From contig CAVQRT010000008.1 of the NCBI GenBank assembly GCA_963715195.1, positions 45,268 through 109,267 of the forward strand: 64,000 bases of DNA, in the 5' to 3' direction. Below are positions 1 to 64,000 of the stretch, in pieces; the first letter of the stretch is position 1, and every line of letters begins with the position of its first letter. Source of the stretch: Thermodesulfovibrionales bacterium (GTDB lineage Bacteria > Nitrospirota > Thermodesulfovibrionia > Thermodesulfovibrionales > SM23-35). The position numbers and the translations under genes were made by a program. The notes beneath the pieces are model-generated. The model was not told where the DNA came from. It saw nothing but the letters and a program-made list of their open reading frames with translations, and made no database searches.

Positions 1-512
1 CTGATCTGCATTTCAATCTCCCGAGAGATATGAAAAAGAAACTGCTGGAAGTTTTCATCTGTATGACGAACGCGTATCTGACGCTGCGTGATCCCGAAAA
101 GCGGAAAACCTATAGCCCCCGCGAAGACTGCACACGGATAAAGCAGCCCAATACCATGAAAAACCAGGATATTGCTGAATCCAAATTTGCAGAGGGCCAG
201 TACAAATTCAGAAAGCAGGACTTCGAAAAAGCAGCGGATCTCTTTGCTTCAGCAATATATTTCGATCATTCTGTAGCACGGTATTATTTTTATTATGGTT
301 CCGCACTCGCTAAGATCGGGAAACAGAGAGAGGCGCTTGAGGCTCTCAAGAAGGCGCTTGAGCTCAAACCTTCAGATCCGGATATCCTTGCAGAGATGGG
401 TCATGTCTATTTACAACTGGGGTTCCCGCTCAGGGCTCAGGGATACTTTAAGAAGATCCTTCAAAAACATCCTTCCCATAAGAGGGCGCTTGAGGGAATG
501 GCAATAACGTAG
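1..512 (+). CDS. C-terminal part of a J-domain/TPR protein (5' end outside window)
   Basis: 'NAYLTLRDPEKRKTY' resembles the end of a J domain and is followed by TPR motifs; similar to the C-terminus of 24431..25753. Confidence 0.7.
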   Translation, partial: DLHFNLPRDMKKKLLEVFICMTNAYLTLRDPEKRKTYSPREDCTRIKQPNTMKNQDIAESKFAEGQYKFRKQDFEKAADLFASAIYFDHSVARYYFYYGSALAKIGKQREALEALKKALELKPSDPDILAEMGHVYLQLGFPLRAQGYFKKILQKHPSHKRALEGMAIT

Positions 513-562
513 ACTCCTGGGTGCACCCTTTTGCCTGCTTTCCTCATATGCCCCCCGTTCCC

Positions 563-610
563 TTGACTTTCCCCCATCACCCTGCTTAAATAGAAACGAA
601 TTCTATTTAA
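563..610 (+). promoter_or_regulatory. Sigma70 promoter overlapped by a putative Zur operator
   Basis: TTGACT at 563-568, then 17 bp to TTAAAT at 586; perfect inverted repeat TTAAATAGAA-acgaa-TTCTATTTAA at 586-610, directly before zur-znuACB. Confidence 0.75.
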
Positions 611-1065
611 TGCGGGCAGGTATGAACGAAGATCTTACGGCATCCCTCAGACGTCTGAACCTTAAGGTAACCCCCAAAAGAATTGCCATCATTGAAATAC
701 TCATGGGGGCGTCCGGGTATCTGAGCCCTGAGGAGATCTGGAGCAAAATGAAAAAACGGTTTAACCATATTGGCCTTCCGACGGTATACCGGAATCTGGA
801 AGAACTTGCGAAAGGGAATATTATATCCAAGATTACCCACCCGAACCGGCAGCTCTACTACTTTTTCTGCGGCAACAGCGAACATCATCACCATTTCGTG
901 TGCCTGTCGTGCCATACGGTGGATGATATCAGCTTCTGTGCGATCCGTGAGTTGCAAAAAGAGGTCAGGAAAAAACTGAATGCGCAGGTTGTCTCCCACA
1001 TTCTCCAGGTGAACGGGCTTTGCAAAGAGTGCCTGAAAAAAAGCCTTAAAGAGGATCCTGCATGA
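610..1065 (+). CDS. zur: Fur-family regulator, Zur-type (start may be 622)
   Basis: TVYRNL helix, HHHHFVCLSC and C-terminal CKEC motifs; first gene of the znu operon. Confidence 0.85.
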   Translation: MRAGMNEDLTASLRRLNLKVTPKRIAIIEILMGASGYLSPEEIWSKMKKRFNHIGLPTVYRNLEELAKGNIISKITHPNRQLYYFFCGNSEHHHHFVCLSCHTVDDISFCAIRELQKEVRKKLNAQVVSHILQVNGLCKECLKKSLKEDPA

Positions 1066-2039
1066 AGAAAGGAATATTATCGGTTTCCATACCGTTGCTG
1101 CTCATACTACTGATGTCCTTTTCGTGCAGCAAAAAAGAGGCGGTTCCGGTCGGGTATAAAACAATCAAAGTGGTAACAACACTGTTCCCGCTTTATGATT
1201 TTGCGAGAAATGTAGGTGGAGAGACGGTTCAGATCGAACTGCTGCTCCCTCCCGGCATTGAGCCACACAGTTTTGAACCCAAGCCTGCTGACATCCGTAA
1301 AATCAGTGAGGCAGATCTGTTATTTTATACCGGAAAGTTCATGGAGCCCTGGGTTGAGGATGTTCTGAAAGGAGTTGCCAGCAGAAATCTGCTCGTGGTC
1401 GATACGAGCACCGGTATTATGACCGCTGAAGGCCGTGATCTGCAGGGGCATCACCAAGGCGACAAGCACCCTGAAGGGAAACGCGGACATCGTCATGAAC
1501 CTGGGGTGAAAGACCCCCATATCTGGCTTGACTTTTCGAATGCCAAAATAATGGTGGGGAATATTCTCAATGGCTTTATTGCCAAAGATCCCTCCAACAG
1601 GCGTATTTACATGAAAAACGCAGAAGCATACACTATGGAATTATCGATGCTCGACAAACGATTTCGTGATGGACTTTCCTCATGCAGGAAAGATAAGATC
1701 ATTCACGGGGGACATTTCGCCTTCGGGTATCTCGCGAGGAGATATCACCTGCAGTATCTTTCGGCGTATAAGGGATTTTCACCCAATGCGGAACCTGCCC
1801 CCGGCGATATTATAGAATTGATCCAAAATCTCAGGAAGCATCGTCTGAACTATATCTTTTTTGAAGAATTGGTTTCGTCTAATGTTGCTGAGACTATCGG
1901 ACGTGAAACCGGCGCTCAACTTTTGATGCTTCACGGGGCTCATAATATTTCGAAGGATGATTGGGATCAGAACGTGACCTTTTTGTCTTTGATGGAGAAT
2001 AACCTGAAGAACCTTAGGATCGGTCTTGAATGTCAATGA
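1062..2039 (+). CDS. znuA: Zinc ABC transporter substrate-binding lipoprotein
   Basis: Lipoprotein signal, EPHSFEP, His-rich loop, DPHIWLD, HFAFGYLA. Confidence 0.9.
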   Translation: MKKGILSVSIPLLLILLMSFSCSKKEAVPVGYKTIKVVTTLFPLYDFARNVGGETVQIELLLPPGIEPHSFEPKPADIRKISEADLLFYTGKFMEPWVEDVLKGVASRNLLVVDTSTGIMTAEGRDLQGHHQGDKHPEGKRGHRHEPGVKDPHIWLDFSNAKIMVGNILNGFIAKDPSNRRIYMKNAEAYTMELSMLDKRFRDGLSSCRKDKIIHGGHFAFGYLARRYHLQYLSAYKGFSPNAEPAPGDIIELIQNLRKHRLNYIFFEELVSSNVAETIGRETGAQLLMLHGAHNISKDDWDQNVTFLSLMENNLKNLRIGLECQ

Positions 2040-2785
2040 CGATTGTTACCGTCAATAATCTCAGTTTCCGGTATAACTCCATGGACGTGTTGAGTAATAT
2101 TTCATTTGATGTCAATGCTGGTGACTTCATAGGATTGGTAGGTCCGAACGGATCCGGGAAGACGACGGCAATCAAGGTGATACTGGGGCTTTTGAAACAG
2201 ACGAACGGTGCTGTCTCACTGTTCGGAACGAATGTGAATAATTTCAGAGACTGGAGAAAGGTCGGATATCTTCCGCAGAAACTAACACATTTCAATCCTT
2301 ACTTTCCCGCAACGGTGAAGGAGATTGTCTCATCCGGGTTGTTCTCGTCAAAAAAATTCCCGAAAAGGATTCAGCGGTCTGATGAGGCTTTGATTGATGA
2401 AGCTCTGAACATGACGGATGTTGCAGATATCAGAGACGAGATGATCGGGGAACTTTCAGGAGGCCAGCAGCAACGGGTTCTCCTTGCCCGTGCGGTCATC
2501 AACCGACCGGAACTGCTGATTCTTGATGAACCGACGACGGCTCTGGATCCTGAAGCGCGGGAAAAGTTTTTTCAGACGATTATGGGACTGAACCAAACCA
2601 GGAACATGACAATCATTCTCATCACCCACGATATAGCAAGCATAGGCAAATATGCATTCAAACTCCTGTATCTCGACAAGCAGATTATCTTTTACGGAAG
2701 TTTCGAAGACTTCTGCGTGTCGGAAAAGATGACAAATTACTTCGGGGAATTCACACAACACCTCATATGCCACAGGCATGATTAA
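2030..2785 (+). CDS. znuC: Zinc ABC transporter ATPase
   Basis: GPNGSGKT, LSGGQQQR, ILDEP, ITHD. Confidence 0.9.
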   Translation: MSMTIVTVNNLSFRYNSMDVLSNISFDVNAGDFIGLVGPNGSGKTTAIKVILGLLKQTNGAVSLFGTNVNNFRDWRKVGYLPQKLTHFNPYFPATVKEIVSSGLFSSKKFPKRIQRSDEALIDEALNMTDVADIRDEMIGELSGGQQQRVLLARAVINRPELLILDEPTTALDPEAREKFFQTIMGLNQTRNMTIILITHDIASIGKYAFKLLYLDKQIIFYGSFEDFCVSEKMTNYFGEFTQHLICHRHD

Positions 2786-2787
2786 GT

Positions 2788-3609
2788 ATGGAGATCTTTA
2801 GTTTCTTCCAGTATGCATTCATGTGGAGAGCCGTCATAGCCGGTTCCTTCATTGCACTGGTCTGTGCCATTCTGGGGGTTCTCCTCGTATTGCGGCGGCT
2901 TTCGCTGATAGGGGACGGACTTGCGCATGTTACGTTCGGGAGTGTGGCGGTAGGGCTGCTCTTCAAGCAGCATCCCGTGTATCTTTCGATCCCTATCGTC
3001 ATGGCCAGTTCATTGGGTATCATGAAACTAACCGAGAAAGCGAGGCTATTCGGAGATGCGGCAATCGGCATTGTTTCCTCCCTGGGGATCGCAGGGGGAA
3101 TTATCATTGCCAGTGTTGCCGGCGGTTTCAACATCGATATCTTCAGTTTCCTCTTCGGCAACATTCTGGCGATCAGCCGGACGGAGGTTTTGACATCAAT
3201 TGCCCTTTCGATCGTCGTGCTTCTTGTTATCTTTTTTTTCTATCACGAGCATTTTTCGACTGCCTTTGACGAAGAGTTTGCAAAAATATCCGGAATTGAC
3301 ACGGGAAAGATCAATGCCATCCTTGTTCTTCTGACGGGTATAACGGTTGTCCTCGCCATGAAGATTGTTGGGATCATGCTCACCTCATCACTGCTGATCC
3401 TTCCACCGGTAACGGCACTGCAGATCGCACGGAGCTTCAAAAATACCATGGTCGTTTCAGCACTATGCAGCATCATATCGGTTATCACCGGTATCTCTGC
3501 ATCTTTTGTCCTGAACCTGCCGACGGGTGCGACAATTGTCATCGTGAATTTTCTGCTTTTTGTAACAGCATATACCTATAAGAGCGCTATCCAGAGCAAA
3601 TACCATTAA
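2788..3609 (+). CDS. znuB: Zinc ABC transporter permease (ABC-3 family)
   Basis: LIGDGLAHV motif, multi-TM, FLFGNIL. Confidence 0.9.
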   Translation: MEIFSFFQYAFMWRAVIAGSFIALVCAILGVLLVLRRLSLIGDGLAHVTFGSVAVGLLFKQHPVYLSIPIVMASSLGIMKLTEKARLFGDAAIGIVSSLGIAGGIIIASVAGGFNIDIFSFLFGNILAISRTEVLTSIALSIVVLLVIFFFYHEHFSTAFDEEFAKISGIDTGKINAILVLLTGITVVLAMKIVGIMLTSSLLILPPVTALQIARSFKNTMVVSALCSIISVITGISASFVLNLPTGATIVIVNFLLFVTAYTYKSAIQSKYH

Positions 3610-3731
3610 ATTCCTCTCGCACAATAATCTGAGGGGAAATCAGCATGAATCTCTCCTTAAACGAGTCTCTAGGCGACCCGACAAGCGGGACTGATACTTA
3701 TTGGAACAGAGTCCACTATGAATACTGCAGG

Positions 3732-4559
3732 TTAAAAGATATCGTGGCGGGAATGGGGGATGAGGCCTTTCTTTTCAGCCTCTGCGAGGAGGAAACGAAT
3801 TGCCTGCTCACCCGCTGTCCCGATATCCAGTGAATATTCGTTTACATATAAATCAATGTGCTGACGGGCAACCGATTCGTCCATTTCCTGTGCGTATCTG
3901 CGGATGTATGCCCGGGGCTCTTCCGGATGCATTTGGGCATACCGGATGCTCTCGCGGATCTTTTCTTCTATGAGATATGACAGCTCCCTGTGCAGGTGCC
4001 GTCTCATGATGATGCCGCCAAGAGGAATCGGGTACCCGGTCGACTGCTCCCACCATTCACCCAAATCCAGAATCTTCTGAAGGCCGAATTTCCGATAGGT
4101 GAAACGGCTCTCATGAATGACAAGCCCTGCCTCGGTTCTTCCCTGTTGAACAGACTGCATAACCTGATGAAACGGCATAACAACGAAATTTCGAATCACG
4201 GGATCATAGAGACGGAGCAGCAAAAAGGCGGTTGTGAGTTCCCCCGGGATAGCGACGCGCTGGCGGCGTAGATCGCTTGAGGTAGATCCTTCCCGGGCTA
4301 CGACGAGCGGACCGCAGCCTTTCCCCAGTGCTCCTCCTGAACGGAGGAGTGCATAGTGATCCCGGAGGTGTGCGAAGGCATGAAATGATATTTTTGTGAT
4401 ATCCAATTCATTCCGGGTGGCCAGCCTGTTTAGGGTCTCGACGTCTTCCAGCCGTTCAGTAAACGATATGCCTTCCAAGGGGATCCTGTTGTGGACGAGA
4501 GCATAGAAGATGAATGTGTCGTTCGGACATGGGGAATAACCCAGGGACAGATTCTTCAC
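3732..4559 (-). CDS. mqnD: 1,4-dihydroxy-6-naphthoate synthase (futalosine pathway)
   Basis: GYSPCPNDTF, GALGKGCGP, VIHESRFTY, PIPLGG, HIDLYVN; GTG start at 4559 overlaps the mqnB stop. Confidence 0.92.
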   Translation of the reverse strand: MKNLSLGYSPCPNDTFIFYALVHNRIPLEGISFTERLEDVETLNRLATRNELDITKISFHAFAHLRDHYALLRSGGALGKGCGPLVVAREGSTSSDLRRQRVAIPGELTTAFLLLRLYDPVIRNFVVMPFHQVMQSVQQGRTEAGLVIHESRFTYRKFGLQKILDLGEWWEQSTGYPIPLGGIIMRRHLHRELSYLIEEKIRESIRYAQMHPEEPRAYIRRYAQEMDESVARQHIDLYVNEYSLDIGTAGEQAIRFLLAEAEKKGLIPHSRHDIF

Positions 4560-5275
4560 AGGGCTTTCCCCCAGTGCAAAACAATTTCTCTGGCCGCATT
4601 CTGACTGATACGGGCGGCAGAGGACAGGTCCCATTCTCTCTTGTTCCGCTTTTTCACCATATTACTGATGCCGCGAATTTCCAGAAAGGGAATGTCATAG
4701 AGAATGCATAATTGAGCTACCGATGCCCCCTCCATGTTTTCACAAATACCCCTGAAACGCTTTTCCATTTCGTCGGTCTTCTCCTTTGTACCCGTGACCT
4801 CAGAAACGGTAACAAATGCTCCTGTTTTCGCCCGGAACCCCTTTAGGATTTTTTTCGCTCTCTTCACAATTTTCTGATCTATCGGAAATCTGTTGTAAAA
4901 ACTTTGCTGATCCCTCCTGAGGAGCGGGAGTTTCAGATATTCCATTGATCTCCACCCTCGCGGAGTTATGACCCCCTCATCCCCGAAGATTTCCTCACTG
5001 GCAATTGCCAAATCACCAACGATCAGCCCCGATCTCGGATAAGCGCCGCCGCATCCAATCAGGAGAAGAAGATCAGGCCTCAAATGTTCCAGCAACAGAG
5101 TTGTGCCGTGAGCAGCATTGGTTTTTCCGACGCCTACTGGAAAAATGACGACCGGGACAGAACCAAGCCTGCCCTTGAGGGCCGAAGATTGACCGATGGC
5201 AACAGGACGGGGGCGGATTAACTGGCCGGAAAGCAGAGCTGTTTCAAATGGTGTGGCTGCGGTCACGATAATCAT
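4556..5275 (-). CDS. mqnB: Futalosine hydrolase
   Basis: PNP/MTAN-type motifs GVGKTNAA, GCGGAY, ENMEGA, EIRGISN; adjacent to mqnD. Confidence 0.88.
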   Translation of the reverse strand: MIIVTAATPFETALLSGQLIRPRPVAIGQSSALKGRLGSVPVVIFPVGVGKTNAAHGTTLLLEHLRPDLLLLIGCGGAYPRSGLIVGDLAIASEEIFGDEGVITPRGWRSMEYLKLPLLRRDQQSFYNRFPIDQKIVKRAKKILKGFRAKTGAFVTVSEVTGTKEKTDEMEKRFRGICENMEGASVAQLCILYDIPFLEIRGISNMVKKRNKREWDLSSAARISQNAAREIVLHWGKAL

Positions 5276-6183
5276 GTCCTGCTGCCTGAAGATATTGTTT
5301 TTCTTTTATTAAAGAGCAAGAGTATCTCTCCCAACACACATCCGATATGCCCGGCAACCACTGCACACTTTGCCCTGAGCATAAAAAAGACCGGCTTCTT
5401 CGCCTCTGACAATGTCTCAAAATTCCCCTGACCTTTGCTGATGATAATATCGGATGCCTTATACAGTTTCAGAAATTCTTTTGAGCATAACGATAATATT
5501 GTCCCCGGTGCATCAGACCCGGAAGATACAACAGCTGCTATGTTGTGAATCCCGCACTGATATGCATCTTCCAAGAGGGCATCGTTAATGATGGGTGATT
5601 CTTTGACTGCATACGTGATTTGTTTGCGCGCATCTTTTCGCCGAATCTCTTCGATCAGGATTCTGTCGAATACCGTCTCACCCGCGTTGTCTGCCAGATA
5701 GAGAATATTTTTTGCTTTTTCTACCATGTCTGTAAAATCATGATAATGAATAAAGGCATGGTTTCCTTTGCCAAAACTCTTTTGTTCGGTATGCAAAATC
5801 TTTTTCAGCTCTTCCTTTATATCCAGAGAGTTCCTTACCCCATAATCAATGATATTCCCGGCAATCGCCAGTTCAACGGCTTTGTGCAAGCGATCCTCTG
5901 ATGCTGATACCCTTCTGCAGAGTTCAGGATACATTCTGAGAGCAAGTCTGTTCCCGCGTATTTTCATTTGTTGATATGGATCGTTCTGCCCTGTTGCTTT
6001 TCTCACAATTCCGTATACAGTCCGGGCTATTTCAGGAGGTGTAGCTTTCAGTGATAACGCGGGCAGTGTTTTTGCGACTTCGTGTAAAACTTTCCTCTGA
6101 ATTGCCGGCCCTGCACCGGAAATCCGGGCGGTTTCAAGTGCTTGTCTGAAAAAACAGGGAATGCAGTCCAAATATGTTCTCAT
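5272..6183 (-). CDS. DUF89/ARMT1-like metal-dependent damage-control phosphatase
   Basis: CIPC N-terminus, AIAGNIIDYG, LADNAGE, INDA, SKGQGNFE. Confidence 0.88.
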   Translation of the reverse strand: MRTYLDCIPCFFRQALETARISGAGPAIQRKVLHEVAKTLPALSLKATPPEIARTVYGIVRKATGQNDPYQQMKIRGNRLALRMYPELCRRVSASEDRLHKAVELAIAGNIIDYGVRNSLDIKEELKKILHTEQKSFGKGNHAFIHYHDFTDMVEKAKNILYLADNAGETVFDRILIEEIRRKDARKQITYAVKESPIINDALLEDAYQCGIHNIAAVVSSGSDAPGTILSLCSKEFLKLYKASDIIISKGQGNFETLSEAKKPVFFMLRAKCAVVAGHIGCVLGEILLLFNKRKTISSGSRT

Positions 6184-6270
6184 ACATTAGAGGTATTTAT
6201 TTTTTGGATTATAAGATAGCATGAAAAGAAAGAAAATAGCTTTCTGGGGCAGGAACCTGGGGCGGAAACC

Positions 6271-6311
6271 TTGACATTGACTCTCAGCTTTTGTTATGTT
6301 TTATACAACAA
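6271..6311 (+). promoter_or_regulatory. Sigma70 promoter of the Ni/Co uptake operon
   Basis: TTGACA at 6271-6276 and TATGTT at 6295-6300; TTGTT-N11-AACAA dyad at 6291-6311. Confidence 0.6.
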
Positions 6312-6367
6312 GGCCACGAAGGCTGAAAAAAGACCAGGAGGTCTGATAGCTTTCGCGGCTTTTTTTT
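6312..6367 (+). ncRNA. Candidate cis-regulatory leader RNA / attenuator
   Basis: GGCCACGAAGGCT (6312-24) pairs with AGCTTTCGCGGCT (6348-60), enclosing the hairpin AGACC-agga-GGTCT, and is followed by a T8 run; lies just after the promoter. Confidence 0.55.
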
Positions 6368-6461
6368 GTTTGCCGCGGGGAAGGGGGTCCCTGTCCAAGA
6401 AATACCATATTACAAATTACTCATAAGTATCTGTCCATAAAGTGCGGTTTTTTGAAAAGTC

Positions 6462-6555
6462 TGTCATTCCCGCCCCCGTCTTCACGAGGGTAAACTCCGG
6501 CGGGAATCCATTGATTTCAATATATTATGGATCCCCGGGTCAAGCCGGAGGATGA
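6462..6555. repeat. GTCAT-tagged palindromic repeat dimer (copy A)
   Basis: TGTCATTCCCGC...GCGGGAATCCA (6462-6510) and TGGATCCCCGGGTCAAGCCGGAGGATGA (6528-6555). Confidence 0.8.
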
Positions 6556-6610
6556 GGAACAATGAGCTTCTTGGCGGACTTTAATAAGACAATCAAAGGG
6601 GGTTAATCTT

Positions 6611-7738
6611 ATGGTAACAGTGATGAAAAAAATGGTATCGATTTTCTTTGTCTGTTGTTGCATGATAATCGCAGTTCCGGCACTCGGCCTGTCTTATGAT
6701 ATCAATGAAAAGCTCTCAGTGGAAGGCTTGCTGACAGGAGTCTATCAATATGGTGATTTCGATGTTAAGGGGGTGGACGATGCCGACAGAGGGGCTGTCG
6801 TCTTTGATCTGGGAGTAAATTTCCATCCCACCGAGATCGATGAATTCCAAATAACGCTCAGCTATGCTGCCGGCAACGGGCTCAATAGTTTGAACCCTTT
6901 TTCACTTGCTCCATATGCAGATGACCTTGAGGACGATCTGAAAGACATCAACGGCAGAAACAGGGATTACCTGCTTGAAGCCTGGTACAGACATGCATTC
7001 AAGCTCTCAGAGAACATGGAATTGGGACTAACCGGTGGAATCATCGATGCCACCGCATATATTGACGATAACAACTTTGCGAACTGCGAATGCAGTCAGT
7101 TTATGAATGAAGCGTTCGTGAATCACAGAAACGTAAATCTTCCTTCATACGACCTTGGAGGAGTTATCGAGTTGAACGTTTCCAATTTCTCGATCCGGGC
7201 TCTCGCAATGAACACAAAATTTGAATCCGGTGCAGATGGATTTACAAACTACAATTATTACGCGCTGCAGGCGGGTTACAAACTTGACATTGCTTTGGGA
7301 GAAGGGAATTACAGGCTCTACGGGTTTACAACGAATAAGCGCTTTCAATGCCCTGAAGAAGGGGAAAAAGATAACCTGCTGGGCTTTGGAATATCGGCAG
7401 ACCAGAAACTGGGCGAGGTGGTTGGTGTCTTTGTGAGAACCAGCTGGCAGGACGACGAGGCGGTCATCGACCATGATAACATTTACTCCGGCGGAATAAA
7501 CATTAATGGCAATCTCTGGGGGAGAGAGAACGATGAGATAGGAATTGGGTATGCATATCTGAATGGTGCATGCGCCTCGGACATTGACCATTCGGTTGCT
7601 TTTGAGACGTATGCTAAATTCATGGTATCGACATTCAGTGACGTAACCTTGGATGTACAATACATAGACGATGAGATGAAAAATAATGATGACAGAGATG
7701 GGTTCATATACGGTATCAGAATGAATGCATATTTCTAA
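6611..7738 (+). CDS. Outer-membrane porin (OprB-like) heading the Ni/Co uptake operon
   Basis: Signal peptide, YLLEAWY, IDATAYIDDNNFAN...QFMN, C-terminal aromatic residue (NAYF). Confidence 0.75.
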   Translation: MVTVMKKMVSIFFVCCCMIIAVPALGLSYDINEKLSVEGLLTGVYQYGDFDVKGVDDADRGAVVFDLGVNFHPTEIDEFQITLSYAAGNGLNSLNPFSLAPYADDLEDDLKDINGRNRDYLLEAWYRHAFKLSENMELGLTGGIIDATAYIDDNNFANCECSQFMNEAFVNHRNVNLPSYDLGGVIELNVSNFSIRALAMNTKFESGADGFTNYNYYALQAGYKLDIALGEGNYRLYGFTTNKRFQCPEEGEKDNLLGFGISADQKLGEVVGVFVRTSWQDDEAVIDHDNIYSGGININGNLWGRENDEIGIGYAYLNGACASDIDHSVAFETYAKFMVSTFSDVTLDVQYIDDEMKNNDDRDGFIYGIRMNAYF

Positions 7739-7920
7739 ACGGTGTTATTCATGCATGATATATTTACCGGCCCGTTTGTGAACAATGTATTCTGAGGCCT
7801 ATTAATAATCATAAGGATGAAGCATAATTATAAAACTCTTTGGCAAAGAGGGGCGGGGGAGATTTTTGAGAATGATGTCTTACTTATGCACTCCTTAGTA
7901 AACAAAAGGAGGCAGGAATT

Positions 7921-8694
7921 ATGAAAAAAGGCATATTGACCATATTGGCTGGATCGATTTTGACGCTGTTGTTTTTTTCGGTGTCGTGGGCGCACTTTGG
8001 GATGATCATTCCCTCAGACGATATCGTTGGAAAAGAGGATAAGAAGGTGATTACCCTCACCATCAAATTTATCCATCCCTTTGAGGGCGATTACATGAAT
8101 ATGGAAATGCCGAAGGCATTCGGTGTGATGGTCGGCGGAGCAAAACAGGACCTCCTGAAGACCCTCCAGAAGAAGGATGTGAAAAAGTTTACCACATGGG
8201 GGACCTCTTATCAAATAAAGAGTCCGGGAGATTACGCATTTTATGTTGAACCAGCTCCATACTGGGAACCTGCGGAAGAAAGCTTTATTGTTCACTATAC
8301 GAAAGTGATCGTGAATGCCCTTGGCCTCGAAGAAGGTTGGGACGAGGAAGTGGGGCTGGAAACAGAGATCGTTCCGCTGACACGTCCCTACGGACTGTGG
8401 GCCGGAAACGTATTTCAGGGAGTAGTCAAAGTGGACGGCAAACCCGTTCCGCATGCAGAAGTGGAGGTTGAGTATTATAATGAAGGCGGCAGGATCAAAC
8501 CGCCTGCTGAATCATATATCACACAGGTGATTAAGGCTGATCAAAATGGTGTATTCACTTACGCAATGCCGAAAGCTGGCTGGTGGGGATTTGCCGCACT
8601 GAATACCGCCGACTACACATTGGCACACGAAGGGAAAGAGTATCCCGTTGAAATCGGCGCGGTCCTCTGGGTGAGAACAAGGGATATGAAGTAA
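7921..8694 (+). CDS. DUF4198 periplasmic Ni/Co uptake accessory protein
   Basis: Signal peptide ending [25 protein letters not shown]; next to cbiM. Confidence 0.8.
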
Positions 8695-8695
8695 T

Positions 8696-9301
8696 ATGCA
8701 TATTTCTGAAGGAGTATTATCGGCACCCGTGCTCATCGCGGGTGCCGTTCTGACTGCGGCAGGAGTGGCAGTCGGCCTGAAAAAAATGAGCTATGACCGG
8801 ATTCCAGAAGTAGCGGTTCTCTCGTCAGCCTTTTTTGTTGCCTCCCTTATTCATGTGCCGATCGGTCCTTCCGCAGTGCATCTGGTCCTGAACGGCCTGC
8901 TCGGTATTCTCCTGGGCTGGATGGCGTTCCCGTCAATATTAGTAGCTCTTGCGCTTCAGGCGCTCCTGTTTCAGTTCGGCGGAATTACCGTTCTCGGAGT
9001 CAACACCATGATTATGGCAGCACCGGCGGTCTTTGTGTATATCCTTTTCTCACCGCTTCTGAAAAAGCGGAACCTTTCCGTGATTGGCGTAGCCGGATTT
9101 TTCGCGGGTTCGACCGGTATAGCTGCCGGTGCCCTGCTGATTGCAGTCGCACTTGTTTCTACCGGCGAGAGTTTTGCGAATGTGGCAAAAGTTATTGTTA
9201 TTGCTCATGTGCCCATTATGATTATCGAGGGCATCATCACAGCCTTTTGCGTTCTCTTCTTAAAGAGAGTAAAACCAGAGATTCTGGAGGTTAGCAAATG
9301 A
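8696..9301 (+). CDS. cbiM: ECF Co/Ni transporter substrate component CbiM/NikM
   Basis: MHISEG N-terminus, IHVPIGPSAVHL, LQALLFQFGG. Confidence 0.92.
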   Translation: MHISEGVLSAPVLIAGAVLTAAGVAVGLKKMSYDRIPEVAVLSSAFFVASLIHVPIGPSAVHLVLNGLLGILLGWMAFPSILVALALQALLFQFGGITVLGVNTMIMAAPAVFVYILFSPLLKKRNLSVIGVAGFFAGSTGIAAGALLIAVALVSTGESFANVAKVIVIAHVPIMIIEGIITAFCVLFLKRVKPEILEVSK

Positions 9302-10002
9302 ATTATCAAAGTCTCTTGTCTAGTTTTTTTTCTCTTGTGAAAGGGAAAAGACTATGCTTTTATTCAGTGATTGGCTGTATGTTTTTTCTGTTCGGTCTCT
9401 TTCTGCAACCGGCTGACGCCCATAAAGTGAATATTTTTGCGTATGCGCAGGGCGGAAAAATTTATGCTGAAGGCTATTTTGTCGATGGTACAAAGTGTAA
9501 AAACTCTGTCATTGAGGTCGTTGACGGCAACACAGGTGAACAGTTGCTCGAGGGAAAAACCGACGACAACGGACAGATGTCGTTCCCGATTCCACGGGTG
9601 ACTGCATTAAAACTTATTTTGCACGCGGGGGCGGGACATCAGAATGATTATATGCTGACGGAAGAGGAAGTCAGGGATGCGATGCCGGCGGTTAAAAAAC
9701 AGGCGGAAAGGCGAAATGAACAGAAAAAGAAGGCAGTGCCTGAGCAGAAACAGACAAAGCGCGAGCAGGTAGCAAGGGTTGAGAATACGATATATCCACC
9801 AGTTTCGTCTGGGGAGCTTGAGACTGTGGTCGAGAAGGTTGTTGACAGTAAACTCCAGCCTGTCCTGAAGATACTTTTGGAGCTTCAAGAGAAAAGCGGA
9901 AAGCCAGGGGTAACCGAAATTCTGGGTGGTATCGGATATATAATAGGCATATTGGGTATTATTGCGTATTACAAGGGAAGGAGAACGAACAGCAAACTCT
10001 GA
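9298..10002 (+). CDS. CbiL/NikL-like accessory component
   Basis: AHKVNIFAY after a signal peptide, AGAGH, C-terminal TM with GGIGYIIG; between cbiM and cbiQ. Confidence 0.7.
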   Translation: MNYQSLLSSFFSLVKGKRLCFYSVIGCMFFLFGLFLQPADAHKVNIFAYAQGGKIYAEGYFVDGTKCKNSVIEVVDGNTGEQLLEGKTDDNGQMSFPIPRVTALKLILHAGAGHQNDYMLTEEEVRDAMPAVKKQAERRNEQKKKAVPEQKQTKREQVARVENTIYPPVSSGELETVVEKVVDSKLQPVLKILLELQEKSGKPGVTEILGGIGYIIGILGIIAYYKGRRTNSKL

Positions 10003-10082
10003 CCTGCCTTACTCGTAACTGTTATATCTGATGGTAGATACTGTATCTTCAGTCTATCAAGTCAATCTATATTTCAAGAACT

Positions 10083-10838
10083 ATGCATCTTGAGGAATTC
10101 GCAGAAGGAACATCATTGTTTCACCGTCTTGACCCGCGGGTGAAATTCATTACATTCATACCGTATGTTCTTGTCATCGCTGTCATGGAGGGAATTGCCC
10201 ACCCGGCTCTTGCGCTGATTATTTCCTCATGCATGATTGTCATGACGCGGATTGATATGCGTAAATTGTTGAACAGGCTTGCTGCGGTGAATATTTTTAT
10301 CCTGTTGCTTTGGCTCTTTCTGCCATTCAGCTATCCCGGACATGAGGCGTTTCGCATAGGCCCCTTAACAGCAACGCGCGAGGGTCTGCTCTTTTCCCTT
10401 ACTATTGGGCTTAAGGCAAACGCAATTGTCCTTGCAACGATTGCCATGCTCGGAACATCAGAAGTATTCTCCCTTGCTCATGCGCTCGTTCACCTGAAAG
10501 TGCCGAATAAGCTCGTGCATCTCTTTTTTTTCTTTTACCGGTATATTAGTGTGCTGCATGATGAGTACACAACGTTAAAGCGGGCGATACATATACGGGC
10601 ATTCAGACCGGGGACAAACATGCATACCTATAAAACATATGCGTATCTTGTGGGAATGCTTATTGTGAGGAGTTATGATCATTCTCAGAGGATCTATCAG
10701 GCGATGCTCTGCAGGGGCTTCACCGGACGCTTCCCGATCATCATGCATTTTCATATGCACATGCGGGACTACCTCTTCAGCATCTGCATGTTCTGCATAA
10801 CAATTGGTATGATAGTGCTTTCATACAACGCGAAATAA
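10083..10838 (+). CDS. cbiQ: ECF transporter T component
   Basis: LDPRVK, YRYI and C-terminal CRGF motifs. Confidence 0.9.
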   Translation: MHLEEFAEGTSLFHRLDPRVKFITFIPYVLVIAVMEGIAHPALALIISSCMIVMTRIDMRKLLNRLAAVNIFILLLWLFLPFSYPGHEAFRIGPLTATREGLLFSLTIGLKANAIVLATIAMLGTSEVFSLAHALVHLKVPNKLVHLFFFFYRYISVLHDEYTTLKRAIHIRAFRPGTNMHTYKTYAYLVGMLIVRSYDHSQRIYQAMLCRGFTGRFPIIMHFHMHMRDYLFSICMFCITIGMIVLSYNAK

Positions 10839-10842
10839 CTGT

Positions 10843-11490
10843 ATGCTGAATATTCAAGATCTTCATTTCGGATATCAGAACGGGAAAGAGGTTTTCCAGG
10901 GGCTCAATTTTACCCTGAACAAGAAGGAGCGGATAGGCCTCGTCGGCCCGAATGGCGCTGGAAAGACCACATTGTTTCATCTGATTATGGGGTTGCAAAG
11001 GCCCTCATCAGGAAGCATAGAAATATTTGATAAGATCAGGGAAACTGAGGGTGATTTTGAGGAAGTAAGAAAGCGCATCGGGTTCCTGTTCCAGGAATCG
11101 GATGACCAGCTTTTCTGTCCAACGGTTGAGGAGGATATCGCATTCGGTCCGCTCAATCTCGGGAAATCGCATGATGAAGCCCGTCTGATCGTGAAAGAAA
11201 CCTGTGAGAAATTAGGATTAAGCGGCTATGAGAAAAGAATAACCCACCGCCTCTCGGGAGGAGAAAAAAGACTCGTTGCTCTCGCAACAGTAGTAGCAAT
11301 GCATCCTGAGTGCTATCTCCTCGACGAACCGACAGCCGGACTTGATGATGCAACCACGAAGAGGTTTCTGGACTATCTCGCTCATTATACGGACACCTAT
11401 ATCATTATTACGCACAACCATTCCTTGCTTAAAGATACTGCTGATAAAGTCTATGCGTTGAATAACGGCTCATTGAGGCTTCTGGACTGA
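10843..11490 (+). CDS. cbiO: ECF transporter ATPase
   Basis: GPNGAGKT, DQLFCPTVEEDIAFGP, LSGGEKR. Confidence 0.9.
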   Translation: MLNIQDLHFGYQNGKEVFQGLNFTLNKKERIGLVGPNGAGKTTLFHLIMGLQRPSSGSIEIFDKIRETEGDFEEVRKRIGFLFQESDDQLFCPTVEEDIAFGPLNLGKSHDEARLIVKETCEKLGLSGYEKRITHRLSGGEKRLVALATVVAMHPECYLLDEPTAGLDDATTKRFLDYLAHYTDTYIIITHNHSLLKDTADKVYALNNGSLRLLD

Positions 11491-11525
11491 TAAGCGAAGT
11501 GTCATCCCTGCAGTATTCCCCGGCA

Positions 11526-12137
11526 TCAAAACGGCAATTCAAGTGACATCACCCTGAAGAAACTCTTCCGGTGAATCGGGCAGGGCCCGAAGCGTTGCAG
11601 CATATCGAGGTGTTCCTTTGTTGCATATCCCTTATGCTTCCCGAAATTATACACAGGATATTGGTCGTGGTACTCCAGCATGATCTTGTCTCTCGTACAT
11701 TTTGCGATGATCGAAGCAGCAGCTACAGAAGCGCTTACGCTCTCAGCTTTTACCGGTGAACGCTGCTGTATCGAGACGGACGGGAGGGATAATGCATCGA
11801 TGATGAGTATATCAGGTATGGCGGAGAGTTTTGCAAGAGCCATCTCCATAGACTGCCTTGTGGCTCTCAGGATATTCAGCCGGTCGATATCTTCAGGGCC
11901 GACAATACCGATGCCTATGGCCTCTGAAGCATCCTGAATGAGGGAGAAAAGGGATTTTCGCTCATCTTCCGGAACCTTTTTCGAATCCCGCAGACCGGCA
12001 ATCGTAATGCCTTTCTTCAGCACAACTGCGGCTGCAACGACAGGACCAGCCAGGGGGCCCCTTCCGGCTTCATCGATACCAGCGACCCGGAGGTATCCCT
12101 GCATTCTCAGGGATTGATCATACTGGTAGATGTCCAT
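11526..12137 (-). CDS. rnhB: Ribonuclease HII
   Basis: GIDEAGRGPLAGPV, DSKK, AASIIAK, HRKSF. Confidence 0.97.
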   Translation of the reverse strand: MDIYQYDQSLRMQGYLRVAGIDEAGRGPLAGPVVAAAVVLKKGITIAGLRDSKKVPEDERKSLFSLIQDASEAIGIGIVGPEDIDRLNILRATRQSMEMALAKLSAIPDILIIDALSLPSVSIQQRSPVKAESVSASVAAASIIAKCTRDKIMLEYHDQYPVYNFGKHKGYATKEHLDMLQRFGPCPIHRKSFFRVMSLELPF

Positions 12138-12167
12138 GGGAAGACACCGTGCTGCTCTTCTGAATGG

Positions 12168-12569
12168 CTATTCGCTCGTTTCGGGAGCGGCTGCCTGAGC
12201 TTCGGCAGGTTTTGCAACTAATATCCGTTCCCGCTCTTTTTCCTTTATTTTCGCTGCCTTACCTTTTTTACCCCTGAGATAGTAGAGCTTCGCCCTCCTG
12301 ACATCACCCCTTTTGAGAACCTCAATCTTGTCAATCGACGGCGAAAAGAGCGGAAAGATTCTCTCGATGCCGATCCCGAATGATATCTTTCGCACGGTAA
12401 AGGTCTCCCTTGTGCCCCCTCCGCGCCTGGCAATGACCACACCTTCGAAGGGCTGAATCCTCTCCTTGTCACCCTCGATAACCTTGACAGAAACTCTCAC
12501 TGTATCACCAATCTGAAAGTTTGTCATCTCTTTTTTAAAACCTTCTTCGACAGCCTGCATCAAACTCAT
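12168..12569 (-). CDS. rplS: 50S ribosomal protein L19
   Basis: [23 protein letters not shown]. Confidence 0.98.
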
Positions 12570-13303
12570 GCTGATTCCTCCTTTATTTCTCTCATCAACC
12601 CCAGGTCCTCTTCACTGAGAGGAGCTTTCTCAAGAAGCTCAGGTCTCTGCCTTAACGTGCGGAGAAGAGCCTGCTTCCGCCTCCATCGCAGGATATCTTT
12701 GTGATTTCCGGATAATAAAATCTCCGGTACTGCCAGCCCTCTGAACTCAGGGGGCCTTGTATAGTGGGGATAGTCGAGTATTCCCCATGAGAAGGATTCT
12801 ATTTCGGCAGAATGCTCATCGCCGAGAACACCGGGTACCAATCTGGCAACGGCATCTATTATAACCAAAGCAGGCAATTCTCCGCCAGTCAGTACATAAT
12901 CGCCGATCGAAATTTCGTCATCTGTCAGGGCGATCCGAACTCTTTCATCGACGGCTTCATATCTTCCGCATAAAAAAACGAGCCGCCTGGTTTCCCGGGA
13001 AAGTTCTTCCGCCAGGTGCTGATCAAATTTTCTGCCCGCCGGACTCAGCATGAGAACTCTACGCTGAGACCTATCAGGACAGATTGCCTCAAGAGCTGAA
13101 AAGAACGGCTCCGGTTTCATTACCATGCCGGAACCTCCCCCGTAGGGATAGTCATCAACGGTCCTGTGTTTGTCTGCTGTGTATTCCCGCAGATGGTGAA
13201 TGTCCACCTGAATAAAGCCATTCTGAATAGCCCTTCTGAGAATCCCCTCACCGAGGTATGCGTGAAAAATATCCGGGAAGATCGTCAGAATGTCACATTT
13301 CAT
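12566..13303 (-). CDS. trmD: tRNA (guanine37-N1)-methyltransferase
   Basis: [34 protein letters not shown]. Confidence 0.98.
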
Positions 13304-13342
13304 TTTTTCATCGGATCTGGTTGCGAACTGGTGCCAATAATT

Positions 13343-13390
13343 AAGGGGTACAAGGAATGTCGTGTTTCCTTCTACCCCTTTTTATTTTTA
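13343..13390. repeat. Hairpin between khpA and trmD
   Basis: AAGGGGTA-C-AAGGAA...TTCCTT-C-TACCCCTT followed by a T-rich run on the + strand. Confidence 0.6.
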
Positions 13391-13437
13391 TAAAAAGGCG
13401 GGACATGCATGCATCCCGCGCAAGGAGCACAGTTACA

Positions 13438-13668
13438 TTATTCCAGAATTTCGAGCACGCAGCGCTTGCCGATTTTTGTCCCTGATGCACTCAGAATCGT
13501 TCTCATTGCCCGTGCTGTTTTTCCCTGCTTGCCGATAACCTTACCAAGATCACTCGGTGCCACTCTCAGCTCAAACACCGTGGTTTTTTCGCCGTCAACC
13601 TCTGCAACGTTCACCTCTTCAGGCCTGTCTACCAAAGCCTTCGCCATCTTTTCTACTAACTCTTTCAT
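13438..13668 (-). CDS. khpA: KH-domain RNA-binding protein
   Basis: [11 protein letters not shown]; conserved position after rpsP. Confidence 0.93.
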
Positions 13669-13700
13669 GATTGTCCACCTCCATACGAGTTTTGGACTGC

Positions 13701-13937
13701 TTACATGCCAGCCCTTTGCATAAGCTTTTTAACGATAGTGGTAGGTTGTGCTCCTTTTTGGATCCATTGTTTTGCCTTTTCCTGATCGAGCTTCACTTCG
13801 GAAGGGTCTTTCAGGGGATCGTATGTCCCGAGTATTTCAATAAAGGGCCCGTTCCTTCTTGCCCTCGAATCAGCAACAACAACCCTGTAGAAAGGTCTCT
13901 TATGTGCTCCCAACCGTACTAATCTGATTTTGACCAA
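13701..13937 (-). CDS. rpsP: 30S ribosomal protein S16
   Basis: [22 protein letters not shown] start with an AGGAGG SD. Confidence 0.98.
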
Positions 13938-14043
13938 GCCATCACCTCCTTAAAAGTCAATAATTGTAATATATTCCCAGGAATAAAGTAAAGCTCAGCA
14001 GGTGTTTGATTTTTAAGGAGAATTTCCGTTATTATCAACAGGT

Positions 14044-15243
14044 ATGGATGTCAAAAAAATGTTTGATGAATCAGCCCGCTATCTTATGAATACCTATACA
14101 AGGTTCCCCGTACTTCTCAGGAAAGGGCGCGGAATGAAGGTATGGAGTTCCGACGGCAAGGAATACCTCGATTTTGTCGGAGGAGTTGCAGTAAACATTC
14201 TCGGGCACTGTCATCCCCGTGTCGTGGTCGCAATACAGAAACAGGCACAGCGGCTGATTCATGTTTCAAATTATTATCACATAGAGCCTCAGATAAAACT
14301 TGCAAAACTGCTCGTTGAAAATTCCTTTGCCGATAAAGTCTTCTTCTGCAATTCAGGCGCTGAAGCAATGGAGGCGGCGATCAAACTCGCACGCAAATAT
14401 GGAAAGGAACACATTGATCCCGGCCGGTTCGAGATCATAGCAGCGAACAATTCGTTCCACGGAAGAACAATCGCGGCAATCACGGCTTCCGGTCAGGAAA
14501 AACTTCAGAGAGGATTTGAGCCCTTAGTGCCGGGGTTCAGACACGTTCCCTTCAACAATATACAGGCTCTGCGTGATGCGGTAACCGGGAATACCTGTGC
14601 CATCCTGCTCGAACCGATTCAGGGAGAAGGGGGTGTGAGGATTCCCGAAGAGGATTATCTCAAAGCGGTGAGGGACCTCTGTAATGAGCATAACATCCTG
14701 CTTATCCTCGACGAGGTACAAACGGGAATGGGCAGGACCGGAAAACTCTTTGCGCACGAACATTTCGGGATTACGCCGGATATTATGGCTATGGCGAAAG
14801 GTCTCGGCGGCGGTGTTCCAATCGGGGCAATGCTCGCGACAGACAAAGTGGCCGCCGGATTTCAACCGGGCAACCATGCTTCGACCTTTGGGGGCAACCC
14901 TCTTGTCTGCGCGGCTGGCGTGGCAACCCTCGAGACACTTCTTGAAGACGGATTCATTCTCGATCAATGCAACAGGATGAGCGTATATTTTGTCAAGAGA
15001 CTCGAAAAGCTGAAGACAAAATTCCCTTCAGTGGTAAAAGAAATACGGGGGAAAGGTTTGCTGCTCGGCATGGAACTCACGACAGAGGGAGAACCGATAG
15101 TACGGGCCTGTCTCGAAAAGGGACTCCTGATAAACTGCACTGCCGGGAACGTGCTCAGGTTTATTCCGGCATTGATCGTACAGCGAAAGGATATTGATCA
15201 GCTGATCGACGCCCTGCAGGGGATTTTATCGAGGTTGTCATAG
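14044..15243 (+). CDS. argD: Acetylornithine aminotransferase
   Basis: CNSGAEA, SFHGRT, DEVQTG, AKGLGGG, STFGGNP; next to argF. Confidence 0.95.
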   Translation: MDVKKMFDESARYLMNTYTRFPVLLRKGRGMKVWSSDGKEYLDFVGGVAVNILGHCHPRVVVAIQKQAQRLIHVSNYYHIEPQIKLAKLLVENSFADKVFFCNSGAEAMEAAIKLARKYGKEHIDPGRFEIIAANNSFHGRTIAAITASGQEKLQRGFEPLVPGFRHVPFNNIQALRDAVTGNTCAILLEPIQGEGGVRIPEEDYLKAVRDLCNEHNILLILDEVQTGMGRTGKLFAHEHFGITPDIMAMAKGLGGGVPIGAMLATDKVAAGFQPGNHASTFGGNPLVCAAGVATLETLLEDGFILDQCNRMSVYFVKRLEKLKTKFPSVVKEIRGKGLLLGMELTTEGEPIVRACLEKGLLINCTAGNVLRFIPALIVQRKDIDQLIDALQGILSRLS

Positions 15244-15274
15244 GGAACTGACCTTCATCAATGCAAAAAAAGCA

Positions 15275-16195
15275 ATGAAAAGAGACTTTTTGACCGTATC
15301 GGAATTGTCCTCGAAAGAGATTGCCCGTCTCCTGAAAAGAGCCATGGCGTTCAAGTCGGGAAAAGATGCGCACGCATGCCCGCTCATTGGGAAAAGCATC
15401 GGCCTGATATTTGAAAAGGCATCAACCCGTACGAGGGTTTCATTCGAAGTCGGCATTTATCAGCTTGGGGCACAGAGTATCTATTTGACCCCGAAAGAGA
15501 TACAGATTGGCAGAGGAGAAACCGTCCACGATACAGCAAAGGTCCTCTCACGGTATCTTGATGCAATTGTCATGAGAACGTTCAGCCATGATACCATAAC
15601 AGAATTCGCATCGCATGCTTCAATTCCGGTTATCAACGGCCTCAGTGATCTGCACCATCCCTGCCAGGCACTTGCTGATGTAATGACCATTATCGAGAAG
15701 AAAGGGCGTCTGAACGGTATCCGTCTTGCGTATGTGGGAGACGGGAACAACGTTGCAAATTCCCTGATCGAAGCTGCATCAATCACGGGAGTGAGCCTCA
15801 CCATTGCTTGTCCCGGAGGATATGAACCGACTGTTGAGATTCTCCGTCGGGCACGGTCATTGTCAAAACATGAGATCACGATTGTACGGGATCCGAAGGA
15901 GGCGGTCTCCGGAGCAGATGCGGTCTATACGGATGTCTGGGTGAGCATGGGGCAGGAAAAGGAGGCATTGCAAAGGAAAAAGAAATTCAGGAAGTATCAG
16001 TTGAACAGGGCGCTCCTCTCGCATGCCCGTGCAGATGCGATTGTGCTCCATTGCCTCCCTGCGCACAGAGGCGAGGAAATTACGGACGATGTCATGGACG
16101 GCCGGCAGAGTGTTGTTTATGACCAGGCGGAAAACAGGCTGCATACCCAGAAGGCGTTATTGGAATTTCTGCTGGCGAATGAAGATTCTTCATAA
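15275..16195 (+). CDS. argF: Ornithine carbamoyltransferase
   Basis: STRT, HPCQ, SMG, HCLP. Confidence 0.97.
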   Translation: MKRDFLTVSELSSKEIARLLKRAMAFKSGKDAHACPLIGKSIGLIFEKASTRTRVSFEVGIYQLGAQSIYLTPKEIQIGRGETVHDTAKVLSRYLDAIVMRTFSHDTITEFASHASIPVINGLSDLHHPCQALADVMTIIEKKGRLNGIRLAYVGDGNNVANSLIEAASITGVSLTIACPGGYEPTVEILRRARSLSKHEITIVRDPKEAVSGADAVYTDVWVSMGQEKEALQRKKKFRKYQLNRALLSHARADAIVLHCLPAHRGEEITDDVMDGRQSVVYDQAENRLHTQKALLEFLLANEDSS

Positions 16196-17063
16196 ACTTC
16201 TTCCAGAAATCTTTTCACTCTTTGTAATACTCCCTGTCATTGCCATATTTTTCTTCATATTTCCTGCGGACGATCTTGATGCAAAAACCCTCCGTTTCGA
16301 AATATCTCCAGACACAATCAATCAGGGTGATGCATTCGTGATCAGAGTGACAGGGGTAAAAAATCCGTTTGCACCAACCGCAACAATGGCAAAAAATAAA
16401 ATCCCTTTCAGCAGATGCGGGGAGGGATGCTTTCATGGTATCGGAGCAGTAGGCATCGATACAAAACCCGGCGCCTATCTGGTGAAGGTCAGGGTAGGAA
16501 AAGCGAGAAAAAATATCAGGTTAACCGTCAGGAAAGGCGCTTTTCAGACAGTAACGATGACGCTTCCCCAGGAACAGGTCACTTTGAGCCCGGCTGATCT
16601 GAAGCTGGTAAAAGTGGAGAACAAACATCTCAAAGCGCTCTTCCTGGCAACGTCAGAAAGGCAGTGGGAGGGTAAGTTTCTGATCCCTGTCCAAAATGAA
16701 ATATCCACGCCTTTTGGAATGAACCGTATTATGAACAAGACGTGGACGAGCATTCACCGCGGAGTGGATATCAGAGGTGCAGAAGGGGAGGGCGTGAGGG
16801 CTTCAAATAACGGTAAAGTCGTCTTGGCCCAGGGGCTGTTCTTTGGAGGGAATACGATCGTCCTTGATCATGGGCAGGGGATCCATACTGTCTATATGCA
16901 CCTGTCGCACATGAAGGTTCGTTGCGGGGATACGGTCTCAAAGGGTGATATCATAGGACTCATCGGTTCTACCGGTCGATCAACCGGGCCGCATCTGCAT
17001 TTTGGTGTCAAGATATCGAATGTATCCGTTAATCCCCTGTCGGTCCTGAGTTTGGACTTGTAA
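16179..17063 (+). CDS. M23 family metallopeptidase
   Basis: HRGVD, STGPHLH; likely start ATG at 16179 followed by a TM/signal segment. Confidence 0.9.
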   Translation: MKILHKLLPEIFSLFVILPVIAIFFFIFPADDLDAKTLRFEISPDTINQGDAFVIRVTGVKNPFAPTATMAKNKIPFSRCGEGCFHGIGAVGIDTKPGAYLVKVRVGKARKNIRLTVRKGAFQTVTMTLPQEQVTLSPADLKLVKVENKHLKALFLATSERQWEGKFLIPVQNEISTPFGMNRIMNKTWTSIHRGVDIRGAEGEGVRASNNGKVVLAQGLFFGGNTIVLDHGQGIHTVYMHLSHMKVRCGDTVSKGDIIGLIGSTGRSTGPHLHFGVKISNVSVNPLSVLSLDL

Positions 17064-17104
17064 ACGGTGGAACAATGAAGCACCTCCATTTCCCGGATGC
17101 TTAT

Positions 17105-17196
17105 AATCTCTCATGACCTCTCTTTAGAAAAGAGGGGAAATATTACTGTTTTCCTCCATGTGATTGCCCTTTTCTAAAGGGGGATTGAGGGGGATT
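17105..17196. repeat. Intergenic inverted repeat of a second REP-like family
   Basis: AATCTCTCATGACCTCTCTTTAGAAAAGAGGGG and CCCTTTTCTAAAGGGGGATTGAGGGGGATT; the core CTTTAGAAAAG is perfectly inverted. Confidence 0.65.
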
Positions 17197-17315
17197 CCTG
17201 GTTAAAGGTATTGAGATTACAAAATTTTCTTATGGATATAAGTATCGTCACAAGGGTGCCCCTTTTTTTCGTGTGTATTTTGTGATATGGTATACCATAT
17301 TTTCGTGAAAGGAAG

Positions 17316-17465
17316 ATGAGGATCATGAAGCTCAAAATCGTGGCCGTGATTCTGCTCCTGTTGATATGCGGTAGTTGCGCGTCATATCAGTACCAACCTG
17401 AATCCTGTTTCCCGTATGCAGAATACAGATCCTACCGCGGGCCTTTCTGTTCTCCGTCACCATGA
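17316..17465 (+). CDS. Small (49 aa) putative lipoprotein, absent from the ORF track
   Basis: MRIMKLKIVAVILLLLICGSC-ASYQYQPESCFPY...; purine-rich SD upstream. Confidence 0.55.
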   Translation: MRIMKLKIVAVILLLLICGSCASYQYQPESCFPYAEYRSYRGPFCSPSP

Positions 17466-17517
17466 ACGTATTTTCAACGGAGGGTGAGTTCATACATGAA
17501 AATATTCTGTTACTTAA

Positions 17518-17617
17518 TCATTCCGGCTTGACCGGAATCTTTTCCATGGCTTCTCAGAAGGATTCCCGCAATCTCTGACAAGCGGAGACAGGCTCTGCTT
17601 CGCTTGTCAGAATGACA
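17518..17617. repeat. GTCAT-tagged repeat dimer, degenerate (copy B)
   Basis: TCATTCCGGCTTGACCGGAATC ... GGATTCCCGC...GCTTGTCAGAATGACA. Confidence 0.65.
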
Positions 17618-17695
17618 GTCCTCTGAGTTGCTTGGGTAGCTTATGAACAGGCACTCAAGAAAGGTATCAAAGACTGTAGTTTCGTATCATAAGAC

Positions 17696-19357
17696 ATGAA
17701 AAAAGCAAAACGATTTGAGCTCATTTCTTTGTTCGTGTCAATTTTAGCCATCCTCTTTGCTCTCTCTTCCCAGGCGTTTGCTGAAGAAGTTGTTGAGGTA
17801 GTCGTCAAAAAGGGAGACTGTCTTATCAAAATCGTGGAAGAGTATCTTGAAGACCCGCACCAGTGGAAGGAAGTTGCCCGTATCAATCGTTTGAAGAATC
17901 CAGATCTTATTTATCCTGACCAAATCCTTATCATACCGGTCGGACTTCTTCGCGGCATCCCCGTCGACGGTGTGGTCGCATTTGTCCAGGGAGATGTCAT
18001 GATACAGGCAAAAGGCACTGAAGAATGGAACCCTCTCCGTCTTCACGACCGGGTCAAAGAAGGAAGCAAAATCAAAACAGGTGATAAGTGTGCCATCGAA
18101 ATCGTTTTTAGTGACGGATTCTCCTGCTTCCAGAAGTCAAATACCGTTGCTGGGTTCTTGAAAGTCAGAAAAAAAGGCGATGCACACGAAGAGAGACTGT
18201 CTCTTCAAAAAGGCAGGATAATAACAAGAATCCTGAAGGCTACGGGGAGGGAATCACGGTTCGAGATTCAAACACCCTCCGCGGTCTGTGCAGCGAGAGG
18301 CACGATTTTCAGAACCTCTGTTGATTCGGGTGGTGATACGCGGTCTGAGGTACTGGAGGGGAAAACCGAGGTTATTGCTATGATGCAGAAAGAAATGGTT
18401 TCCGGGGGTGAAGGTACCCTTGTCCGAAAAGGGGAACCTCCGTTAAAACCGAGAAAGCTGTTGCCGCCGCCAAACGTTAAACAGGGCGAGAAGGTTTTCA
18501 ACAAACTGCCTCTTCTTTTGAGGTTTGATCCGGTTGAAGGAACCATTTCTTACAGAGTTTTATTGACGAAGGACACACATGGGAAAGAAATTATATATGA
18601 GAACATCATGAAACCTGATGAACATGTCGAAATTCGGGGTTTGGATGACGGCATCTATTTTCTCCATGCACTCAGTGTCGATGAAATCGGACTGGAAGGT
18701 CTGCCCTCGGAACCTGAAGAGATTCGCCTCAGAGTGAATCCTGTGCCGCCTTTCGTCAGTCTGCCTGTAAGCAATGCTGAGTACAGGGAGAAATCACTGC
18801 AATGCAATTGGCTGTCGGTCAAGGACGCGGTTGCCTATCAGATTCAGATTGCTCAGGATAATGCATTTCATCAGATAATCGATGAGAGTTCTGTTCCTGG
18901 GCCTGCCTATGATACACGGGAACTTGATTATGGTAGTTATTATTTCAGGGTTCGGTCAGTTGCTGAGGACGGATATGAGGGTGCATGGTCAGATTCCATT
19001 CCCTTTACTGTAGTTCCCCCTCCGCCGGCACCCCCTGTAGAACCACCTAAGCTGGATAAACAGGAGATGCATATACGATGGCAGGATCTTGGGCAGGGGG
19101 TAACTTATCATTTCCAGATGGCCCGCGAACAAGATTTCTCAGGGGTGATAATCGACAAGAGACTGGAGAAGCCGGAGATCGTGATCCAGAGACCTGATGA
19201 TCCGGGAGTATATTATATCCATGTGAGCACGATTGACGCTAAAGGATATGAAGGGAGGTTCTCAAAACCCCAGACTTTTACCATAAGAAAGGGCTCCCTC
19301 ACCTTGTTTCTCGGGGTCGTCGCTGCCTTAGGACTGATATTCTCTCTTTTGCCCTGA
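17696..19357 (+). CDS. LysM + FecR-like + fibronectin-III-like membrane-anchored protein
   Basis: VKKGDCL...NPDLIYP (LysM), FEIQTPSAVCAARGT (FecR), three beta-sandwich repeats, C-terminal TM. Confidence 0.8.
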   Translation: MKKAKRFELISLFVSILAILFALSSQAFAEEVVEVVVKKGDCLIKIVEEYLEDPHQWKEVARINRLKNPDLIYPDQILIIPVGLLRGIPVDGVVAFVQGDVMIQAKGTEEWNPLRLHDRVKEGSKIKTGDKCAIEIVFSDGFSCFQKSNTVAGFLKVRKKGDAHEERLSLQKGRIITRILKATGRESRFEIQTPSAVCAARGTIFRTSVDSGGDTRSEVLEGKTEVIAMMQKEMVSGGEGTLVRKGEPPLKPRKLLPPPNVKQGEKVFNKLPLLLRFDPVEGTISYRVLLTKDTHGKEIIYENIMKPDEHVEIRGLDDGIYFLHALSVDEIGLEGLPSEPEEIRLRVNPVPPFVSLPVSNAEYREKSLQCNWLSVKDAVAYQIQIAQDNAFHQIIDESSVPGPAYDTRELDYGSYYFRVRSVAEDGYEGAWSDSIPFTVVPPPPAPPVEPPKLDKQEMHIRWQDLGQGVTYHFQMAREQDFSGVIIDKRLEKPEIVIQRPDDPGVYYIHVSTIDAKGYEGRFSKPQTFTIRKGSLTLFLGVVAALGLIFSLLP

Positions 19358-19370
19358 AAGCCGCTCCATT

Positions 19371-21527
19371 GTGAAATTTCATCTGACACATAAGAGTATC
19401 CTGCGGTATATCGTCATTCTCTCTCTTGGCCTTGCCCTTATCCTCTTTTCAGATTACCTTGGTCTTTTTGAAGGAATTGATCTTTATCTCTACGATCTTT
19501 CGTTTCGGATACGGGGACCGTTAGATCCTGACAGGGAAATTATCATTGTCGCCATAGACGAGAAGACGCTTGATGCATTGGGGAGATGGCCTGTTAAGAG
19601 GGAGTATTATGCCCAGTTGCTTGAATCAGCAAAAGAAGCCAGGGTTGTTGGTATTGATATTATCATGGCGGAGAGTTCAAACGGTGATGATATCCTGAAA
19701 GCCGCGCTCAAAATGCACGGGAGGGTTGTGTTGCCGGTCTATGTTGAGAGCAGGATGAATATTTCCTATCCGGCAGAAACATTATCTCCTGCGAGAACAG
19801 GCCATATTCATGTCGAACAAGGGATTGATGGTGTTATCAGAGCGGTTTTCCATACCCTGATTTACCAAAATACGGTGTTGCCTTCCTTTGCATCGGCAAT
19901 CTATGAGCTTTCGGCCAATACCGTGCTCAATCGTCAACAGACTGCAGAGATGTCAGATGGATCTGCAGACCCGCAAAGGATATTGCAGGCAGATCCCATG
20001 AACATTAATTACTTCGGCCCGCCCGGAACCTTTCAGCAGGTTTCTTTCCTTGAGGTTATCACCGGCAAGTATCCGCAGTCTTTTTTCCACGATAAAATCG
20101 TACTGGTTGGCGTGACAACACCCGGGATCGAAGAAAGCATGTTAACTCCGTTTGCGCAACACAGGGACCGGATGGCCGGGGTAGAGGTGCATGCAAATAT
20201 CCTGAACAGCATGATTGCTAACAATGATATACATACTCTTCATGATCTTTTCCGATGGGTTGCTACCATTATTGTATCTGTCCTCTGTTTCTTCCTCTTC
20301 CTGCAATTTAATGAAAGGAAAGCCACCGTGCTCTGGATCGTGAGCCTCGTGATGGTCGCCGTTTCGGTATTCATTCTTTTTTCGGTGATGCAGGTTTGGG
20401 CAGGACCAGCAATCATGTATATTGGGCTTACCTTCATGTTTTTAACTGCCCATGTTGTGAGGCTCGAGGAGATGGGTAAGTTGCTCACCATAGCAAATGA
20501 TGAATGGTACAGGACATTTAATGACATAAACGACGCGATTATCGTGCATGATTGTGATTTTCACGTTGTCCGTGCCAATAAGGCAGCTGAAGAGATCCGC
20601 GGAACCGACCTGTTTCAACGGATAACGATGAAGTGCCGTGAACAGTTTATGGATCGCAAGAACCGCGGATTTCAGTCACACAGCATTTCCGGTCCGGCTA
20701 ATCCATCTACCATGGAGATGTTTGACGCCGCTCGGAACAGGCATCTTGAAATACTCACTATCCCGCGGATGGACGGCAGGAATCGTATGACCGGTGTTAT
20801 CCAGATTATCAGGGATATAACGGAGAGAAAACAGGCTGAGGAGGCGATCAGAAAGAGTGAGGAGCACCTGCGGAATCTCACCGCCTATATTCAGAAGGTA
20901 TCAGAGATCGAGAGAACGAATATAGCCCGTGAAATCCACGACGAACTCGGACAAGCGCTGACGGTTTTGAAAATAGACCTCTCGTGGCTCAGAAAACGAC
21001 TGCCGCAGGATCAGGCAGCGATGATCGAAAAAATTGATGTCATGTCAAAGATCATCGATAAAACCATCATGACGGTAAAGAAAATTTCGACTGATTTACG
21101 GCCGGGATTGCTGGATGACCTGGGTCTTTCAGCAGCCATTGAGTGGCAGTCCGAGGAATTTGAAAAAAGAACCGGCATCCCCTGCAGCATAACGATTGAT
21201 CCAAAAGACGTCTCATTTGACAAGGATCGGAACACGGCGCTGTTCCGTATCCTCCAGGAGGCCCTGACGAATATCGCACGGCATGCGGAGGCCACGGAAG
21301 TGAACATCAACCTGCATCTGAAAGATGATCAGATAGAGCTGAACGTTCAGGACAACGGGAGAGGAATTCGGGAAGAGGAGCTTGACGGTCCTCAGTCGTT
21401 CGGCCTCATGGGAATGCAGGAACGTGCTATAATGTTCGGCGGGAATGCTGTCATTCAGGGTATTCCCGGAAGAGGCACTGCCGTGACCGTGAAAATTCCT
21501 GCAGAGAATGTGCGAGAAAACCCGTGA
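19371..21527 (+). CDS. CHASE2-PAS-HisKA_3 sensor histidine kinase
   Basis: IVAIDEKTL..GRWP and GVEVHAN (CHASE2), IAREIHDELGQ, QEALTNIARH, DNGRG. Confidence 0.9.
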   Translation: MKFHLTHKSILRYIVILSLGLALILFSDYLGLFEGIDLYLYDLSFRIRGPLDPDREIIIVAIDEKTLDALGRWPVKREYYAQLLESAKEARVVGIDIIMAESSNGDDILKAALKMHGRVVLPVYVESRMNISYPAETLSPARTGHIHVEQGIDGVIRAVFHTLIYQNTVLPSFASAIYELSANTVLNRQQTAEMSDGSADPQRILQADPMNINYFGPPGTFQQVSFLEVITGKYPQSFFHDKIVLVGVTTPGIEESMLTPFAQHRDRMAGVEVHANILNSMIANNDIHTLHDLFRWVATIIVSVLCFFLFLQFNERKATVLWIVSLVMVAVSVFILFSVMQVWAGPAIMYIGLTFMFLTAHVVRLEEMGKLLTIANDEWYRTFNDINDAIIVHDCDFHVVRANKAAEEIRGTDLFQRITMKCREQFMDRKNRGFQSHSISGPANPSTMEMFDAARNRHLEILTIPRMDGRNRMTGVIQIIRDITERKQAEEAIRKSEEHLRNLTAYIQKVSEIERTNIAREIHDELGQALTVLKIDLSWLRKRLPQDQAAMIEKIDVMSKIIDKTIMTVKKISTDLRPGLLDDLGLSAAIEWQSEEFEKRTGIPCSITIDPKDVSFDKDRNTALFRILQEALTNIARHAEATEVNINLHLKDDQIELNVQDNGRGIREEELDGPQSFGLMGMQERAIMFGGNAVIQGIPGRGTAVTVKIPAENVRENP

Positions 21528-22156
21528 TCAGGCTTCTCATTGCCGATGATCATGCAATTTTCCGGGAGGGGTTGAAACACATCCTTGAAGAGCATCCTGA
21601 TATTGTTGTTGCTGATGAGGCAGGGAATGGGCAGGAAGTCCTCGACAAGGTATGGAAAAACGAATACGACATGGTCTTGCTGGATATCGGCATGCCCGGA
21701 ATGCCTGCCCTCGAAGTCCTGAAACAGGTTAAAAATGAAAGGCCTCGATTGCCCATCCTTGTTTTGAGCATGTATCCCGAGGATCAATACGCAGTGCGGT
21801 TCATCAAGGCCGGTGCCTCGGGCTATCTGACAAAGGAAAGCGCGCCTGATGAGCTGATTACGGCGATACGGAAAATCACCGCAGGGAGAAAATACATTAC
21901 CTCCTCCGTTGCAGAGAAGTTGGCTGATTTGGTTGAGCCTGATACTGAAAAACCAGCCCATCATGCGCTCTCGGACCGCGAATTTGAAGTATTCCGCCTG
22001 ATCGCTTCCGGAAAGACTGTCAAGGAGATCGCTGAGGCTCTTTTCTTAAGTGTGAAGACGATCAGCACTTACCGAACCCGCATTTTGGAAAAGATGAGGA
22101 TGAAGACCAATGCGGAATTGATGCATTATGCCCTCAAGCATCACATGCTCGACTAG
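21524..22156 (+). CDS. NarL/LuxR-family response regulator
   Basis: ADDH receiver domain, LSDREFEV...SVKTISTYR HTH. Confidence 0.93.
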   Translation: MIRLLIADDHAIFREGLKHILEEHPDIVVADEAGNGQEVLDKVWKNEYDMVLLDIGMPGMPALEVLKQVKNERPRLPILVLSMYPEDQYAVRFIKAGASGYLTKESAPDELITAIRKITAGRKYITSSVAEKLADLVEPDTEKPAHHALSDREFEVFRLIASGKTVKEIAEALFLSVKTISTYRTRILEKMRMKTNAELMHYALKHHMLD

Positions 22157-22221
22157 TGGAATCCTAGTCTGTTTCAATCCATTCTCCTATCTGCTGTCTC
22201 CTGTCTGCCACCTTCCCGGTA

Positions 22222-22263
22222 TGTAGGACTGTTCCCGACAGAACAATAGGCAGAAATCCTACA
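22222..22263. promoter_or_regulatory. Tandem imperfect palindromes, candidate response-regulator boxes
   Basis: TGTAGGACTGTTCCCGACA (22222-40) and AATAGGCAGAAATCCTACA (22245-63). Confidence 0.5.
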
Positions 22264-22396
22264 GAAAAAAGAGCAAGCCACTGATACTCCTGTCCCGAAT
22301 AATGTGTAAAAATGGAGACAAGAAAGCGTAAAAGGCCTGAGAGGAGGATATACAGATAGCGATGGATAACCATGTATTCCGGTGCGGTGAAATGAA

Positions 22397-22786
22397 GTGA
22401 AGGTTCTCATAGTTGACGATTCGGGTGAAGTGAGAGAACGCATAAAAATTCTCCTCGCAGAGGTGGAGATGGTTGAGATGATCGGGGAAGCGGAAAACGT
22501 TCAGCAGGCGATAGAGCAAATCAGACAACAGGGGCCTGATGTAATTATCCTCGATATCAGGATGCCTGGTGGGAACGGTATCGATGTGCTCAGGGCAATT
22601 GAGAAAAAGGACCGGTCGCCTGTCATCATCATGCTCACGAACTATCCGTATCATCAGTACGAGAGGAAATGCATCGATGCCGGTGCAGATTTCTTCTTTG
22701 ATAAGTCACGGGAATTTGAAAAAGTTATCGAGGTTCTGAACGGAAGTATGGCAGGGACAGATAGCAACCTCCGGACTTTTTCATGA
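22397..22786 (+). CDS. Single-domain response regulator (REC)
   Basis: LIVDD, ILDIRMP, MLT, FFDK. Confidence 0.88.
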   Translation: MKVLIVDDSGEVRERIKILLAEVEMVEMIGEAENVQQAIEQIRQQGPDVIILDIRMPGGNGIDVLRAIEKKDRSPVIIMLTNYPYHQYERKCIDAGADFFFDKSREFEKVIEVLNGSMAGTDSNLRTFS

Positions 22787-22798
22787 AAAAAGAGAGGT

Positions 22799-23005
22799 GT
22801 GGAAATGTCAGTAGAAATGATGGAGATTATCGATCAGGAGATTTCAGAGAAAAATATAAAGAATGAATCAAGGGTTCCAAATACAAAACGGGGCAGGACA
22901 AAAAAGTGCACGGTGTGCGGAATGAGCACCTATCAGAAAGAAGGGCTTTGTGTTTTGTGTAAAACAGGTATCAGGGAAGCAGGAGAGGCACTGATCACCG
23001 AATAA
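22799..23005 (+). CDS. Small CxxC...CxxC zinc-ribbon protein
   Basis: CTVC-x11-CVLC; co-oriented with an SD-like GAGAGG upstream. Confidence 0.6.
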   Translation: MEMSVEMMEIIDQEISEKNIKNESRVPNTKRGRTKKCTVCGMSTYQKEGLCVLCKTGIREAGEALITE

Positions 23006-23073
23006 TCGATTCAGGGAAGAATATTCCTGAGATGTATCTTCATCCTTGATAAAGCGGAAAGAGAGATGATGAA

Positions 23074-24411
23074 ATGCATACCATGAAAGAGCGCGATATT
23101 TTTGAGGAGATTGTTGATTCGGCCAAGCTTGATGGCAGGATGTCAGCTCGTGAACAATATGACGCCTTACCACAAGTGTCTCTGTATATGGATGAATATG
23201 GAGCACTCCTCAATCCCCTTGCGGCATTCAGAGGAGTTGACCATACTGAAAGTCGGAACGTCGCAGATCATGAAGATATCACAGAAGATGAACATGAACA
23301 GGAACAGGAATACGACAGGACAGAAGATCTGATCCAGGCATATTTCCACTCTATGGGTGATATAGTGATTCTGACACGGGCAGAAGAAAGAGCCCTTTCA
23401 AAAAGCCTGGAATACGCCCAGGATATGCTCAGGGCGATTGTCACGGCAACGCCCTTATACCGTGACGTTGAGGCGAGCTGCAATCCATGCGACCGGGGGG
23501 AAGAAGGTATCACGACAGAAGAAGAAAACGAGGGAATCCTGGATAAGACATTAAACGTTATTGATAACCTGATGCGGGCGGGAGTGAAAACGGTATCTGA
23601 GAAGGGTCAGCGTCTGTTCGGGAGCCACATCAGCATAAAAGAGATAGAGAGGCTGTATGCGAAAATTACGGGGGCACGGGAGATTATGACAAGAGCAAAG
23701 CATGCTCTTGTCATTCATAACCTTCGCCTGGTTGTGCATGTCGTCAAGCAGTATGTCGGGAGAGGGCTTTCTCTCCTGGACCTTATCCAGGAGGGCAATA
23801 TTGGCCTTATGAAGGCAGTCGACAAGTTTGACTACCGGAAGGGGTTTAAATTCAGCACATACGCAACATGGTGGATACGGCAGGCAGCACTGCGGGCACT
23901 GATTGATCAGGCAAAAATAATCAGGCTTCCTGTCCATATGATGGATCTCTACAATAAGATTGTTAAAGCTTCGAGGGAGCTGGTATCGCTTCTTGGAAGG
24001 GAGCCGAAGAAGGAAGAGATTGCTGCACAATTACGGATACCTGTCAGGAAAGTGGAAGAAATCATGTCCGTAGTTCAGGATCCGATTGCTCTCCAGACTC
24101 CAGTCGGTGATGATGATTCAACGCTGGAAGATTTTATCAGTGATGATATGAAATCCTCCCCTTATTGTCATGTGGAGAGAGAGATGATGACCGAGTATCT
24201 GCTGAAAATTCTCCATACCCTTACCCCCCGGGAAGAGAAGGTTATACGGATGAGATTTGGGATAGGGGCTGACAGAGACTACACACTCGAAGAGGTCGGC
24301 AAGTATCTCTCCATCACCCGCGAGCGGGTCCGGCAGATCGAGGCGAATGCGATGAGAAAACTCAAACATCCGAAGAGGGGCAGATTGTTACGAAACATGG
24401 AGACGGCATGA
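23074..24411 (+). CDS. RpoD-like sigma-70 factor, probably an alternative (non-primary) paralog
   Basis: NLRLVV, DLIQEGNIGLMKAVDKF, KFSTYATWWIRQA, TLEEVG..TRERVRQIE; no recognisable region 1.1. Confidence 0.9.
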   Translation: MHTMKERDIFEEIVDSAKLDGRMSAREQYDALPQVSLYMDEYGALLNPLAAFRGVDHTESRNVADHEDITEDEHEQEQEYDRTEDLIQAYFHSMGDIVILTRAEERALSKSLEYAQDMLRAIVTATPLYRDVEASCNPCDRGEEGITTEEENEGILDKTLNVIDNLMRAGVKTVSEKGQRLFGSHISIKEIERLYAKITGAREIMTRAKHALVIHNLRLVVHVVKQYVGRGLSLLDLIQEGNIGLMKAVDKFDYRKGFKFSTYATWWIRQAALRALIDQAKIIRLPVHMMDLYNKIVKASRELVSLLGREPKKEEIAAQLRIPVRKVEEIMSVVQDPIALQTPVGDDDSTLEDFISDDMKSSPYCHVEREMMTEYLLKILHTLTPREEKVIRMRFGIGADRDYTLEEVGKYLSITRERVRQIEANAMRKLKHPKRGRLLRNMETA

Positions 24412-24430
24412 GGACCGCAGTAGCGTGTTA

Positions 24431-25753
24431 TCATAATCCGGCGATCATTTTCTTCAATCTTTTCACCGGATGAAAAATTGTTTCATCAAAATTGCCATTC
24501 TCCCTTGCGGCTTGAATCCCTTTGATACCTTTCAGGGCATTCACATGCGAAGGTTCGACCCCGAGCGCCATCTCGAAGTTCTCTTCCGCCCGGTTCGACA
24601 ATCCCAGGGCATGATATATGTACCCTGCCTCTGTCAGATAATCTGAATTGTCTGAGTCAAGTTTGAGAGCCTTTCTGATGGCTCCCTCTGCATCGCGGAA
24701 TTTACCGAGTTTCAGGAGGGTCTTCGCATAGTAATAAAAATATCTCGCCGAAGAGTTGGAAAGGTAAAGAACATGTTGAAAAAGGATTTCAGCCTCTGAA
24801 TAATTGCCGTTCCAGAATTCGATTTTGCCCTGTTCAAAATATTGGTGTGCCAATTTCTGATTTGATACCGCTTCCGGCTGCTTTCTGAGCCGTGCGGTGT
24901 CATACTTCTGTCTTTGCTGATCGTTCGTAAGGGTCTCGTACGCTTCATTCAGATATGCAATGAGAACATTCAGTTTTTCTTTCGCTTCGGCCGGTAATGA
25001 CGCGTGTCTGTCAGGATGAAATTCCTTCACCTTATGGTAATATGCCTTTTTTATCTCCTCGGCATCATCAGTGTCCGTCACGTTCAGGAACTCGTAATAG
25101 CTCAGATTATCCCCGGTATACCTTTCGTACACATGTTCGATCATCTCAATAATCATGGGCAGAGCTTCCTCCGACAATTCTTGAGGAGCCTCTTCATGCC
25201 GGGGATCGTTCGGCAGATCGGTTATTTCATTTAATCTGCATATGACCACGTCTTTGTTCGGTTCCTCACGAGCAGTCCCGGAAGACATGTCTGCATGCTC
25301 TACTACCCCGCATGTATCCGTTTCGACGTCAGCCATAATAGTATGAATTATTTCTTCGCCCCTTTCCGAGGTGATTTCCTTGAAATGCATGCCGGCCATA
25401 TAGAGGGGCACAATATTGCCGTCGGTGTCTTCAATGCTTTCCACAAGGAACGACCATTTTACGATAACTCTGGCTAAGAGAAGTTCATCTTTATACCCTA
25501 TCTTCAGGAGGTAGGTATTTCCGAGGTTCAGCCGCCTGTCCGCCTTTACGAGTACCCCGCTGGAAGATATATTGATGATACTTACCGTGGTGGCAAGCGG
25601 AATCTCACCCTGTATGTTTATATTCTGAACGCTCAGTCTCTTGTGTTTTCTTTTCTCATGCCCGTCATCTCCGTTCATGTGGCCATTTCCATCATATTCA
25701 GAATGAGGATCTTCCCGGTTGCCTGAAATATCATCTGTCACGTCTCTCTTCAT
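24431..25753 (-). CDS. PilZ + J-domain + TPR protein
   Basis: KRKHKR...NISSSG (PilZ), FHPD (J domain), C-terminal TPRs. Confidence 0.8.
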   Translation of the reverse strand: MKRDVTDDISGNREDPHSEYDGNGHMNGDDGHEKRKHKRLSVQNINIQGEIPLATTVSIINISSSGVLVKADRRLNLGNTYLLKIGYKDELLLARVIVKWSFLVESIEDTDGNIVPLYMAGMHFKEITSERGEEIIHTIMADVETDTCGVVEHADMSSGTAREEPNKDVVICRLNEITDLPNDPRHEEAPQELSEEALPMIIEMIEHVYERYTGDNLSYYEFLNVTDTDDAEEIKKAYYHKVKEFHPDRHASLPAEAKEKLNVLIAYLNEAYETLTNDQQRQKYDTARLRKQPEAVSNQKLAHQYFEQGKIEFWNGNYSEAEILFQHVLYLSNSSARYFYYYAKTLLKLGKFRDAEGAIRKALKLDSDNSDYLTEAGYIYHALGLSNRAEENFEMALGVEPSHVNALKGIKGIQAARENGNFDETIFHPVKRLKKMIAGL

Positions 25754-25902
25754 CGTTTTTCCTCCATACAATCATGTGGTAGCATTGCGCATCATCGATT
25801 TATAATAGCTGTCTTCGTACTTGTATCCTCATTAGCATGACCGGGGATCATCCCCTGTCAGTACTGCTCATATTATCTGTTGCAGGGATTCATGAATCAA
25901 TA

Positions 25903-26364
25903 CTACCTGGGTAGGATGTGCGCGGAAGCAATACCGTCCTCAGGTGTTTGAGCGGAATCCGTCTGCACCAGGGCATTCTGTATGAGTTCTGTACGCGAAA
26001 CTTCCTTGCCATCCTCCACTTGCGTGGAGAATAGTATGCCGTTTTCGCTGTTTGCGTGCATCCCGACAAAGTATCCCAGCACCGCGCTGAGCGAAACAAT
26101 AAGAAAGAGAACGGACAATATCAGTCCTTTGCCGATAAGGAGAACGTGTCTGTTATTCAGGGCAGGGGGATACTTTGATTCCCGGGCATTGCTATGCCGC
26201 TTTTTCTTTGCTGCTTGTATTTTAGCGTTCAGCGATGTCCTCTGCTGGTCGTCCTTTACATATCCGTGATTCGGACAGAATACCCATCTGATTTCTTTAA
26301 ATTTGTTTTCCTTTTTCCAAATTTCTTTTTCTATCTGTTTGTAGCAGATTGGACAAAATGTCAT
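25903..26364 (-). CDS. Hypothetical Zn-ribbon single-TM protein
   Basis: CPIC...CPNHG followed by one TM segment. Confidence 0.55.
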   Translation of the reverse strand: MTFCPICYKQIEKEIWKKENKFKEIRWVFCPNHGYVKDDQQRTSLNAKIQAAKKKRHSNARESKYPPALNNRHVLLIGKGLILSVLFLIVSLSAVLGYFVGMHANSENGILFSTQVEDGKEVSRTELIQNALVQTDSAQTPEDGIASAHILPR

Positions 26365-26715
26365 TGCAATATGCTTCCTTTATCCTGCAGCAATTCCTTT
26401 TTCAGGCATTCTCTTATTGCCGCTGCCTGAGCTTTATCCGTACTATCATTCTGAAATATATACAAAAAATGTGCCTGTTTCCCGCCTCAAAACTCCTTGT
26501 TTTTGCGTTTGCCGGAGGACCTTGAATGTTATTTCTTGTGAAAAAGAGCAAAAGTTGTCATGAATGATGCCAATAAATGGGTAATCCATGCTTGTCATTT
26601 ACTTTATCTATGTCTGCCTACTTATATGGGAATGATCTGTCGGAAGATGGGTTTTGAATAGAAAAAAGAGGCTGAAGATGGTAAGATTTACGGGAAAATC
26701 GAAAATATTCGAGGA

Positions 26716-27562
26716 ATGCTGAGGTAATTACATTATAAGACGGTTAATCAGTTATCTCAGAGGCAGGCGACACGACAAGGATACCCCTTTAGACGATAAA
26801 GTTCTGGTCTTTCCTCACAGGGCATACAGGAGAATCTCGGTCTCCGGAACGGATGCCTTCCTGAATTTCTGCATAGTGATCATCCCCCTTGAGGCGGCTC
26901 TGTTTTACTTCTATCCAGAAATTACCCATATCATGAACAGAGCAGCAAAGGCTGCCCTTGCATCATATGTCCCCGCAGAGGAAATGATGATCTTCAGCAG
27001 ATCCTTTCTGCACAGCACTATATATCTGCTCGACCTCCCCGGAAAATATCCTTCCCCGCTGTTTTCATTCCTGTTTTTCTGTGCCGCGGTGCTGAGCATA
27101 TATCTGGTAACGAAGATCAAACTGTACCGGCCGCTGGCGTTATGGCTTATCTTTGTGTCGGCCATCAATATGCTTTCATCAATCGTGTTCATGCTTTTGC
27201 CGCATACGTTCCCATACACCATGCTGAAATTTTCAGAGCTGTATATCACCACTGAAGTCGGCATGTGGCTGTTCGTTCCCGTCGTCATGGGGATGGCCCT
27301 GCTGCCGGTGCCTGCCGGTGTTGTCTCTAAAGGGTCCATCATTGTTCTGAGCGTGCTCTATTCGATGATATTTGGTATGGTGCGGTATGTCGTTTTTCTT
27401 TTCATCATTGCACAATTATCGTATATCTTCATGCCCGTTCTCTATTTTTCCTTCGGCCCCCTGGTGGATTTTGTGTATATCGTAGGCATCTATTCTCTCT
27501 ACGTCAGCAAGGTCTCAGAGCGTATCACACAGAATTACAGGATATGGAAATGGGTGTTCTGA
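26716..27562 (+). CDS. Multi-pass membrane protein, first gene of the EPS operon (apparent frameshift just after ATG 26716)
   Basis: The frame of ORF 26876..27562 stays open upstream to ~26722; several TM segments; overlaps the GT2 gene. Confidence 0.65.
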
Positions 27563-28812
27563 TACTAAAAGCCTATCTGCTTTTTGTCATGTTTGTCATG
27601 TTGCTGTATACACTCAGGCATTTTCTGTTTACTCTCAACCGGGCATTCGGAGAGCAGCGGATATCCTGCCACGATATTGTCGATTCAGACCTCCCGGCCA
27701 TCTCGGTTCTCATTCCGATGCATAACGAGGAAAGGACAGTTGCCCACATTCTGAATCGCCTGATTTCTGTAGATTATCCACTCGACAGAATAGAGATCAT
27801 TCCCATCAATGATCACTCTGCCGATAAAACGGGCGAGGTCCTCGATCACTATGCGGCAAAATATCCGCAGATAAAACCTCTCCACCGGAGTTCCGGAGAA
27901 CGGGGCAAGCCGGTTGGACTGAATGATGCACTCAGCATCGCACAGGGAGAAATTATCATCATCTTCGACGCCGATTATCTGCCCCCCCGGGGAATTCTCA
28001 GGGATATGGCGGTCTGTTTCAAAGATCCCGAGGTCGGAGCTTTAATGGGAAGAGTCATCCCTGACAACAGTTTTAAGAACCTCCTTACCAGACTCCTCGA
28101 TCTTGAGCGTTCAGGCGGGTATCAGGTTGACCAGCAGGCGCGTTTCAACCTCAAACTTATTCCGCAGTATGGAGGCACGGTGGCCGGATTCCGGAAGCAG
28201 CCGGTTATGGCTTTGGGAGGGTTCAACCCAACCATTCTTGCCGAAGACACGGAGCTTACGTTTAAGCTCTTTATCAACGGATGGAAAGTTGCGTATGCAA
28301 ACAGGATCGAGTGTTATGAGGAGGCCCCGGAGAGGTGGGATGTGAGGGCTCGCCAGATCAGGAGGTGGGCACGCGGACATACACAGGTCATGTTCAGATA
28401 TCTGTTCCCTCTCGTGCAATCACCGCACCTTTCGCTCACGGAAAAGATCGACGGCCTCTTCCTTCTTTTCGTCTACACGACGTCACCGGTTCTTCTCCTC
28501 GGCATCTGTGATTCATTCGTCCTCTTCTTCCTCGGTGAAATGCAGATTCTTGCAAGTGCGCTCGTCTTTCTGTTCCTGACTTCCCTGAACACCTTTGGAA
28601 ACTTCGCGCCGTTCTATCAGGTCGGCATGGCATCGGTTATTGACGGGGCCACGAACAGGCTCCGCCTCCTGCCGTTTCTCCTGTTCAATTTTTTCATCAA
28701 CATGTGGTACGTATCGTTTGGATTTGCCGAGGCTGTTATAGACCTTATTACCCGGAGGAAATCGGTATGGGATAAAACGGAGCGGTTCCGGAGCTCGGGG
28801 AGGGACATCTGA
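27544..28812 (+). CDS. Processive GT2 polysaccharide synthase (CesA/PgaC-like)
   Basis: DHSAD, FDADY, AEDT and QIRRW motifs plus TM helices. Confidence 0.9.
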   Translation: MEMGVLILKAYLLFVMFVMLLYTLRHFLFTLNRAFGEQRISCHDIVDSDLPAISVLIPMHNEERTVAHILNRLISVDYPLDRIEIIPINDHSADKTGEVLDHYAAKYPQIKPLHRSSGERGKPVGLNDALSIAQGEIIIIFDADYLPPRGILRDMAVCFKDPEVGALMGRVIPDNSFKNLLTRLLDLERSGGYQVDQQARFNLKLIPQYGGTVAGFRKQPVMALGGFNPTILAEDTELTFKLFINGWKVAYANRIECYEEAPERWDVRARQIRRWARGHTQVMFRYLFPLVQSPHLSLTEKIDGLFLLFVYTTSPVLLLGICDSFVLFFLGEMQILASALVFLFLTSLNTFGNFAPFYQVGMASVIDGATNRLRLLPFLLFNFFINMWYVSFGFAEAVIDLITRRKSVWDKTERFRSSGRDI

Positions 28813-29828
28813 TGCTCGTATTAGCTGCCGGTGTTCTCTGGGTCATCTTGCTGCTTATCCCTTTTCTCCCGGGTATTCTTGAGTTGCGCAGACCCCGTGA
28901 TGCAGCACCGCTCTTCATCGATATGGAGTACACAAAGGATCCCGGATACTTCGGGAAATCATTCAGGAGCGTTATAAAAAAATATCTGCGCTCTGATTTA
29001 CTCCAGTCCGGAACTCATGAGCAGTGCGCTGTCGCGAAAAGAAAAGATTCTCGTTTCACCATCACGGACGGTGCCTGCTGGCAGAAATGTCAATCATATC
29101 CTTTGCATTGCCGGAGACCTGATTTCAGAAGAGAAGGCGTATTTCCGGAAAGAGATTTATGCAACAGGGCATGCAGTTCTCGGCCCGGAAAATGTTGTGC
29201 AGGCTCTGGCTGCTGATGGAACGGTCACACTCGGAATGCATACATCGGTGCTGAGGTGGGCTGATGCCGGACAGGCCGCTGATATACGCGCAGGGTGTAA
29301 TCTCGGGGTCGGCTTATCCTGTGGAGGTGAAATCAGGATCGCCCGTGGCTGCAGCTTTCAGCGCCTTTACGGATTTCCGATCATAACCGGTTCCGCGGAC
29401 AGCGGCAGTGAAAGGGAACATCATGACCTTGACGAGTATCGCCAAGGAAAGGCGGAGTTTGGTTCAAGACGTCTCCGTCAGTTCCCGGGGGCACAAAAAT
29501 AGAAAAGGACCTCATTGTGAAGAATAATCTCAGGATTGCGAAAAATTGTATCATAGCAGGGAATATCAAAACATACAGGGGATTGGTGATTGAGGAGGGT
29601 GTTACGGTCAAAGGGAATATTTTTTCTGAAGACGACATAACCATAGGGGAGCATGCGGTAATTGACGGCAATGTCTTCTGCCAGGGAAGAGTAATTATCC
29701 GGGGCGACGCACAGATAGGGCAGAGCGGGAAATTGAAATCGGTCATCGGAAAGAGCAGCGTTATTCTCGGCCGGAATGTCCGGGTGTACGGGTACATCCT
29801 GACGGAAGGTTCAGGGATCGTACGATGA
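28812..29828 (+). CDS. Membrane-anchored beta-helix (bactofilin/polymer-forming-like) protein, split by two frameshifts
   Basis: Fragments 28812.., 29017.. and ..29828; repeating I-x-G-N-I/V beta-helix pattern. Confidence 0.6.
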
Positions 29829-31679
29829 AAAAAATCTTCATTGCCGTTACGGCTTCTGCAATCATCGCTTTTACCGTCTACAGTCTTGTTGTTATTTACC
29901 GGACATTCATGATATCACGGGAACAGAAAATCGCTGTCCTTATCGCATACAATCCGTCACTCAGCAATAAATATCCGCATATTCTGAAAGCATATAAGAG
30001 CGTTCTCGAAGAAGAAGGAGTTCCATACGAGGAAGTGAGTGCATATATACTGCCTTCCCTTCAGACTGATCAGATAATCAGGACCAAGCCGGTAATCATT
30101 TTCCCCGATTCGATTGCCCAGACTCTGCCTGAAAATCTCAGGGTATGGGTTCAGGAGTATCTGAAGAAGGGGGGATACGTTGCGGTCGTTTATGACGCCG
30201 GGATCCGGGCAGCGAAAGGATACTACCTGCACGAAGCAATATTTTCCCGTATTACCGGTGTTAACTACATAACGTATGACAAATTTTCTGACGAAACCTA
30301 TACGCTGGGATATATAAAAGTGGGCGGAAAGGAGAGCCTCGACTTTTTTCAGGTGCCTTCGGGAAAGATAGACGAAGGTCTCCTGCTCGGCGGCTATGCG
30401 TATGGCAAGCTTGAGTATCCGGTCACAAGGAATGAACTTCTCGACGCTATCCCTAAGGATGAGATATATGCCTCTGCGATAACGCAGAGCGGTGAACAGT
30501 TCCCTGCTCTCGTCATGCGAGACGTTGGCCTGGGCAAGGTGCTGTATGTCAATCTTCCCCTTGGACATCTGAAAGCTCATTCAGACGACCTCCCTTTGCG
30601 GTCAATCATCAGAACATTTCTGTTTAAAGTAGTGAAAATACCGCATCTGCTGAACACCTATGATGGCAAGGGCGGACTCGTCATCAACTGGCATATCGAC
30701 GCAAGTCTGGACTGGAAGAGCATCCTGATGATGCTCGAAAAACAGTATCTCAGAGAGAGCTTGCAGTACTCCATGCATATTACCGCAGGGAACTTCCGGG
30801 ATGAACCCGGAGACGGGCTGGGATTTGACGCATGCGGGGGTGGCAAACCTTATGTCCAAGATGATCCTGCCATACGGTTCGATCGGGTCCCATGGCGGAT
30901 GGGCGCATAACTGGTTTGCGAATAATATTGCGGAAAAAAAATTCGGGGAACGGGAAATCTATGAACAGATCAGGAGGAACAATGAGTGCCTTGCGAGTGT
31001 AACCGGATACGATGTAAAAGAGTACGCAGCACCGAATGGAATTCATCCCCAGCCGGTCACGACCAGAGTTCTCGAAAACCTGAATATCGGTGCTTATTAC
31101 TATACCGGTGATACAGGATCTGCACCAAACCGGACATTCATCGACGGAAAGATGATCTCTGATACCGTGATTGCCTTCCCGATCATGCCTTTTGGAAAAT
31201 CGGCTTCCCTCAGTGAGATGAAACGTTCCCAAAAGACCGAGGAAGACGTAATAAAATGGCTTTTTCAGACCGTTGATTTTGTCGTGAAGAACCGGACGGT
31301 ACGACTCGTTTATTCTCACCCGTATGATATTTACCAGTATCCTGCAGGACTCAAATTATTCCTGGACTATGCCGAGGAACTGCAGAATGAAGGCAGACTC
31401 GCGGTTCAGCCGATGAGTTTTTTTGCAGAATTTCTTTTCCGGTTTTTAAAGACAGACGCTTCCTTTGAGGTTCAAAAAAACAGGATGGTCATACACCTGA
31501 AAAATCCGGAAGGTCTGGATGGGATTACTATTGCTGTCCCCAAACACATATGTAAAACACCGACTGCAGATCTTATTGCCCAGGATGATGAGGATTACTA
31601 CTACCTTACGGTTGCAGGAAATGATTCAGAAAAAGTATTGTCCTGTGATATCATTAACGCGTATTCATTCGGGAGATGA
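29825..31679 (+). CDS. Periplasmic polysaccharide deacetylase-like protein (one frameshift near 30850)
   Basis: WHID, GSHGGWAHN, YAAPNG and YSHP NodB-like motifs across two ORF fragments. Confidence 0.7.
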
Positions 31680-32893
31680 GCATGAAAATATTTATCGTAT
31701 TCGGGACAAGACCGGAAGCTATAAAGCTCGCGCCCCTCATTCATGAACTCAAGAAAAGCTTTGATGTCCGGGTCGTTTCATCAGGTCAGCATCTTGAACT
31801 GACAGAGCAAGTGATTGATTTTTTCAGTTTGCGACCCAACTACATGTTCGGGTGCATGACGAAGAAACCCGATCTCGAGAAACTCTACATGTGTATCGCC
31901 ATGAATATACGGGGGTTGATCGATCACGAAGACCCTGACCTGATCATCGTCCAGGGGGATACCCTGACCTCATTTGCTACGGCTTTTGTCGGATTTCTGC
32001 TCAAGAAACCGGTCTTTCACCTTGAAGCAGGCTTGAGGACGCTGAAAAAGTTCCTGCCGTATCCTGAAGAGATGCTGAGATTGCTCCTGAGCAGGATTGC
32101 TGATGTCCATTTCACTCCTACCAAACAAGCTGCCAGGAATCTCATTGCTGAAGGAATCAGACAGGACAGGATACTCGTTACGGGCAATACTGTTGTAGAT
32201 GCCTTATTCCTTGCGGAGACTCTTATTGATGAAAAACGGGTGTTCAACGATCTGTCACTCAACGGTGCCGATGGCGGGATACTCATGGGCAGTAAAAAAC
32301 TCGTGCTTATCACCTCTCACCGGAGGGAGAACATTGGAGAGCCTTTAAAAAACATCTGCAAAGCAGTCAAGGAACTCGCACGAAAATATAAAGATACTAT
32401 TTTCCTTTGGTCTCTGCACAAGAATATCAAAGTCCGGAATATTGTCTTCGAAGTTATGAAGACCAGACCGAAAAACCTCATCGTTACTGAAGCATTTACC
32501 TATGAAACCATGGTGTTTCTGATAAAAAGATCGCATGTCTTGATGACAGATTCAGGAGGGGTACAGGAAGAAGCTCCTGCATTCGGCAAACCGGTAATAA
32601 TTTTAAGAGATACAACTGAACGGCCTGAAGTCATTCAGGCAGGGTTTGGATTCCTTGCGGGCTGCAGCGAGGAAAAAATCATACAGATCTTTACACGGAT
32701 TTACAACGATACTGCTATTCATAAACGCCTTTCAAGGAAGCCGAATCCGTTCGGAGACGGAAAGGCATCCGAGAGAATACATCAATTTCTTCAGCTTGGG
32801 AGAGTCCGGTCCTTTATAAAGAATTATCCCTCATCGGCTGAAGATACCTTGTGGGAGAAAGGAAAACCTGCTCTGAAGGAGGAAAAAAAGTGA
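31676..32893 (+). CDS. wecB: UDP-GlcNAc 2-epimerase (non-hydrolysing)
   Basis: GTRPEAIK, QGDT, HLEAGLR, HRREN, TDSGGVQEEA. Confidence 0.95.
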   Translation: MSMKIFIVFGTRPEAIKLAPLIHELKKSFDVRVVSSGQHLELTEQVIDFFSLRPNYMFGCMTKKPDLEKLYMCIAMNIRGLIDHEDPDLIIVQGDTLTSFATAFVGFLLKKPVFHLEAGLRTLKKFLPYPEEMLRLLLSRIADVHFTPTKQAARNLIAEGIRQDRILVTGNTVVDALFLAETLIDEKRVFNDLSLNGADGGILMGSKKLVLITSHRRENIGEPLKNICKAVKELARKYKDTIFLWSLHKNIKVRNIVFEVMKTRPKNLIVTEAFTYETMVFLIKRSHVLMTDSGGVQEEAPAFGKPVIILRDTTERPEVIQAGFGFLAGCSEEKIIQIFTRIYNDTAIHKRLSRKPNPFGDGKASERIHQFLQLGRVRSFIKNYPSSAEDTLWEKGKPALKEEKK

Positions 32894-33693
32894 AAACAGT
32901 GTTTGCGCTATTTCTGTCCCTCTGCATTTCCATGGCGGTCTTTACGGGGGTTTCTGCAGCGCAGGATGGAGAACAAAAAACGCGTCGTCTTGAGGCCTCC
33001 TATTTATATGAGCATCTCACTCCCCATGATATCTACGGATCATGGCATTCGCTTAATCTGGCATACTACGATCAGTTGAGACGGGATCTTACATACTTCA
33101 TCAGGCTCGGTGCCTTTTCCAGGGATGAGGGCGATGCGGTGCTGGGCAATGCGGGTGCCTACAAGGATTGGAGTCCCAGCATGTATACCTTTTCATCCAT
33201 CTCTGTGGGTTCAAACTCTGAATACTTACCCCAGATCAGAATAGACCATGACTTTAATTTCAAGTTTGGGCCTTCAAAAAGTATCGTATGGCTTCTCGGG
33301 GCTTCCTACATTGATTATTATGATGTACATGAAGACTTCATCCTCTCAACCGGAATTGTCTGGTACGCAGATGAATGGATACTGAATTATCGGCTCTTCA
33401 GGAATAACAGCAGTCCCGGGAGTGTTGTTTCCTATTCGCATCTCATAAGCACCGGGTACGGAAGAGAGAAATGGCAATGGACTTATTTGAATCTCTCCTT
33501 TGGGAAGCAGGCCTATTATGCCACACAACTGACGAATCCTGAGGAGGTGGCGCAGAGTTCCCTGTTCGCCGGCCTGGTACACCGGCGGTGGCTCGGAAAG
33601 GATTACGGTGTTTTTTTCGATATCAGCTTTTTCAAGTTGAATAACGGGTATGAGAAATACAGCTTCTCACCGGGGGTATTCAAAGAATTTTAA
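32890..33693 (+). CDS. YaiO-like outer-membrane beta-barrel
   Basis: Signal peptide, aromatic-rich amphipathic strands, terminal F; last gene of the EPS operon. Confidence 0.7.
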   Translation: MKTVFALFLSLCISMAVFTGVSAAQDGEQKTRRLEASYLYEHLTPHDIYGSWHSLNLAYYDQLRRDLTYFIRLGAFSRDEGDAVLGNAGAYKDWSPSMYTFSSISVGSNSEYLPQIRIDHDFNFKFGPSKSIVWLLGASYIDYYDVHEDFILSTGIVWYADEWILNYRLFRNNSSPGSVVSYSHLISTGYGREKWQWTYLNLSFGKQAYYATQLTNPEEVAQSSLFAGLVHRRWLGKDYGVFFDISFFKLNNGYEKYSFSPGVFKEF

Positions 33694-34163
33694 TACTGCA
33701 GGAAGAGGCGGGGAGCGTGTTCATACACAAGATGCAATTGATAGAGCAGGACCGACGCATAGAGCGTTATTGAACAGGCCAGAGCGATGTTGGAAAACCT
33801 GAAGCTTCTGAGAATGCAGAAAATAATGAGGGAAACGGTCATCAACGCATATTTTACCCAGAAAAACGGTACATGCCCGTAATCCAGGCAAAAAGCCATG
33901 AAGGGATTCGCTTCAACGATAATGTTTTCACTGATCAGCAGGAGCGTCAGGTAACCGTCCATCACATTCATGATGAGGAGCGCGAAGATCGCGATAAAAA
34001 GACGCGTATCATACAGGTCGAAAAAAATATGTTTTCTCCTGTCGTGCTTTCTCCTGACGGCCCTCCGGCGGCCACCCCTGAATGTATATCTGCTCAGGAA
34101 CGGGGTCGGTTTGACACGCCTGTCGGTTCCGTATCTTTTGTCGTCTACGGTGTCATTCATCAT
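33690..34163 (-). CDS. DUF5658-like membrane protein
   Basis: Arg-rich N-terminus (DRR, GRRR), D-x-x-LT and EANP motifs, TMs; true start likely 34163 since the ORF-track extension runs through a repeat. Confidence 0.65.
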   Translation of the reverse strand: MMNDTVDDKRYGTDRRVKPTPFLSRYTFRGGRRRAVRRKHDRRKHIFFDLYDTRLFIAIFALLIMNVMDGYLTLLLISENIIVEANPFMAFCLDYGHVPFFWVKYALMTVSLIIFCILRSFRFSNIALACSITLYASVLLYQLHLVYEHAPRLFLQY

Positions 34164-34181
34164 GAAATCTCTTAGAATGTC

Positions 34182-34205
34182 TGTCATTCCCGCTTGTCGG
34201 GAATT
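34182..34205. repeat. GTCAT-tagged palindrome, solo (copy C)
   Basis: TGTCATTCCCGCTTGTCGGGAATT. Confidence 0.7.
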
Positions 34206-34544
34206 CTTCCGATTTCCCGCTCTGAAGAGGGGATAACGGGGTGTGGTTACCCCTTTTTCGCACCCGGTCACCCAGCGATCTAACAGATCATTCGTTCGGG
34301 GAACAAGCCTGCAATGGTGCCTTAGATGTAAGGCTGCTTAATCCTTCCTCTCTCGTTTTCTCAAGAGCGATCAGAGATTACCGTATACCGCAGTGGCGGT
34401 TCCCCGAACGGTCTGAACCAGATGGTTCTTTCCTTTATAATACGAATTGTTTCCGGCCTGTCAAGATGCAAAGGGATTGAACAGGAATGATAAAGGTTTT
34501 ATGGATCGTTAAAACTAAAGTTTGAATCGGATAGTGAGCGCATT

Positions 34545-34636
34545 CCTCGCAGCTTGCTGCGGGGTTAGCGAGCGAATATGGAAATAATAACTCCTTGCGA
34601 TAAGATACCTCGCAGCTCTGCTGCGGGGTTCTTCAT
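34545..34636 (+). mobile_element. Putative IS200/IS605-type non-autonomous element (PATE-like)
   Basis: Directly repeated hairpins CCTCGCAGCTTGCTGCGGGG (34545-64) and CCTCGCAGCTCTGCTGCGGGG (34608-28), ending GTTCTTCA. Confidence 0.55.
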
Positions 34637-34646
34637 TGTGTAAAGA

Positions 34647-35420
34647 TTACTTCGTGGTGATGTAGGTGTTCAGCCCCATAAGAGTCCTGATCTCCTGGGC
34701 GCGCAGTTTAGCTTTTTCCATCTCAGTAAACTCCCCAACCTGGACCTTGTGAACAGTTTCGCCGTTTTCGGATGTTACTGTGGTTAAGCTAACATCGTAT
34801 CCATTGTTATCCAGCTTCTCCTGAAGCCCTTTTGCATTGAGGAGGTTTTTGAAGGCACCGACCTGAACAGTATATATTTTCTTCCCGATATCTGTGGGCC
34901 TCTGTACAGATTCATTTGCTGCTTCATCGGTATCCTCCGGAGCCTTCACCTGTTCCGTTTCTGCGGGCAAGGGTAAATCAGCCGGCTCCTCAGCTTCATC
35001 TAATAAATCATTCTCTTCCGCAATCTCCTCTTCCGACATTTTCTGCCGGCATTTCGCAATACTCTCGAGCAGGGATTTTACCCGCGGATGATCAGCGCCA
35101 AATGATGGTTCAGTTATTTTCTTTGACCGTTCATAGAGGGCTGCTGCTTCCGCATATTTCCCCTGAGCATAGTAAATGACTGCCAGGTTGTTCAGAAAAG
35201 GTGCTATCTGGTGATTGTCAGCACCCATGGTTTCCTCTGCAATCTTGAGAGCGCGTTCGGATAGCTCAGCGGCCTCATCGTATTTCCCTTGCTCGTACAG
35301 GCTCACAACCGTGTCATTGAGGACCTTCAAGGTCTCACCGTCTGCAGAGACAGCAGAGTTGAAGATGAGAAGAAAGGAAAGAGCAATGATCGTTCGTAAA
35401 AAGGTATGTTTATTATTCAT
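34647..35420 (-). CDS. Exported TPR + SPOR domain protein
   Basis: Signal peptide, kinesin-light-chain-like TPRs (LNNLA), YTVQVGAF SPOR domain. Confidence 0.85.
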   Translation of the reverse strand: MNNKHTFLRTIIALSFLLIFNSAVSADGETLKVLNDTVVSLYEQGKYDEAAELSERALKIAEETMGADNHQIAPFLNNLAVIYYAQGKYAEAAALYERSKKITEPSFGADHPRVKSLLESIAKCRQKMSEEEIAEENDLLDEAEEPADLPLPAETEQVKAPEDTDEAANESVQRPTDIGKKIYTVQVGAFKNLLNAKGLQEKLDNNGYDVSLTTVTSENGETVHKVQVGEFTEMEKAKLRAQEIRTLMGLNTYITTK

Positions 35421-35512
35421 TTGAACCCCCTCTGTGTGTCCCTGAGCTTGTCGAAGGGTCTCGTTGTTTTCACTTGGACCCTTGGACCCCTCTGAATCCT
35501 CGAATCCTACTT

Positions 35513-36223
35513 TTATATCTTGCCCACCCGTCCCCGAATTTTCAGGAGATCGAAAAACATCTGCACGGAATCCGTCAGCGGGTTCACCTTCGACTGCGGT
35601 GAATTGACCCATGTGATCGGAACCTCGCGGACCCTGTAGCCGTTTTTCTTTGCGAGGGCAAGGATTTCAACATCATAGGCAAACCGGTTTATCCGCGCCT
35701 GCTTGAACAGGCTCCTTGCACTTTCACCGGTAAACAATTTGAACCCGCACTGCGTGTCATCAAACTCGTCTATGACCAGGGTTTTCACAATCTTATTGAA
35801 TAATTTACCCATGTTCTGACGCCACCATGGCTGTTTCTTTAGGATCTGGCTGAGGGCGAGCGCCCTCGAACCAATGGCGATGTCACACGTATTATTATGA
35901 ACGAAATGCAATAATTTGGAAAGTTCCTCAATAGGTGTGGAGAGGTCAGCGTCTGTCAGGAGCACAAAATCCCCTTTCGACGAGAGAACCCCCGTTCTCA
36001 GGGCATATCCTTTCCCCATATTGGTATCGTAGCCGATGACGTTCAGTTGGGGGATTTGGGGAATTTTTTCTGTCGCAACCCGGCGCGTATTATCTTTACT
36101 GCCGTCATCAACAACAATGATTTCGCATTCCATGTTTTTGGAATTGCAGAAATCCCGGATGGCAAACAGGGAAGGGATGATCCTCTTCTCTTCGTTGTAT
36201 GCAGCAACGATAATCGAAATCAT
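35513..36223 (-). CDS. Polyprenyl-phosphate glycosyltransferase (DPG-synthase-like GT2)
   Basis: AYNEEKRI, DDGSKD, GKGYA, DADLSTP, DTQCGFK. Confidence 0.9.
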   Translation of the reverse strand: MISIIVAAYNEEKRIIPSLFAIRDFCNSKNMECEIIVVDDGSKDNTRRVATEKIPQIPQLNVIGYDTNMGKGYALRTGVLSSKGDFVLLTDADLSTPIEELSKLLHFVHNNTCDIAIGSRALALSQILKKQPWWRQNMGKLFNKIVKTLVIDEFDDTQCGFKLFTGESARSLFKQARINRFAYDVEILALAKKNGYRVREVPITWVNSPQSKVNPLTDSVQMFFDLLKIRGRVGKI

Positions 36224-36364
36224 GATGGGAAGTATTATATAGGATTTTAGGCAACTAAGAATCAACAAAAAACAGTAGGCAGTAGATGGTAGGTAGTAAA
36301 CAGGAAAAAACAAAAACTATAACAAAACAGAAAAAACCAACAGATGAGAACCGACAGCTATTCC

Positions 36365-36637
36365 TTAAAACGCAATTCCGACCTTGTACTGATTATGCTG
36401 CTTGAGGCACCATTTGATCCGGCTGTCCTTTGGAGCATCCCAGATGTGGTCCAGATCGACCTGAAGGTTAAAGTCTTTTTTCAGAGGGATGTTTACATAG
36501 AAGCTCAGCCCCGAGTCACTAAGATCATGTGTCGAACTTTTCCCGGTAATCGTCTCATGGTCAATGCTGTAGGTATACGTAACCGGCAGATTCACGTTCA
36601 ATCTTTTTTCAGCCCTTCTTTCTTTCAGAAGAAGCAT
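36365..36637 (-). CDS. Stand-alone PilZ-domain protein
   Basis: RRAEKR and DLSDSG c-di-GMP motifs; start at 36637 after an AAAGGGGG SD. Confidence 0.85.
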   Translation of the reverse strand: MLLLKERRAEKRLNVNLPVTYTYSIDHETITGKSSTHDLSDSGLSFYVNIPLKKDFNLQVDLDHIWDAPKDSRIKWCLKQHNQYKVGIAF

Positions 36638-36736
36638 ACTTCCTCCCCCCTTCTGTTTTTCTTTATATATTTCTTTATATCTACTTATAAAAAAGCACAA
36701 AATTATACATTTGTCAACTAAATTTATTAAAAAACA

Positions 36737-36872
36737 GGGTTCAAGGGGTCGAGGGTTCAAGGATCGAGGGTTCAAAAGATTCGAGGATTCAAGTGAAAAC
36801 AACGAGATCCTTCGACATTCTCAGGATGACACACAGAGAAGGCTCAAGGATTCAGGGGGTTAAGGGGTTCGA
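36737..36872. repeat. Degenerate ~8-bp tandem repeat (GGTTCAAG/GATTCGAG)
   Basis: Repeated GGGTTCAAGG-like units; inverted counterparts at 35474-35508 and 38752-38787. Confidence 0.7.
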
Positions 36873-37026
36873 GCCTGATTGTTATGGATTTCTTGGGTTT
36901 TTTAACAAACCGTATCTTCGCTGATTCTGTATCCTTATGATAATCCTCAAAACTGTGCTTATCCCAAAACTCTGCAGTTTCTTTGTCTGTCTTGAATACC
37001 GGTATCTTTTTCATTTCATTTACCAA
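36844..37026 (-). pseudogene. Truncated CopG/BrnA-like antitoxin
   Basis: KKIPVFKT..AEFWD..KKSITIRL, then runs into the tandem repeat (LEPLNPLNP). Confidence 0.6.
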
Positions 37027-37130
37027 CTCAATTCAAAATATTTCTTTTCCCATACATTCATGTCTCTTGCTGTCGAGAGAATCCAATAAGAGGCTCTTTT
37101 TATGCCGAAAGCCTTTTCGAAAAGCTGTTG

Positions 37131-37436
37131 TTATCTGTCCGGCGCGGGCATTTTTTTCTTTTTCATTTTATCTAAGAGTCTCTTCCTGATTGGTTCTGCT
37201 TCTGTCTGAATCGTTGCGATTTGCTCTTTCACCGACATGTGCTTCCTTCTCTCATAACTTTTTTCTCTAATCGCATGAATCTGTTTCATGGTTTTTGATT
37301 CATTCATTGTTGTCCTCCTGAATCCAGCTTTGAGAATATCCCAAAACTGTTTTGTTACCTCCCGCTTTTCCGGTGAATCATCTGCGAAGAGGAATGAAGG
37401 CACAGACGTATCGAGATATAATTTTGTCTTCTTCAC
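37131..37436 (-). pseudogene. PIN-domain toxin N-terminal fragment fused in frame to a small basic ORF (37131..37307)
   Basis: LYLDTSV PIN start truncated after ~36 aa, then MNESKTMKQIHAIREK. Confidence 0.55.
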
Positions 37437-37494
37437 TAATTGATCTCCTGTCTAATTTTACCATTTTTTGACCTCACTCTTTGAGGATTAATAA

Positions 37495-37669
37495 GAACCT
37501 ATCTCAAAATAGGTGTTCTGTGTTTTCTTGTCATTCCGGGCTTGACCCGGAATCCAGTGACTTTGCCTTTTTATTATATAAAAACAAAGAGTTATGAATT
37601 GCCAATTCAATATACTACAGTCGCTGGATACCGGCCTTCGCCGGTATGACTTAATTTTGAGATAGGTTC
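37495..37669. mobile_element. 175-bp MITE with 16-bp TIRs enclosing a GTCAT-repeat dimer (copy D)
   Basis: GAACCTATCTCAAAAT (37495-510) / ATTTTGAGATAGGTTC (37654-69); inner palindromes at 37529-57 and 37624-50. Confidence 0.75.
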
Positions 37670-37862
37670 AAGATAAAATTGACGGCAGATATTATATTTG
37701 TGAGGGTTTGAAGACTGGTGAATTCAGTAGGAAGAATCCTGGAGGCCTTCATAGCAGGTATTATATATACACACTACAAAAGAATCTTAACAATCACTAT
37801 TGCAGTAGAACAGTAAATTGCATAAAATATGATTATCAGATTTTAAGGAACAAGCAAGAACT

Positions 37863-38024
37863 CCCTGTGCTCTTGGCGCAGGGATGAATTGCTTCCTCAT
37901 CTGTGTCATTGCCCGACTTGATCGGGCAATCCAGAGAAAAGGAACTGGATTCTCCGGTCAAGCCGGAGAATGACAGTATTGAGTTTGACTTTTACGCCCT
38001 GCGCTCTTGGCGCAGGGTTCTTAA
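37863..38024 (+). mobile_element. PATE-like element enclosing a GTCAT-repeat dimer (copy E)
   Basis: Hairpins CCCTG(T/C)GCTCTTGGCGCAGGG at 37863-83 and 37997-38017, ending GTTCTTAA; inner dimer at 37904-34 / 37945-75. Confidence 0.65.
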
Positions 38025-38036
38025 CGGAGGTCAATA

Positions 38037-38318
38037 ATGGGAAAAACAATCAGCGCAACCGAAGCAGCACGAGCTTTTTCTGAAATTATTAATTCCGTCA
38101 AATATAAAGGCGAGAGTTATACGATTATCAGAGGAGGCAAGCCCGCTGCCGTCATTGTGCCGGTCAAGGCAGCAACTTCCGGTCGGATACTTAGGGAACT
38201 GCGGGCTATTATTAACAATTTGCCTAAGCTTGGGAAAGATGCCGAGAGGTTCTTAGAGGATGTTGAAGAGGATTTTAAATCTCAGCCGCCTCTCCCGGAG
38301 ATGACGGCATGGGAGTGA
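38037..38318 (+). CDS. Phd/YefM-family antitoxin
   Basis: ISATEAARAFSEII..TIIRGGKPAAVIVP; overlaps the toxin gene. Confidence 0.88.
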   Translation: MGKTISATEAARAFSEIINSVKYKGESYTIIRGGKPAAVIVPVKAATSGRILRELRAIINNLPKLGKDAERFLEDVEEDFKSQPPLPEMTAWE

Positions 38319-38710
38319 TATTTGATACAAGCGAAATCATTGCAATTGAGCGCAAAAGTCACGATATTTACCGTATTGTTGAGGGCCGCGAGGACGAACA
38401 GTTCGGCATAAGCGTTATAACGGTTGCTGAGTTGCTCCATGGGATCGAACGTGCTGATACACACACCCGGAAAATAAAACGGCAGGCATTTGTGGAGAAG
38501 GTTATCGAATTCTTTCCGGTCTTTCCGATGGATATTGCAGTCGCAAGAACGTATGCGAGGCTTTGGGGATCACTTTCTTTACAGGGCATCACTGTTGGAA
38601 GTCATGATCTCATCATAGCAGCAACTGCCCTCTCGATGGACTATACGATTATTACAGCAAACACAAGAGACTTCAGAAAGATAGAAGGATTAAAGTTTGA
38701 GACCCTGTGA
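38309..38710 (+). CDS. vapC: VapC-type PIN toxin
   Basis: FDTS, TVAELLHG, DLIIAATA, TANTRDF. Confidence 0.9.
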   Translation: MGVIFDTSEIIAIERKSHDIYRIVEGREDEQFGISVITVAELLHGIERADTHTRKIKRQAFVEKVIEFFPVFPMDIAVARTYARLWGSLSLQGITVGSHDLIIAATALSMDYTIITANTRDFRKIEGLKFETL

Positions 38711-38793
38711 GAGTCTGGGAATCCTTGTTCCCTGTTTTTTCTATTTTTACACTTGACCCCTTGAATCCTTGGACCCCTTGAATCCTGTTTTTT

Positions 38794-40200
38794 TCACATT
38801 TCCACAAAATAATTCTCCCAGGCGATGTCGATCGATTCCCTGTTCATTGCTGCTGTCCTGTTGTAATAGTGGGCATCGTCGATAATATGGTCCACGATGT
38901 CTCGCGGATGGCAGGCATTGAATTTTACCCCATATTTTTTATAGTAATACTTTATGAGGTAGTCAAGCATATCCCTCTTGTACGGGATGCCGTTCGCCGA
39001 GGTCACCTTCATGAAGATTGCCTCGTATTCATCTTCTGACGGATGATCTATCTTGATCTTGTACCGTATCCTGCGCAGAAATGCTTCATCAACGAGGTTC
39101 TTCGGTTCAAGGTTCGTTGCGAAGATGACGATCTGGTCGAACGGGATATCGAACTTCATGCCGGTGTGAAGGGTCATGAAATCTGTCCTCCGCTCAAGGG
39201 GAACAATCCACCTGTTCAGGAGGTTCTGGGGGTCCATCTGCTGCCTGCCGAAGTCATCAACAATGAAGAGGCCGTTGTTTGCCTTCATCTGGAGGGAAGC
39301 CTCGTAGAATTTCGAGATCCCATTGAAATCGAGGTCGAGGGTCTTGAGGGTAAGTTCACCTCCGGTCATGATCACCGGCCTTTTGATCTTGATCCACCGA
39401 TGATCAGTATGTTCTGCTGCCATGTCCGAATTGACCGGGATGTGGGTTACCGGGTCAAAGATCGTGATGATCTGTCCGCCCACAATAATCGCGTGGGGCA
39501 TGTAGACGGTACCGGGCAGAACTTTCCCGATTGTCTCTGCAATGGTTGTCTTCCCGTTTCCGGCAGGGCCGTAAATGAACATCGCCTTACCCGAGCTGAT
39601 GGCCGGGCCGAGGCGTCTCAACAAGCGCGGGCTCAGTATCAGATGGGAGAATGCCTCTTTCACCGTGTCCTCATTCACAATGATATTCTTGATCGTCTGC
39701 ACTTCCACCAGGTTCTTATACGCGTCCAAAGGCACAGGGGCAGCTCCGACATACCTGCATATCTCGAGCAGCTCATTTGCCCGGTTCTTCCCTTGTCCGG
39801 TGATCGTAAAATTGTACGTTGCCCTGGTATATTGCGTCGCCCCCTTGACTTCGATGAATTTCTCGCGCCTCAGCGATTCGAGGGCGATGTCTACAATCGA
39901 ATGGGGAAGCTTCACGTGCTCCGAGACATCGGCAATCTTGAAGTCACCCATATACAGGATGTGTTTCATGATAAGGTCGGCAATAAACGAGATATCGAGC
40001 CCTGTCTCCTCAACCGTTTTCGGGACGTCCGGTGTTTTTTGAAAGAATGTATTCAGCTCCTGGGCGGATATATAGCCGAGTTCAACCAGGTTATGACCCA
40101 GTCTTCCCCCTTTCATTCTCTGCCGTGCAACAGCAGCGGCAAGCTGCTCCTCGGTAACGACTTTCTTCTTCAGTAATTTTTCGCCTAATGTTTCCGGCAT
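38794..40200 (-). CDS. MshEN-like domain + AAA+ ATPase
   Basis: LGEKLL..QL..AVARQ..RLGHNLVELGYI; GPAGNGKT, IVDDFGRQ, DEAFLRRI. Confidence 0.8.
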   Translation of the reverse strand: MPETLGEKLLKKKVVTEEQLAAAVARQRMKGGRLGHNLVELGYISAQELNTFFQKTPDVPKTVEETGLDISFIADLIMKHILYMGDFKIADVSEHVKLPHSIVDIALESLRREKFIEVKGATQYTRATYNFTITGQGKNRANELLEICRYVGAAPVPLDAYKNLVEVQTIKNIIVNEDTVKEAFSHLILSPRLLRRLGPAISSGKAMFIYGPAGNGKTTIAETIGKVLPGTVYMPHAIIVGGQIITIFDPVTHIPVNSDMAAEHTDHRWIKIKRPVIMTGGELTLKTLDLDFNGISKFYEASLQMKANNGLFIVDDFGRQQMDPQNLLNRWIVPLERRTDFMTLHTGMKFDIPFDQIVIFATNLEPKNLVDEAFLRRIRYKIKIDHPSEDEYEAIFMKVTSANGIPYKRDMLDYLIKYYYKKYGVKFNACHPRDIVDHIIDDAHYYNRTAAMNRESIDIAWENYFVEM

Positions 40201-40213
40201 TTAGCTGACCCCC

Positions 40214-41704
40214 TTATTCTTCTTTATATTCCTTCCAGACAATCCCTGTGGTGTCGTTAAATTTGGTTATAGTCTCAGAACTCTCTATCGAACCGGTAAA
40301 GTACGGTTCGTCATCCCAGAATATTCCCTCCGGCAGAATGAATTTAACGGCTAACCGGGCATGGGGGGAAAGGTTTACGAGGTCGAACTTTCTGTTGCGG
40401 GCCCCTTTCTTTCCTTCCAGGAGGCGGATCATCAGAGAGGTCTTTTGCGGAGTTTCACTCGTATTCTGCATGACAAAAGTATAAATGCCTTTTTCAGCTT
40501 TCGCAACCCAAAAGATTATTTTGGCGTCCGTTTCCGAATCTTTTTTTAAATCAACAGATTTCTGTTCAGACCTGCCATATTCCTCAACAGACGGGTGAGT
40601 CTTTCTGAAGAGGCTGGTTGTGATGCCGGCGCTTTCGGCTTCCGTCAAAAAAATCTCGATCTTGATGTCCCGGTAAAATAATGCATCTGAAACCGCGATG
40701 CCGAGAGAGGGCTTCTTCTGCGGCTTCTCTTTTGGTTTTTCGGCTTCCGGAACCGTAATCCCTGCGGACTGGTTTTTTCCCTCACCGGGATTTGATGAAT
40801 CACCCGGGGTTACAGCGGAGGTTTCGGTTGTGTCATTGCCGGCGGAAGACTGATCAATGTCGCTCTTTGGGGCAGATGATTCTGCTTTTGCCGGAGTAAC
40901 TGACTTCTCCCCCGCTTTCTTCGAACCTTTCTCGCCTACTTTCCCTTGAACCTTCCCAGCTGATGCCACTTTTGTAATTACCTGATCTGGTTTTTTGTCT
41001 GCTGTATTGATTTCTGATCTGAATTTTCTATCTAAACTTCTCATCTCTGACATGGGGTCTGATTTGACGTCCTTCTTCGTTTCAGTCAAAGGAGAGATTT
41101 CGGTCGCTTTTTTATCGGCCTTCACAGGGAACTCTGTTTGTGCAGGTTCTTCGATAGGATCAGTGAGCGACGGTTTTGTTTCTGCAGGCGGAATTGGTTC
41201 CGGCTCTATCGGATCAGGCTCAGGTTTGGGTTCTGGGGGAGGGGGGATCACTACGGGTTCTGGTTTCGGTGGTTCGGGTTTCTTCTCGGGCTCCGGCTTG
41301 TGTTCAACAACCGGAAGCTCGGCTTTTGCAATCATTGATTCTTTCTTGGGTTCCTCCGGCATGAGAGTGATGCCCTCAGGTTGTGTCTCGTTTTGAGCAA
41401 TGGTTTCTGAAATGGGCTCTTCTGTCTTTGGCACTTCAGCCGCCTCTGGCTCTTTCGGTTTTACGGCCGCGGCCTGCTGCTTGACGGGGGCTTTTGCTTT
41501 TGCCCGAGGTGCTTTGCGTGCAACCGGAGCTTTTACCGACGCTTTCCCTTCACTGACCAGATCAACGGAATAATGACCGAAAGACATCGAATAGAGACTT
41601 CCCTTGTAGATCGGGATGGATACAAGATAGGCTATCAATACGATATGAATGAGGGATGAGTAGAAGAGATGGGGCTTAATGGTCATGTGAGCTTTATAGA
41701 GCAA
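40214..41704 (-). CDS. Membrane-anchored Pro/Glu-rich (TonB-like spacer) protein
   Basis: N-terminal SSLIH TM, (EP/KP)n tract, C-terminal globular domain. Confidence 0.65.
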   Translation of the reverse strand: MLYKAHMTIKPHLFYSSLIHIVLIAYLVSIPIYKGSLYSMSFGHYSVDLVSEGKASVKAPVARKAPRAKAKAPVKQQAAAVKPKEPEAAEVPKTEEPISETIAQNETQPEGITLMPEEPKKESMIAKAELPVVEHKPEPEKKPEPPKPEPVVIPPPPEPKPEPDPIEPEPIPPAETKPSLTDPIEEPAQTEFPVKADKKATEISPLTETKKDVKSDPMSEMRSLDRKFRSEINTADKKPDQVITKVASAGKVQGKVGEKGSKKAGEKSVTPAKAESSAPKSDIDQSSAGNDTTETSAVTPGDSSNPGEGKNQSAGITVPEAEKPKEKPQKKPSLGIAVSDALFYRDIKIEIFLTEAESAGITTSLFRKTHPSVEEYGRSEQKSVDLKKDSETDAKIIFWVAKAEKGIYTFVMQNTSETPQKTSLMIRLLEGKKGARNRKFDLVNLSPHARLAVKFILPEGIFWDDEPYFTGSIESSETITKFNDTTGIVWKEYKEE

Positions 41705-41757
41705 TCTTACTCCTCATTCGTCGAGTCTATTAAAAGTCAATGTATAAATTCATTTTA

Positions 41758-41787
41758 TGTCATCCTCCGGCTTGACCGGGGGATCCA
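41758..41787. repeat. GTCAT-tagged palindrome, solo (copy F)
   Basis: TGTCATCCTCCGGCTTGACCGGGGGATCCA; 29 bp identical to the copy at the GIY-YIG 3' end. Confidence 0.85.
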
Positions 41788-41964
41788 AAAAGCATTAGAG
41801 ACTCGATACCCGTCCGCGTTTCTTTGAATCTTCTCCACATATTCATATCTATAATATACTGATTTTTAGGCGTATTTATTACAAATATTAAACTTAAGAA
41901 TGAATGGCGGCTGGTAAGGGAAGATACCACAGAGTATGCAAAATTCATAGCCCCGCTATATCCA

Positions 41965-43509
41965 TTATTTTGATACCAAAGTAAAATTATAAGGTTGTTC
42001 AAAGTATGAGAAATAACTTACATCGTCAAGCATGGTATAATTGGCACCAAAATAATGATCAAAAATTAATCTGAAAGTATTAACCGGTGTTATAGAATTG
42101 TATAAGAGGTGACTGCCGCCTGGTAAATAGTAGGCATTTAAAATACTTATTCTGCCTTCAATATACTGATCAATATTTTCCCCTATAAGATGCGGCCCGT
42201 GATCCGATTGTAAGATAATGATCGGCGGTATTGCAGATTTATTTAAAATTGTGTCAACTGCTGACTTTATTTTATTATTGACAAAGATTAACTGCTCTAT
42301 ATACTCATCCCTCTTTTCCCACATATTGCTTTGAAATTGATCAAGAATTGTTGCATGGTGTCTGATAGTTCCATTATGATCAAATAAATAAGGATGATGA
42401 GGTAGTAATAAATGTACAAATGTGAATGTTGGTTGTTTGATGTCGGGTATTGTTTCCAACATCTTTAAAGTATAAAGATGACTATTAGCAAGGTCTTCAA
42501 TAATGACTGAATTGAATAGTTTTAATACTGTGGTTTGCGAAAGCACTCTCAAAAATTCGTCATTAAAAAGGCCTTTTTCGTACCCAATCTCTATATCCGC
42601 ATATTTATTGGATGATGTAGCACCCCACGTTGAATTAAAGTGTACAAAAAGATATCCTTTCGATTTGAGGAATTGAGCAACCCGATTATTCCTAATCATT
42701 TCATAAGGAATTCTTAAATCATTAGATTCAATTCCAACTTTGTCAACAAGATAATTGATGAACTCTAAGTTCAAAGAAGATGGTAGAGACAAGAAGGTGT
42801 ATGCATAATTACTATGACTTTTCGATGCAATATAAAATCCTTTATTGGTTAAATAATCAAGAAATTCGCTGTTATCAAAATTATAAAAGTCTCTAAGGAT
42901 ATCTGCTCTGCCATAGCCGTCCAATATAATGTAATAAATATCTGGTCTTGCCTCTAAATATGTAAAAGAAGAATTATTGGGGTGTTCAGTGATTGTATTT
43001 TGGTGAGCGGAAATTTTGATACTATATATGCCGATATTTGAAAGAGACCAAATAATCATGAATGCGGAGAAGACATTGAGGAATCTTGTAGCCAGAAAAA
43101 AGTCTTTTTGCTTCCTGAGAATTAATATAATAAGTCTTCTAGTTATCATGAACCAAATTACTAAAAGACAAAGATGCAATAAAATATCGATTTTACCGCT
43201 TGCGTTCATTTTAGCCCATGAAGCTTTGTATAAAAAATGCTCAGATATCCAATTTAACAATAGTGAATGGAGGTGTCCGTGAGAAAAGAATATAATTAAA
43301 AAAAGAGAGACAATAAGTCCGCTTTTTACTATATCTCCCAAAATTAATCTCAGAATTTGCGTAAAAATAATAGAAAAACTCAAGAAAAAAATAATTGGAA
43401 GGAGTGCTGAAGTGAATGAAGTTTGATCTATATTATGAGCGTAGAGGAAAAGAATGGGTATTACAGAAAACAGATAAGGATGAATAACATGTATTTTGTT
43501 TATATTCGT
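41965..43509 (-). CDS. Membrane-bound alkaline-phosphatase/sulfatase-superfamily protein
   Basis: DIYYIILDGY, PHHPY, QSDHGP; frame open upstream of the track start to an ACG at 43507-09 after an SD. Confidence 0.75.
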   Translation of the reverse strand, partial: TNINKIHVIHPYLFSVIPILFLYAHNIDQTSFTSALLPIIFFLSFSIIFTQILRLILGDIVKSGLIVSLFLIIFFSHGHLHSLLLNWISEHFLYKASWAKMNASGKIDILLHLCLLVIWFMITRRLIILILRKQKDFFLATRFLNVFSAFMIIWSLSNIGIYSIKISAHQNTITEHPNNSSFTYLEARPDIYYIILDGYGRADILRDFYNFDNSEFLDYLTNKGFYIASKSHSNYAYTFLSLPSSLNLEFINYLVDKVGIESNDLRIPYEMIRNNRVAQFLKSKGYLFVHFNSTWGATSSNKYADIEIGYEKGLFNDEFLRVLSQTTVLKLFNSVIIEDLANSHLYTLKMLETIPDIKQPTFTFVHLLLPHHPYLFDHNGTIRHHATILDQFQSNMWEKRDEYIEQLIFVNNKIKSAVDTILNKSAIPPIIILQSDHGPHLIGENIDQYIEGRISILNAYYLPGGSHLLYNSITPVNTFRLIFDHYFGANYTMLDDVSYFSYFEQPYNFTLVSK

Positions 43510-43668
43510 TTGGTTTTTCCCCTCTTAGTAATATGATTATCCAAAAAAAATAATTGTTCTATTTGCGGCATCCTTGGCTTAAAAATTGCTAATATAATAA
43601 CACAAAAATTAGTCTTATTTATTGAAATGTTGGATAAAATAGTCTTTAACCCAGGGGGTAACAATGCT

Positions 43669-43902
43669 ATGACACATCTTAGCAGGCTGTCAAAAATAAT
43701 TTTTTTGTTTGCTTCCTTTTCTTATTGTCTTTTTCCTGTAAAAGCTTATGCTTATGTTGATCCCGGAACAGGAAGTTACGTCATTCAGATAGTGATTGCG
43801 GCATTGCTCGGCATACTTTTTACGATCAAATCGTTTTGGAATAAACTTAAATCTTTTTTTGTTAACTTGTTCTCAAAACATAAAAGTGACATAACCAAAT
43901 GA
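43669..43902 (+). CDS. Small 'AYxDPGTGS' membrane protein
   Basis: AYAYVDPGTGSYVIQ plus TM; translationally coupled to the methyltransferase. Confidence 0.75.
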   Translation: MTHLSRLSKIIFLFASFSYCLFPVKAYAYVDPGTGSYVIQIVIAALLGILFTIKSFWNKLKSFFVNLFSKHKSDITK

Positions 43903-45275
43903 TCAATAGAGTGGCGGGTTCTTTTCGAGACCCGAGCGGTTTTCTTTTCTATCGGGATGGTGTGCTATATCGGCAAGTCAACGTTTTATATAAAGAAAAT
44001 TATGAGCAATTAATAAATTCGGGATTGTATGATGATCTTGTAAAGAGTCAATTAATGATACCGCATGAAGAGGTTGCCAATAAATTAGTACAAGATGCAG
44101 ATTGTTATAAAGTAATCAAACCAGAAATTATAGATTTTATTTCATATCCATACGAATGGTGCTTTAGCCAGTCAAAGAGTGCTGCCTTGCTTACGCTCAG
44201 CATTCAGAGAAAAGCGCTTGATTTTGGCATGTCATTAAAAGATTGTAGCGCTTATAATGTGCAATTCAGAGGTGCCCGTCCAGTGTTCATTGATACACTC
44301 TCTTTTGAAAAATATCGAGAAGGGCTGCCATGGGTGGCCTACAGACAATTTTGTCAACACTTTCTTGCACCTTTGGCTTTGATGGTTGAGAGGGATATTC
44401 GATTAAATCAATTATTCCGGATATACATCGAGGGCATTCCCTTAGATTTAGCCAGTTCGCTTCTCCCTTACCATACATGGTTCAAAGCATCCTATTTATT
44501 GCACATTCATCTTCATGCAAGAAGTCAGAAGCATTTTGCAAACAAAAAAATAAAGATTACGCGTCGAAAAATAGGGCGCTCAGAACTTTTAGGACTTATT
44601 GACGGATTAGAATCTGCAATAAGTAAAATGAATTTTATGCCTGCGAAGTCTGAATGGAGCGATTACTATGAGGATTCTCATTATTCTCAAGAAGCATTTC
44701 ATCACAAAAAGCAAATAATTTCAGAATTTATCGATCGGATAAATCCAAAGTTTGTATGGGATTTAGGTGCAAATATAGGAACGTTTAGTCGTATTGCAAG
44801 TAATAAAGGTATTAAAACAATAGCTTTTGATAATGATCCTGTTGTTGTTGAAAAAAATTATCTTGAGTGCATTGCTAACAAAGATTCAAATTTGTTTCCC
44901 TTAGTGCTTGATCTGAATAATCCAAGTGCAGGTTTAGGGTGGGAAAATAAAGAAAGAATATCTTTAATAGAACGGGGCAGAGCAGATCTTGTGCTTGCTT
45001 TAGCTCTTATTCATCACTTCGCTATTTCTAATAATGTCCCCTTCAGTAACATCGCTGAATTACTTAGCGATATATGTAAATCGCTCGTAATCGAATTCGT
45101 TCCGAAAGATGATCCACAAATTCAAAGGTTGCTTTCAACGAGAGAGGATATTTTCAGTGATTATACGCAGCCAAACTTTGAGAGCGAATTCAACAAATAT
45201 TTCATGATAAAGGCATCTGAAAACATTAAAGACTCAATGAGAACCTTGTACTGGATGGAAAACAGAAAATTATAG
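43899..45275 (+). CDS. NoeA-like protein (kinase-like N-terminus + SAM methyltransferase)
   Basis: SFRDPSG, SYPYEW, LKDCSAYNVQF..IDTLSF, DLGANIG, LALIHH. Confidence 0.8.
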   Translation: MINRVAGSFRDPSGFLFYRDGVLYRQVNVLYKENYEQLINSGLYDDLVKSQLMIPHEEVANKLVQDADCYKVIKPEIIDFISYPYEWCFSQSKSAALLTLSIQRKALDFGMSLKDCSAYNVQFRGARPVFIDTLSFEKYREGLPWVAYRQFCQHFLAPLALMVERDIRLNQLFRIYIEGIPLDLASSLLPYHTWFKASYLLHIHLHARSQKHFANKKIKITRRKIGRSELLGLIDGLESAISKMNFMPAKSEWSDYYEDSHYSQEAFHHKKQIISEFIDRINPKFVWDLGANIGTFSRIASNKGIKTIAFDNDPVVVEKNYLECIANKDSNLFPLVLDLNNPSAGLGWENKERISLIERGRADLVLALALIHHFAISNNVPFSNIAELLSDICKSLVIEFVPKDDPQIQRLLSTREDIFSDYTQPNFESEFNKYFMIKASENIKDSMRTLYWMENRKL

Positions 45276-46985
45276 TTATAGGAATTTCGCCAAATGAACT
45301 TTTGGATGTGTAATTTTGTTCCTAAAGTTTATTGCTATGAGAATAAAAATCATGATGAGCAAGGATAGCAGTGTTATGAGCTTTGAATAATACCGGATTG
45401 GCGTATCAACAAATCTTAATTCAAGCGTATGTCTGCCTCTTGCAACTTCGATTAGCATAGCACCCGAGTCTCTATCAGTCTGTATTTCGATTTCAGCACC
45501 ATTCAAATAAGCTTTCCACCCCGGAAAATTAAATGTTCTGATCTTTGCCAGTAAAGGTTCCCCTGCGTCTATCTTGATAGTCCTCTTGGCAGACTTCCAA
45601 CCCGTTATTTCAACCTTACCCGTGCCGCTCATGATCTCTATTTCATGATTTGATGAGCCAGATATATTCTCCTTTACTGCCCAAACTGGTAGATGCTCCA
45701 AATTCGAATTTTGGACTTTGACAGGCATTAATTCATGTTGATGAAAGATATGTGCATAATTAATGTACTTTAAATCCAAGAAGATCAGTACGAAAAAAAG
45801 TAAAAATATCGATATTCTGAATATTGGTTTTTTTCTATATTGCGTTATTAAAGACCAAAATATAATCGAGGACAAGAAAGAGGCAGTAAAATTTGTTATA
45901 TTGAACCATCGTGAAGGAAACTGAATATATTTGAAAAATGGAATCGTCTCCCACAAAAAAGTCGATATTCCGAATAAAAAAAAGAGACTGAAAATAGTTG
46001 CGATCGTGAAAAAAAGACAGATTTCTTTTATGCTTTTTACTACACTTTGACTTATCCGCACTAAGCAGAAGATACATATGAGGAAAAGAGTGAGAAATAA
46101 GAAAAGATAAAAAACGAATGTCTGATGATATACGTGCCAGAAATTATCAGCAGGGATTTTATCAGAAAAATCTGGAAGTATGAAGAAGATAGCATAATGA
46201 AACCCGCCACCTTCACCAACGAAAGATTTCAGACTCAGAAACTGTTTTTCAAAAATAAGAGGAAGAATATATGCTGAAGACACCAAAAATCCAGTTAAGA
46301 AAATTACCGGGATAGCTATCAGGGCATTAGGCTTTTTTCGTGCTACCGCAAAATAAATAATAAATAGTACTATTACAAATGTGAACATATAGGCATTAAT
46401 GAGGTGTGTCAGGACTAAACCTGCGAAACAAAGACCTGCATACAATATATATTTAACTTGGTCTTTTACGATATATCGATAGGCAAACAATAAAATAGGA
46501 GGAAACCACATAAAAGATACCATTGAAGCAAACGTGCCGATCAAATAAAACTGGAACACGGTATATGGAAATATCAGATAGAATAATGCTGTGAACAATG
46601 CGATTTTTTCAGAATAAAATTCTTTGGCGAGGAAGAACAAGCCCGTGGTTGAAAAGAATAATGCCGTGAACTTGGTAATGTTCATGGCAGAGATTATTGA
46701 GTCAACGAATAGATTAAAAAACGCTGTCAGATAATAGGCGAATGGGGGATAAAGAATAAAAATGGGACTCCCGTATCCCCAAAAATTAAGTGGTAACCAC
46801 CTAGGATATATAATTCCTTCTTTTAAAGCTTCATAAAACTGCCATGCCCAGTTAGTATATGTATAAGCATCATTTACAATAATAGAAAAATATCCAGGCG
46901 TGAGAAGCTGTCTGAGCATTACTAATGCTGAAGCGATAAATATTATTATAAGACTTGAAATCGTCTTGTTTATTTGTAATTTCAC
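45276..46985 (-). CDS. GT-C-fold membrane protein (PTPS-related/YfhO-like)
   Basis: YPRW..GYGSP..YPP, QFPSRW, FPGWKA; multi-TM. Confidence 0.75.
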   Translation of the reverse strand: MKLQINKTISSLIIIFIASALVMLRQLLTPGYFSIIVNDAYTYTNWAWQFYEALKEGIIYPRWLPLNFWGYGSPIFILYPPFAYYLTAFFNLFVDSIISAMNITKFTALFFSTTGLFFLAKEFYSEKIALFTALFYLIFPYTVFQFYLIGTFASMVSFMWFPPILLFAYRYIVKDQVKYILYAGLCFAGLVLTHLINAYMFTFVIVLFIIYFAVARKKPNALIAIPVIFLTGFLVSSAYILPLIFEKQFLSLKSFVGEGGGFHYAIFFILPDFSDKIPADNFWHVYHQTFVFYLFLFLTLFLICIFCLVRISQSVVKSIKEICLFFTIATIFSLFFLFGISTFLWETIPFFKYIQFPSRWFNITNFTASFLSSIIFWSLITQYRKKPIFRISIFLLFFVLIFLDLKYINYAHIFHQHELMPVKVQNSNLEHLPVWAVKENISGSSNHEIEIMSGTGKVEITGWKSAKRTIKIDAGEPLLAKIRTFNFPGWKAYLNGAEIEIQTDRDSGAMLIEVARGRHTLELRFVDTPIRYYSKLITLLSLLIMIFILIAINFRNKITHPKVHLAKFL

Positions 46986-48526
46986 AATGAAATTCTCAGT
47001 TGAGGGTATATGCTTTTTATCAGTCGGATATCTCCTGATAATAAGTAAATATTCGTATCGTATAACTTGCTGATAGCGAGTCCTTGTATGCTAACCAGCT
47101 TTAGAGATTTCAGTTGGATATCAGTTAAGAGCAGAAGTGTTAACAAAATCGCGGATGTTCTTTGATAATAAGATTTCATCTGATAAAAATGTTTCTCTGT
47201 TTCTTCCCCAAAATATTTTTCTTGTCTCTCCACTTGATGAAACTCTGAAGTCTACATCATAAACACTGTATGCAGGCAGATAATACATAATGTGCCTGTA
47301 ACCATAAAATAAATATGGTTCAACAAATACCCCTGTGGTAGATGGATCAAATGATTTAATTCTGTCAAGCAATTGCTGAAAGGTTTTTGTCATGATGTTT
47401 TATCTCCTGATACGTAACTGGATATTTTGCAAAAAGGAAGATAATAGTATTAAGGCATTAGTAGCAGTAAAATGATGAATGTTGCAACATTTTTCTTAAG
47501 AAGCCTCTCTGATATTGTCAGTCAGATTGCCCTATCGAAGCTGCGGTGAGGAGCAGGAGAGCAGGAAGGAAGATAAGGACATATCCCGGATTGGCAGGGT
47601 GAATGAAAATAAGGAGATAGAACAGGACGGAAGGCATAATCCACAGGAGAAAAAAGAAGGATTTTTTGTCTATCAAGGAATCCGAGCTTCCTGTGGCGTA
47701 TCAGGGAATAGGTTGCAATCCCCAGAATGAAAATGCCTGCCCCAATACCATATAACACAAATTTTGCAAGGGCTGTTGAAAATATCTGAAACGATTCCCA
47801 TCCCTTTTCAAAGACAGAGACATGACCGGTATTGAATAGCCAGAGTTCTCTGAATGCGCTCTGGTAGGCATTCCAGCCACCTGTCATCCAGACCATGGGG
47901 ACAAACCAGAGGAGGCAGACAATCACCAAGGAGTCCAAGGGATGCGATGATTTTTCTGAGTGGTACTCCCTTGACAGAAAATAACCAGAGAGGAAGGAGG
48001 AAAACAATCGTATTCTGCCGTATGCCGCCTGCGATGCCAAGGGCTATCACAGAGAGCCAGAGGTATTTGTGCTCGCCCTTGAGTATCCTCCAGCACAGAA
48101 GAGCAACAAAGGAGCTGAAGAATGCCTCTACCACGTATGTTAGTGCTACTTCACCATGAAACCACAGGTTGGGGCTGGTCAGGGCAATGAGGGCGGCAAT
48201 AACCCCGGTCTTTTTATCGAAGATCTCTTTGCCGAGATAGTATATGGTAACGACTGCGAGACCGCTGAAGAGGATGCTTATGAATATAAAGGTACTGTTT
48301 GCATCTTTGATAAAGAAATTGACGAGTCGTCCGAGCATAACGTACAAGAAATAGCCGGGAGGGTGGGGCTGGTGGACGGTAATATCGTATTTCTCCAGGG
48401 CAAGGGCAAACTGGACTGAATCCAGTGATATAGAAGTTTGCTTGTGAAGGGAATCCGGGTAATAATCGTTATGGAAAAAAATAATAACAGATAATAAAAG
48501 ATCATCTTTGCTATATTTTTTCTCAT
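46982..48526 (-). CDS. GT-C/PMT-like membrane glycosyltransferase (multiple frameshifts)
   Basis: DSVQFALA..HQPHPPGY motif; fragments in several frames. Confidence 0.65.
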
Positions 48527-48557
48527 GTACTTGCCTTGCCGTTTCCAAATTCTACCT

Positions 48558-50365
48558 TTAACCTTTATCTTTTTTATTCCTTATTGTTTTCATTAAATCT
48601 TTTTCCAGTATCAAGTCTGATATGGACAGTTGCTTTTGTATGTAATCTCTATCAAGTTGTTTATCTTTGCTGACATAAGACCCATCGCGAAAAATCACGA
48701 AACTGTTACTTTCATTCAGAAGGTCTTTGCCTAAAAAACAGGTATCTGAAATATCAATCCCCAGAATATTAGTGATCGTCGGAGCAAAATCGATTAGTCC
48801 TCCGATAGTGTCTATGCTGATGTCCTAAACATTCTTATCAGGCAGCTTAATAATCAGAGGAATTTTTCTGAGTTCTTCCATATTACTGATCCCCACCATT
48901 TTTAAATCATTCTCTTCAAATCTTGCACGATGGTCTCCATAAATGGCGATAATAGTGTTTGACATTAAGTTATGATCAGATAGGTTTTGCAGAAACTCTC
49001 CTATTGCTGAATCAACATAGTGCATAGATCTCAGATAATTCCCTATCAGTTTTCCTTCCAAATCCCCTAAGGGGAAATTATCAATCTCGGCGGTGACGTC
49101 ATCAAAAGGCACATGGGTCGTCAGAGTTGTCAAAAAAACATAGAAAGGAGATGGCAGATTTCTTATTTTTTCTATACTTTGTGCAAAGAAACGCTTATCG
49201 CTTAACCCCCAACCGAGATGATCCTCTTTTGAATATGCATTTTCATAAAACTGATGCTCAAATCCTAATGCTTTCTCAAACACTGCCCTGTTCCAGTAGG
49301 TACTCCTATAGGCATGCATCGTTGCAGTTGTATAACCATGATCCCGGAGTATTTGCGGAAGGCAATAATAATCATTCTGAGCATACAGGAACGAAACTGC
49401 ACCTCTTCTTGATGGATAAAGGGAGCAGTTAGCAAGAAATGTTGCATCTGAAGTGTTACCGGACCATGTCTGATCATAAATTTGGTTAAAGTGGATGTCC
49501 CGTTTTTGCCAATCTATTTAAATTTGGAGTGACTTCAGTTCCTTTCCACTTCATGCCAATAACAAAATTTTGTAACGATTCCACCTGAATGACAATTAGA
49601 TTGCAACCGTGTCCACTTTCTTTCAAATCATTTTCTTTGCTTCTTATGTTTACTGTTAAAAAAGTCCCTTGTCAGTTCCGTGTCAGCTGCGAAACATTTG
49701 TTTTCTTGATTTGTGTTTCCAGATAATTGTAAATGTCAAAAATCTGATAATTGACAATCCCAGGAGTATAAACAAGAAATTTTCTTTCGAAAACAGACTT
49801 GAAATAGTTGTAGTTGAGCAGATTGAAAAAATACAAAGGAAAAATATTAAAAAAAAGCCCCAAAAGTAAAAAAAGACTGAAACCCCTTACCCAATTTAAT
49901 GCGGATATTAGCTGATGCGTGTTTTTTTAGCCAGGGAAGAGGAAAGGTAAAAAGATTAAATCCGCGACGAAGAAAAGCTCCTTGCCAATCATTTTAATGA
50001 TTATGGGAACAATAGAACTCAACATCGATATCTGATGTACATTGTAAAGAGAACCAAAGTCATTAAAAAAGCGAAAATAAAGGGACTGAGAAAGATACAG
50101 CAGGGATAAAATTGCGTTTAATGAAAACAGATATGTAAGCTTTCCGGTTCGATTCTTTATAAATAGTGAGACAGAGACTAAAAATAAAGTAATTCCGAAT
50201 GTCGGGAAGAAGAGTTAATAGGAATGAATAGAATGTAATTTTGTCATCGTATGATAAATATATGAATAATATTTCTTTGATAATCAGGATGCATAGAAAT
50301 ATAATGAAAGGGATATCATGCGCAGCGGCATAAAGAACAGATTTATTCTTCGATTTTAATTTCAT
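48558..50365 (-). CDS. LtaS-family phosphoglycerol transferase/sulfatase (multiple frameshifts)
   Basis: IQVES, TSDA, WNR, TLTTHVPF and YGDH motifs across fragments; N-terminal TMs. Confidence 0.7.
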
Positions 50366-50689
50366 GTCCAATGTCAGTATTTGAAGCATCAATTGTGCCA
50401 ATCGGAAGTTCGAGGACACTGAATGATTGGGATAGAGGCGGGTTAAACGATTCGGAGTGAGATTGCTGACAACAGCGATAACCTGATTTTTTTTATTTAA
50501 AAAAAGAACGTCTATGGGGAATTGCATAAAGAATGTATGGACTGAAAAACACGGTTTGATCCAGAGTGCTTCACCTTGAGGCAGTTCTTTTCTTCCAAGA
50601 AGCCCTTTCATTCGGGTGAAAAGGGTGTCTGCAACTCTGACGTTGGTTGCCAAAACTTTGCCGGTTCTGTTGTTAATTGCCTGTATCAT
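50343..50689 (-). CDS. DUF192 family protein (one frameshift)
   Basis: ADTLFTRMKGLLG, VHTFFMQFPIDV. Confidence 0.8.
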
Positions 50690-50703
50690 TTGTCATCTTT
50701 TTT

Positions 50704-52274
50704 TCATCCTCGTCTTCGACGACCACCGGTTCTCACATCCGGATATTTGTCGATCAGATGCTGGTTCTCGGGTGTGTTTTTTACAAAAATATTTGCGACT
50801 TTATCGGAATATATGAGTTTCCAATCATTTCTTTTCGAGGAGAACATTCGAGAGCGGACCATTTTGTGTGAAATATAATCCAGTTCACATTGTATTTTTT
50901 CAGGACATCCTCCCATCCTGATTTTATCTGTGTAACCTTCAGGTATTCATTCCCGATTTTTTCACCGTACATATCTGACCGGCCATCGAAGAATACCTTA
51001 TATTCAGGCCAAGCAGCATAGATGATATAGTCGCCAAACTCATCATTATTGAACATATTGCCGGCTAGCTTTTCTTTTTGGAAAAACTCAACGGCATCAA
51101 CCGGCAATTTATTCCTTGTTAAATTCATAGGACAATTGGTCTGTAAATACCATGACAGAAATGAGTACGATCATCCCAGATTGCCCATACATGATACTTT
51201 GCTACTGAATCTGTTTTTGCTGTTCTGTCAGATATGGCGAGAATTCTCTTGATCAATCTTCGTTCTTTGAATTCATGCAGAAGGTTATCTATCTGTCTTC
51301 CCAGAATCGGACTCACGATGATCGCAAAGAGTGGTATATATCTGGCTGAATACAGGGACATGTGGGTAAAAAGCAAGACCAGAATTATCTCTATTGCATT
51401 CAGTCTGAGCACCGATACACCGAACACAAAGATCATGAGAAGAAGCATATATTCATATCGCAGATCGTCATGAAAATTGGGTGGGAGAAATTCATTTACA
51501 TGATTCATAAGAAATTTATTTGAGATTATCTTGAAAGGAAAGACGAGAATCTCATAACCTTTCGGGTTGAGTAGCGTAACCAAAATACAGAATGAAGGAG
51601 AATAGAACAGGGTTTTTATTTTCCAATTTTATCCTTCCGCTCCTCTTCTTTAAAGATTGCCATGATAGCATTACCTGTCGATATAAATTCCAAGGAGCAA
51701 GAAGCCGGCAATAAAGCCTCCGTGAAGGTTTACCCACAGGAGCATGAGGGGAGGGAGGAGATAAAGGTAGTTCTTTTGTCTTGTATTGATAGGTATCGAG
51801 AATGATATACCAGAGCAAGGTATAAGAAGAGCGAGAAGATATGCGGCCTTGCAAGCCAGTGAATAATCGATGCACTGGTGCCAAGCGCGACGATAAATGC
51901 GGCAACGATGATACTGATGCCCGATGCCTCAGGAATCTCAAAAGGATTGCATACACTGATGCGATTATCAGTGCCATGAACAACAACGAGACCGGTGAGT
52001 CCAGAGAGCTTTGTGAATGAGTGCGAAAATTACCTCAGAAAGCCATTCATGAGCTGTCCACTCAAGGGGAGGGGTGATGTGGGAAAAAAGATCATGGTGG
52101 GGGACTGTGAGGGTTGTCTATAATGTATTCACCTGCTCGGATATGATAGCCGGTATCAGCATCTCCGAGGAGATTCACTGGACCCCTCAGAATGAAGATA
52201 AGGATGATGATGAATATGACTTCTGCTATAGAGGGTAAAAACCAGAAGATTTTTGAGGATTTGTTGGGGGTCAT
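50704..52274 (-). CDS. Multi-pass GT-C-like membrane protein (multiple frameshifts)
   Basis: DADTGYHIRAGEYI, HEWL, LNPKG, FFDGRSDMYG. Confidence 0.65.
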
Positions 52275-52306
52275 GACAGGTTAATGGGGAAATATAGATG
52301 TGCCAA

Positions 52307-52519
52307 TTATGAGCTCCCTCTATTTTCCCATTTAAGGGTTTCTCTCTTTTTAAACTCCTTTATTGCCTGTTTGATATCTAATCGTTCTTTCTCCCCAAGA
52401 GGAGAAGCATCACTTTCAGCAATGGTTTTCCAGAAAATATTGATAAGATCCTTTTTCGGCAAAGTCTTCAGCATATTGACAACAACCTCTTCTGGCATTG
52501 ATAGTGTCTTTGCAGTCAT
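52307..52519 (-). CDS. Small antitoxin-like protein (no partner seen)
   Basis: 70 aa with a GGAG SD; C-terminal E..IKQA..EFKKRETLKW pattern. Confidence 0.45.
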   Translation of the reverse strand: MTAKTLSMPEEVVVNMLKTLPKKDLINIFWKTIAESDASPLGEKERLDIKQAIKEFKKRETLKWENRGSS

Positions 52520-52588
52520 TCTTAACTCCTATGAATGAAAATGATACCTTTAAATATTCATTAATAGTCCATCAATAAACTTATATGT

Positions 52589-52940
52589 CGTCATCCTCCG
52601 GCTTGACCGGGGGATCCAGCAATTAAATCATCGTATAAATCCTTCCAGTCTGGATTTGATTCTTCAATAAGCTTCAATTTCCATTGACGATTGTATTTTT
52701 TCAATCTTTTTTCTCTCTGAATAGCATCGTGTCCTGTTTGAAACTGTTCATAATAGACAAGCTTATTTATACTATATTTTTCTGTAAATCCTTGAACCAA
52801 TTTATTCTTATGTTCCCAAATGCGCTTAATTAAATCTGAAGTCACTCCAATATACAATGTGCCATTTCTTTCACTTGCCAATATGTAAACATAGAAAATC
52901 TTCATAAAACCTGGATTCCCCGATCAAGTCGGAGAATGAC
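52589..52940. mobile_element. Candidate autonomous element: GIY-YIG gene bracketed by inverted GTCAT palindromes (copy G)
   Basis: CGTCATCCTCCGGCTTGACCGGGGGATCCAG (52589-619) and CTGGATTCCCCGATCAAGTCGGAGAATGAC (52911-40) flank the ORF. Confidence 0.65.
52591..52905 (-). CDS. Small GIY-YIG nuclease
   Basis: FYVYILAS..TLYIGVT, RIWEH, AIQREKRLK, NPDWKDL. Confidence 0.92.
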   Translation of the reverse strand: MKIFYVYILASERNGTLYIGVTSDLIKRIWEHKNKLVQGFTEKYSINKLVYYEQFQTGHDAIQREKRLKKYNRQWKLKLIEESNPDWKDLYDDLIAGSPGQAGG

Positions 52941-53050
52941 CGAAACTAACTCGTGGATCTCAAAACTCTCCTTGGCTATCTCCTCTCCTCGGCGAGTCTT
53001 CCCCCGTCGAGGGGGAGGGGAAAATGGAGTTTCCCATATATAGTGCCTTT

Positions 53051-53075
53051 AAAAAAAAGCCCCTGAAAGGGGCTT
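53051..53075 (-). terminator. Rho-independent terminator after the tad operon
   Basis: Minus strand AAGCCCCT-TTC-AGGGGC-TTTTTTTT. Confidence 0.8.
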
Positions 53076-53134
53076 GAATTTGTTATTCATTTTATCCTGA
53101 AAAATAATTATTTGAATAAGAAAATGTATATGGA

Positions 53135-53212
53135 TTACCTCTTGAATTTCACATAGATTAACGCCAGTTCTATTGCGATAACTATCAGGAGAATAGTATT
53201 GATATCCACCAT
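53135..53212 (-). CDS. 25-aa single-TM microprotein, absent from the ORF track
   Basis: MVDINTILLIVIAIELALIYVKFKR; strong SD AAAGGGGGTG; between tadC and the terminator. Confidence 0.6.
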   Translation of the reverse strand: MVDINTILLIVIAIELALIYVKFKR

Positions 53213-53235
53213 TCAAACACCCCCTTTCAAAACTC

Positions 53236-54157
53236 TTACATCTCGGAAAAGAATCTCGATATCCTGATGACGCCGGGGCCGAGAATAACGATAAGGATAG
53301 CTGGGAAGATAAAAAACACCAGCGGGAATATGAGCTTGACAGCAGTCTTTGCAGCAGCCTCTTCTGCTTTCTGTCTTCGGATCGTCCGCAATGAGTCAGA
53401 AAAAATCCGCAACGATTGCGCGAGGCTTGTTCCGAGCTTTTCTGTCTGAACAAGCATGGCAGCGAAGGATTTCAAATCTTCGACCATGGTCCGCTCACCC
53501 ATATCCCGGAGGGCTTCAAGCCGTGGCTTACCCGCACGTGTTTCGTTCGTTGCTATCCGGATTTCAGTAGCAAGCGGACTCTTTTTGAACTGCTGATCTT
53601 CGCAGACTTTAATCATGGCGGCATCCATACTCATTCCGGCCTCAACACAAATGGTCATGAGGTCGAGCAAATCAGGAAGGTCATGAAATATCCTCGTCTG
53701 TCTTTTCTGTCAGCCTGTTTCTAAGCCAGTATGTTGGCAGGAGAAATCCTGCGATAGCAAGAGCCAATGGCACTAACAATTCTTATGGTAGAATCTTTTT
53801 CAACAGGTATGCCATAGAATATGAGGTAGAGTCAACGGCAGACAGAATTGTTAAAGTCAATTTTGACACCCATAAATATTGCAATTCGTATCTTGCTTTA
53901 TCCCTGCGGCAACGAGCATTTTCTGATACTTGCCGTAAGTCCTCGGGTCGCATAGGAACTTTTTTCCCAAGCCTTCCAAAGAATATTTGCCATTTGGTTG
54001 GTTGTTGCTCAAAAACGCTGACTGCTTCCACGCGAGGCTGTATGCTTTCAATTCTCTCCTGAACGATCGATTTCCTTGGGTATGCAACATAGATCAGGAA
54101 TAAAAGTAGTCCGGCTATTCCTACGAACAACAGTAAAGACAAACCAATTAATGTCAT
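53236..54157 (-). CDS. tadC: Tad inner-membrane platform protein TadC (frameshifts)
   Basis: LDLMTICVEAG, AEEAAAK..KLIFPLV..FP. Confidence 0.85.
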
Positions 54158-54188
54158 AGTTGCCTCTCTTTTGGCTTGTTGTTTATCA

Positions 54189-55165
54189 TCAAATCTTTAT
54201 ATCGATAATCCTTCTGATAATAAAAAACCCGATAATCTGAGCAATGACCGCAGCAGCTATCAGTATTCTGCCAAGCTTGGCCTCAATCAGTTCCCCGATA
54301 TAGTCAGGAGCCATAAAATAGAATATTAATGCAGTGACAATTGGAAGCGCTGCAAGGACATAGCCTGAAAGTCGCGCCTGAGCAGTATAGACCCTGACCT
54401 GACGTCTGATTTTTAATCCGTTCCCGTATTGTCTTTGCAAGGTTTTCAAGTATCTCTGATAAATTGCCGCCTATCTCGCGGTAAATATTGACGGCAGTTA
54501 CAAAGAAACCGCATATCCGGTGGTGTCCATTCGGTATATCATATTGGAAAGGGAATCTTTAATGCGAAAGTCCATAGGCCTGCTCTTCATAGACAGATTT
54601 AAAGAGACCTGATATCGGATCAGACATCTCATTCCCGACTACCTGAATGGCAGCTAGCGAGGGAATGACCTGCCTTCAGAGAGCGCGACATCATGTCGAG
54701 GGCATGTGACGAATTGTTCGGTAAACCGATTCATTCTCTTCGCTTTTTGAATTTTCAGATAGAAAAAGGGAATTGAGACCAACAAGGATCATGAGCAACA
54801 AATGGCAGGAATTATCCCTCTCTGCAAGAGACCGCACCAAGGAGAAAACCTAAGGCAGCAAAGACGAGCACGATAAGGAGAAAAACCTTCACATCAAGTT
54901 TCAGGCCTGCCTTATCGATCCATTCATGGAGTTTTCGTATGACTTTCACCTTGTAAATGATTTTATCGATAGGGCTCATCTCTTGCAGGATTTCGATCTG
55001 AGATCTGACAGGAATCCCTCCCCGGCTTCAAGCGCAAGGTTCCTCAGAGCGTTTCTTGAGTTCATAAGCAGGCGAAGTTTTTACGGCAGCATACCCAAGA
55101 TAGATGGTAATCAGAACGAGCAGGGCTGCTATAAAAAATAAGACTGCAATAATAAGTAACATCAT
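54189..55165 (-). CDS. tadB: Tad inner-membrane platform protein TadB (frameshifts)
   Basis: [21 protein letters not shown]-terminal IIDIKI. Confidence 0.8.
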
Positions 55166-56479
55166 GGCTGTGTCCTCTCAAATATATGTGGCGGAACCTC
55201 AAAGCCAGAGACTTTGAGCTTTTCCATAAACCACGGCCTGACGCCGGTTGGCTGAAATTCTCCGAGAACCCTGTCCGTCCGGTCCTATGCCCTGTCTTCT
55301 CGAATTTGAAAGATGTCCTGCATGACAATGGTTTGCCCTTCCATGCCGGTTATCTCTGAAATCTGAACGATTTTTCTTGTGCCATCGGACATGCGCGACA
55401 GATGAACCACGACATTGATAGGCAGATGCGATCTGTTCCCTGATCGCCCGTTCAGGGAGATCCATGCCAGCCATTAATACCATGGTCTCAAGCCTTGAAA
55501 GGGCATCCCGTGCAGTGTTCGAGTGGACTGTGGAAAGAGAGCCATCGTGGCCGGTATTCATGGCCTGGAGCATATCAAGCGCTTCACCGCCCCTGACCTC
55601 ACCGACGATTATGCGGTCGGGCCTCATCCTCAGGGTGTTTCTGACGAGATCTCTCTGCGTAACTTCACCTTTCCCTTCAATATTCGGTGGCCGTGTCTCG
55701 AGTCTCACCACATGCTCCTGCTTCATCTGAAGTTCCGCAGAGTCCTCGATCGTCACAATTCTCTCGGTGTTAGGAATGAACTCTGAAAGGATGTTTAAAA
55801 GGGTCGTTTTGCCGGTACCGGTACCGCCGGATATGAGGATATTCAAGTCTTGATTTTTCACGCATCCTTCGAGGACTTTGGCCATATTTTGCGTGATAGA
55901 CCCGAATGCTATAAGGTCGGACATTTTCAGAGGGTCAACTCCGAACCGCCTGATGGAGAGCACCGGTCCATCAAGAGCAAGCGGAGGTATGATCGCATTT
56001 ACTCTTGATCCATCGGGAAGCCTCGCATCAACATACGGAGATGACTCATCAACCCTTCGCCCGATCTTGGAGACTATTCTGTCTATTATCTGGAGGAGGT
56101 GGTTATCGTCACGGAAAGAAAGGTCTACCTTGCTGAGCTTGCCAAGTTTTTCAACATAAATCTGATTATATCTGTTAACCAGGATATCAGAGATGTCAGG
56201 ATCATACAGAAGGGGCTCTATGGGGCCGAGACCGAATGTTTCATGAAGGATATCGACAACGAGGCTATCTTTTTCCTTGGAGCTCAGGGGAATCTTTTCA
56301 TCTTCGATAAGGTTTTCAACGATACGGCTGATTTCCCTGCTTAGAATGTCTTTCTCGATCAGGTCAAAACTGGTGAAATCGAGCCGTTCTATCAGCTTCC
56401 GGTGTATTTTTGCCTTTAGACTATGGAATTGCTCGAATTTCCCGGCCTTTGTCAGGTCTGACGGGTTTTCTATGGCCAT
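55162..56479 (-). CDS. tadA: Tad assembly ATPase CpaF/TadA (frameshift near 55420)
   Basis: [41 protein letters not shown]. Confidence 0.93.
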
Positions 56480-56495
56480 ATGATTAATCCCTCCC

Positions 56496-57629
56496 TCATT
56501 GATTGCTCGCAATTATGGATTTTGCCAAATCCTTCATGGATAAATTCAATTGAGACCTCGGAGCTCCTTCACTGATTGGCACCCCCTTATTCAGGCATGT
56601 CATTGTTGTATCGTAATCATTGGGAAGTGTATAGAATATGGGATAGTTGAGGGCTTTTTCCGTATCCTGAATAGTAATGTCACTTTTCTTGAGGTATCTG
56701 TTCGCGATGAGCTTAACCCTGTCTTTGCCGAGGCCAATTTGATCAAAATATCTCAGGTGTCTCTGCATGTTCTTTATGCTGGGAAGGCTCATGAAGAATA
56801 CCAGCAGTATCATGTCTGCCATCTCGATTGCTGTCGTTGTCCTCTCTGAAATAGTTTCTGCATCGATGATGATATATTTGAACATAGATTTGAGAAGGCT
56901 CAGCACCTTTTTGATTTCACTGCTCGAAATGGACACGCCTTCCTCGATTTTTTGAGGTTCGGCAAGCACCGAAATGCCTGATTCATGCTTTGCAATGACA
57001 CCCTGGAGAAAGTTTCTGTCGAGCCTGCTGATATTCATCGTAACGTCGCTTATTGTATATGATGGTTTCATGTTGAGAAAGGTTGTTACATCACCTGCAT
57101 TCAGATCAAGGTCGACAAGGACTGTCGATTTATCCGTCATATCGTGAATATTTGTTGCGAGATTGATTGCGATTGTTGTTACACCAGCGCCTCCCTTTGG
57201 GCTGAAGACCGTGATAATCCTGCCGGCTTCCTCTTCTGATGGTTTGACGAGCCAGAGCCTTCCGAGTTTCTGGAGTGCAAAGGTAAGGTCGGTATTCGAA
57301 ACAGGTCTCAGGAGATATTCTGTCGCACCTGCACGCATGACCTTGAGAATGGTATCGGATGATTTATCAGTGGCAGTGGCAAAGATGGAAACTTGAGGGA
57401 AGCGGCTTGATAGCTGACCGATTCTTTCAATAGCAAGATTGACGTCATCGCCAACCTCCATGATAACGACCATAGGGCGCTTCTTGTGGACAAGTTCATA
57501 TCCCTTTTCAAAGGTTGTGGCTGTACCGTCAACAACTACAGTATCTCCGATGTTTTCGATGTACTTCACCAGATTCTTGACGGATTCGAAGTCAGTGTCG
57601 ATGATTACGACTGAGATGTTCTGTGGCAT
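56496..57629 (-). CDS. cpaE: CpaE/TadZ (receiver-like + ParA/MinD ATPase)
   Basis: [24 protein letters not shown]. Confidence 0.88.
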
Positions 57630-57688
57630 ATTCCTTGTTCAGTTCTCCTTCCGGTATATTTATTCAATTTATTCTTTATTTTCTCATC

Positions 57689-57719
57689 TGTCATTCCACG
57701 ACTTGATCGGGGAAACCAG
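57689..57719. repeat. GTCAT-tagged palindrome, solo (copy H)
   Basis: TGTCATTCCACGACTTGATCGGGGAAACCAG. Confidence 0.75.
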
Positions 57720-57809
57720 TTCCTTGCAATCCCGAATCTATTTCGACCGAATCATCTCCATAAAAAACAGCTTGGCCCCTTTACTTTTTTTGACTTTTCA
57801 ATTTTAAGA

Positions 57810-59049
57810 GGGCACCATAGTTATTTCCGCATTGGAAAATTTATCATTTTACCAATGGGGGATCGAGGGCTGCGACCATCTACAATCTCGACATTCAATG
57901 GGTGAAATGCCCGGGTCCAGCCCCCATACCCACCATGACGATTCCTTCAGGCCCACTGGCAACAGGAAGAGAATCATGACAAGCTCCATGCCCCTCAGGT
58001 ATTGCATCGGTTAACAATTACATCCACGAAGTTTCTAACATAAGAGGGAGCTGGCTGGCTTGTTGGATCGTCACTAATACAGCCAACAGCATTCAGTAGA
58101 AGGCAGTTTCTGGTAATATAGGGATTGTGACCTTCCAACCGTGGACAGGGACTCCCGTTTATCCCCCTGTCATCGCACTGTCAATCAAATTTATCTGCAT
58201 TACTTGCAGTGAGGCTGCATTTAACTTCCGTTGGTTGTATAAATATCTTGGCAACAAACATGGGCATGGGAATTTTTCCCCGTATCATATGTGATACTGT
58301 ACTATTCAGATTGGCTTGTGTTGCGTAGAGTGGTCGATGCACTAAGGCTGACCACTTGGTATCTTCATGTAGGTACTACTCTTGTCCAGGTGTTAGAATT
58401 TGTCGATAACACAGGAGGAGTAGTGCGCCGCAGTCTTCGTCACATAGCGGTAAAGGACCAAATGGTTAGCGGCAGACCGTGCAATCGCATCAGCCTTTGC
58501 AGCCATAAATGTCCAACCAGACACTTTCGGGAAAATTTTGTTTTAGCAGCATCCACCGGGCATTCCAATCTGCTCCAAGTTTTCCCGCGTTAACAGTGGT
58601 GTTACCGTTGCAGGGCAAAATTTAGTTCAACGGGTACCCGTTGAGTGAGCATTGAAGAGGTGTTATTTTGCCGTGTACCAACCGACGATATCACCGTTAG
58701 AATTAATTCAGGGTGTCATTCAATTAGAAGCTGGGCGGGGTATTACAATCTGTTGAATCTCTGGTGACAAGAAAAACTGGTTCGCCAGCGGCCTTATTCT
58801 TGCAGGAAAACTTCCATGCCTTGTCTGCGGGCTTTGAGAAAAACTACTGAATCAGGATCCCAAACGCTACCAAGTACGCCGCACCAGCAAGTGCTGCAGC
58901 ATCAGCAGCCACTTGAAGTTGATTTTTTGCAAAATACATGTAGGAAATATCGATATGGCCAATGAAGCAAGCATATATATAGTAACGAGCTCCAACATTA
59001 TAGCCATCATAACGAGGGTTATACCTTTGTGATTTCTTGCATATGTCAT
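57810..59049 (-). CDS. TadG-like pseudopilin/adhesin (heavily frameshifted; 3' end approximate)
   Basis: KG-hydrophobic prepilin-like start, LAIDI, LQVAADAAALAG read across frames. Confidence 0.55.
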
Positions 59050-59090
59050 TAAATTTTCTTCATTTCACTACCTCACTCAAAAAGTTTTAA

Positions 59091-59275
59091 AAGTCTCAAC
59101 GAGTCTCTACCGCCACTATGTTGTTTTATTGTCATAATCCAATAAATCTCGATTTCTATTAGTCTCCATTTAGTCTCAGTATTTTCCACAATCTCAATCA
59201 TGTCTCCATTTGTCTCTATGAGTCTCATGTCGTTATTTATCTCAACGAGTCTCAATGAATCTCTATTGTGTCTCG
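59091..59275. repeat. Degenerate ~10-bp tandem repeat (AGTCTCAATG-like)
   Basis: Recurrent (A/T)GTCTC and AATCTC units at roughly 10-bp spacing. Confidence 0.7.
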
Positions 59276-60985
59276 GCTTTGTTATCCGCTCCTTTTCCGC
59301 TTTCATCGCTAACCGCTCCTTCGCCTCCTCCGGGCATCGGTATCCACTGGAATTGTCTCTCTTCCTCAGGAGTTGGCCTATTGTCTGTCGGGAGTTCAAT
59401 TTTTTCACCCGGTGGTATTGCCTTACCCAATTTCGGAGTTATTACGAATACCAGTTCCTTTTCTCTTATTTCATCCCTTGTGCTTCTGAAGAGTGCTCCC
59501 AATATCGGGATATCTCCCAGAATAGGTATCTTTTGTATGTTCTTTTTCATCTCTTCAGAGAGAAGGCCTGCAAGGATAAGGCTTTCTCCTTCTTTCAGGT
59601 CAACGCTTGTATTTACAGTCCTCGTATCAATCTCTGGAGCGATAAGGCCCTGTAATGTAATATAGCGGGAAACAGCGCTAACCTCAGCGGGATCTATTTT
59701 TAACCGTATTGCACCGGTCTCAAGGACTTCAGGTGCAAAGTGAAGCCTGATACCAACTTCTTCAAACGTTATTGATGGTGTCGCTCCTGTTCCGAATCCA
59801 TAAACAGTCTGTATAGGAATCCTTGTGCCGACGTGGAATTTCCCTATTTCACCACTTCTGACAATCAGGTTGGGCTCTGCCAGAATTTTCCCAAAGCCTT
59901 TTTCCTGCAAAGCCTTCAGAACTGCAGCTACCCCGCTCGGGAAGTGTGCAATGCCAATCTGAGCCGGGGTAGTATTAAGATCGAAGCTTCCCAGCCCCGG
60001 GCCAACGCCGGTATTTCCAAGGGCAGAGGTCGAACTCGTTGTTGTATAAGGAACTCCGTTAATAATAGTAGTTGAAGTACTCGCAACGCCGGTAGTTGCA
60101 GTTTGACCTATGACCCCATCTGGTGTGGCATAAAGACCGGGTGCAGTAAATTCGAAATTTTTATCCTTGATCAGGTAGCTTATGCCCAGCTCCTTCAATT
60201 TGGTCTTATCTATCTGCGCAACCTTGACCTCGAGGACAACCTGCTGGGCTTCCGGCATGGTGATGAGATTTAAAATGCAGAGAGCTTCGGTTTCCTCTTC
60301 CTGCGCCTGCTGCATTGCCTGCTGAGCTACATTAACGGAGACATAACCGGCTGGCTTTGTCTTCGCTCTCTGTTTTCTCTGCATGGATCGGATGGAGTGA
60401 CTCGCCTCGTGAAATGCCTTCACAACCCGTCGGATGCATAAAGTAAGGCAACCTTTTCGATCTTATCGATCATGTGCCTGTTGCTGGCAGTTCCTGCTAA
60501 AACAATCGTATCTCCTGCCATTTCAACTCTAACATTAGAATCAGGCGCAAGCGATTTTATTTTCTTTCAATGGCATCAGCCCTTTCCCTTTCAAATTCAA
60601 CCATGCGCTCCCTGTGGACAATGACATCAAAGAAACTCTTGTTGCCCTGTTTGTCCCAGACAATGAGGCTTGTGATTCCGGGTTTTTTCCCGTAGATGAT
60701 TACTTCGACCATTTTCGTTGCAGGAAAGGCGAGGAGCGGTTTTATATCAGCGATTTCATTGTTGGCGAGAGAGACCTGTTTGATTTCCTGTAGGGGTTTG
60801 TTTATTTTGAGGACAGTTTCTTTCCCAACGATGACATCGATGGGTACTGCCTTTTTCCCGACTGCCGCAGGGTCAAGTTTTACAATGGTTTCTTCAGCGG
60901 ATGCATTAGGCAATAAGGTAAATGAAAAGATTAGAGCACATAATACAATTGGCAAACACGGTAGAAAGCTCCCCTTTTTATTCAT
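59263..60985 (-). CDS. cpaC: Tad secretin CpaC/RcpA (frameshifts)
   Basis: GKKPGITSLIVWD, QVVLEVKVA, LAEPNL, IPILGDIPILGALF, ELVFVITP. Confidence 0.88.
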
Positions 60986-61049
60986 AAGACCCTCCTTTAT
61001 GTATTTTGTTAAAAATCCCAATATTCTTAAAAATCATAAGTTTTATTTC

Positions 61050-61135
61050 TGTCATTGCCCGACTTGATCGGGCAATCCAGAATCGAAAGCTTTTGTGAAA
61101 TACACTGGATTATCCGGTCGAGCCGGATAATGACA
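61050..61135. repeat. GTCAT-tagged palindrome dimer (copy I)
   Basis: TGTCATTGCCCGACTTGATCGGGCAATCCAG, 24-bp spacer, CTGGATTATCCGGTCGAGCCGGATAATGACA. Confidence 0.88.
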
Positions 61136-61172
61136 ACCAGAAGCGCAATATCTATCATGTATATTCATTTAT

Positions 61173-62027
61173 TTACTGCGCCTTAAACTTCTCGGTTGTC
61201 TTTTTGTCTCCGCGGAATACTTCAATGGCAGTGAACTGTTCAACCGGTGCAGCCGGAGCTCTTGTGACTCTTGCCCCAGAAGATGCTACTCCTAACAGGG
61301 CTGCCCATCGAGACTACCAATAACCTTCGTTACTGTTGCACCAGTAGTTTTTGCAAGTTCCTTATCCCCAAGTCTCCTCAGAACAAGTTGAAGTCTTCCC
61401 TGTGTGCTTGCAATTGCTAGCTTTTCGGCATCTTCCGGTGTAACATCAACGGTTACTGTCGGGACGACAACAGGCTTGCCTTCTTTCTGTTCAACGATCT
61501 GGCCGATTGCCAGAATCGGCACATTCTGAAGCACAATTTTGCTGATACTCTGAGTTGAACCCGGAGGGGAGGCTATAAGCACAACATCGACAATGTTGCC
61601 CGGATTGATAAAGCCTGCAACACCTGCAACCTGGTCAACACCCACAGTCATTGCCCTGTGGCCCTCGGGAATTTTGTATGTCATGATACCGATAGGGCCT
61701 TCCTTCGGCATAAGCTTGGTTTCCGTGATTGCATCACCGGGCTAAAAATGTCTGTGTTGAAGTCCTGCCAATTACCTGGTCTGATGCTGGAAAAGAACCC
61801 TGCGGCATACTCGCTTTTGGCCACTCCGATGTTTTTACCTGCGTCATGTTTATCGTAGTTCCCATGGGAATTTCGACAGCGGCTACAACAATCCTCTCGG
61901 TTGCAACAGCTTCGCTTACTTTCTGTTCCTGGCCTTTTAAATATGTATAGAGGGCATATGCTGCAACAGCTGCGACAAGAACAGCCAGGACACCTGCGAT
62001 AATTACCGGCTTTGGTTTTGCTGCCAT
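61173..62027 (-). CDS. cpaB: Flp pilus assembly protein CpaB/RcpC (frameshifts)
   Basis: IVVAA..IPMG (SAF-like), GHRAMTV..GVAGFINPG..VDV, LQNVPILA. Confidence 0.88.
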
Positions 62028-62090
62028 AAATACCTCCTTTATTTAATTATAAATGTCAAAAATAAAATCTCAATTTATTTTATTCATATC

Positions 62091-62541
62091 TCATTGAAGC
62101 ATCAACATGTCAGGACAACTGATTTTCCCCAAGGCCAATTTTGAGACCGGACCTACAATGAAATTAAATGTACTTATAGCAGTATACTTTAACTGTATCG
62201 CCAGGTTGTGAACTGGATGTGCCACCACGTTCTCTTCAGTTACATCAATACTAACCGGTTGTGCTATTATCGGGTACCCCGGAGAACGTACAGACAGCGA
62301 TTTTGATAGGATGTAGTACTGCTTCAATACATGACTGTAAATGCATGTAGAGCGTCGACAACATTTGGTTGGAGTTACGACTGCTAACTCTTGCACCCTT
62401 CTGACAGCATTCTTAAGAGAGTTTTTTGTAAACCAGGCCCTTGCAAATTCTAGCAATTCCAAAAACGATAATCAAAGAAGCAAAAAGAATTAATGCTGTT
62501 TCTATTAGTGTTTGGCCCTTTTGCCTATTTAATATTTTCAT
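62091..62541 (-). CDS. tadE: TadE-like pseudopilin (frameshifts)
   Basis: KGQTLIE + hydrophobic segment, LEFARAW..NAVR. Confidence 0.7.
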
Positions 62542-62859
62542 GGATTCCTCTCTAACAATAAATCGGCATATGATGCCGATTATGATGTAATTTTACCTGT
62601 TGAACTTTCCAGATGCATTGTTTATTGGTTAAATGCATTATTTATAAAGATATTGAGAATAGTTCTTATTGTCAAGCATTTTTTTATTATATTTAATAGT
62701 AAAAACCATTAATATTGAAAGTATTACTTTTAGTTTCTATTATCAGGCATTTTTCATACCATAAAATAATAGGTGTTTACTCAACACTCATATGCCGAAA
62801 CATTTACAGCATAACATTTTTTGCAATGAAATAAAAATCAAAGGGAGCCGGGCCAGTGA

Positions 62860-63869
62860 TTAAGAGAGGTGGGATAATATCCCATTTCTTTCAGGTGCTG
62901 GTTTGCTTTGATGTTTAGATTTGTATAACTCCTCGAATTGGCCCTGCAGAAAGATCTTCCTGTATTTGTGTCTGTCCAATTCACTACTGGTAAAGCATGT
63001 ATAAATATATGCTGCCTTGATGCCTTTTATGTACCATCCGATCGTCGATACCCCGCGGTATGTTGCACCGGTGATATCCGCATCCGCAAGATTGGCATAG
63101 TTAAAATTCACGTCAATGATCTTTGATTCTTTCAGATCACATCCGGAAAGGTCTGCTTTCAGGAAAGATGCCCCACTCAAATCTGCTTTGCTTAGGTAGG
63201 CTCCTCTGAGAATCGCATTCCCGAAATAAGAACCGTTCAGATTGGCCTCAGTGAGAAATGCATCGCTCAGATTGGCTGCTTCAAAATATGAACCGCTGAG
63301 GTCAGCTCTGCTCAGGTTTGCCTTTGCTGAGATCTGCCTCAACGAGATGAGCACCGGGATAGGCTTTGCTGAGGTCGGTTCCGCCGAGATATGCTTCAGT
63401 GAGATCAGCATCCTTTAGGTTTGCACCGCAGAGGTTTGCACCGCAGAGGTTTGCCCTTGTTAAGATTTGCTCCGCCGAGGTCAGCTCCGCTCAGATTTGC
63501 TCCGCTGAGATCTGCCCCGCTGAGATCTGCCCCGCTGAGATCTGCCCCGGGATATGCCTTATTGAAATCCATGCTCTCAAGAGAGAGTCTGCTGAGATCG
63601 GCCCCTAAATAGACTTCGTGAAGGATTGCACGACTGAGGTTTGCGCCGCAAAGGATGGCACTCCCTAAATATGCCTTGGTAAGGTCAGCACCGACGAGCT
63701 TGGATTTGCTGAGGTTTGCTCCACCAAAATTCGTTTCAGTGAGATATGTTTCGCTGAGATCAACTCCGGCAAGATTTACTCCGCTGAGGTCCCACTGTTC
63801 GTAGCGCGTTTGGATGTCGATGGTCACAATGTTTGCCAGTCTTTCCCATGTCATTTCTCTCGATAGCAT
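62860..63869 (-). CDS. Pentapeptide-repeat protein (frameshifts)
   Basis: A(D/N)LSG repeats; 15-bp DNA tandem units at ~63470-63550. Confidence 0.85.
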
Positions 63870-63916
63870 GCAGAACCCTCCGTTGAGATATTTTTTCTTG
63901 AGTAAAGCAACATTAT

Positions 63917-63984
63917 CGTCATTCCACGACTTGATCGGGGAATCCAGAAGGGGCTGGATTGTCCGGTCGAGCCGGACAATGACA
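63917..63984. repeat. GTCAT-tagged palindrome dimer (copy J)
   Basis: CGTCATTCCACGACTTGATCGGGGAATCCAG, 6-bp spacer, CTGGATTGTCCGGTCGAGCCGGACAATGACA. Confidence 0.88.
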
Positions 63985-64000
63985 AAAAAGGAATTCCTTA

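Follow-up and report, generated by a model that had tools for sequence, protein, structure and literature searches.

A Conserved Dual-Hairpin Leader of Nickel-Uptake Operons and Its Predicted Reader, DUF3842

Introduction

Many nickel-dependent anaerobes lack the repressor NikR, and the control of nickel uptake in these organisms is left unexplained in the literature searched. The question is raised by a stretch of 64,000 nucleotides (the window) from a Thermodesulfovibrionales bacterium (genome G000), in which a metal-uptake operon is preceded by a structured leader that ends in a terminator. The original prediction, made from the sequence alone, was that transcription of this Ni/Co uptake operon is conditionally terminated by an uncharacterised RNA element or an antiterminator protein, or that the leader yields a short sRNA. 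The present analysis is focused on the structure, distribution, and possible protein partner of this leader. It is a real, conserved cis-regulatory RNA of nickel-uptake operons that is absent from Rfam, and on the strength of comparative sequence analysis it is probably a protein-controlled transcription attenuator of nickel uptake, with DUF3842 as the predicted reader standing in for NikR.

Structure of the Leader

The gene upstream of the leader (5272-6183) is encoded on the minus strand and the porin gene starts with an ATG at 6611, 244 nt past the U tract, as anticipated by the original prediction (no co-oriented gene upstream, porin about 245 nt on). The predicted sigma70-type promoter (TTGACA...TATGTT) was located at 6271-6300 on the plus strand, with the -35 hexamer TTGACA at 6271-6276, an 18-nt spacer, and an extended -10 element, TG-TATGTT, ending at 6300, from which a start site near 6306-6308 is predicted. 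It is the best of eight promoter-like sites within 5000-7500 and matches 10 of 12 consensus positions, although one such site on its own is weak evidence because shuffled sequence yields 4.1 sites. Among the relatives, a promoter-like site lies at most 25 nt upstream of 33 of the 39 aligned Nitrospirota copies, compared with 5.6 ± 2.1 after shuffling.

The intrinsic terminator (6310-6367, plus strand) consists of a stem formed by 6310-6325 and 6347-6362, interrupted by the expected A-C mismatch (A6316-C6356), and a U8 tract at 6360-6367. A G+C-rich stem followed by a U tract is the typical shape of an intrinsic terminator, and the stem is weakened by the mismatch and by G-U pairs. The leader terminator was not called by a simple terminator scanner because the loop limit of the scanner is 8 nt. 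The single-sequence fold of the leader is modest (z = -2.33; 4 of 200 shuffles equally good), and the reality of the element is settled by its conservation. No ATG, GTG, or TTG is found in 6301-6359, and hence no short open reading frame of the kind expected in a leader-peptide attenuator precedes the terminator.

Two small hairpins are embedded in this structure. Hairpin H1 (GGCC-ACGAA-GGCU; 6312-6324, plus strand), a self-hairpin of the terminator 5′ arm that the original prediction did not include, is near-invariant in alignment A3 and is a predicted protein-binding site; since H1 is itself the 5′ arm, the terminator is excluded when H1 folds. Hairpin H2 (AGACC-AGGA-GGUCU; 6331-6344, plus strand), which had been recognized before, lies inside the terminator loop and is the predicted second binding site. 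The two loops are alike, following C-A(N)GNA-G with 5 nt (ACGAA) in H1 and 4 nt (AGGA) in H2. Furthermore, an alternative helix, P4 (6351-6380, plus strand), likewise not part of the original prediction, is seen mainly in the family of the host; in it, the 3′ arm at 6351-6359 can pair with 6372-6380. The terminator fold has a calculated energy of -27.3 kcal/mol versus -11.1 kcal/mol for H1 and H2 together; the combination of H1, H2, and P4 reaches -24.4 kcal/mol, and the best fold of the longer RNA is -29.0 kcal/mol.

Outside the switch, about 100 nt of the spacer between the attenuator and the porin gene (6460-6560) is a dispersed REP-like inverted repeat, also newly noted, with 13 further copies in the genome (nhmmer, E<0.01). 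Three sequencing runs were located, as assembled contigs, and one RNA run contains 8% of the words; they yielded no information on transcript start, end, or level. No second copy of the element was found in the host genome, the weak model matches being on the reverse strand or belonging to a different leader family. A second leader-terminator family is present in this genome at C28:5939-5999(-), C7:351346-351406(-), C31:44921-44981(-), and C7:135514-135574(+), with further loci in L248, L250, and L254, and it also occurs in NikR-bearing relatives. It consists of a GCCACAAAGAC stem and a U tract, and the genes that follow, assigned by eye, are cspA-like, encode a DEAD-box helicase, or have 120-150 aa and no known identity; pairing of the 5′ arm with a AAGUUUUUG located upstream is possible at -7.5 to -9.3 kcal/mol, and this family is a candidate cold-shock attenuator.

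The Operon Downstream of the Leader

The first gene of the operon encodes an OprB-family porin (6611-7738; PF04966, E 2e-10), followed on the same plus strand by a DUF4198 protein (7921-8694; PF10670), termed NikK-like from its operon position, a NikM/CbiM S component (8696-9301; PF01891, NF004905 above cut-off), a NikL-family ECF subunit (9298-10002; NF058648 above cut-off), a NikQ/CbiQ T component (10083-10838; PF02361, TIGR02454), and a NikO/CbiO ATPase (10843-11490; PF00005, with CbiO-type models below their cut-offs). In the accessible part of their study, from which the operon type is also taken, Rodionov et al. (PMC545781) assigned the nikKMLQO arrangement to nickel and to NikR control. 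The operon behind the leader, first described as one for Ni/Co uptake, is of the nickel (nikKMLQO) type. Two [NiFe]-hydrogenase-family genes are present in the host genome. Elsewhere in the window, 3 kb from the nickel operon, a Fur-family regulator gene is followed by a zinc-type uptake operon encoding ZnuA, an ATPase, and an ABC-3 protein (610-3609).

Distribution and Covariation

In a blastn search with the leader, matches were obtained in 50 of the 201 genomes of the order, the weakest of which may be chance, and in the loci opened the element was flanked by a promoter-like site directly upstream and by porin or cbiM genes downstream. An exact pattern detected the motif in 66 of the 201 genomes, with no match for the reversed control. 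Beyond the order, a first, over-specific pattern gave no match in GTDB, and a degenerate pattern returned at least 122 loci. On visual inspection, made ahead of the protein searches, 11 of them were classed as spurious because they lay within genes or lacked metal genes; Nitrospirota, Desulfobacterota, NC10, Clostridia, Spirochaetes, and Chloroflexi are represented among the matches listed. The genes that follow the copies are co-oriented metal-uptake genes, and their start codon is often within 20-60 nt. From 145 candidates, 64 proteins encoded downstream were selected, and 46 of these gave a Pfam match, mostly to nickel or metal uptake, including CbiM, DUF4198, family-5 binding proteins, TonB receptors, FecCD, FmdE, and CODH/prismane proteins; some targets, such as methyltransferases and ECF S components, have no obvious nickel link. 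Unannotated porins, TonB receptors, methyltransferases, and ECF components that follow the motif thereby become candidates for a role in nickel use.

Several recurrent arrangements were observed. In L038, L068, L170, G053, and G108 the motif is repeated, either twice within a single operon region or as many as four times in a genome, indicating a multi-operon regulon; the host genome has a single copy. A SAM-dependent methyltransferase gene is often the first gene after the motif, beside TonB receptors (L078, L081, L087, L094, L025). A histidine-rich protein of 65-75 aa (HWxEHNxEH) recurs in motif-led operons (L025:3051-3275, L063:2567-2791, L120); the L063 copy has no Pfam or NCBIfam match, and the protein is a candidate nickel-binding protein.

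Compensatory changes in the relatives, proposed as a check of the element, were observed. One variable base of the H1 loop was not constrained by the search pattern, and in 141 of 147 distinct copies its partner in the terminator pairs with it, with five pair types (C-G 79, U-A 39, U-G 8, A-U 8, and G-C 6). The H1 sequence and most of the remaining terminator pairing, by contrast, were fixed by the pattern and are of little value as proof. In Nitrospirota, the stem of H2 shows covariation while its AGNA loop is retained, with 21 two-sided cells compared with 4.4 after shuffling and at most five in slid controls; two-sided changes are found at three of its four pairs. Across phyla, a hairpin with an R(N)GNA loop occurs in only 69 of 147 spacers (8.6 when shuffled), and H2 is therefore loose outside Nitrospirota. 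An extra upstream C-A(N)GAA-G hairpin is found in 26 of 147 copies, compared with 0.25 in shuffled sequence. Other layouts are seen in L234, L236, L240, L242, and L246; in some of them one upstream hairpin precedes a bare terminator, and in L240, L242, and L246 the terminator arm is formed by the second hairpin and not the first. The constant unit is therefore a repeated small loop, one copy of which lies on the terminator arm.

The P4 pairing between the 3′ arm and a downstream G+C-rich stretch, which often abuts the ribosome-binding site, is possible in 25 of the 39 aligned copies; 95.6% of cells are paired in these 25, which were picked for having P4. At the key position, the one position with a two-sided change on which the support for P4 is based, the pairs are C-G 16, U-G 4, G-C 3, and A-U 1, with one unpaired (n=25). 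In 21 of these 25 copies that base forms a mismatch with the A of H1, whereas an A-U pair is kept in the 14 copies without P4; in those with P4, selection has favored the downstream helix over a perfect terminator.

A Candidate Protein Partner

Four protein families were profiled as partner candidates. Among the 201 genomes of the order, the motif is present in 66, DUF3842 in 131, CooT in 189, and NikR in 50; relatives in these counts are not independent because of kinship. DUF3842 is found in 64 of the 66 motif genomes versus 67 of the 135 others. By contrast, NikR is found in one motif genome (G184, 6% contaminated) and in two of the 131 DUF3842 genomes. The association is retained within families: DUF3842 occurs in two of 19 members of family f6 and in one of 20 members of f12, and the motif is confined to these same genomes. 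The NikR-bearing genomes G079, G109, and G091 belong to DUF3842-rich families, yet lack both DUF3842 and the motif. In G026 and G040, the orthologous operon begins with nikR and lacks the motif. NikR (PF08753) was not found in the host genome (97.8% complete; control found in 5 of 14) or in 21 members of its family, and no NikR box was found at 5901-7950 with one mismatch allowed per half-site; the box is present in the NikR relative L026 and absent in L028.

The same exclusion was obtained with a covariance model, built from DUF3842 genomes and read at a 34-bit line drawn after the scores were known: at least 34 bits were reached in one of the 50 NikR genomes versus 21 of the first 30 pattern-negative DUF3842 genomes. 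The hits at or above this line were inspected, and three weaker true hits were recognized in DUF3842 genomes; 26 NikR genomes have weaker model hits, and the five inspected were all other terminators. Furthermore, among 50 non-Nitrospirota genomes hand-picked from the at least 122 GTDB loci, DUF3842 is present in 36 of the 39 with a genuine-looking motif versus one of the 11 judged spurious beforehand. In L090, L103, L131, L225, and L096, the end of the DUF3842 gene is 20-215 nt upstream of the motif, and in L065, L123, and L252 the gene lies downstream of it. By eye, genes resembling larB/C/E (lactate-racemase cofactor) and cobalamin genes also adjoin DUF3842 or the motif in the L218/L200 region, L090, and L096.

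The DUF3842 protein comprises 139 residues and is predicted to form a small Rossmann-like domain (pLDDT 95.9). A fold search returned generic Rossmann-like matches, the best being lactate dehydrogenase (Z 9.8), with no known RNA-binding relative among the top matches and no known antiterminator fold, which does not speak against such a role; the sequence gave nothing under E 0.2 against the PDB, and an Atlas search returned only DUF3842 clusters. A DGQGGGIG loop, two basic positions, and three acidic positions are kept, position 46 and position 100 carry K or R in 95-97% of the 87 rows, and neither His nor Cys is invariant at any position.

The same attenuator may be read by another factor, either CooT itself or a further protein, with DUF3842 co-inherited or making the signal; this explanation is unlikely, albeit the most serious competitor. 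CooT is a small β-sheet nickel-binding dimer, named a predicted RNA-binding protein by JGI, and its gene adjoins that of DUF3842 in the host (C7:75279-75888) and in all 12 Nitrospirota loci inspected. The Rossmann loop of DUF3842 (GQGGGIG) is enzyme-like, and DUF3842 was not found even by profile search in five motif genomes, including G001, which has three motif copies and is 100% complete by markers (210 contigs). However, CooT was not found in seven of 10 motif- and DUF3842-bearing genomes of other phyla, leaving DUF3842 as the constant partner, and CooT is present in most NikR genomes that lack the motif. Moreover, the model of CooT (62 residues) fits only CooT structures well, with Hfq at Z 3.1. 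A complex prediction for DUF3842 and CooT scored 0.00 and counts neither way.

Proposed Mechanism and Alternative Explanations

The dual-hairpin layout suggests a protein-bound antiterminator rather than a riboswitch. With DUF3842 as the predicted reader, the terminator (-27 kcal/mol) would win in the absence of bound protein, and an RNA of about 60 nt would be released. Under nickel scarcity, H1 and H2 would be bound by an oligomer of DUF3842 as they emerge, H1 would be kept folded, and the polymerase would read through. The freed 3′ arm could then pair with 6372-6380 to form P4, and in this open form (-24.4 kcal/mol) H1 would stay available; as P4 forms later, after read-through, it is unable to block termination. 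CooT, each dimer of which takes up one nickel (Kd, 9 nM) according to the accessible text of PMC6006190, might serve as the nickel sensor, with nickel-bound CooT perhaps switching DUF3842 off; lineages without CooT would need another input to DUF3842. If correct, the switch has three small parts: a 60-nt RNA, the 139-residue DUF3842, to which no function is assigned, and the 62-residue nickel-binding CooT dimer, whose function is described as unclear in a review.

A wider reading, put forward tentatively on the same comparative grounds, is that DUF3842 may represent a new Rossmann-like class of RNA-binding antiterminators with CooT as its sensor, that ANGAA-loop hairpins may define a nickel-starvation regulon across Nitrospirota, Desulfobacterota, NC10, Clostridia, Spirochaetes, and Chloroflexi as a post-initiation alternative to NikR, and that the widespread role of CooT could be signaling rather than CO-dehydrogenase maturation.

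A small, protein-free metal or cofactor riboswitch with its aptamer embedded in the terminator is very unlikely. Its purine-rich loops are invariant, and terminator-embedded aptamers are reported to exist. However, the conserved part is limited to two hairpins of 3-5 bp, variable in number, order, and linker and without a junction, and a ligand that stabilized H1 directly would turn uptake on when metal is plentiful. A metal riboswitch is further disfavored because about 7-14 nt precede the terminator, because two tiny repeated loops are what is conserved, and because the element tracks, and tightly depends on, one protein family, DUF3842.

Equally improbable is that the leader is a leaky terminator or pause without regulation, which would do no more than lower expression of the uptake genes. 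The stem is indeed weakened, and the host genome contains a further family of leader terminators that begins with a similar GCCAC; nevertheless, the kept loop sequence, its repetition in separate hairpins (26/147 vs. 0.25), and the mutual exclusion with NikR would be unexplained. The weakest alternative, that the released RNA of about 60 nt is itself the product, an sRNA or a sponge titrating a binding protein, has in its favor a promoter and terminator of its own and two potential binding loops, but H1 is destroyed in the terminated fold and the element keeps to the 5′ flank of genes for metal uptake, which makes this idea quite improbable.

The consensus of CsrA/RsmA sites is ANGGA. Such sites were rejected because the H1 loop is ANGAA and the third base of H2 varies; a K-turn was rejected by eye. 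Overall, the analysis supports an element outside Rfam that conditionally terminates transcription: it is conserved and covaries, neither a NikR gene nor a NikR box was found, and a cobalamin riboswitch is absent here; of the options first offered, the antiterminator protein is favored, and the metal riboswitch and the sRNA are unlikely.

Comparison With Known Systems

The Rfam search around the leader gave eight sub-threshold hits, none over the element. As expected from the original prediction, the cobalamin riboswitch (RF00174) has no hit at the leader, and two hits lie elsewhere in the host genome. The NiCo/czcD model has no match at E<=10 over 4500-8000, and the pan and PyrR models have none at the leader and no gathering-level match in 12 homologous loci. 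The element is undescribed in the literature searched, although the supplements of motif surveys (PMC5737381, PMC11109978), outside that search, may list the motif. The words “nickel” and “cobalt” are absent from the main texts of PMC11109978, PMC8632094, PMC6429828, PMC2965389, PMC2864571, PMC5737381, and bioRxiv 10.64898/2026.10.21.760802. In the accessible parts of the sources, “DUF3842” appears in one unrelated paper, and a review of metal sensing covers DNA-binding sensors and riboswitches, the string “antiterminat” not occurring there.

The PyrR attenuator contains a CC-loop-GG hairpin of similar appearance, and PyrR binding promotes termination. The pan RNA motif, as described in the accessible part of PMC2864571, likewise consists of simple tandem hairpins proposed as protein sites; however, it has bulged A residues within the stem and precedes pantothenate genes, neither of which applies here. 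The NiCo/czcD riboswitch likewise acts at the RNA level on a Ni/Co transporter operon of anaerobes, but it is a four-way junction that binds the metal itself and controls efflux (accessible part of PMC11672702), whereas the present leader precedes uptake genes and folds without a junction. The NikR regulon of nikKMLQO and nikMNQO operons shares the operon type and presumably the logic, being off when nickel is ample; NikR, however, is a DNA-binding repressor with a GTGTTAC-N13/14-GTAACAC box (PMC545781, in the part available), and neither the gene nor the box was found here.

The closest likeness is to the dual-hexaloop leaders bound by ANTAR proteins such as EutV (accessible part of PMC8934654), in which two tandem, similarly looped hairpins are present, one overlapping the stem of an intrinsic terminator, and in which the stem sequence is free and the loop bases are kept; in both, protein binding would favor read-through. 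There are also differences from the leaders in that text: ANTAR hexaloops carry A1 and G4, whereas the loops here are a 5-nt ANGAA and a 4-5-nt AG(N)A and thus not hexaloops, and here it is the first hairpin that overlaps the terminator, with the second enclosed in the terminator loop, unlike in ANTAR leaders. The ANTAR protein has a helical domain (PMC8934654, likewise in part), whereas the linked protein here is the Rossmann-like DUF3842 and the targets are metal-uptake genes. A search for ANTAR (PF03861) gave no match in the host genome, with none in the control genomes as well. By analogy, these comparisons suggest a form of attenuation akin to ANTAR-type antitermination, with different loops and a different linked protein.

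Follow-up and report, generated by a model that had tools for sequence, protein, structure and literature searches.

The closest described system is that of the N. meningitidis protein SsnA (Chenal et al. 2025, PMC11893778). This GIY-YIG nuclease of 94 aa binds the NTS hairpin when it is single-stranded, not otherwise, and its cut falls a few bases upstream of the hairpin; three homologs behave in the same way. Cutting is strand-specific and confined to ssDNA in the four Ssn homologs for which it is known, RNA and dsDNA being left uncut; SRMs stand on both sides of 42% of Ssn homologs, and SsnA has an in vivo role in N. meningitidis transformation (PMC11893778). The NTS-ssnA-NTS layout was called identical to insertion sequences and likened to REP/RAYT in the discussion of that paper, the main text of which shows no genomic mobility (no empty sites, target sites or MITEs; PMC11893778). 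No later work on Ssn mobility was found in a literature search made largely outside subscription journals; the identifier of the Ssn CDD family, cd10448, appeared in the literature searched in PMC11893778 alone.

CGTC REPs were described by Di Nocera et al. (2013, PMC3733652) as mostly tag-out (HH) heterodimers; no dedicated or CGTC-flanked transposase was found there, and the available text of that paper draws no link between these REPs and GIY-YIG genes. What spreads the CGTC/NTS repeats has been a question since 2013 (PMC3733652) and was raised as a hypothesis in 2025 (PMC11893778). Self-mobilisation by Ssn has already been hypothesised in print; its proof would be new.

The ssn gene and its hairpins in the window

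The window (the whole stretch of DNA analysed, 64,000 nucleotides of a Thermodesulfovibrionales genome) holds at 52591-52905, minus strand, an ssn gene for a single-domain GIY-YIG nuclease of 104 aa (Y7, Y18, R28, E65), placed between two GTCAT hairpins with tags outward, as the earlier note had it; GIY-YIG is the sole Pfam family in the protein (E = 9.8e-14). The downstream hairpin (52589-52619, plus strand) matches the published SRM pattern exactly and, as claimed, encodes the last eight codons (GSPGQAGG) and the TGA stop. The upstream SRM/CGTC-type hairpin (52911-52940, minus strand; GTCAT tag, 9-bp stem, 5-nt loop, CCAG tail) departs from that pattern at the first, flanking base only (G for H); an SRM is accordingly present within 500 bp in both flanks, the 5' unit differing at this one base. 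The gene had been said to begin 5 bp inside the upstream palindrome; there is no overlap, the ATG starting 5 bp past the end of the unit. In 27 of 76 homolog loci the stop codon lies inside the downstream hairpin or past it, so that overlap at that side is common and nothing special at the window locus.

Alignment of the window protein with a 94-aa N. gonorrhoeae protein encoded among NTS copies was ungapped (60% over 90 aa, pairwise E = 3e-41) and set the SsnA catalytic residues Y6, Y17 and E64 against Y7, Y18 and E65; of 120 homologs, 120, 120 and 119 retain these residues, respectively. Membership of Ssn is defined in PMC11893778 by BLASTP to Neisseria SsnA (E < 1e-10 over at least 75%); with the N. 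gonorrhoeae counterpart, the match of the window protein covers 90 of 94 aa at the E value given, and its 104 aa fall within the limit for a single-domain GIY-YIG protein (<150 aa). Homologs occur in Chitinilyticum aquatile (66%) and Azospirillum lipoferum 4B (56%), both among the 29 SRM-defining genomes of PMC11893778. PDB gave no sequence match to the window protein at E ≤ 0.001, and NCBIfam no family above cut-off. Judged by its sequence, the window gene is a member of the Ssn family; the source genome has one intact ssn copy and a shortened one (on contig C10). The view that small stand-alone GIY-YIG proteins lack a known function has been overtaken, the family having been characterised as Ssn, and the idea of a new element analogous to a REPtron was anticipated by the IS and REP-RAYT comparison of the same paper (PMC11893778). 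That the nuclease acts at the hairpins agrees with the cutting of ssDNA beside such hairpins by family members (PMC11893778), by analogy with which the window protein very probably binds its own hairpin on single strands, with a cut immediately 5' of the tag.

Compared with Ssn/NTS as described in PMC11893778, the window has the same elements: a single-domain GIY-YIG protein of ~100 aa, the same catalytic residues, GTCAT-tagged hairpins on both sides. It differs in the hairpin (9-bp stem, 5-nt loop, 30 nt versus the 28-nt NTS), in the placement of the gene, which fills the spacer of one tag-out dimer whereas that of N. gonorrhoeae lies between tag-in ends, and in the hairpin-encoded C-terminus. 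The locus is one more Ssn/SRM pair; its 9-bp-stem target could be a further specificity for the set of ssDNA-nuclease tools.

The intact reading frame, in a region rich in frameshifts, had been offered as evidence. Compared with congener orthologs, the neighbouring genes carry about 5 frame switches over about 6.9 kb, at which rate a 315-bp frame would stay intact ~80% of the time by chance; intactness is therefore uninformative. These neighbours (50731-57629) are tad/Flp pilus-like genes (T2SSF, T2SSE, CpaE-like) and a membrane-protein gene, and the switches, absent in congeners, are probably assembly errors.

Gene-less tag-out dimers of the same orientation lie at 37905-37974, 61051-61134 and 63918-63983 (spacers of 10, 24 and 6 bp), as reported earlier, and a solo unit at 41759-41788 (plus strand) is identical over 29 bp to the ssn downstream hairpin, again as reported; a further tag-out dimer of shorter-stem units (37530-37650) and a slightly degenerate solo unit (57690-57719, plus strand) had been missed. 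The window tag is (C/T/G)GTCAT, and the repeats have the traits of CGTC REPs: a CGTC/TGTC tag, an 8-9-bp stem starting from AT, a 4-5-nt loop, a CCA tail and HH dimers; the 5-nt loop, too, is a likeness to the units of PMC3733652. The repeats are commoner than chance predicts: the published SRM pattern had 47 matches in the source genome, where 10 Markov simulations averaged 12.6, and an exact 29-nt pattern had 42, its reversed control 0; a relaxed search of the 2.8-Mb assembly gave 84 units of three stem types. Contigs C1/C13, C3/C4/C5 and C10/C14 are duplicated at 87-96% identity and contamination is 6.6%, so that some of these counts are inflated by a strain or species mixture. Among the duplicated contigs no filled/empty dimer pairs were seen by eye.

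The dimer at 37905-37974 lies inside a longer repeat, its likeness to C31:334968 running 51-63 bp past both tags. This ~185-bp repeat (98% identical pair) encloses dimers at window 37842-38025, C31:334905-335088, C3:110769 and C30:270208 and has CCCTGCGCTCTTGGCGCAGGG hairpin ends, which recall ends of the IS200/IS605 type. Another small element, with GAGRCTGTGTCGYAAT-like inverted ends and its own hairpin dimer, sits in the loop of another unit at C3:302550-302690 and C10:26380-26480; at the latter place the invaded unit is the one upstream of the shortened ssn copy.

Association with repeats and mobility of the module

The best 80 genome loci of homologs were taken, 72 of them with enough flank for a unit scan. 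A sense unit stood upstream in 57/72, an antisense unit downstream in 57/72 and both (tag-out) in 48/72; control windows 1.2-1.5 kb away held units in 0/61 and 1/61 loci. In this flank check, proposed by the earlier note, the nuclease does go with the hairpins. Units of the opposite orientation (19 upstream, 26 downstream) are expected, since dimers flank some of the genes. The nearest repeats of the N. gonorrhoeae ssn homolog face tag-in, and the tag-out layout is therefore not universal. On a quick protein tree (88 columns; 51/81 branches open) hairpin length clustered, with 3 changes versus 8.7 when shuffled (0/500 shuffles as low), and the window gene grouped with three genes of its 9-bp-stem type (a four-member group of weak support, 87).

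Three congeners were compared at the window locus. The module is missing from G001 and G002, whose orthologous regions are 68-76% identical; in G003 no match to the region was obtained. The insert at 52275-53047 takes up 773 bp in the window versus 5 bp in G001, and G002 has about 300 unrelated bases at the site. As to the empty sites that the earlier note proposed to look for, two congeners lack the module, but the missing stretch in G001 is 773 bp, with no clean junction found. The insert contains the cassette, another hairpin and a 70-aa ORF (52307-52519, minus strand), and may represent several events at this divergence. The ORF has no Pfam family and a weak addiction-module-antitoxin lead; its nearest Atlas clusters are Nitrospirota hypotheticals, and no toxin partner was seen. 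A hairpin of a different type (CCCCC..GGGGG) lies upstream of the cassette at 52980-53025; in G002 (L139:3100-3600) similar hairpins bracket a small frameshifted gene, DUF559/Vsr-like by eye.

Pairwise comparison of 70 cassettes gave 36 pairs with end-to-end alignments of at least 80% identity. In many pairs identity reaches 90-95%, third codon positions standing at 79-92%; in 18 of 24 pairs checked (hand-picked, pairs below 80% included) the flanks have no protein-level similarity. In A. lipoferum a dimer-gene-dimer array stands between sufB and sufC, and four congeners (91-97% identical) are without the cassette; the junction is a replacement rather than a clean insertion, and neither at this site nor at the window locus was a clean empty-site junction found. 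On a Sphingomonas plasmid, the sufB-sufC interval holds a DUF559 gene. From the absence in congeners and the near-identical cassettes at unrelated loci it follows that the module moves; judged by these genome comparisons it is clearly mobile between genomes, as the earlier note had supposed. This genomic evidence goes a little beyond that in the main text of PMC11893778 and comes mostly from relatives, not from the window locus; the nuclease is a candidate for a role of its own in the movement.

The reading preferred here (probability about 0.6) is that the Ssn gene between SRM hairpins is a selfish module gained at this locus, the protein of which likely cuts ssDNA a few bases 5' of GTCAT. 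Ssn would, on the family data, bind the hairpin in ssDNA and cut a few bases 5' of the tag; with the tags outward, two cut sites would result, both just outside the cassette and on opposite strands. Nicking, at replication forks or of incoming DNA, might then open the cassette ends, and host repair could spread and maintain the hairpin dimers without target duplications. In several lineages, the ssn gene would owe its long jumps to IS-ended mini-elements that carry it and are likely mobilised in trans by DDE transposases.

GIY-YIG enzymes hydrolyse DNA and form no phosphotyrosine link; strand transfer as by RAYT is therefore unlikely. With a REPtron the locus shares a small nuclease gene flanked by the hairpins that belong to it, an abundance of dimers without a gene, the lack of target duplication at the tags and, if the window protein behaves as its family does, the ssDNA substrate; it differs in having neither an HUH/Y1 fold (Pfam GIY-YIG only) nor a GTAG tag. 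It is REPtron-like in layout and substrate, yet no REPtron.

The unit that moves

The alternative that survives best is that the bare ~354-bp cassette is autonomous, Ssn alone excising or copying cassette and dimers by nicking outside the tags and the host sealing the ends, in line with the model of the earlier note; this is unlikely, for the following balance of evidence. The tight tag-out spacing speaks for it (nearest upstream tag 31-53 bp from the start in 40 of 62 loci), as do 90-95% identical cassettes with similarity ending at the tags (L071/L084, 0 and 0 bp; L003/L067, 0 and 8 bp); in other pairs similarity runs 9-141 bp past the tags, and selection on gene and hairpins would equally end it there. 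Most dimer-dimer similarities within the source genome likewise reach no more than a few bases from the tags. Where a near-full-length ssn match is present, genomes are richer in repeats (median of 18 units in 19 genomes versus 2 in the other 22, by hand tally of 41 genomes in which two repeat patterns, not the classic NTS type, were counted and kin are not independent). The expected relation of gene presence to repeat number stands in these medians and fails in G023 (180 window-type units), G013 (51) and G016 (25), draft genomes of relatives, 98-100% complete, in which protein and Pfam searches gave no ssn-type gene. Repeat-rich genomes lacking the gene had been named in the earlier note as a refuting outcome; gene loss after expansion or assembly failure could explain these three. 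Against autonomy stand also the single intact and single shortened copy in the source genome, the 773-bp length of the insert, and the finding that every closely examined multi-copy case within a genome (G020, G038) is a larger TIR/TSD unit. The 352-bp autonomous element of the earlier note is unproven or contradicted: the stretch missing from G001 is 773 bp, and the clearest recent jumps are of such larger units.

Target duplication at the tags was sought in 31 dimers (mean longest repeat 2.2 versus 2.5 in swapped controls) and 71 cassettes (2.1 versus 1.9), with no excess. An automated test found TIR plus TSD in 5 of 70 cassettes, the signal being absent in the other 65, versus 0 of 1500 swapped pairs. 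G020 has four 98-100% identical copies of a ~525-bp element with intact ssn cassettes (L031, L032, L034, L005); it extends ~137 bp upstream and ~23 bp downstream past the tags and has inverted-repeat ends, the three copies with both ends showing duplications of 12, 10 and 9 bp. In G038 (L183, L193, L203, L211, L154, L173) related ends and partly decayed 8-11-bp duplications accompany decayed ssn copies. As a group, the mini-elements of these two genomes measure 170-750 bp, with CAGGAGTTCCCCCA-type ends and 8-12-bp target duplications; the end sequence recurs about 108 bp inside them, which points to a small MITE that captured an ssn cassette. Other carriers have different ends: L004 (15-bp duplication), L008 and L112, and by eye L128 and L097. 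In genomes of the Desulfobacterota type, the flanks of L128, L112, L097 and L127 show a second kind of carrier whose inverted ends are GGGCATAAGCGCTAA-like; a different, CCCTC..GAGGG hairpin is its insertion site at L128 and L112.

Inverted ends with 9-15-bp target duplications are typical of DDE transposition. No transposase gene lies inside the carriers; a pattern search and 20 G038 stretches yielded no helper transposase with carrier-matching ends, the G020/G038 end pattern having exact matches in G038 and G020 only and one-mismatch counts no higher than in the control. A Mutator/IS256-family gene lies beside one copy, but the two have no ends in common. The carriers resemble MITEs or passenger-carrying IS derivatives (MIC/tIS type): the relatives' cassettes lie between TIRs with 9-15-bp target duplications and no transposase, whereas the window copy (L001) has one loosely conserved candidate end and, within 350 bp, neither a TIR pair nor a duplication. 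The candidate end is the outer flank of the downstream hairpin (52562-52588, plus strand; TAGT..TAAACT.., by eye and with no statistic), loosely common to about 7 other same-subfamily units in the genome; a small element on C13, bounded by TIRs, also has, by eye, one end resembling the ~27 bp outside the tag, and this flank is possibly a decayed carrier end. In several lineages the moved unit is larger than the cassette, with IS-like inverted repeats and 9-15-bp TSDs at its ends.

A tentative proposal, with the odds against it, is that CGTC REPs have in Ssn the mobiliser they have long lacked, a hydrolytic ssDNA nuclease of 100 aa that copies its tag-out cassette of ~354 bp and the gene-less dimers with host repair alone; the IS-ended carriers would then be secondary captures. 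If true, it would place Ssn among the smallest autonomous elements, moving by a route without DDE, HUH or recombinase chemistry. The near-identical cassettes and the TIR/TSD-bounded copies are concrete substrates for deciding between self-mobilisation and hitch-hiking.

Host function, Y1 genes and chance

Improbable, and more so than an autonomous cassette, is a host-serving Ssn without any share in the spread of the repeats, a modulator of ssDNA restriction or recombination that travels as cargo while MITEs or other transposases spread the hairpins. Its in vivo role in N. meningitidis (PMC11893778) would fit, as would the presence of dimers and cassettes inside several unrelated TIR-bounded carriers; Y1 transposase genes were present in 5/5 genomes searched, with a dimer within the 1.5-kb flanks at 3 of 15 loci. 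The other 12 Y1 loci have no unit nearby, and the one Y1 gene of the source genome (on C20) has no hairpin unit at its locus; the text of Di Nocera et al. reports no CGTC-flanked transposase (PMC3733652), and the tight bracketing of each gene by its own target type across phyla is left unexplained by a host-serving role. Coincidental insertion of hairpins on either side of an ordinary repair-type GIY-YIG gene, which the abundance of units in intergenic DNA of the source genome (84 in the relaxed search) might suggest, is refuted by the flank controls (0/61 and 1/61), by both-side flanking in 0/7 of the weak GIY-YIG hits in relatives and by the absence of the gene at the orthologous site, and is given next to no weight.

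Just outside the tags, the outer hairpin arm and ~10 flank bases are repeated in tandem, like a stutter (18-23-bp units, up to three), in the flanks of L084, L080, L011, L098, L003 and L010 and in the G038 elements; nicking or slippage at the tag end could have left this footprint.
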